The notes under the pieces are model-generated. The model made no database searches and was not told where the DNA came from. It was given only the letters and a program-made list of their open reading frames with translations. A stretch of DNA of 64,000 bases from assembly GCF_009914755.1 (NCBI RefSeq), contig NC_060926.1; one strand, written 5' to 3'. The stretch is from the human T2T-CHM13v2.0 reference genome, Homo sapiens. This document shows, piece after piece, positions 1 through 64,000 of this stretch. The position numbers and the translations under genes were made by a program. Position 1 is the stretch's first letter; each line of letters begins with the position of its first letter.

Positions 1-199
1 TGTGTGGCACTGGGAGGCCCTCAGTGGTCGTCCCATGTTTAGTGAAAAGTAGGTGCAGGTGGTGACGGCGGATCTTTCCATCATAAACTTGTCCATCATG
101 AAAGCAGTGGCGCCCCCACTCTCTGGATGGAGAAGACTGGAGAGAAGTCAGGGAATTAAAAGCCCCAACTTGCACCTTACCTTTCAAGTTCCTATTTGA

Positions 200-510
200 C
201 ATCCACAGGGAAAAATAAACTACACAGTTGGATCTGAGTCTGGAATTCAAGATCTGAGCTGGAGATATAAATTTGGGAGTTGTCAGTGTGTCAATGATGT
301 GAACACGGCTGGATGAGATCACCAAGGGCACCAGTGCCAGTGCCGAGAGGTCACAGAGATGCAGAACCAGCAAAGGGAGTTGGACATTGTCCCAGAGGCC
401 AAGTGAGATGAGAAGTGCCAAATGGATATAAAGGTTACAGCAACCTTGATGAGAGCTGGTTCAGTGGAGTAATGCGGTGAGCACCTGGTTGATGTAGGTT
501 CAAGAGAGGA
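200..510 (-). mobile_element. L2 fragment
   Basis: Degenerate gctggagatataaatttgggagttgtcag...ggatgagatcacc text typical of antisense L2. Confidence 0.6.
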
Positions 511-633
511 GATTCCTCAAAAAAGTGAAATAGAATTACCATATAATTTGGCAGTTGTACTTCTGAGTGTTCACCGAAAAGACCTAAAAGCAGTGTCTCA
601 AAGAGGTACTTGTACAGCAGTGTTCATAGCAGC
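511..633 (+). mobile_element. Old L1 (L1M-type) fragment, distal ORF2 region
   Basis: ttcctcaaaaaa..aaatagaattaccatat...gtgttcatagcagcat resembles the L1 ORF2 3' end; abuts an earlier ORF2 part of a second L1. Confidence 0.6.
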
Positions 634-684
634 ATATACACTAGCAACAAACTATCCAAAAAAGAAATCAAGAAAACAATCTTG

Positions 685-1230
685 GCTGGGCACAGTGGCT
701 CACACCTGTAATCCCAGCATTTGGGGAGGCCAAGGAGAGAGGACTGCCTGATCTCAGGTTGAGAATGTTGTGAGCCATGATCGTGCCACTGCACTCCAGC
801 CTGGGCTACAGAGTGAGACCCTGTTATGTGGTTTGGCCCTGTGTCCCCACCCAAATCTCATGTTGAATTATGATCTTTGTGTTGGGGGAGGAGCCTGATG
901 GGAGGTAATTGGATCATGGGGGCAGATTTCTCCCTTTCTGTTCTTGTGATAGTGAGTTCTCCCGAGATCTGGTTGTTTAAAAGTGTGTAGCACTTCCCCC
1001 TTCACTCTCTCTCTCCTGCCGCCATGTGAAAGTGCTTGCTTCCCCTTTACCCTTCCACCATGATTGTAAGTTTCCTGAGACCTCCCCAGCCATGCTTCCT
1101 GTATAGCCTGTGGAACTGTGAATCAATTAAATCTCTTTTCTTCATAAATTACCCAGTCCCAGGTAACTGTTTATATCAGTGTGAGAACAGAGTAATACAC
1201 CCTGTCTCAAAAAAGAAAAATAAAGAAAAG
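685..1230 (+). mobile_element. Monomeric Alu (FAM/FRAM-like or internally deleted AluJ) split by an LTR
   Basis: ggctgggcacagtggctcac...gcactccagcctggg...gagaccctg (685-823) resumes as ccctgtctcaaaa at 1200; TSD-like aagaaaacaatc / aagaaaagaatc. Confidence 0.75.
824..1199 (+). mobile_element. ERVL-MaLR solo LTR (MST/THE1 group)
   Basis: Starts ttatgtggtttggccctgtgtccccacccaaatctc, ends gtaataca; 5-bp TSD CCCTG at 819-823 and 1200-1204. Confidence 0.88.
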
Positions 1231-2525
1231 AATCCCATTTACAATAGCTACAAAAAAAGCACTTTAGGATTAAATGTAAACAAGGAGGTGAAGGATCTGT
1301 ACATTAAGAACTACAAAACATGATGAAAAAAATTGAAAGAGACACAAATAAATGTGAAGATATCCCATGTTCATGGACTGGAAGAATTAATATTGTTAAA
1401 ATGCCCATGCTACCCAAAGCAATCTACAGATTCAATGCAGTCCCTATCAAAACTCCAATGACATTGCTCACAAAAATAGAAAAAATAAAATAAAATTTGT
1501 ACCAAATCAGAAAAGACTCCTAATAGTCAAAGCAATCTTGAGCAATAAGAACAAAGCTGGAGACATCACACTACCTGATTCCAAAATCTAATGCAAAGCT
1601 GTAACCATCAAAACAGCATGGTACTGGCATAAACAGAAACAGGTGGACCAGTGGAAGAATAGCGAGCCCAGAAATAAATCCACGCATTTCCAGTCGATTG
1701 TTTTTTGACACAGTTGCCAAGATCACACTATGGGGAAAGGATAATCTCCTCAATAAGTGATGTTGGGGAAAACTGTCCACCTGCAGAAGAATGAAATTAG
1801 ACCCTCATCTCATTCCATATAAAAAAATCAACTCAAAATGTATTAAAGACTTAAATGTAAGACCTGAAACTATAAAACTAGTAGGAGAAAACATAAGGCG
1901 AAAGCTCCATGATATTGTTCCAAAAACAATGATTTTTTTGGATATGACTCAAGAGCACAGGCAACAAAAGAAAAAACAGACAAACGGGATTGCACTAAAC
2001 TAAAAAGCCTCTGCACAGCAATGGAAACAACAGAGTAAAATGACAAACTAACCTACGGAATGGGAGAAAATATTTGTAAACTGTGCATCTGTTAAGGGGT
2101 TAATATCCAAAATAAACAGTAAATATAAACAAATTAATAGCAAGAAAACAAATAACCTGGTTTTAAAATGGACAAAGGACCCAAATAGGCATTTTTCAAA
2201 AGAAGACATACAAATGGCCAATAGATACGTGAAAAAAAAATGCTTGACATCATTAATCATCAGGGAAATGCAAATTAAAACCACAATAAGATATCATCTC
2301 ACACCTGTTAGAATGGCTATGATCAAAATGAAAAGAGATAACAAGTGTCACAGGAAATGTGGAGAAAAGGGAACCATCGTACACTGTTGGTGGGAATGTA
2401 AATCAGTACAGCCATTGTAGAAAACAGTATGGAAATTCCTCAGAAAATTAAGAAGAAAACTACTATATGATACAGTGATCCCACTTCTGGGTATGTCTCC
2501 AAAGGATATGAAATCAGTATGTTGA

Positions 2526-2829
<304 letters not shown>

Positions 2830-3082
2830 TGTTGAAAATATATCTACACTCCCACATTCCCTGCAGCACTATTCACAATAACCAAGATATGGAATCAACC
2901 TAAGTGTCTAACAACAGATGAATAGATAAAGAAAATGTGGTATCGAGACACAATGGAGTACTCTTCAGCCTTCAACATGAAGGAGATCCTGTCATTTTCA
3001 ACAGCATGGAGGAATCTGGAAGACACTATGATATGTCAAATAAACCAGGCACAGAAAGACGAATACCACGTGATCTCACTTC

Positions 3083-3389
3083 TTTTTTTTTTTTTTTTTT
3101 TTTTTTTTGAGACGGAGTCTCGCTCTGTCGCCCAGGCTGGAGTGCAGTGGCGGGATCTAGGCTCACTGTAAGCTTCGCCTCCCAGGTTCCCACCATTCTC
3201 CTGCCTCAGCCTCCCGAGTAGCTGGGACTACAGGCATGCATCACCATGCCCAGCTAATTTTTGTATTTTTTGTAAAGTTGGGTTTCACCGTGTTTGCCAG
3301 GCTGGTCTCAAATTCCTGACCTCAAATGATCTGCCCACCTCAGCCTCCCAAAGTGCTGGGATTACAGACATGAGCCACTGCACCCAGCC
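3083..3389 (-). mobile_element. Alu, apparently chimeric AluS (left arm) / AluY (right arm)
   Basis: Full dimer with T26 tail; mixed diagnostic positions; no convincing TSD. Confidence 0.9.
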
Positions 3390-6300
3390 GTCACTCATCT
3401 TCTAATGGAAAGAATTTGCATTTATAAAAGAAGGATTGACATTTGTAATTTTTCTAAGAAATGGAATTTACAGTGCCAATATAGATGACTCTCAAATCTC
3501 ACATCGCTGAGTGCTAAGTGAACTTCCTGTTGCTGTGAAAGTTAGCTACAAATCTGTCATATTTGAAGTGAGTTAGAAAGCATGTGGGGAAGATTGACTA
3601 CATCTCCTGAATCCACTAAAGCTGATTTGGGTGCTCGTTTTGTGATTGGATATATATAGGACATCTTTTTAACTCCCTAATATGATATAACCAAAACCAG
3701 TTCTCTGTATTCTCTGTAGAAAACAACACGACAGGCCAGTGTTGACTGAAACCCAACCACATGAACAAAAAGGGCAAAGCCCAACGCTGTTAACCCTCAA
3801 TGGAGATAATTAAAGACAAAACAAGAGAAATACTGCTTTATTTCTTACTAGGCTGCTAATGAAAAAGACTCACAATTCCACAAACAGGGTGGACATCGCT
3901 TTCCAGTTTACTCTTATCTTTTGAAATGTGAGTTATTGGTTCCCAGTTTGAGATTTATTCACTGAATCAACTGTCAGTCTTTTCATTGGGGTTATTTTCA
4001 TTTTGTTTCATTTTGATTTTGACCTTAACTTCTGGAAACTATAATTGGGGAATAAAAGGTAAGGGGTGTCTCCTGATAGGAATTACATATGTAACGTAAA
4101 TATATAGATACATCTATCTATCTATATGTAAGGTGGCAATGCATATATGTATTTAAAAAACTAAATAAAACAAAACCAAGATTGTCTAGGCAAATCAGTG
4201 CTATGTATAGAATTTCTCTTTGGTTATTTGGGATTGTAATCTTGTCTTTATGCAATTCAGGATTACACTGAGAAAAATTAAAGAAAATGTCAAAAGCTAT
4301 TATACTGGGCAGGGGTAGGGCATGAGTTTAAAGATATTTGAGTATTTTCAATATATCCAAATCATATGTATGCATTTGTTTCTGCCCAATTTGTGAAATA
4401 TATGGTTTATCATGTCTATCTAAATACTTGCTGAGGAAGGTAAGTTAACTAGTATTTACTGAGCAACTGTATAGGTAGGATTTTGTCTCAATTTCCAAGC
4501 AGTGGTTCTTGGCTGTGGCCCTGAGCTCTCTCAAGAACATGGTGCCTGGTATTCCTGCGTGCACACTGAGCATTGTCTAGGACAGAGCACCAAATATTTT
4601 ATGGAATATCCATGTGACTCACGTATGATTATTCATAAATTACACATTAACTACCACAATAGAAGTTAATTCATTGTACAATATAAACAAAAGTAAATTT
4701 AAAGAGGCAAAAAATATAATCAGAAGAGCATGCATTTTACTTCAGAGAACTAGACAAAAATTAAATGTGCCTTGTGTCAGTATGTATTTTTACTTTTTAA
4801 ACATTTGTAAGTACTATTTGTGATTAATAAAATGCAACTGCTCCTAAAAACATTACTGAATTTATATGTCAATGGAAGTTCACTAATATAATGTGACATT
4901 CTGTGGAATTTTACAATGTTACGAAGATAACATAATTCATGATAGAAAACCACTATTCTAAGATTTTCATCTTCATCAAAGTAAACTTACCCATGAAGGG
5001 GCATTTTCTGAAGAAGAGCCCCCAAACCCTTGTTTGCAGTGGTGGGAAAAGGCTGGCGGTGGTAGGGGGCATCCTTGCACCATTTTGGTTTCAGTTACAG
5101 TGGAGCTGAGGTTGGATGAAGAATCACAGAAACAGGTCAAGTGTGAGGATGCACGTACCAGCCAGGCAGGGGAGCGAAGACAGAAATGGGAAACAGGAGC
5201 AAAATGAAACAGAAATAAAGAGAGGAAAATAATTTAACAGTGAGTAGACAGGCAAAGGCAACATATGTAAAATTGGAGTATTCTAAGAGGAAAACCTAAA
5301 TAAATGGAACAATGAATATTTTCACATATGAATTAATAAGGCATTCCATAAAGAAGAGTCGAATCTCCACCATGCCCCAGAAAACATAGAGATAGTACAG
5401 TCACTACTGAAACAGTCTAATCGTGTTTTCAGATGGCCATGATAAAGAGGTTCTTGAGAAGACAGGCAAAAAACAACAACAACAACAACAAATCAAGATC
5501 AAATGGGAAAATATCCAACCTGGCCTCAATTTCTCCGTGGCAACATTCACTATTAGAAGAAAGTTATGGCAATGTCTACAAAGCCTTAAGGAAAGAAAGC
5601 GTGACAGAATTGTTCACGCTTCAAACTGTCATTCAAAAATAAAAGAGGAGAAAAATATATTTGTTTATATAGGCATATAATTCCCTAGAAGGATATGTAA
5701 AAAAATGAAATTCCATTTTTAAAAAATGCAAGGATTCAGGAATATCGTCCCCATAATTCCTTCTTGAATAAACTATTGAAGACAATGTCTTCCACCTGAC
5801 ATTGTTCCATGGAATCACTGAGATCCTTTATGAACCTGTAGGCTCAAGCCACAGCCCATATGAATTAAATTAGAAGCTCGGTGATAGCACTGAATTATCA
5901 ATACTTTTTTAAACCCCAAGGTTCAGAACGAGTGCAACCAAGAGATAAGTGAAAGAAGTACACAAGAGAACTGGCAATGAGCGTTATTTAACTGTGGGAC
6001 TAAGACAAGCATGGAAATCCTAAAACCAAGGAGAACCACCTAAAAAACTGTGACAAACAGTACAAGGATTTAGGAAGGCAGCTGGGTATAAGCTACTGCC
6101 CAGAAATCAATAGCCTCCATATATTCATGCAATAACCAGTTAGAAGACAGAATGGAAGAAAAGGCTTCATATCAATAGCTATAAAATATATAAAATACCA
6201 AGGAATAAGGTTGGCATGAGTGCAATTTATATAAAGAAATCTTTAAAACACTACTGAGAAACCAAAACTTTCAACAGCAGAAATGGCATACCATGTTCTT

Positions 6301-6486
6301 GGATAAGATGACTTAACACTATAAAAATATCAAACCTCACCAAGTTTATCTACATAATGCAGGTCCCAATAAAAATATTAATAGAATTTCTTTTGGTACC
6401 AGATAGCCTGGTTCTAAAACTTGTATGGAAAAATTAACAAGCAATAATAACCAAGAAATTTTTTCAAAAAGATTAGTAGGGGGCTG

Positions 6487-6874
6487 TGCATTAATCTGTT
6501 TTCATACTACTGTAAAGAACTGCCCAAGACTGGGTAATTTATAAAGGAAAGAGGTTTAATTGACTCACAGTTCAGCATAGCTGGAGAGGCCTCAGGAAAC
6601 TTAAAATCATGGCAGAAGATGAAGGGGAACCAAGGCACCTTCTTCACAAGGCGGCAGGAAGGAGGAGTGCCGAGTGAAGGAGGAAGAACCCCTTATAAAA
6701 CCATCAGATCTTATGAGAACTCACTCACTATCACCAGAACAGCATGCGGGGAACTGCCCTCCTGTTTCAATTACCACCACCTGGTCTCTCCTTTGACATG
6801 CGGAGATTATGGGGATTATGGAGATTACAATCCAAGATGAGATTTGGGTGGGGACACAAAGCCTAACCATATCA
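6487..6874 (-). mobile_element. ERVL-MaLR solo LTR (THE1/MSTA-like)
   Basis: gactgggtaatttataaaggaaagaggtttaattgactcacagttc ... gatttgggtggggacacaaagcctaaccatatca. Confidence 0.9.
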
Positions 6875-7026
6875 GTGTGGTTAGCCTGAAGGTATGAAAA
6901 TATTATAAGTCTGTAATTAATAAAACTATATGGTACTAGCACATCTCATGAACAGGCAGGTCAATGGTACAAAACGGAAAATGCAGAAGTAGATCCAAAT
7001 AAATGATGAACTTTTCTATACAGTAA

Positions 7027-7391
<365 letters not shown>

Positions 7392-7542
7392 TAAAGAACA
7401 GTTTGGGGACAGAGAGCAAACCATGTGGAATACACTAAGTTAATGCTTCATACCTCATACCAAAATAAATTACAAGAAAGTCAAAAGCTGGCAAATGGAA
7501 CCACAAAACAACAAGAAGAAATCAATTTTTACCAAAAAAACT

Positions 7543-7918
7543 ATATATAATTTTATATATATTTATATTATATATGTTTATAATATATTTATATAATGTA
7601 TATTATATATTTTTATATACATATAAATATATATATTTTAGAGACAGAGTCTTGCTCTGTTGCCTAGGCTAGAGTACAGCGGTGCGATCATTGCTCATCG
7701 CTGCCTCGCTCCTGGGCTCAAGGGGTCCAGCCACCTCAGCTTCCCAAGTAGCTGGGACTGCAGGCATGTGCCACCACGCCCAGCTAATTTTCCTTTTTTG
7801 TAGAGATGGGGTCTCACTATCTTACCCAGCCTGGTGTCAAACTCCTGGCCTCAAGCAATCCTCTCCCCTCAGCCTCCCAAAGTGTTGGTATTACAGGCGT
7901 GAGCCACCGCAAGTGGCC
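7543..7918 (-). mobile_element. AluJ with (TA)n-expanded tail
   Basis: Alu body ~7634-7918; AT-only low-complexity tract 7543-7640. Confidence 0.88.
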
Positions 7919-8345
7919 GAGAAGTTTAAGATAATATTGGAAAATATTTCGTGTAAGTTACAAATCCCATAAGTTACCCCAGAAAAGATGTTTAGCTTTG
8001 TCTTACATAGACATTAAAATATTTATAAAGGCAAAAGCCAATGTTAAGGTCAAAAGGCAGCAAACAGGGAAAAAATATAATATTTGCAACTTGTGTCACT
8101 AAAACTAATTTTCACAAGAGGAACTCTAAAAAGTTATTAAGAAGGCCAATGATACGCGAGAAGGCAAAAGAAATAAAATAGTTTGTTAAAAACAAAAGGA
8201 ACTACACATGGCTCTAAAACAGAAAGAAGTCCAAACTTCACACATATTAGAAGTATTCATTAAAACTACTCTAGGTTACCATCTGCCCACCCCACGCCCC
8301 AGCACACTAGCAGGGATTAGGAGATGGCTTGGCAACTCACTGCGT

Positions 8346-8508
8346 AGTGTAGATATGGGGACATAGGGACCCCTGTGCTGATGAGAGAGTCCACAGCAGC
8401 TATCTCCACAGAGTACAGCTGGCCAGTGTAGGTTTGGGGACATAGGGACCCCCACAGTGCTGATGAGAGAGTCCACAGCAGCTATCTCTGCAGAGTACAG
8501 CTGGCCAG
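8346..8508. repeat. Two-copy tandem duplication, ~80-bp unit
   Basis: tggggacatagggacccc..gtgctgatgagagagtccacagcagctatctc..cagagtacagctggccag occurs twice (units start ~8346 and ~8425). Confidence 0.92.
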
Positions 8509-9937
8509 CATCTGTCCACTTCAAAAGGCACATGCTGTTTAACCCGGAAGTTCTACCTCTGGGAATTTATCTTGCACCTCTACTCCCATGATATGAAATT
8601 CCAAGTCATTTGCTGCAGTCTTGCTTGTAGCAGAAAAATGTGGAAACAAACAAATTTGTCTGCCATAAAGGACTGGTCAAACCTGTTGCCATCCATACAA
8701 GGAGTGCCACGAGCTCCTGTGCACCTGTGGAAGGAGCTCTGAGCTAGATTGTTTAGCAAGAAAAGCTTCAACACACAAGTTCAGTGAAAAAAGCAAGGGC
8801 AGAACAGCGCACGGTGCTACATGTCTGTGGCAGAAAAAGGGAGAAAAGCATGCGTTTTTGAGTTTATATATTCCATCACCTTCAATATACAGCGTCGGGA
8901 CACCTGACCACCTGCAGGACCCACTGTCATCCTGGGAGAGGGAGGAGGAAGCTCTCGGATCTCCTCTTGTGAAAGAGGCGAGATTATTGCTCAGCCTGGC
9001 TCCAGAGGCACGCAGTCCCTGTGCCCCGAGAAACTAACATGCCATCTCTGCTCTCCCACCGCTTCCTGGGTTGGGCTGCGGGGAGAGGCCTTGCTACAGT
9101 GGGTGCCTCATCAGCACTGTGAACAAACAGGGAAGGATATCTGGGGCCACGCAGGGAGACCCTGGGGGATCCTGGGCAGAAGCCCCTGAAGTGATTGAGC
9201 TGTTTCCTGGGCCCTCTGATGATTCTCCCTCTGCCTTGGAGGCTTGGCTTCCCCTGGCTGCTGCTAATTCTGGAGGACACAGTGGGGTGGGCCACATAAT
9301 GGAGGCTGGACTGTGTGTCCAGTCCACCCAGATGCCACCATGCCTGCCAGTCCCTCTCCTCCTTAGAGCACAAGCCCTCTGATGCTCCCAGACAGTGGAA
9401 ACTTTTTGTTCCCCAAAGCCCTCCAGCTGGCCGGGCTGCCCTCCCCAGACTCCCTCCTTCCTTCCAGATGTGAGCAAATCCCTTTCCTTCCACCTCGCTC
9501 TCGGCCCCTGGTTCACCTTCTGTTCCTGCCCAGGGCAAACTGCCCTATGTGCATCTCTGTCCTCATCCATGAAACCATCCTTGTCCTCACTGTCGATGGA
9601 ATTTTTCAGTGATACCTAACATCTGTCCCAGAGCCATGCACGTTCCGAAAGCACATTCCAGGGGGACAGTTGTGTCCCTGGTGCAACACGGGAGTGGGCA
9701 CACATTCTCTGTGCTGTGCATGGGGACAGCTCCAGGAAGAGAGAGGGCACTGTTTTCCTGTTTCCTGAGTCAATCCGCTGTAGTTCTGTGGCCCAGCTGA
9801 GTGGCATAGGCTCTCCTGACCCAGGTACCTATCAGCCCCCAAAATAGGTGTTGCCATGATTCCTTTGGACAAAATGTAAAATCTGGCTGAAGACTGAGTC
9901 CTCGTGCACCTAGCGTGACCCATGACAGCATGCAGGT

Positions 9938-10385
9938 GTTGGTCTGTAGGGATGCCATAACAAAGTGCCACAAACTGGGTGACTTAAAATAACAGAACTG
10001 TATTCTCTCACAGTTCCGGAGACCGGAAGTCCAAAGTCGAGGTATTGGGCCAGGTGGGTTCCTTCTGGAGGCTCTGAGGGGAAGGTGTTCCAGGCGTCTC
10101 TCCAGCTTCTGGTGCTGCTGGCAGCCCTCGGCCCTCTGGCTTGTAGACACATCACACCAGGCTCTGCCTCCGTCTCCACGTGGCCCCCTCCCTGGGTATT
10201 TGTGTCTCTGTGTGCAAATTTCTGTTTCCTTATAAGAAAGTCATTGAATGAGGGCCCACCCTAATCTAGTACGACCTCATCTTAACTTGATTGTACACGC
10301 AAAAAGCCTATGTCCAAATAAGGCCCCATCCACGGGTTCTGGGTGGACATGAACTTTTGGGGGATGTCACTGAACGCAGTGCAGG
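9938..10385 (-). mobile_element. MLT1-type MaLR LTR
   Basis: gccataacaaagtgccacaaactgggtgacttaaaataacagaa...agggcccaccctaat...gacctcatcttaacttg. Confidence 0.82.
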
Positions 10386-10715
10386 GTTCTTACATTCTCA
10401 CCATCACGTACATGATTTTATTCTTCAGGGTGCTAAGGTGTGGTGTGTGCCATGTGCTCTTAACCCCTTAGAAAAGATAAGGACAATTTTTTTTTCAGGT
10501 CCAATGTCTGAATGTATTTTTTTTCTTTCTCTTAGGATTTGAAGATATATAACAATATGTCATAAACTGACCTGAAATCCTTGTTTGTTCCGCAGCGAAA
10601 TCCATTAATAATCCCTATAACTGGGACAGTTTTATGTTCCCATTCTCGGTGTGGCTATTTATAGTGAAACCTCACTTTCCCTGTGTTGGTTAACATTAAA
10701 AACTGGAACTGCTTC

Positions 10716-11168
10716 TGAGGTAGGAGGCGGGACTTGACTCCAGAGGCGGGGCTTGGACACTGGGCCAGATTGAGGACTAGCTAAAACAGGCCCGGTGGGG
10801 AAAGCAGTCTTCAATCAGACACGCCCACCAGCGCTGTGTCAATTTACCGTTGCCATGACGGCACCCAGGCATTACCGCTCCTTTCCATGGCAATGACCCA
10901 GTGATTACTACCTCTTCCTTGCACAAACCGCTCCTTAATCTGCATGCAATTACAAGTGAGTATAAACAGGACTGCAAAACTGCCCTGAGGTGCTGCTCTC
11001 TGCCTGCGGGGTAGCCCTGCCCTGCGGGAGCCGGCAGGGAGCTGGAACACTGACACTTCAGTAAAGCTGTTTTCTTCTACCTATGACTTGCCCTTGAATT
11101 CTTTCCTGAGCAAGGCCAAGAACCCAGACGGGCTAAGCTCCACTTTAGGGCTCGCCTGCCCTGCATCA
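10716..11168 (+). mobile_element. ERV1 solo LTR, MER41-group-like
   Basis: TG...CA ends (tgaggtaggaggcgggac ... ctcgcctgccctgcatca); tataaa ~10961; agtaaa ~11060; gaattctttcctg..ccaagaaccc; exact subfamily uncertain. Confidence 0.72.
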
Positions 11169-11251
11169 GTTTAACTAAACTATTAGAATTTTTAATTTAA
11201 AAGAAATGAGTAAGATTGTGAGCATTCTGTGAGATGCGGAGTGAAAGAAGG

Positions 11252-11612
11252 TGCTGTAGTCTGAACGTTTGTGTCTCCCCTAAATTCATGTATAGAAATC
11301 CTAACCACCAAGCTGACTGTATTAGGAGGTGGGAGCTTTTAGGAGGTGATTAGGGCATGAGAGTAAATGAGATTAGTGCCCTTATAAAACAAACCCGGGG
11401 AGTTCTTTCCCCCCCATCCCGCCATGTGAGGACACAATGGGAAGGGGGCCCTCACCCCTTCTATGAACCAGAAAGGGGGCCCTCCCCAGACACTGAATCT
11501 GCTGGCACCTTGATCTTGGGCTTCACAGCCTCTGGAACTGGGGGAAGTTAATTTCTGTTGTTTATAAGCCACCTAGTCTATGCCCTTCTGCTACAGCAGC
11601 CTAAACAGCTCA
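11252..11612 (+). mobile_element. MLT1A/MST-type MaLR LTR
   Basis: tgctgtagtctgaacgtttgtgtctcccctaaattcat...gctggcaccttgatcttgg...tttataagccacc. Confidence 0.82.
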
Positions 11613-13306
11613 GCCTTAATGGACGAGGCACATGGAATGACTTCCGGGCCTCTGACAGGGTGCTTGGGGAGGATGGTGTGATGTTGCGTTATCACTCACA
11701 GACACTGTGGAACTGACTGGGTTGGTGGAGCGGGGACCCGGGGAAGAGTTCAGTTCTGTTCTGGGAATGTTGCCTTGAGGCAGCTGAGCACTACCCACAG
11801 GGAAAGGTCTGGCAAAGGTTCACGTGCATTCGCCTGGGCCATAGGGGAGAGGGGAGCCGTCAGCGGTCAGGGTGGTCAAAGCCACATAGTTGCATGAGGT
11901 CTCCTAAGTAGGTCAGTGGAGCAGAGTACCCAGGGTGGAGCCCCGGGAACCTCAGAAACAAGGAAGGGGTGAGCAGAGGAAGGGTCGCCCTCAGGGCACT
12001 GGGAGGGAGGAGCAGGGTGAAGGGTGGGGGCAGAGGGGAAACAGCCATGTCCATGCTGCAGAGAGACCCAAGGGAGACCCGGGGAAGAATGTCACTTGCA
12101 CCTTGCAAAAGGGAGGGTCCTGGCGGCCTCAGCCAGAGCCGTTTTAGTGAAGTCATGGGGAGAAGGACCACAGAGGCTTAGTCCTGGCTGGGGCCGCAGT
12201 GGGACTGGCAGTGGAGAGGAGGGGGCCCAAGCCAGGGAGATTGAGTTCTTGGCAAAGAGGCCGGCGGCGTTCTCCACTGCGTTTCCATCCGCAGGTGCGC
12301 CTGCCGCCTGGCCTGTCCACAGTGTGCTGGTTGCTGGTATTCAGTTCTGGATTGTACCTCTGACTGGACTGAGGTCCATCAGCAAATGACGGGGCCTCGG
12401 CGGTGTGGCAGTGTGTTCAGCTGCTGGCATGCCGCCTCGGGAACAGAAAAGTCACGTTGTTGTGTATGCGGGTAACAGCTCCAGGGAGGCGTGAAGAGAA
12501 CTTCCTGGCAAGGAGTGCTGCTCCAAGACTGAATGGACTTTTTTTGAAGTGCAAGGGTCTGGCCTCTGGAAGGGTGTTTTTGCTGCCACCTTTGAACTTC
12601 TCTGTGAGTTTTTAAATTTTGAGCAAATCGCCTTTTATAATCATTCTATATGTACTTTTTCTACCCAACGGCTGCATAGTGTTCTCTTCCCACAGCTGAT
12701 GTACTTAAGCCCCATCCTTCTCTGGTATAAAGAACGTTGCGATGAACATCCACTGGCAATCATCTTCCTACTCATCTTTGATTGTTGCTAGAAGGGAAAT
12801 TGCTGGGTTCAAAGGATGCTGACCACTTGTTAAGACTCCTGGAGCACCCAGATTTCCATCCTTCTTAATCTCGTGTTCCATTACATTGCAGAATGTAGTG
12901 ACAGCCAAGAATTTCCATTCATAAAACTCAATGTAGGGTTTTCTTTGGAAGCTAACAAATGACTTCAGGCTTGTCATCAGACCATTGCACTGTGCTGACT
13001 CTGAAGAATTTGTAAGTTCTTCACATCACTTTAAGAATACTTATAATTTTACTTATTCATGAAAGCATTTAAATAAGCTTCTTACTATTAAATAATTTCT
13101 TATTGTGAAATAAACCATTTACTTCATTAACTTATGTTTTTTAAAATCAATGAAACTAAAATTCTAAGGTTAAAGAAAAAATTCTAAGGTTAAAGTAAAA
13201 TACAATAGTAATTTAGCTTAAAAAAAGAAAAAATGCTGATTTTCTTATTTACTGATGTGAATTCTCAAGATGTTTTTATATTACTTATTGAAATAATGTT
13301 AATTTC

Positions 13307-13473
13307 TGAGCCTGTGATTTTGAACAAAACATGTATAATTGAAGTAATCTATAATCTGTGAAACAGGTATCTCAATTTTTCTCAAAGGTTTTAATTAGAA
13401 AGTCAGGGTTGGAATCCACTCTTCACGTAAGAATGAGATGGTTTCCAGAGATACCAACAAGCCAACACATCTT
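13307..13473 (+). repeat. Dispersed direct repeat, copy 1 (~166 bp)
   Basis: Aligns with 14344-14509; about 10 substitutions and 3 small indels by manual alignment. Confidence 0.95.
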
Positions 13474-13882
13474 AATTTGATGCCTTTTTATTATCAGCAA
13501 AATATTTAAAATTGGGGTTTTATTCTGAGTAACTTATTTCATGCTATGAAACTGCCAAAAACAACTACAAAAATAAAATGAATTTATGTTCTTTATAAAA
13601 TGTTATTAATATGAAAACCGGACACTATGTGAAAGCGATATTGTGTTTATGTAGGGAGAGTGTGTTAACATTTTTTTCAGCATGGCTGAGTTGGCTGTTT
13701 TTGAATTTGAAACTTCTGCAGTCTGGGTAGACAGTGCCACCTCCCTGCAGCAAACATGGGCGTCCCTTACTGTTCTGAAGACCCTCAAGCTGCAGTCAAC
13801 ACTGGGGTCGTTTGTGGAAGGATTCTTTCTTGCTGTCTTGATTTGCAAGAACACCTCTGAAGGTCTTTGAATAGTAAATGCT

Positions 13883-13896
13883 GTTTCCATGGCAAC
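13883..13896. promoter_or_regulatory. RFX X-box-like palindrome
   Basis: GTTTCCATGGCAAC, one mismatch from GTTGCCATGGCAAC; motif match only. Confidence 0.4.
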
Positions 13897-14343
13897 TGCA
13901 GTCTGGCTTCAGTGATCCCTTAACCTGTGTGCCTTTGGCTCAAAGCACCCAGGAGCTCACGGCCTTCCCCAGGGGCGTCCCCCTCGGTCCTGTTCACAAG
14001 CATGGACTCTGGCATGGACGGCCCCACCCTGGCTGCACCACCGATTGTCCACATGACCTCAAGCAGGTTATTTGGCCTTTCTGTGCCTTCCTTGGAAAAA
14101 TGGGTCTAATACGTGGGCTTGTTTTAAGAATTAATAAGAGAACTGGCACACAGCACTCGGCACAGTGCCTGGCACATGGAAAGCTCTTGAGTCGGGCTCC
14201 ATCCCCCAAATCGAGCACCTCAGTTGTCTGTAAATGGGCGCATTGGCAGTCCTGTGCAGCAATGCAAGATATTCTTGGTTTTTGGTTTCTTTTAAATTCT
14301 TTTTAGGTTTCTTTTAAAATGATCAGCAGTCTTTGATGATTTA

Positions 14344-14509
14344 TGAGCCTGTGATTTTGAACAAAACATGTATAACTGAAGTAATCTATAACTGTGAAAC
14401 ACAGGGATCCCAATTTTTCTCAAAGGTTTTAATTAGAGTCAGGGTTGGAATCCACTCTTCACCTAAGAATGAGTTGCTTCCCAGAGGTACCAACAAGCCA
14501 ACATGTCTT
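14344..14509 (+). repeat. Dispersed direct repeat, copy 2 (~166 bp)
   Basis: Aligns with 13307-13473. Confidence 0.95.
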
Positions 14510-14700
14510 TGGTATGTTATTCTTCTTGCTCCTCTTCTTGGGTGTGGGGATTTTCATCTCTCTTCCTGGAGACAGGGAGGCCCTGAGAGGTCTCGGTGGT
14601 GACGGGTTGCAGGCAAGAGGAGTGAAGCAAACCCTGCTGGTACTGCAGAAGCCACACGGAGTGAAGAGACATGTCCTTGACGTCATAGAGTGGAGTGCGC

Positions 14701-14959
14701 TTTCTTTCTTTTGTTCTTTCGTTCTTTCATTCTTTCATTCTTTCTCTTTCTTTCTCTCTTTCTCTCTGTCTCTTTCTTTCTCTTTCTTTCTCTTTCTCTT
14801 TCTTTCTTTTTCTTTCTTTCTTTCCCTCCCTGCCTTCCTGCCTTCTTTTTTCTTTCTTTCTTTCTTTCTTCTCTTTCTCTCGCTCTGTTCCTTTCTTTTT
14901 TCCCTCCCTGCCTTCCTGCTTTCTTTCTTTCTTTCTTTTTCTTTCTTTCTTTCTTTCTT
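14701..14959. repeat. (CTTT)n/(CT)n polypyrimidine microsatellite
   Basis: ~260 bp of almost pure C/T; likely a decayed poly-A tail on the minus strand. Confidence 0.95.
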
Positions 14960-15008
14960 GTTAAATCCATATCACAAAGCATTTTCACAGATAGCTTGTT
15001 TCTAGTTG
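14960..15008 (-). repeat. Alpha-satellite-like fragment (~49 bp)
   Basis: Reverse complement CAACTAGAAACAAGCTATCTGTGAAAATGCTTTGTGATATGGATTTAAC resembles monomeric alphoid AAACTAGAAAGAAGCTATCTGTGAAACTGCTTTGTGATGTGTGGATT (compared from memory). Confidence 0.65.
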
Positions 15009-15678
15009 TTTTTTTTTTCACTTTAAGTTCTGGGATAGGTGTGAAGAACATGCAGGTTTGTTACATAGGTCTACACGTGCCACGGTGGTTTGCTGCACCT
15101 GTCAACCCATCATCTAGATTTTCAGCCCCGCATGCTTTAGGTATTTGTCCTAATGCTCTCCCTTCCCTTCCCCCTGACCTCCTGACAGGCCCTGGTAAGT
15201 GTTGTTCCCCTCCCTGTGACCATGTGCTTTCACTGTTCACCTCCCACTTATGAGTGAGAACATGTGGTGTTCTGTTCACCATTCACTCAGAGAACATGTT
15301 GGTTTTCTGTTCGTGTGTTAGTTTGCTGAGAATTGTGGCTTCCGGCTTCATCCATGTCCCTGCAAAGGACATTAACTCATTCTTTTTTATGGTTGCATAG
15401 TATTCCATGGTGTCTATGTGCCACATTTTCTTTATCCAGTCTATCATTGATGGGCATTTGGGTTGATTCCAAGTCTTTGCTATTGTAAATAGTGCTGCAG
15501 TAAACATACGTGTGCACATGTCTTTACAGTAGAATGATTTATAATCCTTTGGGTATATACCCAGTAATGGGATTGGTGGGTCAAACAGTATTTCTGGTTC
15601 TAGATCCCTGAGGAATCCCCACACTGTCTTCCACAATGGTTGAACTAATTTACACTCCCACCAACAGTGTCAAAGCAT
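15009..15678 (-). mobile_element. 5'-truncated L1PA (approx. L1PA7/8 age) 3' end
   Basis: T10 then cactttaagttctggg...catgcaggtttgttacatagg; ORF2 C-terminal peptide (CTRMFTAALFTIAKTWNQPKCPSMIDWIKKMW) on the minus strand. Confidence 0.93.
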
Positions 15679-16779
15679 GGAGCACACGTTTGTTCATTCA
15701 TTGACCGTTCCCTGTGTGTGGCTTTCATAGTATTCATTTGGGATCCTGACGTGAAATGGCCTAACCAGGGTGGAGTGGCAGTTGTGTTCCCAGCACAGGA
15801 CTGGCCCAGCCCCCGAGCCCTGTAGCTTCCCTAACACCATTCACTCAGGCTCCGTCAGCCTCTCCCGGGTTCCTGGGCTTCTCTGCTTGTTTTCATGAGG
15901 TTTGCGCCTTTCTCCTATGCCAATTTACAGTACACCCTTTAGCAGCTGCAGCCACATTTGGCTTTACAACCCCTGGATGCCCTCATGTCCTGCCCAGACC
16001 CTTCTTTTGAACTCCACCTGACAACTTGACACCCCCCTTTCCCCAACACTCTTCATCACCCTGCCAGCAGCTGCTCCTCCTGCATTTCTCATCCCCCCAC
16101 CTCAGAGCTGCCTGAGCCGGGGCTCCCCCGAGCTTGTTCCCCTCCCCTCCTCGGTGAAATCGTGAAGCTGGCTGAGGCCCCTCCCCTCACATAGTGACCT
16201 CGGCAGCCTCCCAGTCCATCTGCTTCCAAGATTGGCCCCACCACACCTGCATCTTCATCTTGGTGTCCTAGTGATCCTAGGACATGCCAGCCTTGGGATT
16301 GAAAACAGCAGCCTCTCTCCCCAGGACAAGGCCCCGTCACAGCTGTCCCTGTGCCTGTCATCATGGCCCCCTGAAATAAAGTCTGCCTTACCATCTTCAC
16401 AAAAGGAGAAAGAAAACACAACCCTCATGCTATGGTTCCCCGCCTTACCATCCTTAATGACTCCCATAGCTTCCGGGATACATTTTAAAGCCATATGATG
16501 GCACCAGGGGCCTCTTAGCCCCCTCCTTCCTGCCTCTCTCCCATGGGGGTCTTACACTCCAGTTGTACCGAGCTACTGAACAGCGTTTCCCATCATTTTC
16601 CATCCTTCCAGCCTCAGTTCCCCCTCCTCCAGGAAGCCCTCCCTGACTTCCTCGGCTGGGGTAGGAACATTCACACTAGCTGCTTATTATCCTCACAGCA
16701 TTTTTCCTGAGGTTTAGCTTACAAGAAGTCTTTCTGTTGAATAAATGAAGAAATCAGCAACAAGGGTAATTGTTGCTGA

Positions 16780-17330
16780 AAGAAAATATTTATTATATTA
16801 AACGTAATACATGTTTATTATAGAAAAATAATAAGGAAAATTCAGGCAATAGTAGAAAATAAAAATTATGCCTCATACTTGACCAAGCACAATACCTGTT
16901 AACATTTTGTTTATTTTTCTCCATTCTTTTATCTGTGACTTTTTTTTAACATAGTCTCAATTATGTGTCTCTAAATAGCGCATTTTTAAAATCTCCTTTT
17001 TTTAAGGAAAGAAATAAGCGTAACTCTTGTATCAAATGCTCTGTAAAAATGTTTTAATGGCCACAAAATATGGCTTTGAGGATGCACCATCACGTCCTCA
17101 CTTCCGTATTGCTGGACACTGAGGCTTTTGTGTTTGTTTACTGCGGTGAATAGCATTGCAGTGAACATCTTTAAGAGTGAGGTTTTTCTACTTCAAATTA
17201 TTTCCTTAAATTAGAATATTAGAAGTGCAATTTAAACCCCAAACCTACAAACACGGTTAAGGACCTGGAGCTTTGCTTTCCTGAAAGGGTGTATCAGTTT
17301 ACACTTGCATTTGTGTTGTCTGAGAGTGTC
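16780..17330 (-). mobile_element. Ancient L1 (L1ME-like) fragment
   Basis: Degenerate antisense L1 text (gcattgcagtgaacatcttt, aaagggtgtatcagtttacac). Confidence 0.45.
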
Positions 17331-19743
17331 TTGTTCATCACAGGATTAAGTACTGTGATTATCTCAGCTTTGTAAATTTGACAGCTAAAAACTGGCAGCT
17401 AACTGATTCTTAGGTATCTCAAGTTCTTTTTCAAATCGTCAAAACGTGTCTTAGAGTGAGTGTTGATATTTTCTTGCTGATTTGTGGATTGCTTATTAAC
17501 CTTTTTCATAGTTGTTGCAAATATTTTTTTTCAGTTTAGATTAGGAACTGAATATCTTCCTCATGTCTTTAAAGAAATATGCCTGACCAGGTGCTTGATA
17601 ACCCTAAACGGAGTTTCCTGCCGGGCTTTCTCTTGTATGATGTTGAGGCCGTCACGGTTTGTTGAGCAGAGGAGTGAGTGCTAAAAGCTGGAGTTCAGCA
17701 GAACCACAGTGACGCCTCCACCCCGGGTAAATGCTTAACCACACTCCTCCCTGTAAAAATAACGGTGTCATTAAACATGGACCGGCTGTTCCATGAGCTC
17801 ATTCCTAGGAAACAGTGGCTGAGTAGCAGAAGCCTGACCGGTCTCCATTTCCGCCCAAATGTGGGATGTGTGCACGTGGCATAAAGCCTCGCACGTCGCT
17901 TTTGGGAGAATCAGCTTGAGTCAACTTCTGGCAAAAGATTGGGGCCGTCTTTGGACAGATTTGAATATTAGACACCATATCATCTAATGAAAACCAGCTG
18001 GGAAGAGTCAGTTTTCCTGTGTTCTTGGGCATTTGACAAATGGTGGGAGATAGTTCTAATTTTAGAAAGGAAAACGTAATGCATATTCTCATGATGATTT
18101 GTCAACTGGATATTTTGCAGAGAGGAAAACGTCTGAAATGTCCCAAATAAAGCTATCTGCTGTCATGAGAACACAGCTGGCAGGGCAGAAAGCAGTGTCG
18201 ATCAACGGGAGGTCGTCCTGCACCGGGACGTCAGTGCCCCGACACCTCGGTGTGTCCCTTGGCTGTGTGGCCTTGGGCAGGTCACTGGTCAAGCCTGAGA
18301 TAATGACATTGGTCTGCTGGGGAGCAGCGGCCCTAGGCCAGATGTACTAGGAGGCCCCTTCCTGGCTGTGATTTTAAGATGGAGGGGAAAATGTTTATTT
18401 GTTCTGTGAAAGCCAGGGGTGGGGTAGGACAGAGCCAGCAACACCGACAGCCCATCATGCTGAGCCAGAGGTCTGCTGAGCTGAATTGAAGCTGCGTCAA
18501 CTACAGTACGTGCCTCACCGAGCCTCAGTTTCCACATTGGTGCTGTGCAGATGATAATACAGACTTTGCAAGGCTGTTGAGACTTACCTGCACTAAGACA
18601 TAGAAAGTGCCCAACACAGCGCCTGCAGGGCCAGCACTCGGTGGCAGTCTAAGGAATGTCTGTCACAGCGCTCCCAGATGGCAGGTCCTGCCTGCCTGGG
18701 CCCAGCTCTGGCTGTGTGGCTCAGGACTATGGGACCTCTGCAGGCTGCGTCCCCTGCCTGCCTCAGTTTCTGCGTCTAAGCTAGAAAGCATGATTGTTCC
18801 TCCCCGTGGGGCCGTTACGAGAAGCAAGCACATGGAAGCGTGCCAGGCATTTTCCGAACGTCTGGAACATCCTCAGCGGCAGGGTCTCCTCCTCCCTCTC
18901 CTCCTCCTCACTTAGAAATATTTTCCCTGGGAGTCCCACGGAGGTCGTGAAGATGACAGAGGCTGCTGGCACTAACAGCTGTGTGGGGCAGCCCAAGCCC
19001 CTACTTTGAAAGTTCCATTCCATCCCTCGCATTTCATCTGAAGAGCGCTATGTTCTCCCTGGGGAGAACTGGCCTGTTGCATATGAAGAGTCCAGAGATT
19101 TTGAACAAGGGAACCCCTTCAGCTTCGAATGACCATTACCGTTGATGATCCCAGAAGTTCCCTTTCCAAGCAGTGACCCATGGACTTGTGTCCCTCGTGT
19201 GATAACCTGCACTACACACATATCCTACAAGTGTCCATAGTGGTTATAAGCTGCCACAGCCATACAGATCTGAGAGCCAGAGGCCTTCAAACCAGCTAAG
19301 GCTCTGAAACACTTCAACTCCACTTAAGAAAACAAATCGGAGCACATCCGTGATCCCACAAATGCTAATTTGCTTGTCACACATCAGAAACCCAGGAAGG
19401 CACAGAATAGATGCTCTCTTACTGGCTTATAGGTTGGGTACTTTAAAGTTGGAGACGTTTAAATCAGAGATAAACCTATTGTAACAATACATTTCATGTC
19501 ATGTGAGCCTTTTGTCTTCCAGCAACTAAAGGGAACTGTGGTAGGATGAGCTGGGGTCACAGGGACAAGGAAGACAGGTAAGGGGACGGAAGCCGGGGCA
19601 GCAAGGAGTGGCTCAGGAGCTCTCACCCTGCAGTGGGCAGCTCATCACCCCTGCTCCCCGTGTCTGTGTCCCTTCAGGAGAAGCTGGCCAGGGACAGGGC
19701 CACCACTCATAGACAGCTCCTCAGCCTACTCAGCACTGCTTTA

Positions 19744-19854
19744 TGTGTCTGTGTGCACACACGTGTGCATGCCTGTGTGTGTGCAGGTGTGTGTGTGCCT
19801 GCATGTGTGTGTGCACGTGTGTGTGTGTGCCTGCATGCATGTGTGTGTCTGTGT
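19744..19854. repeat. Imperfect (TG)n / TGCA alternating purine-pyrimidine tract
   Basis: gtgtgcacacacgtgtgcatgcctgtgtgtgtgcaggtgtgtg... Confidence 0.9.
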
Positions 19855-22596
19855 ATTCCTTTTGAAACATACTAGATGCCCTCTCTAAGTAAATCACATT
19901 TAACTGCTGTAACTAACCCGTCTGGCAACATCTTTTCTTAATGCTTTTTCACTGTTCACCGGGTTGAGGGTTTCTTTTCCTTATTTCCACTTCTGCTTCT
20001 TTAACGAAATTATATGACTTGATACAGTATCATTCTTTTCAAATTCAGTGTTTCAGTAAATAGTTCTTTTCAGCAGACAATTACTTAGGCAGAAGTAGTT
20101 TAACATAGCATTTGTCTCTGAAAAAAATGTTTTTTTTCCTTTCTGTCTAGATCCTTTAAAATATATAATATTGCATCATATACAATATTGGCCTGTACCA
20201 AGCACCTGTATCCAGAAAAGTAAAAAAGCTAACTGGCTTAAACCACAGCAGAACCTGCCTTGCTGGGTCACCTTCCTTCAGTTCCTTCTCATGGTTTCTA
20301 GAATTCCTTGAGCGCACACAGCAAGCTAGCTCTACAATCACTTTAGAGAGTGAGGACCGATGCCCCAGCTTCTTGTTTTCTTAGTGGCTTTTTAAAAAAT
20401 AGTAGACAGTATATAGCTATCTACTGGCAATAGGAATCTCTTAAAATCAAGGTGAGAAATGTAGTTCTTTTGCAAGAGAGTCAGAGTTTTGTGTTCAATG
20501 AAAATTTAATATTTGAAAAATAAAAGATCTTAAAACTATTAGTTTTCCATTATGATCAGATGGCTCTGTCAAAATGGAAAGAAAGCAGGGAATTTTCTGT
20601 ACTCCTCAACACAAAGTTTATCTTGTTCCTGAAAAAATATTGAACCATTTTTTCAATATTTGTCCTTGCCAGGATTTCACCCTGGCACCCGCTGTTGGTG
20701 TGTTTTAAATTTGGTTTCCTTCTGATTCTTCTAAGAGAATATCTACTTTATCATATTTTGAAATAAGACTTTACAGTATCCAAATGTGGATGATATATCC
20801 TTTTAACTATGTCCCTGATATTGAAGCTCTGAACATAACCTCTCAATTTGAGTCATCTGTGTTTCCAGGTATTGCTATAGCTAAGCCACAAAATACTGAA
20901 TTTTGGCGTCTTATATAGATGGTTGCAGTGTTTCCATTCTTCACGAAGCATGAGAAATTCTTTTACAATACGATGACCGTGCTCCGTCGTTTTAGGCGAA
21001 GAACAGACTTACCACACACTGTGCTTTCTCTCACTTTGTGAGACAGTGAAGGAGGGACCTTCTCTTCAGGTGAAATGAAACCCCCACACGGATTAGCCTA
21101 ACTTCTTCAGCTAAGGGCTGGGCCTTCTTTTATTACAAATACCGTTGCATCTTTATACACTGTTTCAGTGAAAAAAAAATAAACATGGCAATTCCCTTTC
21201 CAAGGCTCTAAGTCACCACCAGGCGGCATAACAGACCTCTGTGTCCCTGGTCTGTAGGAGATGGGACAATGCGGGGACAGCGCTGGGAGGGCCCGCAGGC
21301 AGCAGGATGCCAGGGCCTCGCCAGGAAGCTATGGTAGGCGCCCGGGGGGAGTCTGGACGTCACCCCATTCTCAAGGTGAAGCCTCGCCAGGGTCTCGCCA
21401 AGAGAGCTGAGGGGTCAGATTCACCTTCTCCCTGCACCTCTGCACTTCCCTCTGGGTTTCCTGTCTGTACATCCAGTGCCGCGCGTGGCGTGGGGCGTGG
21501 CGTGGGGTGGTTCCTCACAGTTACCCTCGCTGGGTGTGCGGTTGTCTGACATCAGTCCTCCCCAGAAAGTGCGGCTGCCCCCGGTCGGTCGTTCTGTCTG
21601 TAGCTGGCGTGGTATCTGGCACGGCGGAGGCCCTGGGTCCGTGTTTGTTGATGGAATGAATCAATGTGTGAATGAAGGAAGTCACATTGGCAGCAGTGGC
21701 GGGGAGGGTACCGTTTGGGGACAATTCAGATCATTCTGAGGAGACATGCTGAGGCCTGCTCTAAGACAGCAGCTGTGGGAGGGCACGGAGTGGCATTAAG
21801 AGAGGAAGCTGACTCGATGACGGGCGGAGAGGTGGGCGGAGGCTGTCTCAGGAGCGCCAGCAGCTGGCAGTGAGTGGTGGGCGTTTCCTGACACTAAGGC
21901 TCTGTGCAGAGCGCGTCGTCTACAAACACTGTCTATTGTCTCGTTTCATCCTCACAACAACCACCCCTATGAAGTTGTCACTATTATTGTCTCTCCTTTA
22001 CACATGAGTCTGGGCACAGGGACTTCAAGTGAAGCCTGCTAGGAGGCACTGCTGCTGCCCCCGCGGGAAGGAAATGCAGGGAAGGGACTCAGGGGGCAGC
22101 AGGAATTCTGCTTTGGATCTGTCACATTTGAGGTGCCTTTGGGGCTTCCAGGAAGAGGTGTCCAGACGGCAGGGGCTGAGGCTTGGAGGAGTCAGGATTG
22201 GAAATATGAACTGGGTGCCCATCAACATCTAGGTCGTGGTCAAAGTGGGTGGTGGGGTATTACAGTAAAGAGCTCTGCAGCCCCCCAGAATCCTAGCCTG
22301 CGCCCGCAGATGAGCAGGGGCAAGGACGCAAGGGCAGTTGTGCATTTTCCTTCTTTTCTGTGGCATTCAGAAATAGGCAAAATGTGATACACTGCAAAAG
22401 TGACTGTTTGCTATCTGCAGGAGTGGCCATCAGTGTTAGTTAAATGAGAGCTGTGCAGAATGGCATGTGTTTGTCCTCTTATTATTTTTGCTTTAAAAAC
22501 CTGTTTTAAAACCCTGGTATCAATGGTCAATTATGTGACTTTCAAAAGCAAAAATTAAGGAAGACAAAAGAACTGCATTTGACACCTTGAAAGGCC

Positions 22597-23500
22597 CAGA
22601 GGGATTCTTAACCTTGGGTCCAAGAATTCCCCCAGGGGCCTTTGGATAGATTTCCAGAGATCCCCGAAACTGAATAGGAATAAAAGGGTAGCATTACCTT
22701 CCATTATGAATGCGGGCAAAAACCTTCGGTAGTATTAGAAGTGTGACCTCAGCACCAATAGAAACCACAGGTATTTCTCCGTCACTTTCGGGTTGTTGCT
22801 GAGAGCTGGGGAAATGGTTTCATGCATCACTGTCAGTATTTGGTGGAATAAGGACGTGCACGCACGTGCTGGCTGTTGAACTGTTGCCTCTCCACTGCAA
22901 ACCCTCCCTTCCTTGCTGCAGGGCCAGAGCTGTGCCCTATCGGGCCCTGCCCCCAGAGAGAGCCTGGGCAGTGGGAGGAGGGAGCCCGGAGCACGCTGCT
23001 TCCTGCCTGCTTCCTGTTTCTGTGAGCGTCACCCCAGCAACGGGATTTCACCCTGGCTGCAGTTGTTGGTTCTGTTTCTAGTGTTTTTCACACGCCCAGA
23101 CACCACCCTCACCAGTCCCTCCTGAGCCCCCGCTCTGAGGTCCGGGTCCCCACTCCAAGCCTTCTGGGACCATCACCCCGGTCTTTGTCTCCAGCCCTAG
23201 CTGTTCCTGAGATGACGCCTCTGTGGTATGAGGCCTCCTTTGCTTTTTCGGCCAAGCAACACCTGTTTAGGGGCTGCCTGTATTGCTTCTATTGAAATCA
23301 CTGCTGTAATTTCTTTTTCTCCTGACTTGGCTCTGATTGATACACTATATCAGGATTTAAAAATATTTTTTGACAATGTGTTTCAGAATAATCAGTTTCC
23401 TTCGTAACCCTATGTTTCGTTACATGCGTTTAAAAATATTATTCCAAGAATGCTCCACAGGCTTCACCAGCCTGCCAGGGGGATCCACTATACCAAAAAA
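22597..23500. mobile_element. Probable hAT-Charlie DNA transposon remnant, possibly interrupted by an old LTR fragment
   Basis: cagagggattcttaaccttgggtcc at left and caggcttcaccagcctgccagggggatccac...aaaaaa at right resemble Charlie-family termini. Confidence 0.4.
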
Positions 23501-23954
23501 CAGAGAGCTGAGAGCAGTTGCCAGCCTGATTAATTGCCGTTTCCTGGGCTGGGTTTAAATGCCTCTAGGAACACAAAACATAAAGGGTTTTCTTTCTGTT
23601 CTTCCTCCCTTTCTTTTCGAATGAAGTTATGGAAGGAAATGAACTTTGTTATTTTCCCCCTTTAAAAGTAGTACCTGCTCATGGAAGAAAAAAGAACACT
23701 GGAAAAGAAAAGTAAAGAAAAAAATATCTCTATCTTCCTTGTGACATAAAAACACCCATGGCTCCATTTTGATGTATTTCCTTAGGGCCTTAGGTGTTGT
23801 TTATTTTTGCAGAGATATAATTGTCATAATCTTTGTCATAAGCATTTCCAATTCTACTTCATACTTGTCTTAAACACTATTTTTATAGCTGGACAGGATG
23901 CTGTAAAGCAGTAGGTTGACCTGGCCCTTTTCTTATAATGTAAAACTTTGACCA

Positions 23955-24210
23955 TAATTTTATTGTGATAAAATATTTCTAAGATTTACCATTTTAACCA
24001 TTTTTAGGTGTAAAGTTCAGTGGTTTTAAGTGCGCTAGTGTGTAGCCATCACCATCATCCACTTCCAAAACTTTTTCATCTTCCCAAACTGAAATTCTGT
24101 ACACATTAAACACTGACTCCCCAAATTCACAGAGCTGAAGGTGGAGTGGGCATTGCTTTCCCCAGCCCTTGGCAACTCCCATGCAACTTTCTGTCTCCAT
24201 GAATTTGATT
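23955..24210 (-). mobile_element. L1MB-like 3' end fragment
   Basis: tttaccattttaaccatttttaggtgtaaagttcagtgg...ttctgtctccatgaatttg. Confidence 0.72.
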
Positions 24211-24480
24211 AACGTAAATTTTTACTACTGAGCTTCGCTTTTCCAATAAAAGTTCAAGGTACATAGTTTAAATGTACATACTTTAATGCAAGCAGTATTG
24301 CATGACACCAGCCTGCCTTCTTTCGTCCTTTTTAAAAAATTAGACCAGAAACTGTTGTTGAATCCCATGTTGCCGGTCCTGATGGTTATCTTTCTAGTGA
24401 GACCCGAAAATTCACGTGGGGACATGACAGCTTTCCATTTTCATGAATTGCAAATGTGGAGGGCTCATGGTAGGGAGATG

Positions 24481-24796
24481 GTTTTATTTTTGTGGGTTTT
24501 GTTTCGTTTTGTTTTTTGAGACAGAGACTCGCTCTGTCACACAGGCTGGAGTTCAGTGACACGATCTCGGCTCATTGCAACCTCCGCCTCTCCGGTTCAA
24601 GGGATTCCCGTGCCTCAGCCTCCTGAGTAGCTGGAATTATAGATGGGCAACATACCTGGCTAATTTTTGTATTTTTAGTAGAGATTGGGTTTCACCCTGT
24701 TGGCCAGGCTGGTCTCAAACTCCTGGCCTCAAGTGATCTGCCCATCTCAGCCTCCCAAAGTGCTGGGATTACAGGCGTGAGCCACAGTGCCCGGCC
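24481..24796 (-). mobile_element. AluS
   Basis: Full dimer; TSD ggagatggtttta on both sides. Confidence 0.95.
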
Positions 24797-25011
24797 CAGG
24801 AGATGGTTTTAAAACAGAGATGTGCCCTGGTTGCCTTCTCTGAAAGTTTCTCTCCACACAGATCTCCTGACCTTTGGTGTGGCTGATTTCACGTGGAGTC
24901 TGTTGGATTCGCACCATCTGGCTCCTGTTTTCTGGGGAAACTCTGCGCTGGCTTTCGTCTTCCTCCTTTTGTGATTACATAAACAAAAGGGTAAATTGTT
25001 TTCTTAAACGT

Positions 25012-25460
25012 TAGTTTTAAATTGTGCTAAAATACACATAACAAAGTTTGCCATCCTAACTATTTTTAAGTGTACATTTCAGTGACATCAAGTATACTCA
25101 CCCTCTTGTGCAGCCAGCACCACCAGCCATCCCCAGAACTTCTTCATCTTGCAGAACTGAAACTCTGCCCCCATTAAACGCTGACTCCCCATTCTCTTCT
25201 CCATCCAGCCCTGGCACCCATCATTCTACTTTGTCTTGATGAATAGTATGAGGTACCTCATCTAGTTGGAATCATACAGCATTTGTCCTTTTGTGACTAG
25301 CTGATTTCACTTAGCATGATGTCCTCAAGGTTTTCTCACATTTTAGCAGATGACAGCATTTCCTTCCTTTTTAATTCTGAGTTAAATTCCACTATGTATC
25401 TATACTACATTGTGTTTCTCCATTCAGCCATCAGTGGACACTTGGGTTGCTTCTACCTAC
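25012..25460 (-). mobile_element. L1MB-like 3' end fragment
   Basis: aaatacacataacaaagtttgccatc...ggaatcatacagcatttgtccttttgtgact...ggacacttgggttgcttc. Confidence 0.78.
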
Positions 25461-25503
25461 AAAAGACCAAATTATTTTGTCCATTTAATATAAGTTATTT
25501 GAA

Positions 25504-25640
25504 GGCCAGGCACAGTAGCTCATATCTATAACCCTAGCACTTTGAGAGGTCAAGGCAGGAGGATCGCTTAAGGCCAGGGGTTTGAGACCAGCCTAGGCAA
25601 CATAGCAAGAATCCAATCTCTACCCAAAAAACTAAAAACT
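25504..25640 (+). mobile_element. FLAM / Alu left monomer
   Basis: ggccaggcacagtagctc...gagaccagcctaggcaacatag then A-rich tail. Confidence 0.85.
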
Positions 25641-26454
25641 ACATAATTAATAAAATGTGAATTATTTGAAGTTTCAGTGCAGATCCCTTCTTATCACTGT
25701 ATTATCTGATATTATCGAGCCACCATGAAACCTCTAGCACAGCCTACCTGTGGTACCGGGAGGCCACCCTCCCAGCCACATCGGGGTCTGCCTGATTTCT
25801 GCTTTCCTCACTGCCTGGGTCCTTCTGCCTTCCCCCAGAGACGAAGATGCTGCAAGTTAGACTTGGAGCTCTAATATTGTATTCTAAATGTAGGGCATAT
25901 ATTTTAAATAATCGTAGAGTGTTAGAGCTAAAAAGGTTTAATATGCTTTATATTAAAAACATATTTATCTTGTTAATACTCTGAGTCCATTGTGTCACCT
26001 CGGGCGGACCATTTCCCCTTTTTCTAAAACCTACACCATGGGAGGGTCTCTTTGCCAAAAAGGAGAAGTTCATGAGCTTCCATTGCCTAATATCATTCTT
26101 TGGAGGCACAGTCATAGCTCCTTATCTGGCTCTCGAAGTTCAAGTCCAGCTGTCTAGATCATAACTTTCAACTAGGAAATCACCGGGTGCCTTAAAAAAA
26201 TAACCAGCGCAAAGTTCAGGCCTCTTGTTCTAGAAAAGTAGTAAGGTTACTCCTACTAGAGCCACGGGATGTAGAATTCCAGTTACTGTTGGGGTTGTGT
26301 GTGTTTTAACAGGCACACCTCTTTCCCTGCAGCAGGGGGTACACAGCAGGCTGTGCAGAGTAGGGCAAGGTAGAAGCCCTGGGGTATGCAGGAAGGTGGG
26401 TGGGGAGGGGCTGGTGTGTCAGGGACAAATGTCAGCTCCCACATCCCTTGGTAA

Positions 26455-26862
<408 letters not shown>

Positions 26863-26889
26863 TAGTATTGTATTTACTTAAATAATGAT

Positions 26890-27060
26890 TATCAATAGCA
26901 ACTCATTTAATCCTTATAAACCCTGGGAACTGGGTACCATTATCCCTCCCATTTTACAGATGAGGAAACTGAAACACAAAGAGAGGATATGTAACTTGCC
27001 CAGCGCTGAAGACTCCCACCAGGCACAGCGCGCCTAGAATCTGTGCTCCCTGTCACCACA
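26890..27060 (-). mobile_element. MIR
   Basis: Core ccattttacagatgaggaaactga...gtaacttgccca. Confidence 0.8.
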
Positions 27061-27611
27061 GTAGACAATTGTACTCCAGCATCAACAATGAAAATCACTT
27101 TTCACTGACTTAAGTATTATTCCTTCTCCAAGTTGATCTTCCACTGGTCTAACTTAGATTCTAGCCTTTAGGCAAGAGTATCTTGTTATGAGACGTGTAA
27201 TTTGTTTCCTTTCAGGTGCCTTGCAACACAACTCTGTTTATCTCATAAGCAGTTTTAAATGCTATTTAAATTCTGACAAGGCTGAGTCCTGTACTGTGTG
27301 ATTACAGAGCAAGCACTAACTCACAAAGCTACTGTGTCCTGATTATTTCTCTAATTGTAGAGTAATTTAAGGAAGAAGGAATATATCAGCAATAACCGTA
27401 AAATGATGATGATAATGGCAGTTCTGATGTTCATACCCAACAAAGAAATCAGCAATATAACTACTGAAAGGGTGTAGATAAAATTTGTAAATACTTGCGG
27501 ATTATGTGTATGTCTAATCCAAAAAGTCAGTCTCAAACTGAGAGTTCAGTAAGATAGTTTGTAATAACAGAAACAAAAAACCAAAGCATTCCTATATCCT
27601 ACCGTAATGAT

Positions 27612-28001
<390 letters not shown>

Positions 28002-28107
28002 TGAAGGACATAGTCAGTTGAAAAATGCAGAGAGCAATACCTTGTCTCTGAACAAGAAAACTCCACATTAAAAAGACACGGATCCATCCCCAAATAAATG
28101 ATAAATA

Positions 28108-28625
28108 CAGTTGGCCCTTTGTGTCTGTGGGTTCCACATTCATGGATTCAACCCATCTCAAATCAAAAATATTTGGGAAAAAAAAAGGCTGGGTGCAGTG
28201 GCTGGCCAGGCACAGTGGCTCAGGCCTGCAATCCCAGCACTTGGGAAGGCCAAGATGGGAGGGTCGCTTGAGGCCAGGAGTTCAAGACCAGCCTGGTCAA
28301 CACAGTGAGGCCCCATTGCAATAAATAAATAAGAAAATATTTGGAAAAAAAATGGATGGTTGCCTCTGTACTGAACATGTACAGACGTTTTTCTTGTCAT
28401 TATTCTCTAAACAATACAGTCTAACAACTATTTACATAGCATTTACATTGTATTAGGTATGAACAGGAACCTAGAGATGATTCAAGTACACAGGAGGATA
28501 TGCACAGGTTATGTGCAAATACTCCACCATTTATGCTCAGAGACTTGAGCATCTCCAATTTTGGTATCCCAGTGGTTGGAAGGGGTCCTAGAACCAATGC
28601 CCCTTGAATACCGAGGGACAACTGC
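28108..28625. mobile_element. MER2-like TcMar-Tigger DNA transposon
   Basis: Terminal inverted repeats cagttggcccttt.. and ..ccgagggacaactg, TA at left; interrupted by an Alu monomer. Confidence 0.82.
28188..28335 (+). mobile_element. FLAM / Alu monomer inserted in MER2
   Basis: Monomer with doubled 5' head; TSD-like aaaatatttggaaaaaaaa on both sides. Confidence 0.85.
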
Positions 28626-28694
28626 ATAATGCATTTCAAATAAAATCTCAGTTTAGAGGGGAAGGTTGGTTGAAAGCTTAACAAATAGACTCTA

Positions 28695-29123
<429 letters not shown>

Positions 29124-29231
29124 TCAAACACAATCTCACCTCCCTGTTCAAATACTTTCAGTGGGTCCTTTACGGCTTCCTGAATAAAGTCCAAGTTCCT
29201 TAACCTGCGTACTGTAAAAAGAGCATTCTGA

Positions 29232-29951
<720 letters not shown>

Positions 29952-30971
29952 CCTATTCTTAATTGTGTTCATCTGAGGACTAAGAACTCCACAAGCTTGG
30001 CTTTGGGAATAGCAGTAAAGCAACAACACAGTGCTGGGCTCGAAGACGGACAGCTGCCTGAAAGACAGCAGAAGCTCCCTGAGTGTGCCAAAAGCACTGA
30101 TGAAGTTTTAAACCTAGTCCAAGCTAACTGAGTGATGCTAGACCTTCCCGCAACTTCTCTAACCTGGATGTAAATTGTAATTCTAGAGCCCCTTGTTTTG
30201 CGGGAAAAAAATAATCTGTGTATGGTCAAATAGCAGATGGAATGAGCTGCCAGACGGAATCTTTTGCCAGTGCAACGGAACAAAGTACTTGTTCATGCCA
30301 GGCTCAGGTCCCCTGTTACTTGCAGTCCTCCGGGCAGTCCTGTCTGCTGGCTGTCTCTCTCCCTGCTTTACGTAGGAAGCTGGAAGAGGTCAGGGGATTT
30401 CCTTGAAATTACAGGCTAGTGAATGGCAGAACAGGAGCTCGAGCCTGATTATCTGCTAAACCTCTGCTTTGGAGCTTTGAGGCCTTCTGCACAGGTCACT
30501 TGCATTCTCTGTGTAGGGGTGCAGGGTTGTTTTCTCTCCCATCGGCTTACTCTTGGATTGGGCCTTCCCAGAGGTGCCGAGAAGCAAAACCCAGTTCTTT
30601 GATCTTCTCACTTCAGCTGTTCTTTCTTCCAGCCAACTTCCAGGATTACATCCCTTGGTGTGACCACACCACATCTGAAATCTCAACTCCCCACTTCCCA
30701 CCCAGTGACCTGCACCTCCTGTCTTTCAATGCTCCTGGCGCTGACTTTCTTGCCGTCCCTGACAAGCAGCCCTGCCTTCAAGTTCTCACTGGATGAAAGA
30801 AGAAGGCAACAGATGTTAGATGCCGTGTGCACATATTCCCATCTTGACCATTCTTTCTGTGCATGCTTTGCTGTGGAACTGTTGGGGCCCCATCCAGCTG
30901 TATAAGCTGAGACGTGAATGTGCTTCCACAGTGTGGGCACCTCGGATGCAGGTACAGGCCCCTCTAGATCC

Positions 30972-31150
30972 AGGGCCACTTGGCAATGTCTGAGATATTT
31001 TTGGTTGTAACAGCTGGGGTGGAGAGCGCTGCCAGCGTCTGGTGGGTGGAGCCAGGAACGCGGCTAGCCATCCTGCAATGCACAGGACAGCCGCCCACGA
31101 CAAGGAACTGTGCAACCCCAAACGTCAGGGGACCCTGCTCTTTATCAATC
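30972..31150. mobile_element. MER20 (hAT) fragment
   Basis: cacttggcaatgtctgagatatttttggttgt...catcctgcaatgcacaggacagcc...ccccaaacgtca. Confidence 0.8.
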
Positions 31151-32162
31151 CTAGGGTTTCCCAAAAAGCCCGACAGCACATTTGATACAGATGCCACCAA
31201 CGGGGTGGAGACAAGGGGCGAGGGCTTCAGTGGAATCTCAGCAACTAAAATCAAGCCGACGGTCAGGTCAGAGAAGCGTTTGGAAAGCCTCCAGTGCGTT
31301 TAGGGGACCACGCCCTCTCATCATGCCAAGGCAGCTGCCCAGTGAGGTACAGGGTATAAAGGTGACGTGGTCAGGAGTGGCTATTTGATCTCCAGTTATT
31401 CCAGAATTTCCACTCTCGTGCCAAGCATGTCTCTCCAAATGGCTGCTCTCTGGCGTTCCTCACACTCCCCCTGAAGTTCATCTAAGATCTTCATTCTTCA
31501 AAGGTGAGGCTTGTATGTTCTATGTCCAAGTCTTCTCTAAAGATATCCAATTTGTACACATGGAGAACATTTTTTGTACTCGAATAGTTGATGACTTTTC
31601 TTTGAGCTATCTCTCAAGGGCCAAAGTGCAAAAGGGCAAACCCTTCTATTAGAGTGTGGGTCTATGTTTTTAGTGTTATGCCGAAGTGTGTTTTAGCCTT
31701 TATTTTCCTTTATGGAAATTCATTTTCTTGGAAAGATCATTTTGGGGATGCTGTTTTAGGATTTCTGTACCTTCAGCTGGAAGGATGCTCACCGTTCCTG
31801 ATGTTCATGTCTGCCCTTCAGTCAGGGAGCCTGGAAGCCAAGTTGCTTAGTGGCAGTGCTTTACTTTTAAGCCTTCGAATACATCTTGAGTACCTTAAAC
31901 TTCTCTGTATGCTATGGGTACTGTTTAAATTCAGATTATGGAGTCCTATTCTCCCCACACTTCTTTTTTTTGTGAATGACATTTATCAATGACATTTGTA
32001 GCGTGGTGGATTCTGAAGTTTTCAGCTAGTAGCGTAAAGATTTATTTCATGGCTCTGACTGTCAGGAATATTCTCTTTTCTAGAATGTTAAACTCATAGG
32101 CAGGATTACTGAGGCAAAGCCACATAAATGAGGGAATCTCTGGAAAAAATACATTGCTTTTA

Positions 32163-32488
<326 letters not shown>

Positions 32489-32811
32489 CAAATTGCCATT
32501 TTCTATTCCTAAGTATATATTGAAGCATTTGATTTATTTCTTCTCAGTGGGGTATACTGTTAGCTGGTGAATGCAGTTGTTGAGGATGAAGCTTATTTCC
32601 CCATGTCAGCATCTATTCTGAACATTTTAAATGAACTATTCTGAGAGCATGTATAGATTTTTTTTTTCTTCACAGGAGAGCTGCCTTAGGAGGACTTTTC
32701 AGAGTTTGTGCCTATAAGACTGAGAAATACATAATGGATTTTAGCTGTCGTGTTTTTAGAAGGTAATTGGTAGATATTTGCAGTGCATTGTCTTCATGAA
32801 AAACAAAATTG

Positions 32812-33140
32812 GGCCTGGTGCGGTGGCTCAGACCTGTAATTCCAACACTTTGGGAGGCCAAGGTTAGTGGATTGCTTGAGCCCAGGAGTTCAAGATCACC
32901 CTGGGCAACATGCTGAAACCCTGTCTCTGAAAAAAAAAAAAAAAATTAGCCAGGCGTGGTGGTGCACACCTGCAGGCCTAGCTACTTGGGAGGCTGAGTT
33001 GGGAGGATAGCTTGAGACAAGGTTGCAGTGAGCCAAGGTTGTATGTAGTGAGCCAAGATTGTGCCATTGCACTCCAACCTGACACTCAACAGTGTGAGAC
33101 CTTGTCTCCCTACCCCCCCCCCACAAAAAAACCCCAAAAA
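32812..33140 (+). mobile_element. AluJ with a small internal duplication
   Basis: Dimer; agtgagccaag appears twice in the right arm. Confidence 0.88.
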
Positions 33141-35300
33141 TCAGAAGTGGTTTTCTTAGAGATGCTTTACTGGAGGTGTTTGTGGCCATTTCCTTGGCTA
33201 CTGTGTATAGAGGAGGTTACTGTGGTCACTCTGGTATGGACTTAAAAAGCATCAATTCTGTGGAACACACTGGGAAAGCGGATACATTTAGGATTGCTAT
33301 AGACTTATTCCTAGACACTTTTTGAGATGAGTTTAATTCCAGAGTAAAATACATTAGAAATTATTTTAAGTATGCCTCAGAGTGTATCACAAAACAACAT
33401 TTAATGGTGTAATGTAACGCCATGGAAGGGCTCTGAGCTCAGGTACAGCGCACCTTGACTGGGACACATACAGCTCTGAGGCAGGTCCTTCAATATTGGG
33501 TCCTCCTGCTCCTTATCCTCCCTCAACTCTGCCATCCACTCTTCCTGCACAGGAAGCTCTGCATCTAGTTATCTGCCCTCTCCTGGCCACTTTGGTGTCC
33601 TCATTCCCATGGAGCTCACAATCGGATCAAATCCTGAGTCAGTACAAGATGCCAGTGCCTGCAGCTCCCCTCCCCGCTCCCCACACCCAGCCTTTGGTCG
33701 GCAGCCCCTCAGGCCTTGCCCCACCCACTCCATCTTTTCTCACTGTCCTTTCAGCCTCCAGACAGGCTCACATCTCTTCCATCCTTAAAAACCGACAAAC
33801 CATGAATAAATCTCCCCCACGCAAAGCCTTTTCCTTGGTCCCGCCTTCCTTCAAGGCTGCCGTCTACCATTTATTACACATGCACAAATCACAGAAAATG
33901 TTTAATTGCCAAATTTTAATGGCAGAATGTAATGACCAGTGTTTTTCTAGTTGCAAATTAAAGTCTTTCCTGACCTTGCTCTCTTCACTCTGTGGCTTCC
34001 AGGAGATGTCTCTATTTTCTGACTCTCTAACTACCCCTTCTCTGTCTTGACTTGTTCTTACACACCTCTTATCCTTCCCATGTAAGTGTCTCAAGGTTCC
34101 TTCCTTCAGGCTCCTTTCTGTTCTGTGCATGCTGCCTGATTTTATCACCACCTTTAACTAATCGGTAGTGTGTGCTGAGGTGCCTGTTAGACTCCTCCAC
34201 TGAGGCTTTCTGCCTCCAATTCAAATTCAGTTCAATCAATAATCAAACCCATCACCTTCCTTAGAAAATCTAAAGAGATTTAAAAAGCAAAAACAATAAA
34301 AGACCTATTAGATGAAAAATAAGTGTGATGAATTGCTGGGTGCTAGGTAGTTATGAAAAAATATCCTAAAGACATGTCATTTTTAAAAGAGTTTCTATTC
34401 CCAATTGCTACAGAAGTATAAAATACTGAAGAACAATGAGAATTAATGACAATTCATCAAAGTCCTCCATTTTGTTAGGAAAACCATTCATCCATCTATC
34501 CATCTACCCACCCATCATTTATAAGGCACCTACCATGTTCCAAGCAGTGAGAACATGCTTTTAATCGGGAGAGCCCATTCATAACCTGGGGGTGGGGGCT
34601 GAGGGAGGTGGTGGGAGAGGTTCAGTACCCAGGTCACAGGGCAGCTGTGGGAAGGCTGCATGCTGCCATATGTAAGCCCGGCACTGGAGCTGTTGTGGAT
34701 GCTGGAGACAAGCTCACTGTTGCTTTCCAGACGCTCTTGCTCTTCTGTCCACCGGAGGCAGTCAGGACCCTGGCCTGAGGGCCAAGAATACTTTGTGCCT
34801 GAGCTGGACCAGCTGGCCGTGGGGTACCACCTTCTTTGCAGACAGCAGGCAGGGTCTGGATCCCCTGCTTGATGCTCCTACCAGTGCCCCTAGTCTTACT
34901 GGGAGATCCGGCTCCTGGCATTGACCTGGGTGTGTGCCCTGCTTTGCCAGTGCCCCTGGAGTGGGAGGTGTGGTCACTGGTCCACCAGGAAGACAGCTAA
35001 GGGCATTCGTTGAGTCCACGTGATGACTTTCTGCTCTGAGTGAGGCCCCTGGATGGCTGGGAGGAAGGAAGCAGCTCTGCGTCAGGCGGCGTGCCGCTGG
35101 TGCATTCCATCATGATGTGCTAAGGGCTGAGGAGACCTGGGTTGAAAACCTAGCTTCGCTCTTCCAATGTGCATCTGTGGACAAGTGCTATAACCTCTGT
35201 GAGCCTCAGTGTGTGGATAAAGTCTGTTGTAAACTGAAAGGTGCTGTGTAAATTTCAAGTGATCATTTCATGAGCCACACGTATAACAGATGTGTTTTTA

Positions 35301-35663
<363 letters not shown>

Positions 35664-36443
35664 TCATGGTTTGTAGAAGTAATTTACTGACATTTATTCT
35701 GCTGTCATGAGTATGGCTAGTGATTCACGTTCATGAAAAACAGATGTTAGGGCTCTGATTTAGAAAAATGACTTCATGTTAGTTATCTGACTAATGGGGA
35801 GGCTGAGAGCCACTGTGTCCTCCCCGTCTGCCCTCAGCCTTGTGTTGTCATCCCTGTAAGGGTTTGTCTCTGTAGCCCCAAACCACAGTGGGAGGCGCAG
35901 CTAGTGAACCTTGCAACAGACTAACACCATGGAGACAAAGTAAACCATGTTTGGGTGTGGCCCCAAATTGGCTAACTGTTCTGGCATTTTCTGGTTAGCT
36001 ATGATTCTGATGTTCCTAGAACAAAATTAGACCATGCTACTGGCCTTTCGTTCTTTTCTCAGGAGTCTCCTATACTTCTGAGAATGGATTTTTAGATTTC
36101 AGACATGTAATTTTCATTGAGAGGGCACAGAGGAAGACAAAGTTATATCACAGGCCTGGCAACTTTTAAGGATGCCCTCTGAGGCAGTCAGACAAAACCC
36201 AAAGTACCCTCTCAGTGCAGAGATTCTGGGCTTAACCAGTGATGTCGGGAGGTCAGTTCTGTGTGTCTACAGGCCATTAACTGCAGTTTGGAAGGGGCCA
36301 TAAATTCCAAGGCACTTGTTAGAAGGGGCTGTCCCTGGATCATCCTTACCAAAAGAAGGAGGAAGTCAAGCCCTGGTCACTGACCTCTCAGCTCTTTAGT
36401 TAAGACCCTGGGCCCCATGCTGGTATGGTCCAGATGGACCCCC

Positions 36444-36757
36444 TTTTTTTTTTTTTCTTTTTTTTTTTTTTTGAGACAGAGTCTCACTCTGTTGTCCAGG
36501 CTAGTAGAATGCAGTGGCATGATCTCAGCTTACTGCAACCTCCACCTCCTGTGTTCAAGTGATTCTCATGCCTCTGCCTCCCAAATAGCTGAGATTACAG
36601 ATGTGCACCACCACACCCAGCTAACTTTTGTATTTTTAGTAGAGATGGGGTTTTGTCATGTTGGCCAGGCTGGTCTCGAACTCCTGGGCTCAGGTGATCC
36701 ACCCTCCTCGGCCTCCCCAAGTGCTGGGATTACAGGTGTGGGTCACTGTGCCTGGCC
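36444..36757 (-). mobile_element. AluS
   Basis: Full dimer; TSD-like ccagatggaccc / ccagatgcaccc. Confidence 0.94.
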
Positions 36758-37136
36758 CCAGATGCACCCTCTTCCGAGGAAACCCCCCACCCCCCTGCTC
36801 AGACCTTTCCAAGGTGCCCTCGGGGTTTTAGTTTTGTCTTCGAGGTGTATGATTTAACGTTACTCTGCCAAGCCATCTTTAGAGCTGTGAGTACTGGGAT
36901 GAACATTTTGTGTATCTCCATGTTTCTATAAAATGCCACCTTTCAGAGCCACACCCACACCCTGACTTCTGACCCGGCCTTCCCATGCGTCAAGTTTGTG
37001 GGTTCCAGTCACCCATTCACCACCCTCACAATTGACCTTGCTCTACGTTGAAAAAAAAAAAAAAGACTGGGGGTGGGAGAGGGGACTACCTCAGAAGGGG
37101 GCTTCAAGAAGGGGACTTTAAAGTTACCTGTATTAT

Positions 37137-37214
37137 TTAGGTTGGCGTAAAAGTATTGCATTTTTCGCTGTTAATTTTAATGGAAAAACTGCAATTACTT
37201 TTGCACCATCCTAA
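37137..37214. mobile_element. MADE1 (Hsmar1-derived MITE)
   Basis: ~78-bp palindrome ttaggttggcgtaaaagtattgc...gcaattacttttgcaccatcctaa followed by TA. Confidence 0.9.
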
Positions 37215-38368
37215 TAAAACTGGGAGGCAACTGTGGATCCTCTGCATTTTATTCCTGGGGCTCTGGGATCTAAAAACACCAAGAAAGATGTATTAGCATT
37301 CAACTTACAGTATAGACTTTGCTCTTGAGCTGGGGATGGTTCTGAGACTTCCACCTCACAGGACTGGCTGGGCTGAAACCCAAGTCAGAATGTAGCATCC
37401 TCTCATCTAGAAGGGTGTCAGGATGGCAGTTTTCTTTAATATGCTACTACTTAGCAGAATCAGAAACCAGCCATTATTTTATTGCTGGTAATGTTCATTT
37501 GTTCCTGGGACTAAGACTCATCAGCTCGCTGCTTCTTACTCTGTGAGTGTCCTGGCATGGTCCCCTCCCTGCCACCTACATCCTCTGCAGCAGCCCCTTC
37601 CCACAGCTGTTGTGGCAGGCAGTGGGTTTGTTCTCTTTCCTGGGCTGCCCACAGTCTTGCTGCCTGGCCCATCCCAGTTCTTGGTCTGGTGCCCAGCTTC
37701 CTTCCTGCTATGGAGGAGGAGGAGGAGGCCTGGGCACCTTGAGTCAGGGCACCTACCAAGGGGACTCTATCTGGAAAAGAGGGGACTCCAGAGGCAGCAA
37801 GGCAGGTGCTGGTTTGCTTTTACTGGACTCCCAGGACACTAGGCAGCAGGCTAGCAGGGCAGCTCACCCTGACTGTGCCCAGCGGGATCCCCGTGTTAGA
37901 GCCTTTGGTCCTCACCCTCACAGCGGGCACTGTCATTATCACCGGCATGTTTTGGGTAAGACTCCAGGCACAGAAGCTAAGTAACTTGCTCAATATCCCT
38001 TAGTGAGTGGCAGGGCCAGGAACTGAACGAGGTGGCTTAATTCCAGAGCCCACTTCTTAATCCCTTCCCTGTATGGTTTTCAGAAGCTGGTAACTAGCAA
38101 TTGACTGGCAGCCTGGGGGTTAGGAAAATGTGTCTTGTGGCAATTACAGGTGTCTTCAAGCATTGCCTCAGGGACATGCCAAGGGAACGGAAACCAGTCC
38201 CAGTACCCTGCTCTGGGAGATGTGGTCACAGGGTTCGGGGTGTTGAGTAGCTTTAGAATCTGCCTATCTAGATCAGAATATTCAAAATCAAGTCTCAGAA
38301 GAAGAGGGCTGTTTTATTAATGGGTTATCATTCTCATCAGTGAAGTTGTGACCACTGGTAAAAGTCTA

Positions 38369-38894
<526 letters not shown>

Positions 38895-39189
38895 TCATCT
38901 TAAGTTCAACGTTTCTTCCCCAGCGGTTCTCTAGGCCTTTGCTCGGCCCCTCTTTTCCTTCTCCCCTATCCCTCCCAAGTCGTCCTTCGGCTCCTCAGCA
39001 CCCATTTTCCCTGCTGCACACCCTCCTGACAACTCCTGCCCTGAAGCCCTGGGCCCGGGTCACGGCGGGAAGGTGAGTGCTCACAGGCGCGAGCTCACGT
39101 TACCAAGTTGGGTCAGCGTGCAGAGAAAAGGGAATTGGGAATTGGAGGGCTGTAAAATGTAAATGTGCTTTAAATTTTACATTTCCTGG

Positions 39190-41110
39190 CGTGGCCAGGA
39201 CAGGCTGACCTTCCGATTACAATCCGCGTCATCCCGTCGCTTCTGCCCCCAGCCTGGCGAGGTCGGGAACCGTTTCCCGCAGGACTTTCATTGGGAGTTA
39301 CGAGGGCGCCCTGTGCCTGGAGGTGGCGCGGGCTGGAGCCCTCCCGGAGGAGACCGGCGCCTGGCAGGGGGTCGTCGCGGCCGCAGCCTGGACGGTGTGG
39401 ACCCCGGGTTCTGCGACGCCAGATCGGCCCCAGCGGCCCGCACCCGCACCCTGCAAGCTCGTTCTCCCCTGCGGGCCGCCGCACCGGGCCAAGGGGGGCT
39501 GTGTGCACGCAGCTGCGTCGTCCTGGAAGTCGGCCCTTCTCGGGATGCCGCGTTAGTGGGGTGCCCGGCCGGCAGGTGCAGCGGTGCTGGGGCCTAGGCT
39601 TCCGCGTCCAGGAAGCTCAGCGTGGCCTGAGGGTGATGGATGTGGGGGAGCCGGGAACTCATACCCTCGCCCAGCCCCGGGCAGGTCCCCCCCCGGAGGG
39701 GACCCCCTCTTCGGGTCGACCCCTACTGGGCGCGGCATCCTCCCCGGAGCGCCCGCTTCCCACGGCCCCTGCGGGTGGAGCTGCGGCCGGAGCCTGAGGG
39801 GTCTTTTCCTCCAGGTCCTCTTTCCGGCGGGGGCCGGAGGGGTGGTGATGGACAGCCCGGGAGGGGCGGGGCAGGACCAGGAAGATCCTTCCGAGACGGA
39901 GCGCGGGGGGCGGGGCGGGGCTCGCGTTAAGGGAGCGCGGAAGGGCGGGACAGGCCGTGGGGCGGGGCCTGGGTGGGGCGGAGCCGGTGGGGGTGGGGAA
40001 AGGGGCGTAACCGGGAGGGACCCTCCGAGGCGGAGCGGCGCAGGGGGGCGGGGAAGGCGGGTCATGGGGCGGGGGCGGTGGGGCGAGTCATGGGGCGGGG
40101 ACGGGGCGGGGCGTAGCCGGGAGGGCCCCTCCGAGGCGGAACTGCGTGGGGGGCGGGGCGGGCCGTGGGACGGGCGGAGGCGCCCGAGTCCCGCTTCCCC
40201 GGCGCCCTTCCACCCCGAGCCCGACTCAGCCCGCGGCCACCTGCGCCCCGCCCCTGTCGGCCGCGCCCGAGCCCAGCGCCGCGAGCCGCTCCCCGGCGGG
40301 CTGGCTCCTGGCCCCGGAAGCGCGAGCGTTCACTTAGCGGCGAGTGGCTCCGTCTCCGCGGACAGAGCGCGCGCCCCCTGGCCCGGCCCGCGAGGGGCTC
40401 CCGGCGCGGTCCCCGAGCATTTCCCGCCGGGTGGAGCGGGCCGAGCCCGGCAGGATGACCAGCCCCGCGGCCGCTCAAAGCCGGGAGATCGACTGTTTGA
40501 GCCCGGAAGCGCAGAAGCTGGTAAGAGGAAAGCGCTTCCGAAACTTTCTTTCGTGACTGCGGCGGGGTTTCAGGGGCTTCCAGCTCGTTCCGAGGTCAAT
40601 GGCAGGCGCAGGTGCCCGGGAGGCGTGGGGTGGGCTCTGGCGGGACCCCAGCGCGGTGGGAGCGGGCGCAGTGGGCGCGGGTCCGTGAGTGGCCCGGCGA
40701 GCGGCGTCCCTCATGCGCTAGGAAGCACGCTTTATTGTGGGACGCCACCTCCAAGGACGAAAAGGCACATGGTCTCTCCCCGCCCGAGGTGATGGGCTGC
40801 AGACAGGCTCTGACCAGGTCTGCGCCTGGCCTGGAGTCACAGGGAGCTGCTAGTTTGCTATTTTACAAAATACAGCATCAAGGACCGGGTGGCCAGAGCC
40901 GGTGCCCTCACCCGCTGTTGGAACCACCGGGGAGCGGCTGGGGTGCTTTGGAGCACTCAACCCGCTCAGCACCTGGGGACCACCTCCGCCGAGGACTCCA
41001 GACGCCAAATCCACTTTGGCTAGTCTCCCGGGTCCGCCCAGCGCGGACAGGATCCTGCCTCTAGGATTTTGCCGTTGTCCAGCTCAATATGCAGTCGTGG
41101 GGCTACGGCT
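39190..41110. promoter_or_regulatory. CpG island / internal promoter of LRRFIP1
   Basis: Very high GC and CpG density, many GGGCGG (SP/KLF) boxes between 39860 and 40260, no clear TATA; contains the ATG exon at 40455. Confidence 0.92.
40455..40520 (+). CDS. LRRFIP1: LRRFIP1 alternative first coding exon ([22 protein letters not shown]), phase-0 donor
   Basis: ATG at 40455 with A at -3; 22 codons matching the recognised N-terminus of LRRFIP1/GCF2; followed by donor CTG|GTAAGA at 40521; lies in a CpG island and joins in frame to the exon at 56544. Confidence 0.96.
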
Positions 41111-42014
41111 GTAGTTTGGCATTAAAATTGGGCAGGGGATGAGGCGGAGAGGGTTTGCAAATACACATTTTCATGCAGCTTGTGGTTGAACATGAATGGG
41201 AATAAAAGTGAAAGGGTGCACTTTGGAAAAGAAATATAAAACCCTAGCTTTCCACTTAATCAGGTGTTCGTGGGATCTTGGTAAAAGTATGAGCCCCAAA
41301 CAATCACTCTTTCATCAGGTAGAAATTAATCATCTACTGGGTGTGTGTGTAAGATTTAAGATGAATCAGACTGCCTTGACCTTGGGAGAGCTTATTAGGA
41401 AATGCCAGAGAGAGGTGTAGAAGTAGAGTCTGATGAACTCATACTGAAAAGCCAGTTCTTTGCTTGTCAGATGGTTGCTGTTTTTTAAATGTCCATTTTA
41501 GTGTGGTTTTTCTGTGACTTCGTTTAAAACTCTGGCAGTGGGCCAGCCCTCTGGAGCCGGTTTTTACCCCTTCAACTAATTAGTTCCTAGGGGCCTGGGA
41601 AGAGAGACCCTTGAATCACCATCAGGGAAGGGTTCTTGAAAGAAGGAAGGGTGGGAATGTGGTTGAGCGGTGCCAGTGTTCTGAGGAGCAGCCTGGGACA
41701 CCATAGATGGCAGGAGGAGGATGGAGGTGAAGAGCTGCCTGCTGGACTTAGAGTCCTTGGAGAAGGGAAGAGTAAACATTGAGAACAGGATGTGAGGAAA
41801 CTAGGGACAGGCTAATCAGAGGAGTAGGTAGAGGCACACCTGGAGCAGCTAAGGCACTGGCTACAGGGTCTATTACTTAAGGCTGGGAGCCTCCTGGGCG
41901 GGTCTGGGTTCAGATGACTTCGAGATGCTGCCGGGAGGAAGGGAGAGGAAAGTCTGGACTGTGTCCAACTGAGTAGTTATGTGATCAGCCCAGGCCCACT
42001 GTCCCTCACCCCCA

Positions 42015-42326
42015 GTTCCAGAACCCAATAAGCTTTGAAGACCGGAAGGTTTGTGTTTTGTTTTGTTTTTATAAGTTTGTGGCAGAATTTTGGCAGTGAG
42101 ACTTGCCCTGTCCAATGGGGGGCTAGTTTTGGTCTTCACTGATCCCTCTGAGTGTGAATTTTCTTACGTTTCTCTGCAGTCTTGTTGATGTCTTTGATTA
42201 AGGGCTGCTACTCTGGGTTGTACCAGAATATATGGTGTATGCATCTTACTACGTTTCTAATGTCCAAAAATGCTGAATTCTGAATCATGGCCCCAAGGGT
42301 TTTCAGAGAGAAGTTGTGAACCTGTA
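42015..42326. mobile_element. Possible old TcMar-Tigger remnant
   Basis: Ends ggccccaagggtttcagagagaagttgtgaacctgta, resembling Tigger-type termini with TA. Confidence 0.35.
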
Positions 42327-43520
42327 GGAGCTTTTCTTGGTAAATGGTAGCAAAAACTGTATCAGAGTGAGACATGGTGAACAAAAGCAAAATGCAGTTC
42401 CTGTTAAGAGGCTAATGTTCAGGTAGGGAAGGAAATGTGCTGAGTGGTGATGGGAATTGGGGGTCATCATGGGTGGGGGGTAGGGCGTCACCCAGCGGCT
42501 GCCCTGGGCCATGGGCTGGGTATAGGCACAGGAAAGTGGTTGTGGGTGTTTCACACTGGTTTGTGCCAGTTCTTGCTCTGCATTGTGTCCGTGGGTTCAG
42601 GGATGGGTCTCCTGCGGAAAGGAGGGACTGGGGGCCGCACCCATGCAGAGGAGAGCCGGGTTGGTCAGAGGAAGTAGATTTGGCAAGCTCCACCTCAACT
42701 AGAAGACAAAAGCAGGATCTGAGTGGGAGCCTGGGCTTCTTCAGCAAGTGGGCACCAGCCCTGGAGCTGTAGGAGAGGGTCCGATGCGGACAGTGGAGAC
42801 ACTGTGCATTTCTGCAGCTTTTGTAACTTCCCTGTGTTTGCGATGGCTTGTGTCACCCCGCTCTCTTTCCACATACTGATTAGCATTCAGCCCTTCTAAA
42901 TGACCAGCACTGTCCCAAGAAAGGGCTGTTAGGGGAGAGCGTGGACACACAGTCTCCCAAGTCCCATCTCATTATAGGTACCTGGGCCAGGGTCCCCAGG
43001 TGTGGGAGAGTGGAGTCTTGACCAATATGGGGATGAATCAGTTGGCACGAGGCGGGCTGGCCCTGCTCTAGCTCAGTCTGAGATGGTGGAGCGTGGAATC
43101 ATATGGTGTGTGTTTTAGGCATGTCATTTCCCCGGGCAGGTAAGACATAAATATAGTAAGGTAGGTCTTTTCTAGTAGTATTGAGAGTGTCCTACTGGGG
43201 CAAAGATGGAGACTAAATTTCCCTTTTTCTTTAAGAGTCAGTTTCTGTTCAGCCTGAGTTAATATCCCACAGCGGAAGCCTCCTTAGCAAATTTCAAAAA
43301 ACCCTGCAGTCTCAACTGCCACTTATGCTGAGCACAGGAAATCAAGTTATTTATAGTTGCAGAACGGTGTTTCAGCGAAGTTGATTGGAGAGTTACCTGA
43401 TTATAGTGAGATTCTTATCCAATCCCTACAGAATTGTGAGACTAAATGTTGGTGCAGCATGTTTGGTCCTCAAAAGGCAATGTCCAAGAGGAACTTCTTA
43501 TCCCCGAAAAATCAGGCTGT

Positions 43521-43531
43521 GTGACTCAGCA
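43521..43531 (+). promoter_or_regulatory. ARE/NF-E2-AP1 motif
   Basis: GTGACTCAGCA is an exact RTGACTCAGCA; motif match only. Confidence 0.4.
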
Positions 43532-44494
43532 AAGGAATTGTTTATGACTGGTTACTCATATGCCAGTGCTTCCAGAATATCTGCTCGTATTTAAAGGAGT
43601 GATCTTGAAGCCCCAGAGGCCATAATGTTTAGATTACCAACCTCTTCACCAATCAGTAAGTCCATTACATCTCACTACGTGTTAGACATGGGACAGGAGA
43701 AGAGGATTTTTATTACCTCACTGTTATTACTGGAGGCCGCCCAAATTTGTTTTTTGTTTTTTTTTTTTAAATAAAGAAGCTTGTTTTCATGGAATGGACT
43801 TACTAGAACTTTTATTATTCAGACTACCTAGATAAAATTAAGTAAATTCGTTTCTTTCTCCCAAATTAAATATTTTGACTACATGCAAGATTTAATCATT
43901 CAAAATTGCCATGTATTTGATTATAGACCAGTAGTATAATCCCCCTGCCCCAGGCCAGATTCCAAAACAATAAACCAAAACACACACACACCTGGCAACA
44001 GAAATTATATGTATTCCGAGACTCATTCATTCATTTTGGAAAGGGCCAGTGTTTCCAGTGGTTTCTCCTTGGGATTGTAACTTTACAACTTTAAAACTAG
44101 GTAAGTAGTTTTCCCTTGAATCTAAAGTATAACTACTTTGTAGTAGAGAAGTAATTTATCTTAAATCACTATAATGAAGATTTACTCTTAATTTTAACCA
44201 AAATGTTTCATTTATTTGTGTAATGAAGATGATCAAAGCAACGCCACCTGTGATCCTTCTGTCTTTTTTACTGTATGTGGCACGTGGCTGTGTGATTTTC
44301 CTAGGGAAAGGAGTGGGCTTTCCCTGTGGGTTGAGAACCTCTGTCCCCCTCCTCTGAAGTTTCCCCAGTTTTTCCTGCTTCTCTGCTAGGTGGGTGCCTT
44401 AGCATGCTTGTCTTCTCATCGTGCTTCTAAACTTCTCTGAACCGGATTTATACTCTTAGGTCAGTAGCTGTCAAAGAAGACACTAAGTAGTGAA

Positions 44495-44700
44495 AGTAGC
44501 TAATATTTACCAAACCCCTGCTGCGCCCACCTGGTGTTTTATGTGAAGGTCTTCTCTAACCCTTGCTGTAACCTCATGGGGAGCAGATCGTTTTCTCTCA
44601 GTTTTTCAGATAAAGAGGAAACTGAGGCTCAGAAAGGTCAGGGACTTTCCAAGCCCTCACAGCTAGTCAGCAGTGGAGCCAGTTCAGACCCAGGCCTGCT
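44495..44700 (-). mobile_element. MIR
   Basis: ttttcagataaagaggaaactgaggctcagaaagg...cacagctagt. Confidence 0.75.
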
Positions 44701-45020
44701 GACTCGGAACTGGTACTGATAACTGTCACCACTGTATGCAATGCTGCAGGCAGGGGCTGGCAGGTAGTAAATGTGCAAGATATAGCTGTGGCTGCCACGG
44801 CTGCTGCTGCTGCTTTTGTCGCTGTTGTCAGCTTTTCTTGGCAGCCCTGCTGTCTCATACCCCAGTATTGGGGCTGAAGGATTTCTTTTTACCAAAGCTG
44901 CCTCTTAGGACAGAAGTCCTTGTCTTGAATGCATACTGGGAAGTCTTCACTCTGTCAAACTTTTCTGTTCTCTGCCTGGTAATTTCCAGACAGAAGAGAA
45001 CATTCAAAGAACGAACTTAC

Positions 45021-45321
45021 TTTCCTTCTTTTTTTTTATTGAGACAGTCGTGCTTGATTGCCCAGGCTGGAATGCAATGGCACAATCTCAGCTCACTGCA
45101 ACCTCCGTTTCCCAGGTGCAACCGATTCTCCTGCCTCAGACCTCTGAAGCAGCTGGGACTACAGGTGCCTGCCACCTCACCCGGCTAATTTTTGTATTTT
45201 TAGTAGAGATGGGGTTTCACCACATTGGCCGGGGTGGTCTCAAACTCCTGACCTCAAGTGATCCTCCCATCTCGGCCTCCCAAAGTGCTGGGATTACAGG
45301 CATGAGCCACCACACCCGGCC
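45021..45321 (-). mobile_element. AluS
   Basis: Full dimer, poly-T at left. Confidence 0.94.
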
Positions 45322-47331
45322 CAATGAGCTTTACTTTTCTACATAAGGAAAATAATGGTAGAAATGAAATAGCTGTGAAACTTGTTTTGCTATTTTTGTA
45401 CCATGCTAAAATGTTAACTACTGCTTATGTCGGCATACACCTGAGAGCTGCTGTGATTTAAGCCTTTTTATTTTTCTGGGTATGATGTAACTCCTCCCCT
45501 ACCTCATCCAAGTAGATAAGTTCATGGAGGATAAACATGACAGCTGCTGTTTCTTTTATAGCTGGTTCCAGGGAATATCCACTGAATATAGGAAAGATTG
45601 TCAGTTGCTGTGTGCTGCCCTGGTGCTGGTGGAGCTTTCAGCCTTCTTCTCAGAGGAAACAATTTAAATGTTTTTGTGAAACCCTAGAGGTCTGGGGTTT
45701 GTAGGACAGTCTTGAGCAGAGCAGGCAAAGGTGAAGGGAGTGGAGCCCAGACGTGCTGCCTGGAGGGAAACCTGTCACCTGGAGAGGAAACGGCACAGGG
45801 GAGGCCCAGCCGCCCTCGCCTCTCAGTCCCGCACGTCTCTGTTAGTGGTAGTCATGGTTCTTGTATTTCCATCATGTTGAGGCAATTGAAGGAAATATGA
45901 AGATTCATTCATCTCAGGAAAAGCAAGAAATGTATTAACAGCAAGAGTAGAAGTTCACTTGCATGGAAGATACTGTATAGCGTATTTATTTCTTAGCGCC
46001 AGTGGGAGTAGCTGCTAAGCCCAAGATTGTGTTGTGAGGTTTGAATAGGTCAATGTGTGAGTCATCAATAAAGTAACATCAATCATTTTGTTCCCGATTA
46101 ATACGTTTGCTATTTTAGGATGCGAAGGACTTTAAAGAAGCTTATTATTCTGAAAAGCAAAGCCTGGAGATTTCCAGTAGCAAAACAGACACAGTCTGTG
46201 GACAATCTCAGTGTACAAATAATTCACCTCTGGCATGAACCCAAAGAATTTCAGAGGGGAAGGAAGCTCTTAAAGATTACGTCCCCTCCTACTTCTTTAA
46301 TGAGGGCTGGGGTTCAAAAACCGAGTAACTTATCCAGGCTCACATAACTGTAGGTGACAGAGCCCAAGCTGGAGGCTGTGGCTGGGTCTTCAGACTCCTT
46401 TCTTGACAGTCTGCACCTGCATAAACTCAGACCTTTACTGAGAACAGTGCAGCCATAGCTGAGAGAAGCAGTCGGCACCCAGCATTTCTTGGACTTGTCT
46501 GCCAGGTCCCCCGAGTGCAGAGGACAGTGTGCTGGCTCCTGGGGCCTGTGGGCCCGGCCAGGAGCAGCCTTGTAAGCTAAAGCCTTCTTTGAAGGTGGCC
46601 GTCTTACCGTAAACTTTCATGGTAATTTCAGTCTACTCCATAATTTGTCTGAGTTAATTTTGATGGAAACATAGTGTTTTAAGTAATCAGTTAGGCTTTG
46701 ATCTCTAACTTTATGCCATCCAAATCTTCATGATGGCCTGAGCACCAGGCACCCAGACCTGTGCTCTGAATTGTGCCGGGGCTGGTTCATACAGTGTGAT
46801 GGAGAGACGAGAGATCCACACTGGAGTTCTGAAGCTGTGGTTCTCAACCCTGTCTTTTTACAAGTTCCTTAACTTCCTTACTAGCCTGAAATGAAATGCA
46901 TAGGTGAGAAAGTCAACCAGCGCACATAATTTCGAGTCAATATAACATTTCCTTAAAAAATAAAATACAGGTAGTTTATAGTAACATAATAAGAATTTTG
47001 ATATAGAAATACTCAAGACCAAGTACACCAGCAGTTGAATGCAGTGATGAGACCTGCACACACCTGTGCCTGGCGTCACAGGGAGGCTGACACAGGTGTG
47101 TTGCACTGAGACCCACACACCACCCCTCATGTTGCTGTCTATGACGTGACATTCTACAAAGTTGACTAACTCTCAGGAAAGTTCTGAACAAAGCCAAGTA
47201 TCATCATCTTCCTTCAATTTCCATGTCGATTGCATTCCTGGAATAGTTCATGTATATTTGAACTGTGTAAAACATATTTTGAGTTTATATGTAAGTTGCA
47301 ATCAGTTTGTAAATCCAAAAATTAAAAATAG

Positions 47332-47681
<350 letters not shown>

Positions 47682-50600
47682 TCAAGGGAAAAGTTCTTCC
47701 CATCGCAGGCGTGTCTGAATGCGGGATGGTTGGCCGACCTGGCCCTGCCCCCCCGCCCCAATACCCTTAGCTTCTTCCCAATCTTTTTGACATCCCAGTC
47801 CCCCCAACATTTCCAAAATGCCCTCTAAGTCAACACTTCCGCCACTGCCAGCTGCCACCCCAGAGTGCCCTGTGCCTGGTAACTATCGTTCTCACAGTCA
47901 TGGCCGTAGGGAAGGCTCTTTGTGGTTCCTGGGGGACTTCGTGAGATTGCCCACATGAGCATTTCTTTTGGAACTGAGATACAGTGCACATCGCCTCTGG
48001 GGGACATGGGGTGGTGGGTACACGGAACCGAGGTGAGCCTCCCTTGCGTTGCGGAGGTGCTAGCCTTGTGCCGTCCGTTCTTGTCCACGTCTGTGCAGGA
48101 GAACATCACCCGGCCCACTTGGTTGCTGTGAATAGCAAACTTTAGAGGCCACTGCATCTGAGGGTTGGGGGGTTTGCAGAGAAAACAAAAGTTGGTGGCT
48201 GTGGCTACTTCCTATAGCAAAGTGGCTCAGGAAAGGGATCCCGTGTCACAGCCTGGGTACACCACGGCCCCTCCAGGAGCTTGATTCCTTCTTAGCTCAG
48301 GGGAAGAATCACACAAGGACCGAGGCCCCTGCTTGTCTGTGAACAAACTGGCCTTTGTGGCCACTTCAGGCTTCGGCTGCATCATATTCCTGTCACATTC
48401 ACGTGAGTGAACTTGAATTACATCCTTAACACTTTTCCAAAAAGGTTATAAACTAGACTGGTGATGTATCATGGGGCCTAGAAAAATAATGCTGCTGCTT
48501 TTTCACTTCTCTGCTTGACGCTAAAACCTGGAGGCGAAAATGAATGTGTGTAATTAATAGGAGAACTTCCTCCTGTTTGCAGAGTGCTTTACAGCTGGCA
48601 AACGGCTTCTCTCCCTGAACAGCCCCGTGGGGCGTCATTTCCATCTGACATCTGAGGAGAGCTGCTGTTCATGGTCCAGTCCTCTGTCCATTGGCCCACT
48701 GGGTGTCCCTAATATGCGCTAACAGGCTCCTGGCAAACGGCGGGCATGGCAGCCACGAATCTGCACATGAGCTGTATGCCCTGGGTCTCCCCTGGGCTCT
48801 GCGGGGGGAGGTGGGAGCCGCCTCTGGTTCACATGCGGTGCTTTCCAGGCTGCAGGGCCTTCTCAGCCTGGGTGGAAGGAGTGACGTCAGAGTATTTCTC
48901 AGGAACTGCCTGCCCTAAAGTTGTGGCTCATAAACCCCTTCCAGCTTCTGTGTAGAATTCTGGACCCCTAGGGTATCACCACAGAGTTTAAAAGCAGAGT
49001 AAGAACATTTCCTGTGACTGTAGGGTGAGAGGCCCTGGGATCTGTAATTCTACACTAGGCTGGAATCCCAGAAAAGCTTCAATGCTCAGGAAATGTATGA
49101 GCAGTGCCAGGATCCCCTGAAGGAGTGTGGGGCTTTTGAAGCAAGCTGCCCAGCGAGCCTCCCGCAGCACCTGCTGTCCCTTTGCCAGCAGTCAGGGCCC
49201 CTGCCCCACCAGTGTTGGTTGTGTTTCTGTTCTTTGAGGAGACCACATGATGATCTTCTGGTAGGAGCCACAAGAAGGATACAAATGCCATTAGAGCTGC
49301 TAGAGCCCCAGACGTCACTGGAATTGGGGTTCAGGGTGTTGGGCTGTCCCCACCCTTAGGCAGTACTCCCACTGCCTACAACACCTCCAGCGCAGGCTGA
49401 GGCCATGCGAGGATGGAAGCACATGTGGGCTAGGCCAGGAGGGCGTGCGGGAGGGCTCTCCACTCTGCGCTCCGCTGGGGTTTCTCCTTGTGTCCTGGTC
49501 AATAACTTCTTCTCTCTCTGGTTCTCCTTGGCCTGAGCCCCCAGCCTGAGCCGGGCTGTCCCTGAGTTCCCTGACCCGGAAGAAGGGACGGCCATTATCT
49601 TTGGGTGACTGTCTTCTTATAGCTGGGAATCTCTGGGGCTCTGAGCGGGAGGCCCATGGGGAGCCCTGGAAGAACAGGCATGGGTTAGACTGTTTACCTC
49701 ACTGCCCTGTGTGCCCTGCCCCGGTAGAAGCCGTTTCTGCTGTGTGGTTCTGTCTAGAACTAGAGCCCCTCAGGGCCCTCTGCATGCCGTGGGGTCCCTT
49801 TGCAAAGCACCTCCTAACATGTGCTTTTATCTGTGGCTCGGGATGGGGATGGTGACTTCTTCACGCAGTCTTCTGCAGGCCTCTCCAGCCTGGCTCCCGA
49901 GATGTCACGCATGGGTCCATGCAGCCCAGAAAAGACCCTGCAGGGGGAGAAGGGTCACTTTGGTGCCTATCTCCCCAGCTGGCCTGTGGGCTGGGTGCCT
50001 GGCAGATGGGGCTCCCAGGGAGGTGCCCCCATAGACTTGGGCTCCACAGCAGGCTGTGGGGCTGGCATTAATGTGGCTGGGAGAGCCTGGCTGTCTTTTT
50101 AGCCATTTGTTTCGGAGGCCCTGGGGGTCATACTTGTGCTTCCTCGTGTATTTTTAGATCTCTTATCACCGTACACACCACCTCCCTATCAGAGGGCTGT
50201 CATATTCACATATGGTAAAATAAGACGCAACAATAGAACTCGAGTCGTGGTTCGGCTTTCTAGGATTAGGACAAGGAGGCAACTTTGATAGTAAATGGAA
50301 TCTTTTTTTCCCAGCCATCCCCACCCTCAAAGAGTATCTTGCTGTAAGACCTAGTTCCTGTAAAACTCTGTCTGTGGGGTCCCTGGCCAGGATGGGTGGG
50401 ATCCCAGGGAAAGGGCCAGGCTGTGTGTTCTGAACAGGAATGGTTCTGGACCAACCATTGTGGGCATTCCTGAGAAGCCAGGGAGCCTGGATCTTGTCAG
50501 AGGAGCTCCTCCCTCTGCTCCATCCTAACCCCGCGGGCAGCAGCAGGAACTGAGAGAGGACACGGTGGGGGCAGCGCTGCAAAACCCAGCAGCGGGCCAC

Positions 50601-52009
50601 CTTCCAGCAGCAGAAAGCATGAGTTTTGGTTTTGGGGCTCTTCCATTTCCTTCCTTCTTTTCTTTCTTTTTAAATTTTTGCTCTTTGTTATGAAACAGCA
50701 GCCAGACCGAGCTATGCATGTCCTGCTGCACGGCAGGGGCCCTTATCTTGAACGACTCCACATACTGGGCAAGGAGGTGGCAGGGGGAGGGGCTTGTGGG
50801 AACCCAGATCTGGGATGGGACTCAGCCAACAGTTTAAAGAGCCCTGTGCCCCCACTACCCAGCCTCAACAATTGTTAGCTTATAGCCGTTTACACCCCAC
50901 CCAGGTTATTTGAAGACAAGTCAGAGGGAGATAATTTCACTGTACTCCTAAATGTTTTAGTATCTCAGCAAAGATTGTATGGGCAGAGAAAGGAGGCTTC
51001 AGGGTGTAGGACCCCAGGAGCAGGCAAGGGCTTGCTCTTTCCCTGTTGGCTCCTGTAGGGTGGGGACAGACCAGCCCCCATGAACCCTAGCGAGGGCCAT
51101 GCCAAGAAGCCGCTGTTCTAATCTAATCAGTGGAGGATCCAGCAAGCTCGGATGGGAGGGAAAGAATGACTCAACCTGCAGGCCGTCTGGGGTATGCACA
51201 GTCTCGTCTCCTGAGTTCTCTGAAGCCCTTTGCAGTTTTTGCTTTGTATCCTAAACTCCACAGGCCCGAACCCTGGCACTGAGCTTGATCCGCTGCAGCC
51301 CAGCCCGTTCCTGTCCCCATGCTGGAAGCAGCCTGTCAACTCACTTCCTTGGTTTCCTGTTGCTCTTCCCACCCCATACCTGCTCCCCACATTTCTATCA
51401 GAGCCCTGTTTCTAAAACAAAAGTCAGATTCCGCTGTGTTCTTAAAACCCTTCAGTGGTTCTGAATTCTTTCAAGACGAGGTTCCAGATACGGAGGCTGA
51501 GGGCGAGGGTCTGCACCCCAGGCGTCTGCACTCCTTGTCACCAGCTCCTGGTCGCAGCCACCCCGGCTCTGCTTGTCCTGTTTCAGGGTCCGGCTTAGGG
51601 CTCCTGTCCTGCGGATGCCTTCCCCAGCCCCCCGGGGTTGGGTCAAGTTCTCCAGAGCAGCCCCCGCCCCTGCCACACGTTTCTTCCCCCATGTGGTCCT
51701 CATCACATGTACATTGTCACCAGGTGCTTTGCCTGTTTCCCTGGAGACTGGGCACCCAAACCACATTTCAGAAATCCCTCCCACTGTCTCAAGCAGTGCT
51801 GAGACAGCATGGCACGTTCACAGCACAGTGCATTCCTGTGGCCTCCCCGGGCCACGGTCAGCCCACAGGCTACTCACAGAAAGTGACAGGCCGTGTTCAG
51901 AAGCTCTTCAAGCAGTCTGACGTGGCTGTGGCCCGTCATGAGATTTTATATTTTACAAAAGTGTCAGTCGATAAAGGATTTGTCCTGCGCCACCGGAGCA
52001 CTGGCCTGA

Positions 52010-52453
<444 letters not shown>

Positions 52454-53379
52454 AACTCTACGGATTTTCTCTCAGGCATCTTAAGCAAGTGGCAAGAGTT
52501 ATTCTGTGGCTAAGTGTGTAGTTTTGTGTTCGTGAAGATGGTCATGCATAGGTTTTGTGCCAGTTTAAATGCTGGCTCATATATTTGTTGGTGTTGAGTT
52601 AGGCAGATTCCAAGAATTGCCTGTAAGCTAAGTTGCCACTTCCGGTATTGCCAGCACTTTGTTTTCCACATATGAGTCATGTGAGGATCGTAAGGGGGGT
52701 AGATGTTCTAGAAGGCAGGGGCTGCAAGGATTTGGAATTGTATTCAGTGACAAATGGACTTCTTTCTGAATTCTAATGTAAGGTGGAGATCGCCATAGTT
52801 GACCTGTCTTGGAGGTGGGCTTGCGTGTGTCCCCATGAGGAATTGATGCCCTAACATGATTCATCCATGGGGTTCCTTTATCAGCCCAAGCCCATGTGCC
52901 TCCCAGCAAAGGTCATTGTTTTTTAGTCTTTAAATGTCATTATCCCCAAGTGAGGGACAGGGTAAACCTGTTAGGCTGAAGGTGGGCCATGATGGGAACC
53001 TTTTCCTGGGTGGAGGGCAGACCCCCGAGAGCAGCGGGGTCTGACAGGGCATTGTTTTGGAGGCCTGCAAGTCTGGAGCAGGTGCAATACTGCACGCTCA
53101 GGCAGGCGAGCTCTGCAAGGACCTTTGGCCAGACCCGAGCAGAGCTAAGCTGGAATAGGGTGGGGTACTGAGCAGGCAGGCGGGGAAGTGGGTGGGCGTG
53201 CAGGTGCCTGGGACCCCCCTCAGCTCACAGAGATACTCGCCCTGTGAGAGCAGGAGTCACCTCAGACCTCCTCTCCTTCTGTTATCTGCTAGTGTGTAAT
53301 AAATATCCACAATTCAGCGGCTTAGAATAACACACAGTTATGATCTCACAGTTTCTGTGGTCAGGAGTCTGGGCACATT

Positions 53380-53716
<337 letters not shown>

Positions 53717-54101
53717 TCACAAGGCTGCAACCAAGGTGTCGGCCAGTCTGGGGTCTTTCTGGAGTTCAGGCCCCTCTTCTGAGCCACGTGTTTGTTGGAA
53801 GAATTCAGTTCCTTGTGGTTGTAGGACTGTGGTCACTGTTCCTGCTGGCGTCAGTCAGCCAGGGGCTGCTCTCAGCTCATCGAGGCCCCCTCCCACTGGG
53901 CAGCTTGCTTTCTCAAAGCCAGCAAGGACACTGACTTCTAGACCCTCTTTTAAAGGGCTTGCCTGATTAGGGCAGGCCCATAGGATAATCTGTCTTTTGA
54001 GCAAGGCAGTCAACTGACGAAGGATTTTAATTATTTTTTTAATACTTTTTGCCATGTAATACAGCCTAATTACAGTGGTGTCATCCATTATGTCCATGGT
54101 C

Positions 54102-54955
<854 letters not shown>

Positions 54956-55284
54956 TAATATGGTCTTGGAAATTGAAAATGGCAACAAGGTATCAAAATC
55001 CTGATGCAGTTGTGATTTTTGACACCCCTTGATTTGAAAGACATGGGGTGGGTTGATAAAGGAGCCAAGCGAATAGAACAAATTCCTCATGAGGACACAA
55101 CCAGGCAACCTCAAGACGACAGATCAAGTGTGGCCAGTTTGCAACTTAGATTAAAACTGAGAAAGAAGGTACATTTGTAATATAGTGTAAGTCTAGGATG
55201 GGAGAGAGGGACGTCCCTGTCAGGACCACCCCCATGCCAGGAGCTTGCTGGCCACCTCGGAAGTCCCATTTTAATATTATCTAG

Positions 55285-55490
55285 GAGCCGGTTGTGGTGG
55301 TGCAAACCTGTAGTCCCAGCTACTCAGGAGGCTGAGGCAGGAGGGTTGCTAGAGCTCAGGAGTTCCTGGCTGCAGTGAGCTGTGATCACACCTGTGAATA
55401 CACACACACACTGCACTTCAGCCTGGGCAACAGAACAAGACCTCATCCCCAAAGGAAAAAGAAAAAAAAAAAAAAGGAAGAAAAAAAGGA
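55285..55490 (+). mobile_element. Alu right monomer (FRAM/AluJ) with internal (CA)n
   Basis: gtggtggtgcaaacctgtagtcccagctac...tacacacacacactgcacttcagcctggg plus A-rich tail. Confidence 0.85.
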
Positions 55491-56179
55491 AAAGATTATG
55501 TAAGACGTCTGAAAACTGTTTATAGAACCATTGTTGGAAGGATTACAGACGTATTCTCAAAAAACACTTCAGTAGAAAGAGGGTGGGGTTTGTTTGATAC
55601 CAGAAAACCTGCACTCAGTAACACTTATGCCATCGAGCTTACGGGGCTGTGGTATCACATGAAGCAGTGAATACGCATGCAGTTTTTAAAATGACTTGTA
55701 AGTTGTTTGTAGAAACAGTTCAGATGCCAGGCTCGATAGCATCATGTCCATTCCTGCTCAAGCATTTGAAACGTTCTCACGGAGCAGAATGTGGCAGAAC
55801 AGCTACAAGCTGAAAAATACTTATATGGAGGCTGATTTTTTTAGTGCAAGGAAGGACTCCAACAGCTAGAACCGTTCTGCTATGATCTTCATTGTGTTGG
55901 GAAAAGGTGGACTCCCAGCACGGCTGTGTTTTAAGGGGAAGCTGAGGGTGCGTGTGTGCTGAGAAGTGACTGGACAGCAGTTCGCTGGGATTACAGTCCC
56001 AGCTCCACGCCAGCCAGCCCTATGGCCTCAGATGGGTCTGGCAGCCTCTCCAGGCCTTCACTTTCTGCTCTGTAAAGCGAGGGGTTGAACTGGAAACCTG
56101 GAGTAGCATCCAGCTGTTAACACTCTGCTCCATGCATCTGTCAGAGCTCCAGAAGGAGGCTGACTGCCCAGCCCTGCCA

Positions 56180-56370
56180 CCTACAGGCTGTGTGACCTTA
56201 GGCAAGTTACTTACCCTCTCTGTGCCTTCGTTCCCTCATATTTAAACTGGGGATGGTAACAGTCTCGGCCTAATGAGGCTGTTGCAAGGAATACATGGCA
56301 TCATATCCATAAAGCTCTTAGAATATTCCTGCCTAGCATGTGGTAAGGACTTGATAAATGGTAGCAGTTC
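56180..56370 (+). mobile_element. MIR
   Basis: gctgtgtgaccttaggcaagttacttaccctctctgtgcctt...cctagcatgtggtaag. Confidence 0.8.
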
Positions 56371-56543
56371 TTATAACTATTTCTATTGCTCCTGACCACC
56401 CTTTTACTCTATGAATCTGGAATTTATTGCTGTATATCTGTTAAACTCTGAACAAGATTTTCTTTCCGCATCATCACTGCTGACCCTGTACTGGGAAGGT
56501 GCCCGCTGCTCTGTCCTCTAATAAGATGCCCTGTCCGTTTCAG

Positions 56544-56630
56544 GCGGAAGCCCGGCTCGCTGCAAAACGGGCGGCCCGCGCGGAGGCTCGCGAGATCCGC
56601 ATGAAGGAGCTGGAGCGGCAGCAGAAGGAG
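56544..56630 (+). CDS. LRRFIP1: LRRFIP1 shared coding exon ([29 protein letters not shown]), N-terminal coiled coil
   Basis: Acceptor ctgtccgtttcAG ending 56543; branch-like CTAAT 56518-56522; 87 nt, phase 0/0; donor GAG|GTAACG at 56631; peptide is the conserved LRRFIP1/LRRFIP2 N-terminal motif. Confidence 0.97.
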
Positions 56631-57855
56631 GTAACGCTTGGGGCTCCTTGTTGGGTCTTTTCACAGTGATTTGCGTGCTGGGCCCAGGGTGCAAGTGCAG
56701 GCACCTGTTGCTGCAGACGCACCTGGCTGTCTCACGTTGCTCACGGTCAGAGTGCGTTTGCGCCTGTGACTTCTGCCCAAGGTCAGGCCAGGAGTGCGCA
56801 TAGCACGGATACCAGGCGTGCCTGCTCAGACCTGCTGGCTCCTGAGAGGGGCTTAGAAGCCTCTTGCCTGCGCAGATCGTCGTTTCTAGCTGCGAGGAGC
56901 CAAAATGTTCAGGGTCTGAGCTTTAAGGTCTAACTGTTGTACTAGAATCTAGATCCTCTGGATTAAAGTGGAAAAGAAGAACGGATTAATGAGTTTTTAA
57001 ACTGGCCAAATTGTTTTATTTAAAAATATGTCCCCCGTGGTTTGTACAGTGTTGATCACACACGGGCTCCAGGTTTCAGGATATCTAGAGCCCGTGTGTG
57101 ATAGAGAGACGGGAATGAACACATGGATGAAACAGCCAGGAAGAAATTCCTCCCTGGGAAAATGGCTAGCAATGTGTTGACACACCTGCTCAAGCCATTT
57201 GCAAGTTATTTTCATCATCTTGAGCTGGAGCTAGGAGTCATTTCTGACAGCATAAGGGTTCTTTAACTCACAGTTATGGTGTGACTTTTTCTGTGACCTC
57301 AGAGACATAGAAGCTGAGACCCCCACTCAGTCCATGTTCTCCCGTGGGCCATGCCCTGTGGGGCCAAGGGACCATCCACACTGAGCCCACCCCCAAGAGC
57401 TTTTCTTCTTAAGAAGATGTGAATTTATTTTGTTAGACAGAAGTAACCAGCTGCCTTCCCCAGGGTTGATTTTAATACACAGGTTGTTGTTTGGCTTACA
57501 TAGCCAAATTTAAAAAGGCGAGCCAGTGTTTAAAACCAGTGAGATTTCGGATAAAAATCTGAATTTCCAGATTCTCTTATGGTGGTTGTAGATTCCGCCA
57601 CATTCCCAGCAAAGACCAAGCTGGCCACATACCCTGCAGGGTCAGGGCCCTGCCACAGGTCTAATGTGCTCATTGCCCTCCGCTGCTAGGAGTTTGCCGC
57701 TCCATGTAGAAACCTGCATGCAGAGGCTAGGCAGTGTCACCAAGCCCTGGAACCATCCTGCACACTCAAGCTCTGGTATCCATAGTGGTGCCAGAGGCCA
57801 CTAGAAGGAATAGTGCTTTTATTCTGAACTGGTTTTTAAATATGTATATGTATAA

Positions 57856-58159
57856 TTTTTTTTTTTTTTTGAGATCAAGTCTTGCTCTATCGCCCAGGCT
57901 GGAGTACAGTGACATGATCTCTACTCACTGCAACCTCCACCTCCCAGATTCAAGCGATTATCATGCCTCAGCCTCCCAAGTAGCTGGGATTATAGGTGCG
58001 CACCACCATGCCTGGCTAATTTTTGTATTTTTAATAGAGACGGGGTTTCACCATGTTGGCCAGACTGGTCTGAAACTCCTGATCTCAAGTGATCCTCCCG
58101 CCTTGACCTCCTGGCCTCCCAAAGTGCTAGGATTACAGGCATCAGCCACCACACCTGGC
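57856..58159 (-). mobile_element. AluS
   Basis: Full dimer; TSD-like ttaaatatgtat / ttaaatatatgtat. Confidence 0.94.
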
Positions 58160-58178
58160 TTAAATATATGTATTTTAA

Positions 58179-58585
<407 letters not shown>

Positions 58586-58589
58586 CCAT

Positions 58590-58672
58590 ATTAGAATTGA
58601 TTTAAATATATACATATTGATATAAGATATAACCAATTAGAATTGATTTAAACATATACATATTGATATAAG
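58590..58672. repeat. Direct duplication, 37-bp core at period 46
   Basis: attagaattgatttaaaYatatacatattgatataag at 58590 and 58636. Confidence 0.92.
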
Positions 58673-58913
58673 CAGCTTGTTACAAAGTTGTTGGGCAAAA
58701 GTTCTTGATTTAAAAATAACTAAGATGAATTAAGGCAAGCAGTCATCGATTTGAATGGCCCCCTTTAAAAGCAAAGCATCCCTTTATTCCTTTGATTGAA
58801 AGGAAGCCCTTTTCTGTTGCATTTTAATTGTGCAGTTTAAGAACCATCTGTTGCTGGACTCCCACGTCTCTGTTGTAATATTCCCAGCCACACGAAAAGA
58901 AAAATAAAAAATA

Positions 58914-59098
58914 AGCCAGGCGTGGTGGCATGCACCTGTAGTCCCAGCTACTCAGGACACTGAGGCAGGAGCATTGCTTGAGCCCAGGAGCCTGAAGCAA
59001 TGATCGGGCCATGATTGTCCCTGTGTGTAGCCACTGCACTCCAGCTGGGGCAACATAATGAGACCCCTATCTCTTTCAAAAAGTAAAAAAATAAAAAG
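58914..59098 (+). mobile_element. Alu right monomer (FRAM/AluJ)
   Basis: agccaggcgtggtggcatgcacctgtagtcccagc...ccactgcactccagctgggg plus A-rich tail. Confidence 0.85.
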
Positions 59099-60608
59099 TA
59101 GTTGCTACTCCAGATGGGAAACCAAGTCTTGGGCATTTAATTTTAGTATCATGAAAAAGGGGTGCAGGGCAGCCCTCACTGATGCTTCTGATGAGCACAG
59201 GCCTTGCGGAGAACATCTGATGAAATCGGGAAGTCTCACGTAAAACGCCATGGTTTGCCTTCTTCAGCATGAGTACAGATGTCATTTGCTTAGTAGATGG
59301 CATTCACATTTTGAAATTCTTCTCCCTACAGCATGGTTTTATCATAAAGATATTTCAGGGGTCACAGGGGTCAAGATATCTCGCCCTGTTGCAAATTCGG
59401 CGGAACATCCGCCACTGAGAGCGGTGGTTTTGGTCTGTGCTCTCACCAGCAGGGACCGGAGGAGGGGGTGGTGTCCCTTGCAGGCAGCACCTTTGGCCAA
59501 CGTCACCTTTTGCACGGTCCTCTGTGGATCTGCAGTCTCGGCTTCCTCATCACCGATGCCTGCACTTCTTCCCTCACGACCGTGGCTTGCGGCTGTGACA
59601 CAGGGCGGGCGTCGTGGGCGCGGCTGTGGACTCCTGCCTGGGGTTGGTCACGGACCAGGAGCCAGAGCCACCCAAATTTACCAGGTTGTGGAATGAGAGC
59701 CTGGGAAGGTGGGGGACATGTCAGGAGGGGCAGAGAAATGAACGTGGCCAAGATGGTGAGTGAGGACACCGAGTGAAGCAGCTCTACCGGGGGGTGGGGA
59801 AGCCACTCCTTGTGGCAGCAGAGGATGGACATGGCAGACAGGAAGCTGCCCTGGGAGACGAGAGCCAGACGAGGAAGGGCCAGCCCAGTCAGCCCAGCGC
59901 AGCACGCGTTCCTAACGGCGGCAACGGTGCCTTCATGAATTTCGGGTCTTTGCAAGGCGGCAGCATTCCTGTTTAAAGTTTATGTCTGCTTCTTCAAAAG
60001 AGGGATCGAAAGATCTTAAATAAGATAGATGTGTATTTCGTGACTAGTCAGAGAAGCCTGGGGCGGGGGGACATCCCAGAGCTCCTGCCGTGTGGCAGAG
60101 CTGGGCTTGGTGCTGTCACCTACCACTGGTGACGGGCATCTTCCCAAACTTTACAGGTGAGGAAAACAGGCCTTAGGGAGATACACAGTTTTCCCCAAAT
60201 CCAAGAAAATAGCCAAGCCAAGATTCAAATCAGATTTGACCAGATACAAAGCCTGTGGTCTTCCTAGCTCACCCCTCTGTCTCAAAATCAGTTCTGTACC
60301 AACAATAAAAACAAGAGTGGAGGAGGGAGTGAATCCGTGGGCCATGGGGTTGAAGTTCACATTGAGGACGCTGGCACGCACAGCAAAGGGGGAAACAGAA
60401 TGATCCACATAATCCTAGTCACTTTCCAAGTGGAAGCATGCCTTGAAAAATAAAGTTCTCCTTGGTGTGGAATTTGAGGCACAGGAATATGAAACATAAA
60501 ATATACAATTTTCTTAGAATTTTCTATAAATACAGAATGAGTAGCTTTCACCTAGCTGTGCTTTTATGTGACCCAAAGGGTGGGGCAGAGGCCAGGAGGA
60601 ATGTACTC

Positions 60609-60698
60609 GTGTGTGCGCACGCATTCGTGTGTGTGCGTGTGCATGTGTGTGTGCATGTGTGTGCATGTGCGCTCACACACGTGAGCATCTGTGTATGC
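60609..60698. repeat. Imperfect (TG)n tract with three TGCATG
   Basis: gtgtgcgcacgcattcgtgtgtgtgcgtgtgcatgtgtgtgtgcatgtgtgtgcatgtgc. Confidence 0.9.
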
Positions 60699-61599
60699 AT
60701 CCAGAGGGAAGAGTGAGTCGAGCTAGTGGGGTCTGAGCTTGCACGTCTTCGGGCCATGCCTGGAGGATTTGGGAAGGTGCACTGACGACACCTCCCTCAC
60801 GCTCTTCTTTGCATATCACATCTCTGGGCCTGGCTATTATTAGAACCAGCTAACATAATTTGAGGTTATACAATCTGGTAGCTTGGGGCACTGGCATTTT
60901 AAGTTGTTGATTAAGGGGAAATGAATACGTTTTGGAAGACCAGTGTTTAAAGGGTAGGGTTGATACTTTGGTGTAAAAATTGAGAAACCTGATCCCTGTT
61001 TTCATCGGGGTCACAAGCCATCCCACCTGCATGCAGGCGTTTCTGAGCAGGCTCAGGGTTTTCTTGAGGGGGCCGCTCTGAGAACACCGAGAAGGGCAGG
61101 AAGCTGACCGGGGTTGGTATCCCCCAAGGAAAGCATGGAGCGTGTACGGAGAGGGGAGGTGGCGAGGAGACACCAGTGTCGGGGGCAGCCCTGTCCCCAC
61201 AGCATTATCAGACTCCAGGCCAGCTCTAGCCCACCCTGAGCTCTCTTTCTTGAATGGTTCTTTTCAGCACACAGACGGCGAGAACCCACTACAGCTTACT
61301 CTAGCTGCGTTCCGGGGTCTGTTTAAAAGGATATGAGCTCTTTTTTAATGGATTTGTTAGGGGAGAATAATGTACATATTCTTGGGAAATTCAAGTGAAC
61401 CTTGAACTTCTTAGGGAGAACCTACACTGATAGAAGAAAATGGTGATCATTTCTCTTTTCTTGCTGCTGACTTGATAAACATTTTGGTTAGAGATGCTTT
61501 GTTTCTTACAGTCATATTGTTGGATGTAGTCACATGTGTTCCCCCATATAAGACTAGAAATGCCAACTTCTTGGTCTCGCAGTTTTGGCAGTGCCTTCA

Positions 61600-61651
61600 A
61601 TAATGCCTGATATGACAAATGTCTTAATGAATGAATGAATGAATGAATGAA
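61600..61651 (+). mobile_element. L2 3' tail with (TGAA)n
   Basis: acaaatgtcttaatgaatgaatgaatgaatgaatgaa. Confidence 0.5.
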
Positions 61652-62258
61652 AATGAGTAGCTATCTCAGTTTTATCTAGTGATTACTACAAAATTAAAAG
61701 AAACCTCTGAAGCAAACGAATATGTCAATGTATGATAATAACCTCTTTTAGGAATATTTCTGTTATATTCTAATGATCACTCCATTTAGCTGGAATTTTC
61801 CTGTTATTCTGTGTGTGTCTGTGTGAATCAGAACATCAAAGCCTCTTTCTTCATTATTTGTGAATTTGACCAGTTAACTTTCCAATTAAGTTTCTGTACT
61901 TTTTGATTAAACTTTTATTACCGCAAAAAGAAATTCTGAATTAAAGATGAAGGAAGTACTTTTTCTCATTGATGGCAATAGGTTATACAGACTTCTGTAT
62001 TAGAATAATAGCAGTATTTTTGGTAAGATTCGTGTGGCTATGCCCCTATTTCCCCAATGTATCTAAAATGAAATGTAAAGTAAGTGATAAAATTACAAAC
62101 TCTTGTCAGTGGGACCTCACCTGTTTTCTTATTCACATTTTACTGTATTCGTTGTGACTTGATTCATATGTCTAGTTACTTACAGAACCTTTCATTCTGA
62201 TGTTACTGCTTCTTTAATTGGATTTTACATTTCTTTTTTCTTCTGTCCTTCTCTATAG

Positions 62259-62276
62259 ATCTATCAGGTCCAAAAG
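62259..62276 (+). CDS. LRRFIP1: LRRFIP1 18-nt cassette microexon (IYQVQK)
   Basis: Long pyrimidine tract 62230-62256 then TAG|ATCTATCAGGTCCAAAAG|GTAGGC; frame-preserving; continues ...RQQKE-IYQVQK as I recall for the long LRRFIP1 isoform. Confidence 0.88.
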
Positions 62277-64000
62277 GTAGGCTCTTCTTTCTTTATTTTC
62301 TAACTTGCATGTACTGTTTTTTCCTTGCCAAGGGCCTGGTCACCTTTCAGAAATAACACCTTGCACTGAAGATACATAGAAGTTCTTACTGTTTATTTTA
62401 CTACTTTGTGTATGAATTTGTTTGAACAAGAATGCCTAGATCCTCATCTTGCCCCACTCAAAGCAACAGTCAGACACATTTCTGTGTACTGAATGCTTTT
62501 GTCATCTGCATTTTCCTCAAGAAATGTAAAAATTGTTTCTTTGAGAAGAAAAGTAATTCTAAGGCAAAATTATATTTCAGAATGTGGATAGCCTTCTGAA
62601 ATTATGTATGGAAAGAAAAAGATGATTTTATTAGAAAACTTAAAAAATTCCATACAAATTACCACACATTGAGAGATTATTAGATATTGAGTTAAAAATC
62701 TGAGTAAAAGGACAGTGATGATATAAAATGAACCTGCCATTCATCCCTAATGCTCAGAGATCATAAAATGACGTGCCTCTCTGTTTCCTAGTATTTTGTA
62801 GAAGCAGCTGAGGTTTAGAAGTAAATACACTGGGCAGGCCAGATACAGAAAATAAAGACAAGCAAGTCAGTGATTCAAGATCTAGCAAAAATGAAGTCAG
62901 AAGTGAGCGAGTTCCTTGAGAATTTATAGAATTTGTATACACGGGAGTCTTTCCCATAAATGAATTTAGTTTGATACTTAAAACATCTGTGATAGTTTCC
63001 TTTTATAAATTTAGTTTCTAGACAACAACTGTATTTTTCTCTTAGAGCAGATGAGAAAATCAGAATAAGATCACTTAATTTCGGAGGTTAGAGCACACAG
63101 GCCTCGGAATGCACGGGCAGTAAATTTAAGAGCCTGTTGTGTTGGATTCCTGTGCTGGCCATGATGACGAATCGCCTTCCCTGCTGGAGCCCTGCACTCT
63201 GCATAGCTGCTGTCCCGAAGAGTGCAAAGAAATTTGTTAAGTAGATGCCAGAATCTCTTGTGCTTGACTAGTGTTTCCAGGGCCCAAGTGTAGAAATGGA
63301 TATTGCAGCTGGAGTTCCTGGTCGTCCTCAGAGAGCCTCGGGAAGAACTGGACAGGTGCAAGGCCAGGCGGGGAGCCCTCCCTGTAACTGACAGCAGGAC
63401 GCTCTCATCCAAAACCTGGAAGAGGGGCTCTATCTGGTCGTTTCCACTTGCATTCATGCCTTTCTTGTGCTAGGTCACATTATTTTCTTTTTACTAACGT
63501 GCCAGGGATACATTGTGAGAACTTTGTCAGAATGTGAATTTGTGTAGAATGTGAAGCTAGAAGGAGCCCCGGAAACCTGCAGTGGAGGAGCAGAGGCACA
63601 GTTTTGTAGTAAAGGTGTGCCCAGGGAAGGGAAGGCTTTCCTCATTGCTGAGATGTCTGGGGAGGAGAGGAGGCGGCGATTGCGCCTCCGGCCCAGCCAG
63701 CTGCTTTGCGGAACAGTTTCTCTGGAATCAAAGCTATTTCTGAAAGTAGCGCGGCTCCTGCTTCCCTCCGCATGGCTTCCGGATCATGGTAGTGATTGAC
63801 GTTTGAAATGTTTGCCCTTCCTGGACTTTGCTGTGCTAGTGCTGCTGGCTAACCCAGGAACTACTAGTTAATTGCACTTGCTGTTACTAGGGGCGTTCTC
63901 TCCCCAGGAATGACATGGAAATGCAGTTACAGTAGCCACTTATAAGACCACCCATGAACGAGGTGAAAGATTTTCAGAACTGGTCCTTTGTCATGAAAAG

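What the first reader, a model, noticed from the sequence alone, without database searches (positions are those of the whole stretch)
14691..15691. L1PA insertion apparently carrying a centromeric alpha-satellite 3' transduction into an LRRFIP1 intron
Seen, reading the minus strand: L1PA 3' end (...CCCAGAACTTAAAGTG, no AATAAA), then A10 (15009-15018), then 49 bp of non-L1 sequence (14960-15008, CAACTAGAAACAAGCTATCTGTGAAAATGCTTTGTGATATGGATTTAAC), then a ~260-bp A/GAAA-rich tail (14701-14959). A candidate CpG-decayed TSD lies outside the whole unit: TGGAGTGCGC-TTT at 14691 and TGGAGCACACGTTT at 15678. Established: L1 + A-run + unique flank + second tail inside one TSD is the architecture of an L1 3' transduction. 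Old monomeric alpha-satellite layers contain L1PA insertions. From memory, the 49-mer closely resembles monomeric alphoid DNA (AAACTAGAAAGAAGCTATCTGTGAAACTGCTTTGTGATGTGTGGATT). Inference: the source L1 sat in pericentromeric alpha satellite, was transcribed in the germline and exported a centromeric tag to a gene-rich arm. The tag could be used to trace the source element and its sibling insertions. Caveats: no AATAAA in the tag, and the TSD is imperfect.
Basis: partly seen in the sequence, partly recalled or inferred. Interest (0 to 1): 0.8.

Follow-up and report, generated by a model that had tools for sequence, protein, structure and literature searches.

The report
Old L1 carrying an alpha-satellite tag
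A dead, 5'-truncated L1 retrotransposon in an LRRFIP1 intron carries 49 bases of alpha-satellite DNA between its own end and its tail, which shows that jumping genes can carry satellite fragments out to chromosome arms; the mechanism is well known and nothing suggests a function here.

Summary
On the minus strand lie these parts:
- a 5'-truncated L1 (15677-15019), encoding ORF2p residues 1142-1265 plus the 3' UTR
- an A10 run (15018-15009)
- a 49-mer (15008-14960)
- a 259-bp (GAAA)n-rich tail (14959-14701)
- a CpG-decayed 13-14-bp target-site duplication around all of it

The 49-mer is alpha satellite. A profile built here from 281 monomers hits the 64-kb window once, at 15008-14963 (nodes 3-50 of 167, E = 4e-11). 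Genome matches of 98-100% lie in 171-172-bp arrays.

The best reading is an ancient L1 3' transduction, at about 0.66. The alpha piece starts at an A-run of the monomer where I found four independent Alu or L1 insertions sharing one duplication (AAAACTAGAAACAAG). A second, independent composite on chr5 has a different L1 subfamily and 153 bp of alpha starting at the same site, inside a 19-bp duplication.

Not supported:
- No source or sibling was found.
- The tag's private variant is unique in the assembly.
- The tag has no poly(A) signal.
- The monomer type is pericentromeric or interstitial, not shown to be core-centromeric.

No outgroup genome could be checked. The kind is known, the cargo is unusual, and interest is modest.

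The parts
15678..15691 (-). 5' copy of the target-site duplication, AAACGTGTGCTCCA, directly abutting the first L1 base
   Evidence: Its 10-bp core matches the 3' copy at 7 of 10 positions. The 3 differences are CpG-type transitions.
15019..15677 (-). 5'-truncated L1 (L1PA type). It holds the last ~134 codons of ORF2 and the 3' UTR, and ends ...CTTAAAGTG.
   Evidence: 15669-15286 matches ORF2p residues 1142-1265, E = 1.2e-63; 39 of 39 other scored hits are L1 3' ends at 86-91% identity; the 3' UTR holds the extra segment also seen in L005 and L008; 43 of 620 columns (6.9%) differ from the majority of 12 similar copies; the full-length frame holds 3 stop codons.
15266..15300 (-). Diverged tandem duplication of about 35 bp inside the L1, private to this copy. 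Coordinates are approximate.
   Evidence: an insertion relative to L002a, L002b, L015 and L004; repeat pairs D7, D13 and D17 at spacings of 34-39.
15009..15018 (-). A10 run between the L1 end and the alpha piece. I read it as the remnant of the source element's poly(A) tail, possibly merged with the alpha A-run.
   Evidence: Other copies of this L1 variant carry their poly(A) directly after AAAGTG.
14960..15008 (-). Alpha-satellite fragment, about 0.29 monomer, nodes 3-50 of a 167-node monomer profile, in the same orientation as the L1
   Evidence: E = 4.2e-11, 38.1 bits, aligned 15008-14963, the only hit in 64 kb; 98% over 45 bp at chr5:24008421, 100% over 40 bp at chr17:28116692, 90-92% over 49-57 bp at chr10:39.08, chr16:38.35 and chr17:22.90/28.11 Mb; those loci are 172-bp tandem arrays.
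14701..14959 (-). Degenerate A-rich (GAAA)n tail with internal 39- and 78-bp duplications. I read it as the poly(A) tail of the retrotransposed RNA, later remodelled as a microsatellite.
   Evidence: period 4, 65.8 copies; repeat pairs D10, D19 and D20 at spacing 78. L004 shows another L1 tail of the same subfamily turning into GAAA repeats.
14691..14703 (-). 3' copy of the target-site duplication, AAAGCGCACTCCA, directly after the tail

Best explanation
This is one ancient L1 retrotransposition event that carried a 3' transduction of alpha satellite.

Proposed sequence of events (inferred):
1. A source L1 of an older L1PA subfamily had inserted, in the alpha-forward orientation, at the A-run that begins the monomer (..ATAAAAACTAGAAACAAG..).
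2. Transcription ran through its weak 3' end for about 49 nt into the flanking monomer.
3. That RNA was tailed.
4. It was copied by target-primed reverse transcription into the antisense strand of an LRRFIP1 intron, at a TTT/G nick.
5. The copy was 5'-truncated to 659 bp and made a 13-14-bp target-site duplication.
6. Later the tail grew into a (GAAA)n microsatellite and the CpGs of the duplication decayed.

Shown here: the identity of each part, their order and orientation, the duplication around the whole unit, and the insertion hot spot in the monomer.

Inferred: the source element, the read-through, and the place of RNA 3'-end formation.

I see no sign of present function.
For: 1. The foreign piece is alpha satellite.

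2. It lies between the L1's A-run and a second A-rich tail, in the same orientation, inside one duplication that abuts both ends. The chance rate is 1.3e-4 per register, or 1.3% with liberal jitter.

3. It starts at profile node 3, at the A-run. I found four independent retroelement insertions at that site with the same duplication:
- Alu at chr3:81.0 Mb, AAAAACTAGAAACAAG
- Alu in a solitary monomer at chr5:161.692 Mb, AAAAATTAGAAACAAG
- L1 at chrX:57.46 Mb, AAAACTA[C/G]AAACAAG on both sides
- Alu at chr10:39.08 Mb
The first two were found without regard to the junction. Of the 5 insertions found that way, 2 are at this site and 3 elsewhere: nodes 61-76, 65-81 and about 140. An L1 lodged there gives a read-through that begins exactly as the window's tag does.

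4. There is an independent second case at chr5:161.566-161.570 Mb. An L1 of about 3.0 kb from a different subfamily is followed by alpha nodes 4-156 (E = 2.3e-46) and A29. All of it lies inside AAGATTAGTATATTGTTGC / AAGATTCCTGTATTGTTGC.

5. L1 elements do sit in such arrays.
Against: 1. No source and no sibling was found.
- Junction patterns hit only the window and the chr5 pair, besides 3 unrelated places.
- BLAST with 106-bp and 193-bp junction queries gave no other composite of this L1 subfamily. Only 40 of 940 and 40 of 3147 candidates were scored.
- The 24-mer with the tag's private 2-bp deletion is unique in the assembly at up to 2 mismatches.

2. The 49-mer holds no AATAAA, ATTAAA or other common variant hexamer (read; the list of variants is recalled). 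A signal in the alpha A-run would lie about 49 nt upstream of the tail, which is far.

3. A duplication around the whole unit would also survive a later insertion into the L1's tail, so it does not by itself prove co-insertion.

4. The duplication is imperfect: 3 transitions and 1 indel.

5. No outgroup genome was available to show the empty site.
Confidence: 0.66

Rival explanations
1. Chimeric retrocopy by template switching. L1 reverse transcriptase began on a polyadenylated alpha-satellite RNA and copied about 49 nt. At the A-run of the monomer it jumped to the poly(A) tail of an L1 RNA.
For: It gives the same order, orientation, A10 linker, single tail and single duplication. The switch point at an A-run would be favoured by microhomology. 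It needs no source L1 in alpha, which fits the failed source searches. It needs no poly(A) signal downstream of an L1.
Against: In the chimeras I recall from the literature (none read here), the 5' partner is usually a small RNA and the 3' partner an L1, Alu or mRNA. The start at the documented insertion hot spot is what read-through from a resident L1 predicts directly. The chr5 case shows L1 joined to alpha with almost no A-run between them.
Confidence: 0.12
2. Two events. An ordinary L1 insertion came first. Later a short alpha piece entered its poly(A) tail, either as a trans-mobilised alpha retrocopy or as filler DNA at a break in the tail.
For: Poly(A) tails are favoured L1 endonuclease targets (established knowledge, recalled). 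An all-A duplication would be invisible. The outer duplication would be unchanged. Solitary alpha pieces do arise without any L1, for example the sat_825 locus, which has no tail.
Against: It needs a second rare event at the same spot. A randomly truncated piece would start within +-2 nt of the hot spot in about 3% of cases (5 of 171). The orientation would have to match by chance.
Confidence: 0.12
3. The 49-mer and the CT/GA tract were already in the intron, and the L1 merely landed beside them.
For: Solitary alpha fragments exist in euchromatin (PMC7719264, passages and supplementary table read). An Alu did land in one of them.
Against: The L1's 5' flank would then repeat the start of the 49-mer. 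Instead it repeats the DNA beyond the tail. There is no alpha 5' of the L1: the profile gives one hit in 64 kb.
Confidence: 0.03

Closest known systems
L1 3' transduction (Moran 1999; Pickeral 2000; Goodier 2000; Szak 2003). I saw these only as reference-list entries, and two were not held. The T2T catalogue is in Hoyt et al., bioRxiv 10.1101/2021.07.12.451456 (passages read).
   Same: L1 3' end, remnant A-run, flanking DNA of the source in the same orientation, new tail, and one target-site duplication around all of it.
   Different: The cargo is satellite DNA, so it cannot be mapped to one source. There is no poly(A) signal in the cargo. The event is old (at least 6.9% diverged), so source and siblings are not recoverable here. 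One pipeline I read (PMC13103737 methods) discards cargo with many alignments or homology to repeats. That would hide cases like this one.
AluSx3-WaluSat transduction (Hoyt et al. preprint, passages read)
   Same: A non-LTR retroelement carried a satellite monomer to new chromosomes.
   Different: There the carrier is an Alu, the satellite is a 64-nt unit, and the copies later expanded into arrays. Here the carrier is an L1, the cargo is 0.29 alpha monomer, and nothing expanded except the tail.
Solitary euchromatic alpha repeats (Feliciello et al. 2020, PMC7719264; passages and supplementary Table 1 read)
   Same: A sub-monomer alpha piece in an intron, next to an L1PA and a simple repeat. Their sat_730 has that same description. 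Their sat_823 is the chr5 composite studied here. I matched it by its description ('Btw 2 L1PA7') and by an hg38-to-T2T offset of +528.85 kb, which one search confirmed at sat_825.
   Different: This locus is not among their repeats: LRRFIP1 has 0 occurrences in text and supplement, and no entry lies on chr2 near 237 Mb. The authors state they found no role for retrotransposons and propose extrachromosomal circles with 2-10-bp junction homologies. Here, and at sat_823, the tail and the long duplication around L1 plus alpha point to retrotransposition.
L1-mediated chimeric retrogenes by template switching (Buzdin and colleagues; recalled, not read)
   Same: Two RNA-derived parts in one orientation, one tail, one duplication.
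   Different: Here the 5' part is an L1 3' end with its A-run and the 3' part is satellite. See the first rival explanation.

Membership tests
LINE-1 (L1PA-type) insertion | Homology to L1 ORF2 and to the L1 3' UTR | tested here: met
   ORF2p residues 1142-1265, E = 1.2e-63; 39 of 39 other scored hits are L1 3' ends, 86-91% identity. Pfam gave no family for the 128-aa stretch.
LINE-1 (L1PA-type) insertion | A-rich tail and flanking target-site duplication that starts with A's | tested here: met
   The duplication is imperfect, with 3 CpG-type transitions and 1 indel. The inferred nick site TTT/G is a loose fit to the usual TTTT/A (that consensus is recalled and also quoted in PMC8934628).
Alpha satellite | Sequence homology to monomers of about 171 bp that form tandem arrays | tested here: met
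   E = 4.2e-11, nodes 3-50 of 167; 98-100% over 40-45 bp; the matched loci have periods of 170-174 bp.
Alpha satellite | Tandem organisation at this locus | tested here: not met
   Only 0.29 monomer is present, and the profile hits the 64-kb window once. It is a fragment derived from alpha satellite, not a satellite array.
Alpha satellite | Belongs to active-centromere higher-order repeats, or carries a CENP-B box | not tested
   The best hits lie in divergent monomeric arrays, including interstitial ones at chr5:24.0 Mb, which PMC7719264 Table 1 types as M1+ (sat_732/733). No comparison with higher-order-repeat monomers was run. By recall, the fragment does not cover the part of the monomer that holds the CENP-B box.
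L1 3' transduction | Non-L1 DNA directly 3' of the L1 end or A-run, in the same orientation, followed by a second A-rich tail | tested here: met
L1 3' transduction | One target-site duplication enclosing the L1, the cargo and the tail | tested here: met
   (p about 1e-4 to 1e-2). The same geometry would survive a later insertion into the tail.
L1 3' transduction | Source locus where an L1 is followed by the same flank (confirmatory) | tested here: inconclusive
   None was found. The BLAST step scored only 40 candidates per search. Exact patterns have low sensitivity at 10-20% divergence. The source may have been lost. Loci with the same kind of junction do exist (chrX L1; Alus).
L1 3' transduction | Poly(A) signal near the end of the cargo (usual, not strictly defining) | tested here: not met
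   No AATAAA, ATTAAA or other common variant is in the 49-mer (read; the variant list is recalled). This lowers confidence.
L1 3' transduction | Empty site in an outgroup that lacks L1, cargo and tail together | not testable with these tools
   No other primate genome is held.

The most novel reading that the evidence does not exclude
The A-run at the start of the monomeric alpha unit (..ATAAAAACTAGAAACAAG..) is a strong L1-endonuclease hot spot. Read-through from L1s, and perhaps Alus, lodged there may be a recurrent and overlooked route by which solitary alpha fragments reached euchromatin. If so, part of the published 'dispersed alpha repeats' are retrotransposon transductions rather than reinserted extrachromosomal circles. 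Their Table 1 lists 7 L1PA-adjacent solitary cases: sat_1, sat_685, sat_705, sat_730, sat_257, sat_607 and sat_823. That would run against the conclusion of PMC7719264.
Probability: 0.3. Interest if true: 0.55.

Novelty: new member of a known kind. Interest (0 to 1): 0.38.

Why it matters
On its own this is a fossil with no sign of function. It lies in an intron, antisense to the gene. No RefSeq functional element in the part of the hub's table that I was shown overlaps it.

Its value is as evidence. It and the chr5 composite show that retrotransposition moved alpha-satellite pieces onto chromosome arms at least twice, from two different L1 subfamilies. The one dedicated study I found states there is no indication of this. 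Transduction pipelines that discard repeat-like cargo would miss such cases.

The shared start point also reveals a precise insertion hot spot inside the alpha monomer. That bears on how L1 and Alu colonise pericentromeric arrays.

Tried and rejected
1. The chrX:57.46 Mb L1 as source of the chr5 composite. They share the junction register and L1 subfamily, at 79% over 239 bp. Rejected: the chrX copy is a 2.2-kb 5'-truncated insertion with its own duplication. The chr5 L1 reaches about 0.5 kb further 5'.

2. Window and chr5 as siblings. Rejected. The window's L1 carries an extra 3' UTR segment and ends AAAGTG+A(n). The chr5 and chrX copies lack that segment and end ..TATCATAATAATAAAATA. Identity is only 81%.

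3. The two chr5 L1+alpha copies as two insertions. I prefer a later tandem duplication of about 463 bp, running from CAGCAAAC.. in the L1 to GATTACTAT in the flank.

4. An L1 abutting alpha at chr3:81.00 Mb as a further hot-spot case. Dropped. No alpha follows its 3' side within the 5.7 kb read, and it is an older L1 at 66-70% identity. It looks like an array edge.

5. chr3:158.87 Mb, chr7:151.31 Mb and chr8:43.99 Mb pattern hits. The first is unrelated sequence. The chr8 match reads as internal alpha. The chr7 match was not inspected further.

6. Pfam on the ORF2 stretch gave no family.

7. Scanning 200 kb for two further published L1-adjacent alpha repeats was not possible.

9. Pickeral 2000 and Szak 2003 are not held.

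10. Five literature searches found no report of L1 transducing alpha satellite. The library lacks most subscription journals.
Full report
**What is there**

Read on the minus strand, the region holds, in order:
- unique intron DNA ending AAACGTGTGCTCCA (15691-15678)
- an L1 fragment (15677-15019)
- A10 (15018-15009)
- the 49-mer CAACTAGAAACAAGCTATCTGTGAAAATGCTTTGTGATATGGATTTAAC (15008-14960)
- a 259-bp A-rich tract dominated by GAAA (14959-14701)
- AAAGCGCACTCCA (14703-14691), followed by unique DNA

Tandem Repeats Finder reports the tract as 14700-14959, period 4, 65.8 copies, 74% matches.

**The L1**

- The open stretch 15669-15286 matches residues 1142-1265 of the 1275-residue human L1 ORF2 protein (8sxt_A, E = 1.2e-63). 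Pfam gave nothing for it.
- A BLAST of 14958-15150 against the window's own assembly scored 40 of 3147 candidates. The 39 hits other than the window itself are L1 3' ends at 86-91% identity, and all stop at query position 140-158. That is the L1 end plus poly(A). None runs into the 49-mer.
- The copy is dead. It is 5'-truncated to 659 bp, has 3 stops in the full-length frame, and carries a private tandem duplication of about 35 bp near 15266-15300.
- It differs from the majority state of 12 similar copies at 43 of 620 columns (6.9%). This is a lower bound, because the copies were chosen for likeness to it. I infer an age of tens of millions of years and cannot be more precise.
- Its end ...CTTAAAGTG+A(n), without AATAAA, is an ordinary variant. 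Among 11 copies of this L1 group whose ends I read, 4 end the same way, 2 end AAAGTAAAATAAAA and 2 end AAAGTAAAATTAAAA.

**The 49-mer is alpha satellite**

- A 106-bp query across the junction (40 of 940 candidates scored, 52 matches) gave two kinds of hit: L1 ends for its first half, and for the 49-mer half a set of matches in tandem arrays.
- The strongest array matches are:
  - 98% over 45 bp at chr5:24008421
  - 100% over 40 bp at chr17:28116692
  - 98% over 43 bp at chr19:30256323, chrX:61240272 and chr17:28092054
  - 90-92% over 49-57 bp at chr10:39082329, chr17:22897876, chr16:38345909 and chr17:28109070
- The matched loci are tandem arrays with periods of 170-174 bp.
- I built a profile from 281 monomers of 16 such loci (167 nodes, with node 1 at the A-run AAAAACTAGAAAC). 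It hits the 64-kb window exactly once: 15008-14963, minus strand, nodes 3-50, 38.1 bits, E = 4.2e-11.
- The monomer type is the divergent monomeric kind. The same type forms interstitial arrays at chr1:103.9, chr3:81.0, chr4:12.26 and chr5:24.0 Mb. The chr5:24.0 Mb arrays correspond to sat_732/733, typed 'M1+' in PMC7719264 (Table 1).
- That the other hits lie beside centromeres is my recollection of the assembly's layout, not a tool result.
- I did not test against higher-order-repeat monomers, so 'centromeric' should read 'pericentromeric or interstitial monomeric type'.

**The target-site duplication**

- The two 10-mers that abut the unit, GTGTGCTCCA and GCGCACTCCA, share 7 of 10 bases.
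- The three differences are transitions that all fit CpG decay from GCGCGCTCCA.
- Over all position pairs of this window at the same spacing, the rate of at least 7 identities with only transitions otherwise is 1.3e-4 per register. With 13 relative offsets and +-3 bases of jitter it is 1.3%.
- The duplication starts with AAA, and the implied nick is TTT/G.
- This geometry argues against the tract and 49-mer having been there first. In that case the L1's 5' flank should repeat the start of the 49-mer, and it does not. No alpha lies 5' of the L1.

**A hot spot in the monomer**

The alpha piece begins at the monomer's A-run. Retroelements have entered alpha at exactly that place, with the same duplication, at least four times:

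| Place | Element | Duplication | How found |
|---|---|---|---|
| chr3:81.0 Mb | Alu | AAAAACTAGAAACAAG | without regard to the junction |
| chr5:161,691,937-161,692,055 (solitary monomer) | Alu | AAAAATTAGAAACAAG | without regard to the junction |
| chrX:57.46 Mb | 2.2-kb L1 | AAAACTA[C/G]AAACAAG on both sides, array continuing in phase | through junction likeness (biased sample) |
| chr10:39.08 Mb | Alu | same site | through junction likeness (biased sample) |

Of the 5 insertions found without that bias, 2 are at this site. The other 3 are at nodes 61-76, nodes 65-81 and about node 140.

An L1 lodged at this site in the alpha-forward orientation has, directly after its tail, the string with which the window's tag begins.

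**A second, independent composite**

- At chr5:161.566-161.570 Mb, an L1 of about 3.0 kb is followed, after ..AATAATAAAATA, by alpha nodes 4-156 (E = 2.3e-46) and A29.
- The whole lies between AAGATTAGTATATTGTTGC and AAGATTCCTGTATTGTTGC.
- A second partial copy follows: 270 bp of L1 end, alpha nodes 8-38 and 89-155, then A15. It is 95% like the first over 122 bp. I read it as a later tandem duplication of about 463 bp.
- An Alu with its own duplication sits in the L1's 5' tip.
- This L1 belongs to another subfamily than the window's. It lacks the extra 3' UTR segment, has a different end, and is 81% identical. So the two events are independent.
- It is sat_823 of PMC7719264 ('Btw 2 L1PA7'; hg38 chr5:161040056-161040240). 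The offset of +528.85 kb predicted the place of their sat_825 correctly.
- The chrX L1 shares its subfamily and junction register (79% over 239 bp). It cannot be its source, because it is shorter at the 5' end.

**Mechanism**

The best reading is one retrotransposition of an L1 RNA that read through into 49 nt of flanking alpha (confidence 0.66).

Against it:
- There is no source or sibling. Patterns hit only the window and the chr5 pair besides 3 unrelated places. BLAST found none.
- The 24-mer holding the tag's private 2-bp deletion is unique at up to 2 mismatches.
- There is no poly(A) signal in the tag.

Pattern searches are insensitive at 10-20% divergence, and BLAST scored only 40 candidates per search, so absence is weak evidence.

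Rivals:
- Template switching from a polyadenylated alpha RNA to an L1 RNA (0.12).
- A later insertion of an alpha retrocopy or filler into the L1's tail (0.12). The outer duplication does not exclude this.
- Pre-existing local sequence (0.03).

The first two would need the start at the hot spot to arise from microhomology or by chance (about 3%).

**Literature**

- L1 3' transduction is textbook. I saw Moran 1999, Goodier 2000, Pickeral 2000 and Szak 2003 only as references.
- Hoyt et al. (preprint, passages read) list 183 high-confidence L1 3' events in this assembly. They also describe an Alu that carried the WaluSat satellite.
- Feliciello et al. 2020 (PMC7719264; passages and supplementary Table 1 read) studied the solitary euchromatic alpha repeats. 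They note that many are adjacent to L1PA elements, state that they found no indication that retrotransposons spread them, and propose extrachromosomal circles. This locus is not in their list.
- Five full-text searches found no report of L1 transducing alpha satellite. Subscription journals are mostly not covered.
- Not every solitary alpha piece is a transduction. The sat_825 locus has no tail.

**Verdict**

The tracing idea failed. This is a new example of a known mechanism with an unusual cargo. It shows no function and is of modest interest. A wider hypothesis about the dispersal of alpha fragments remains open.

Noticed in passing
L002 1-2150 with L051 (G000 chr5:161,565,700-161,569,500): This is an independent L1+alpha composite, the published sat_823. 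A ~3.0-kb L1 is followed by alpha nodes 4-156 and A29, inside a 19-bp target-site duplication. About 463 bp spanning the L1 end, the alpha piece and the tail was later duplicated in tandem. The second copy lacks alpha nodes 39-88. An Alu sits in the L1's 5' tip.
   Followed up: yes
L027 2169-2491; L064 2056-2362; L015 about 1582 with L050 about 9282; L006 1551-1865: Four independent Alu or L1 insertions entered the alpha monomer at the same A-run, each with the duplication AAAACTAGAAACAAG. This looks like a precise L1-endonuclease hot spot in monomeric alpha satellite.
   Followed up: partly
window 15266-15300 (approximate): The window's L1 holds a diverged tandem duplication of about 35 bp near the ORF2 end. 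The other L1 copies aligned do not have it.
   Followed up: partly
G000 chr1:103.897-103.911 Mb, chr3:81.000-81.021 Mb, chr4:12.257-12.269 Mb, chr5:23.993-24.013 Mb: Interstitial arrays of the same monomeric alpha type lie far from the junction-matched pericentromeric hits. In this assembly the chr5 array spans about 19 kb. The hg38 coordinates given for sat_732/733 span 6.6 kb.
   Followed up: no
L050 6545-6634 (chrX:57,457,5xx): An (AAGA)n tract of about 85 bp sits exactly at the A-run boundary between two alpha monomers. It resembles the GAAA-type tail of the window's insertion. It may be a tail remnant or an expansion of the A-run.
   Followed up: no
L034 about 1147 with L065 (chr3:80.997-81.000 Mb): The chr3 interstitial alpha array ends at ..AAAACTAGAAACAA, directly against the 5'-truncated end of an older L1 (66-70% identical to L1PA copies). 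No alpha follows on the other side within the 5.7 kb read.
   Followed up: partly
window 2381-2516 and 2861-3057 (+): Two older L1-like fragments elsewhere in the window are 73-75% identical to the L1 studied here.
   Followed up: no
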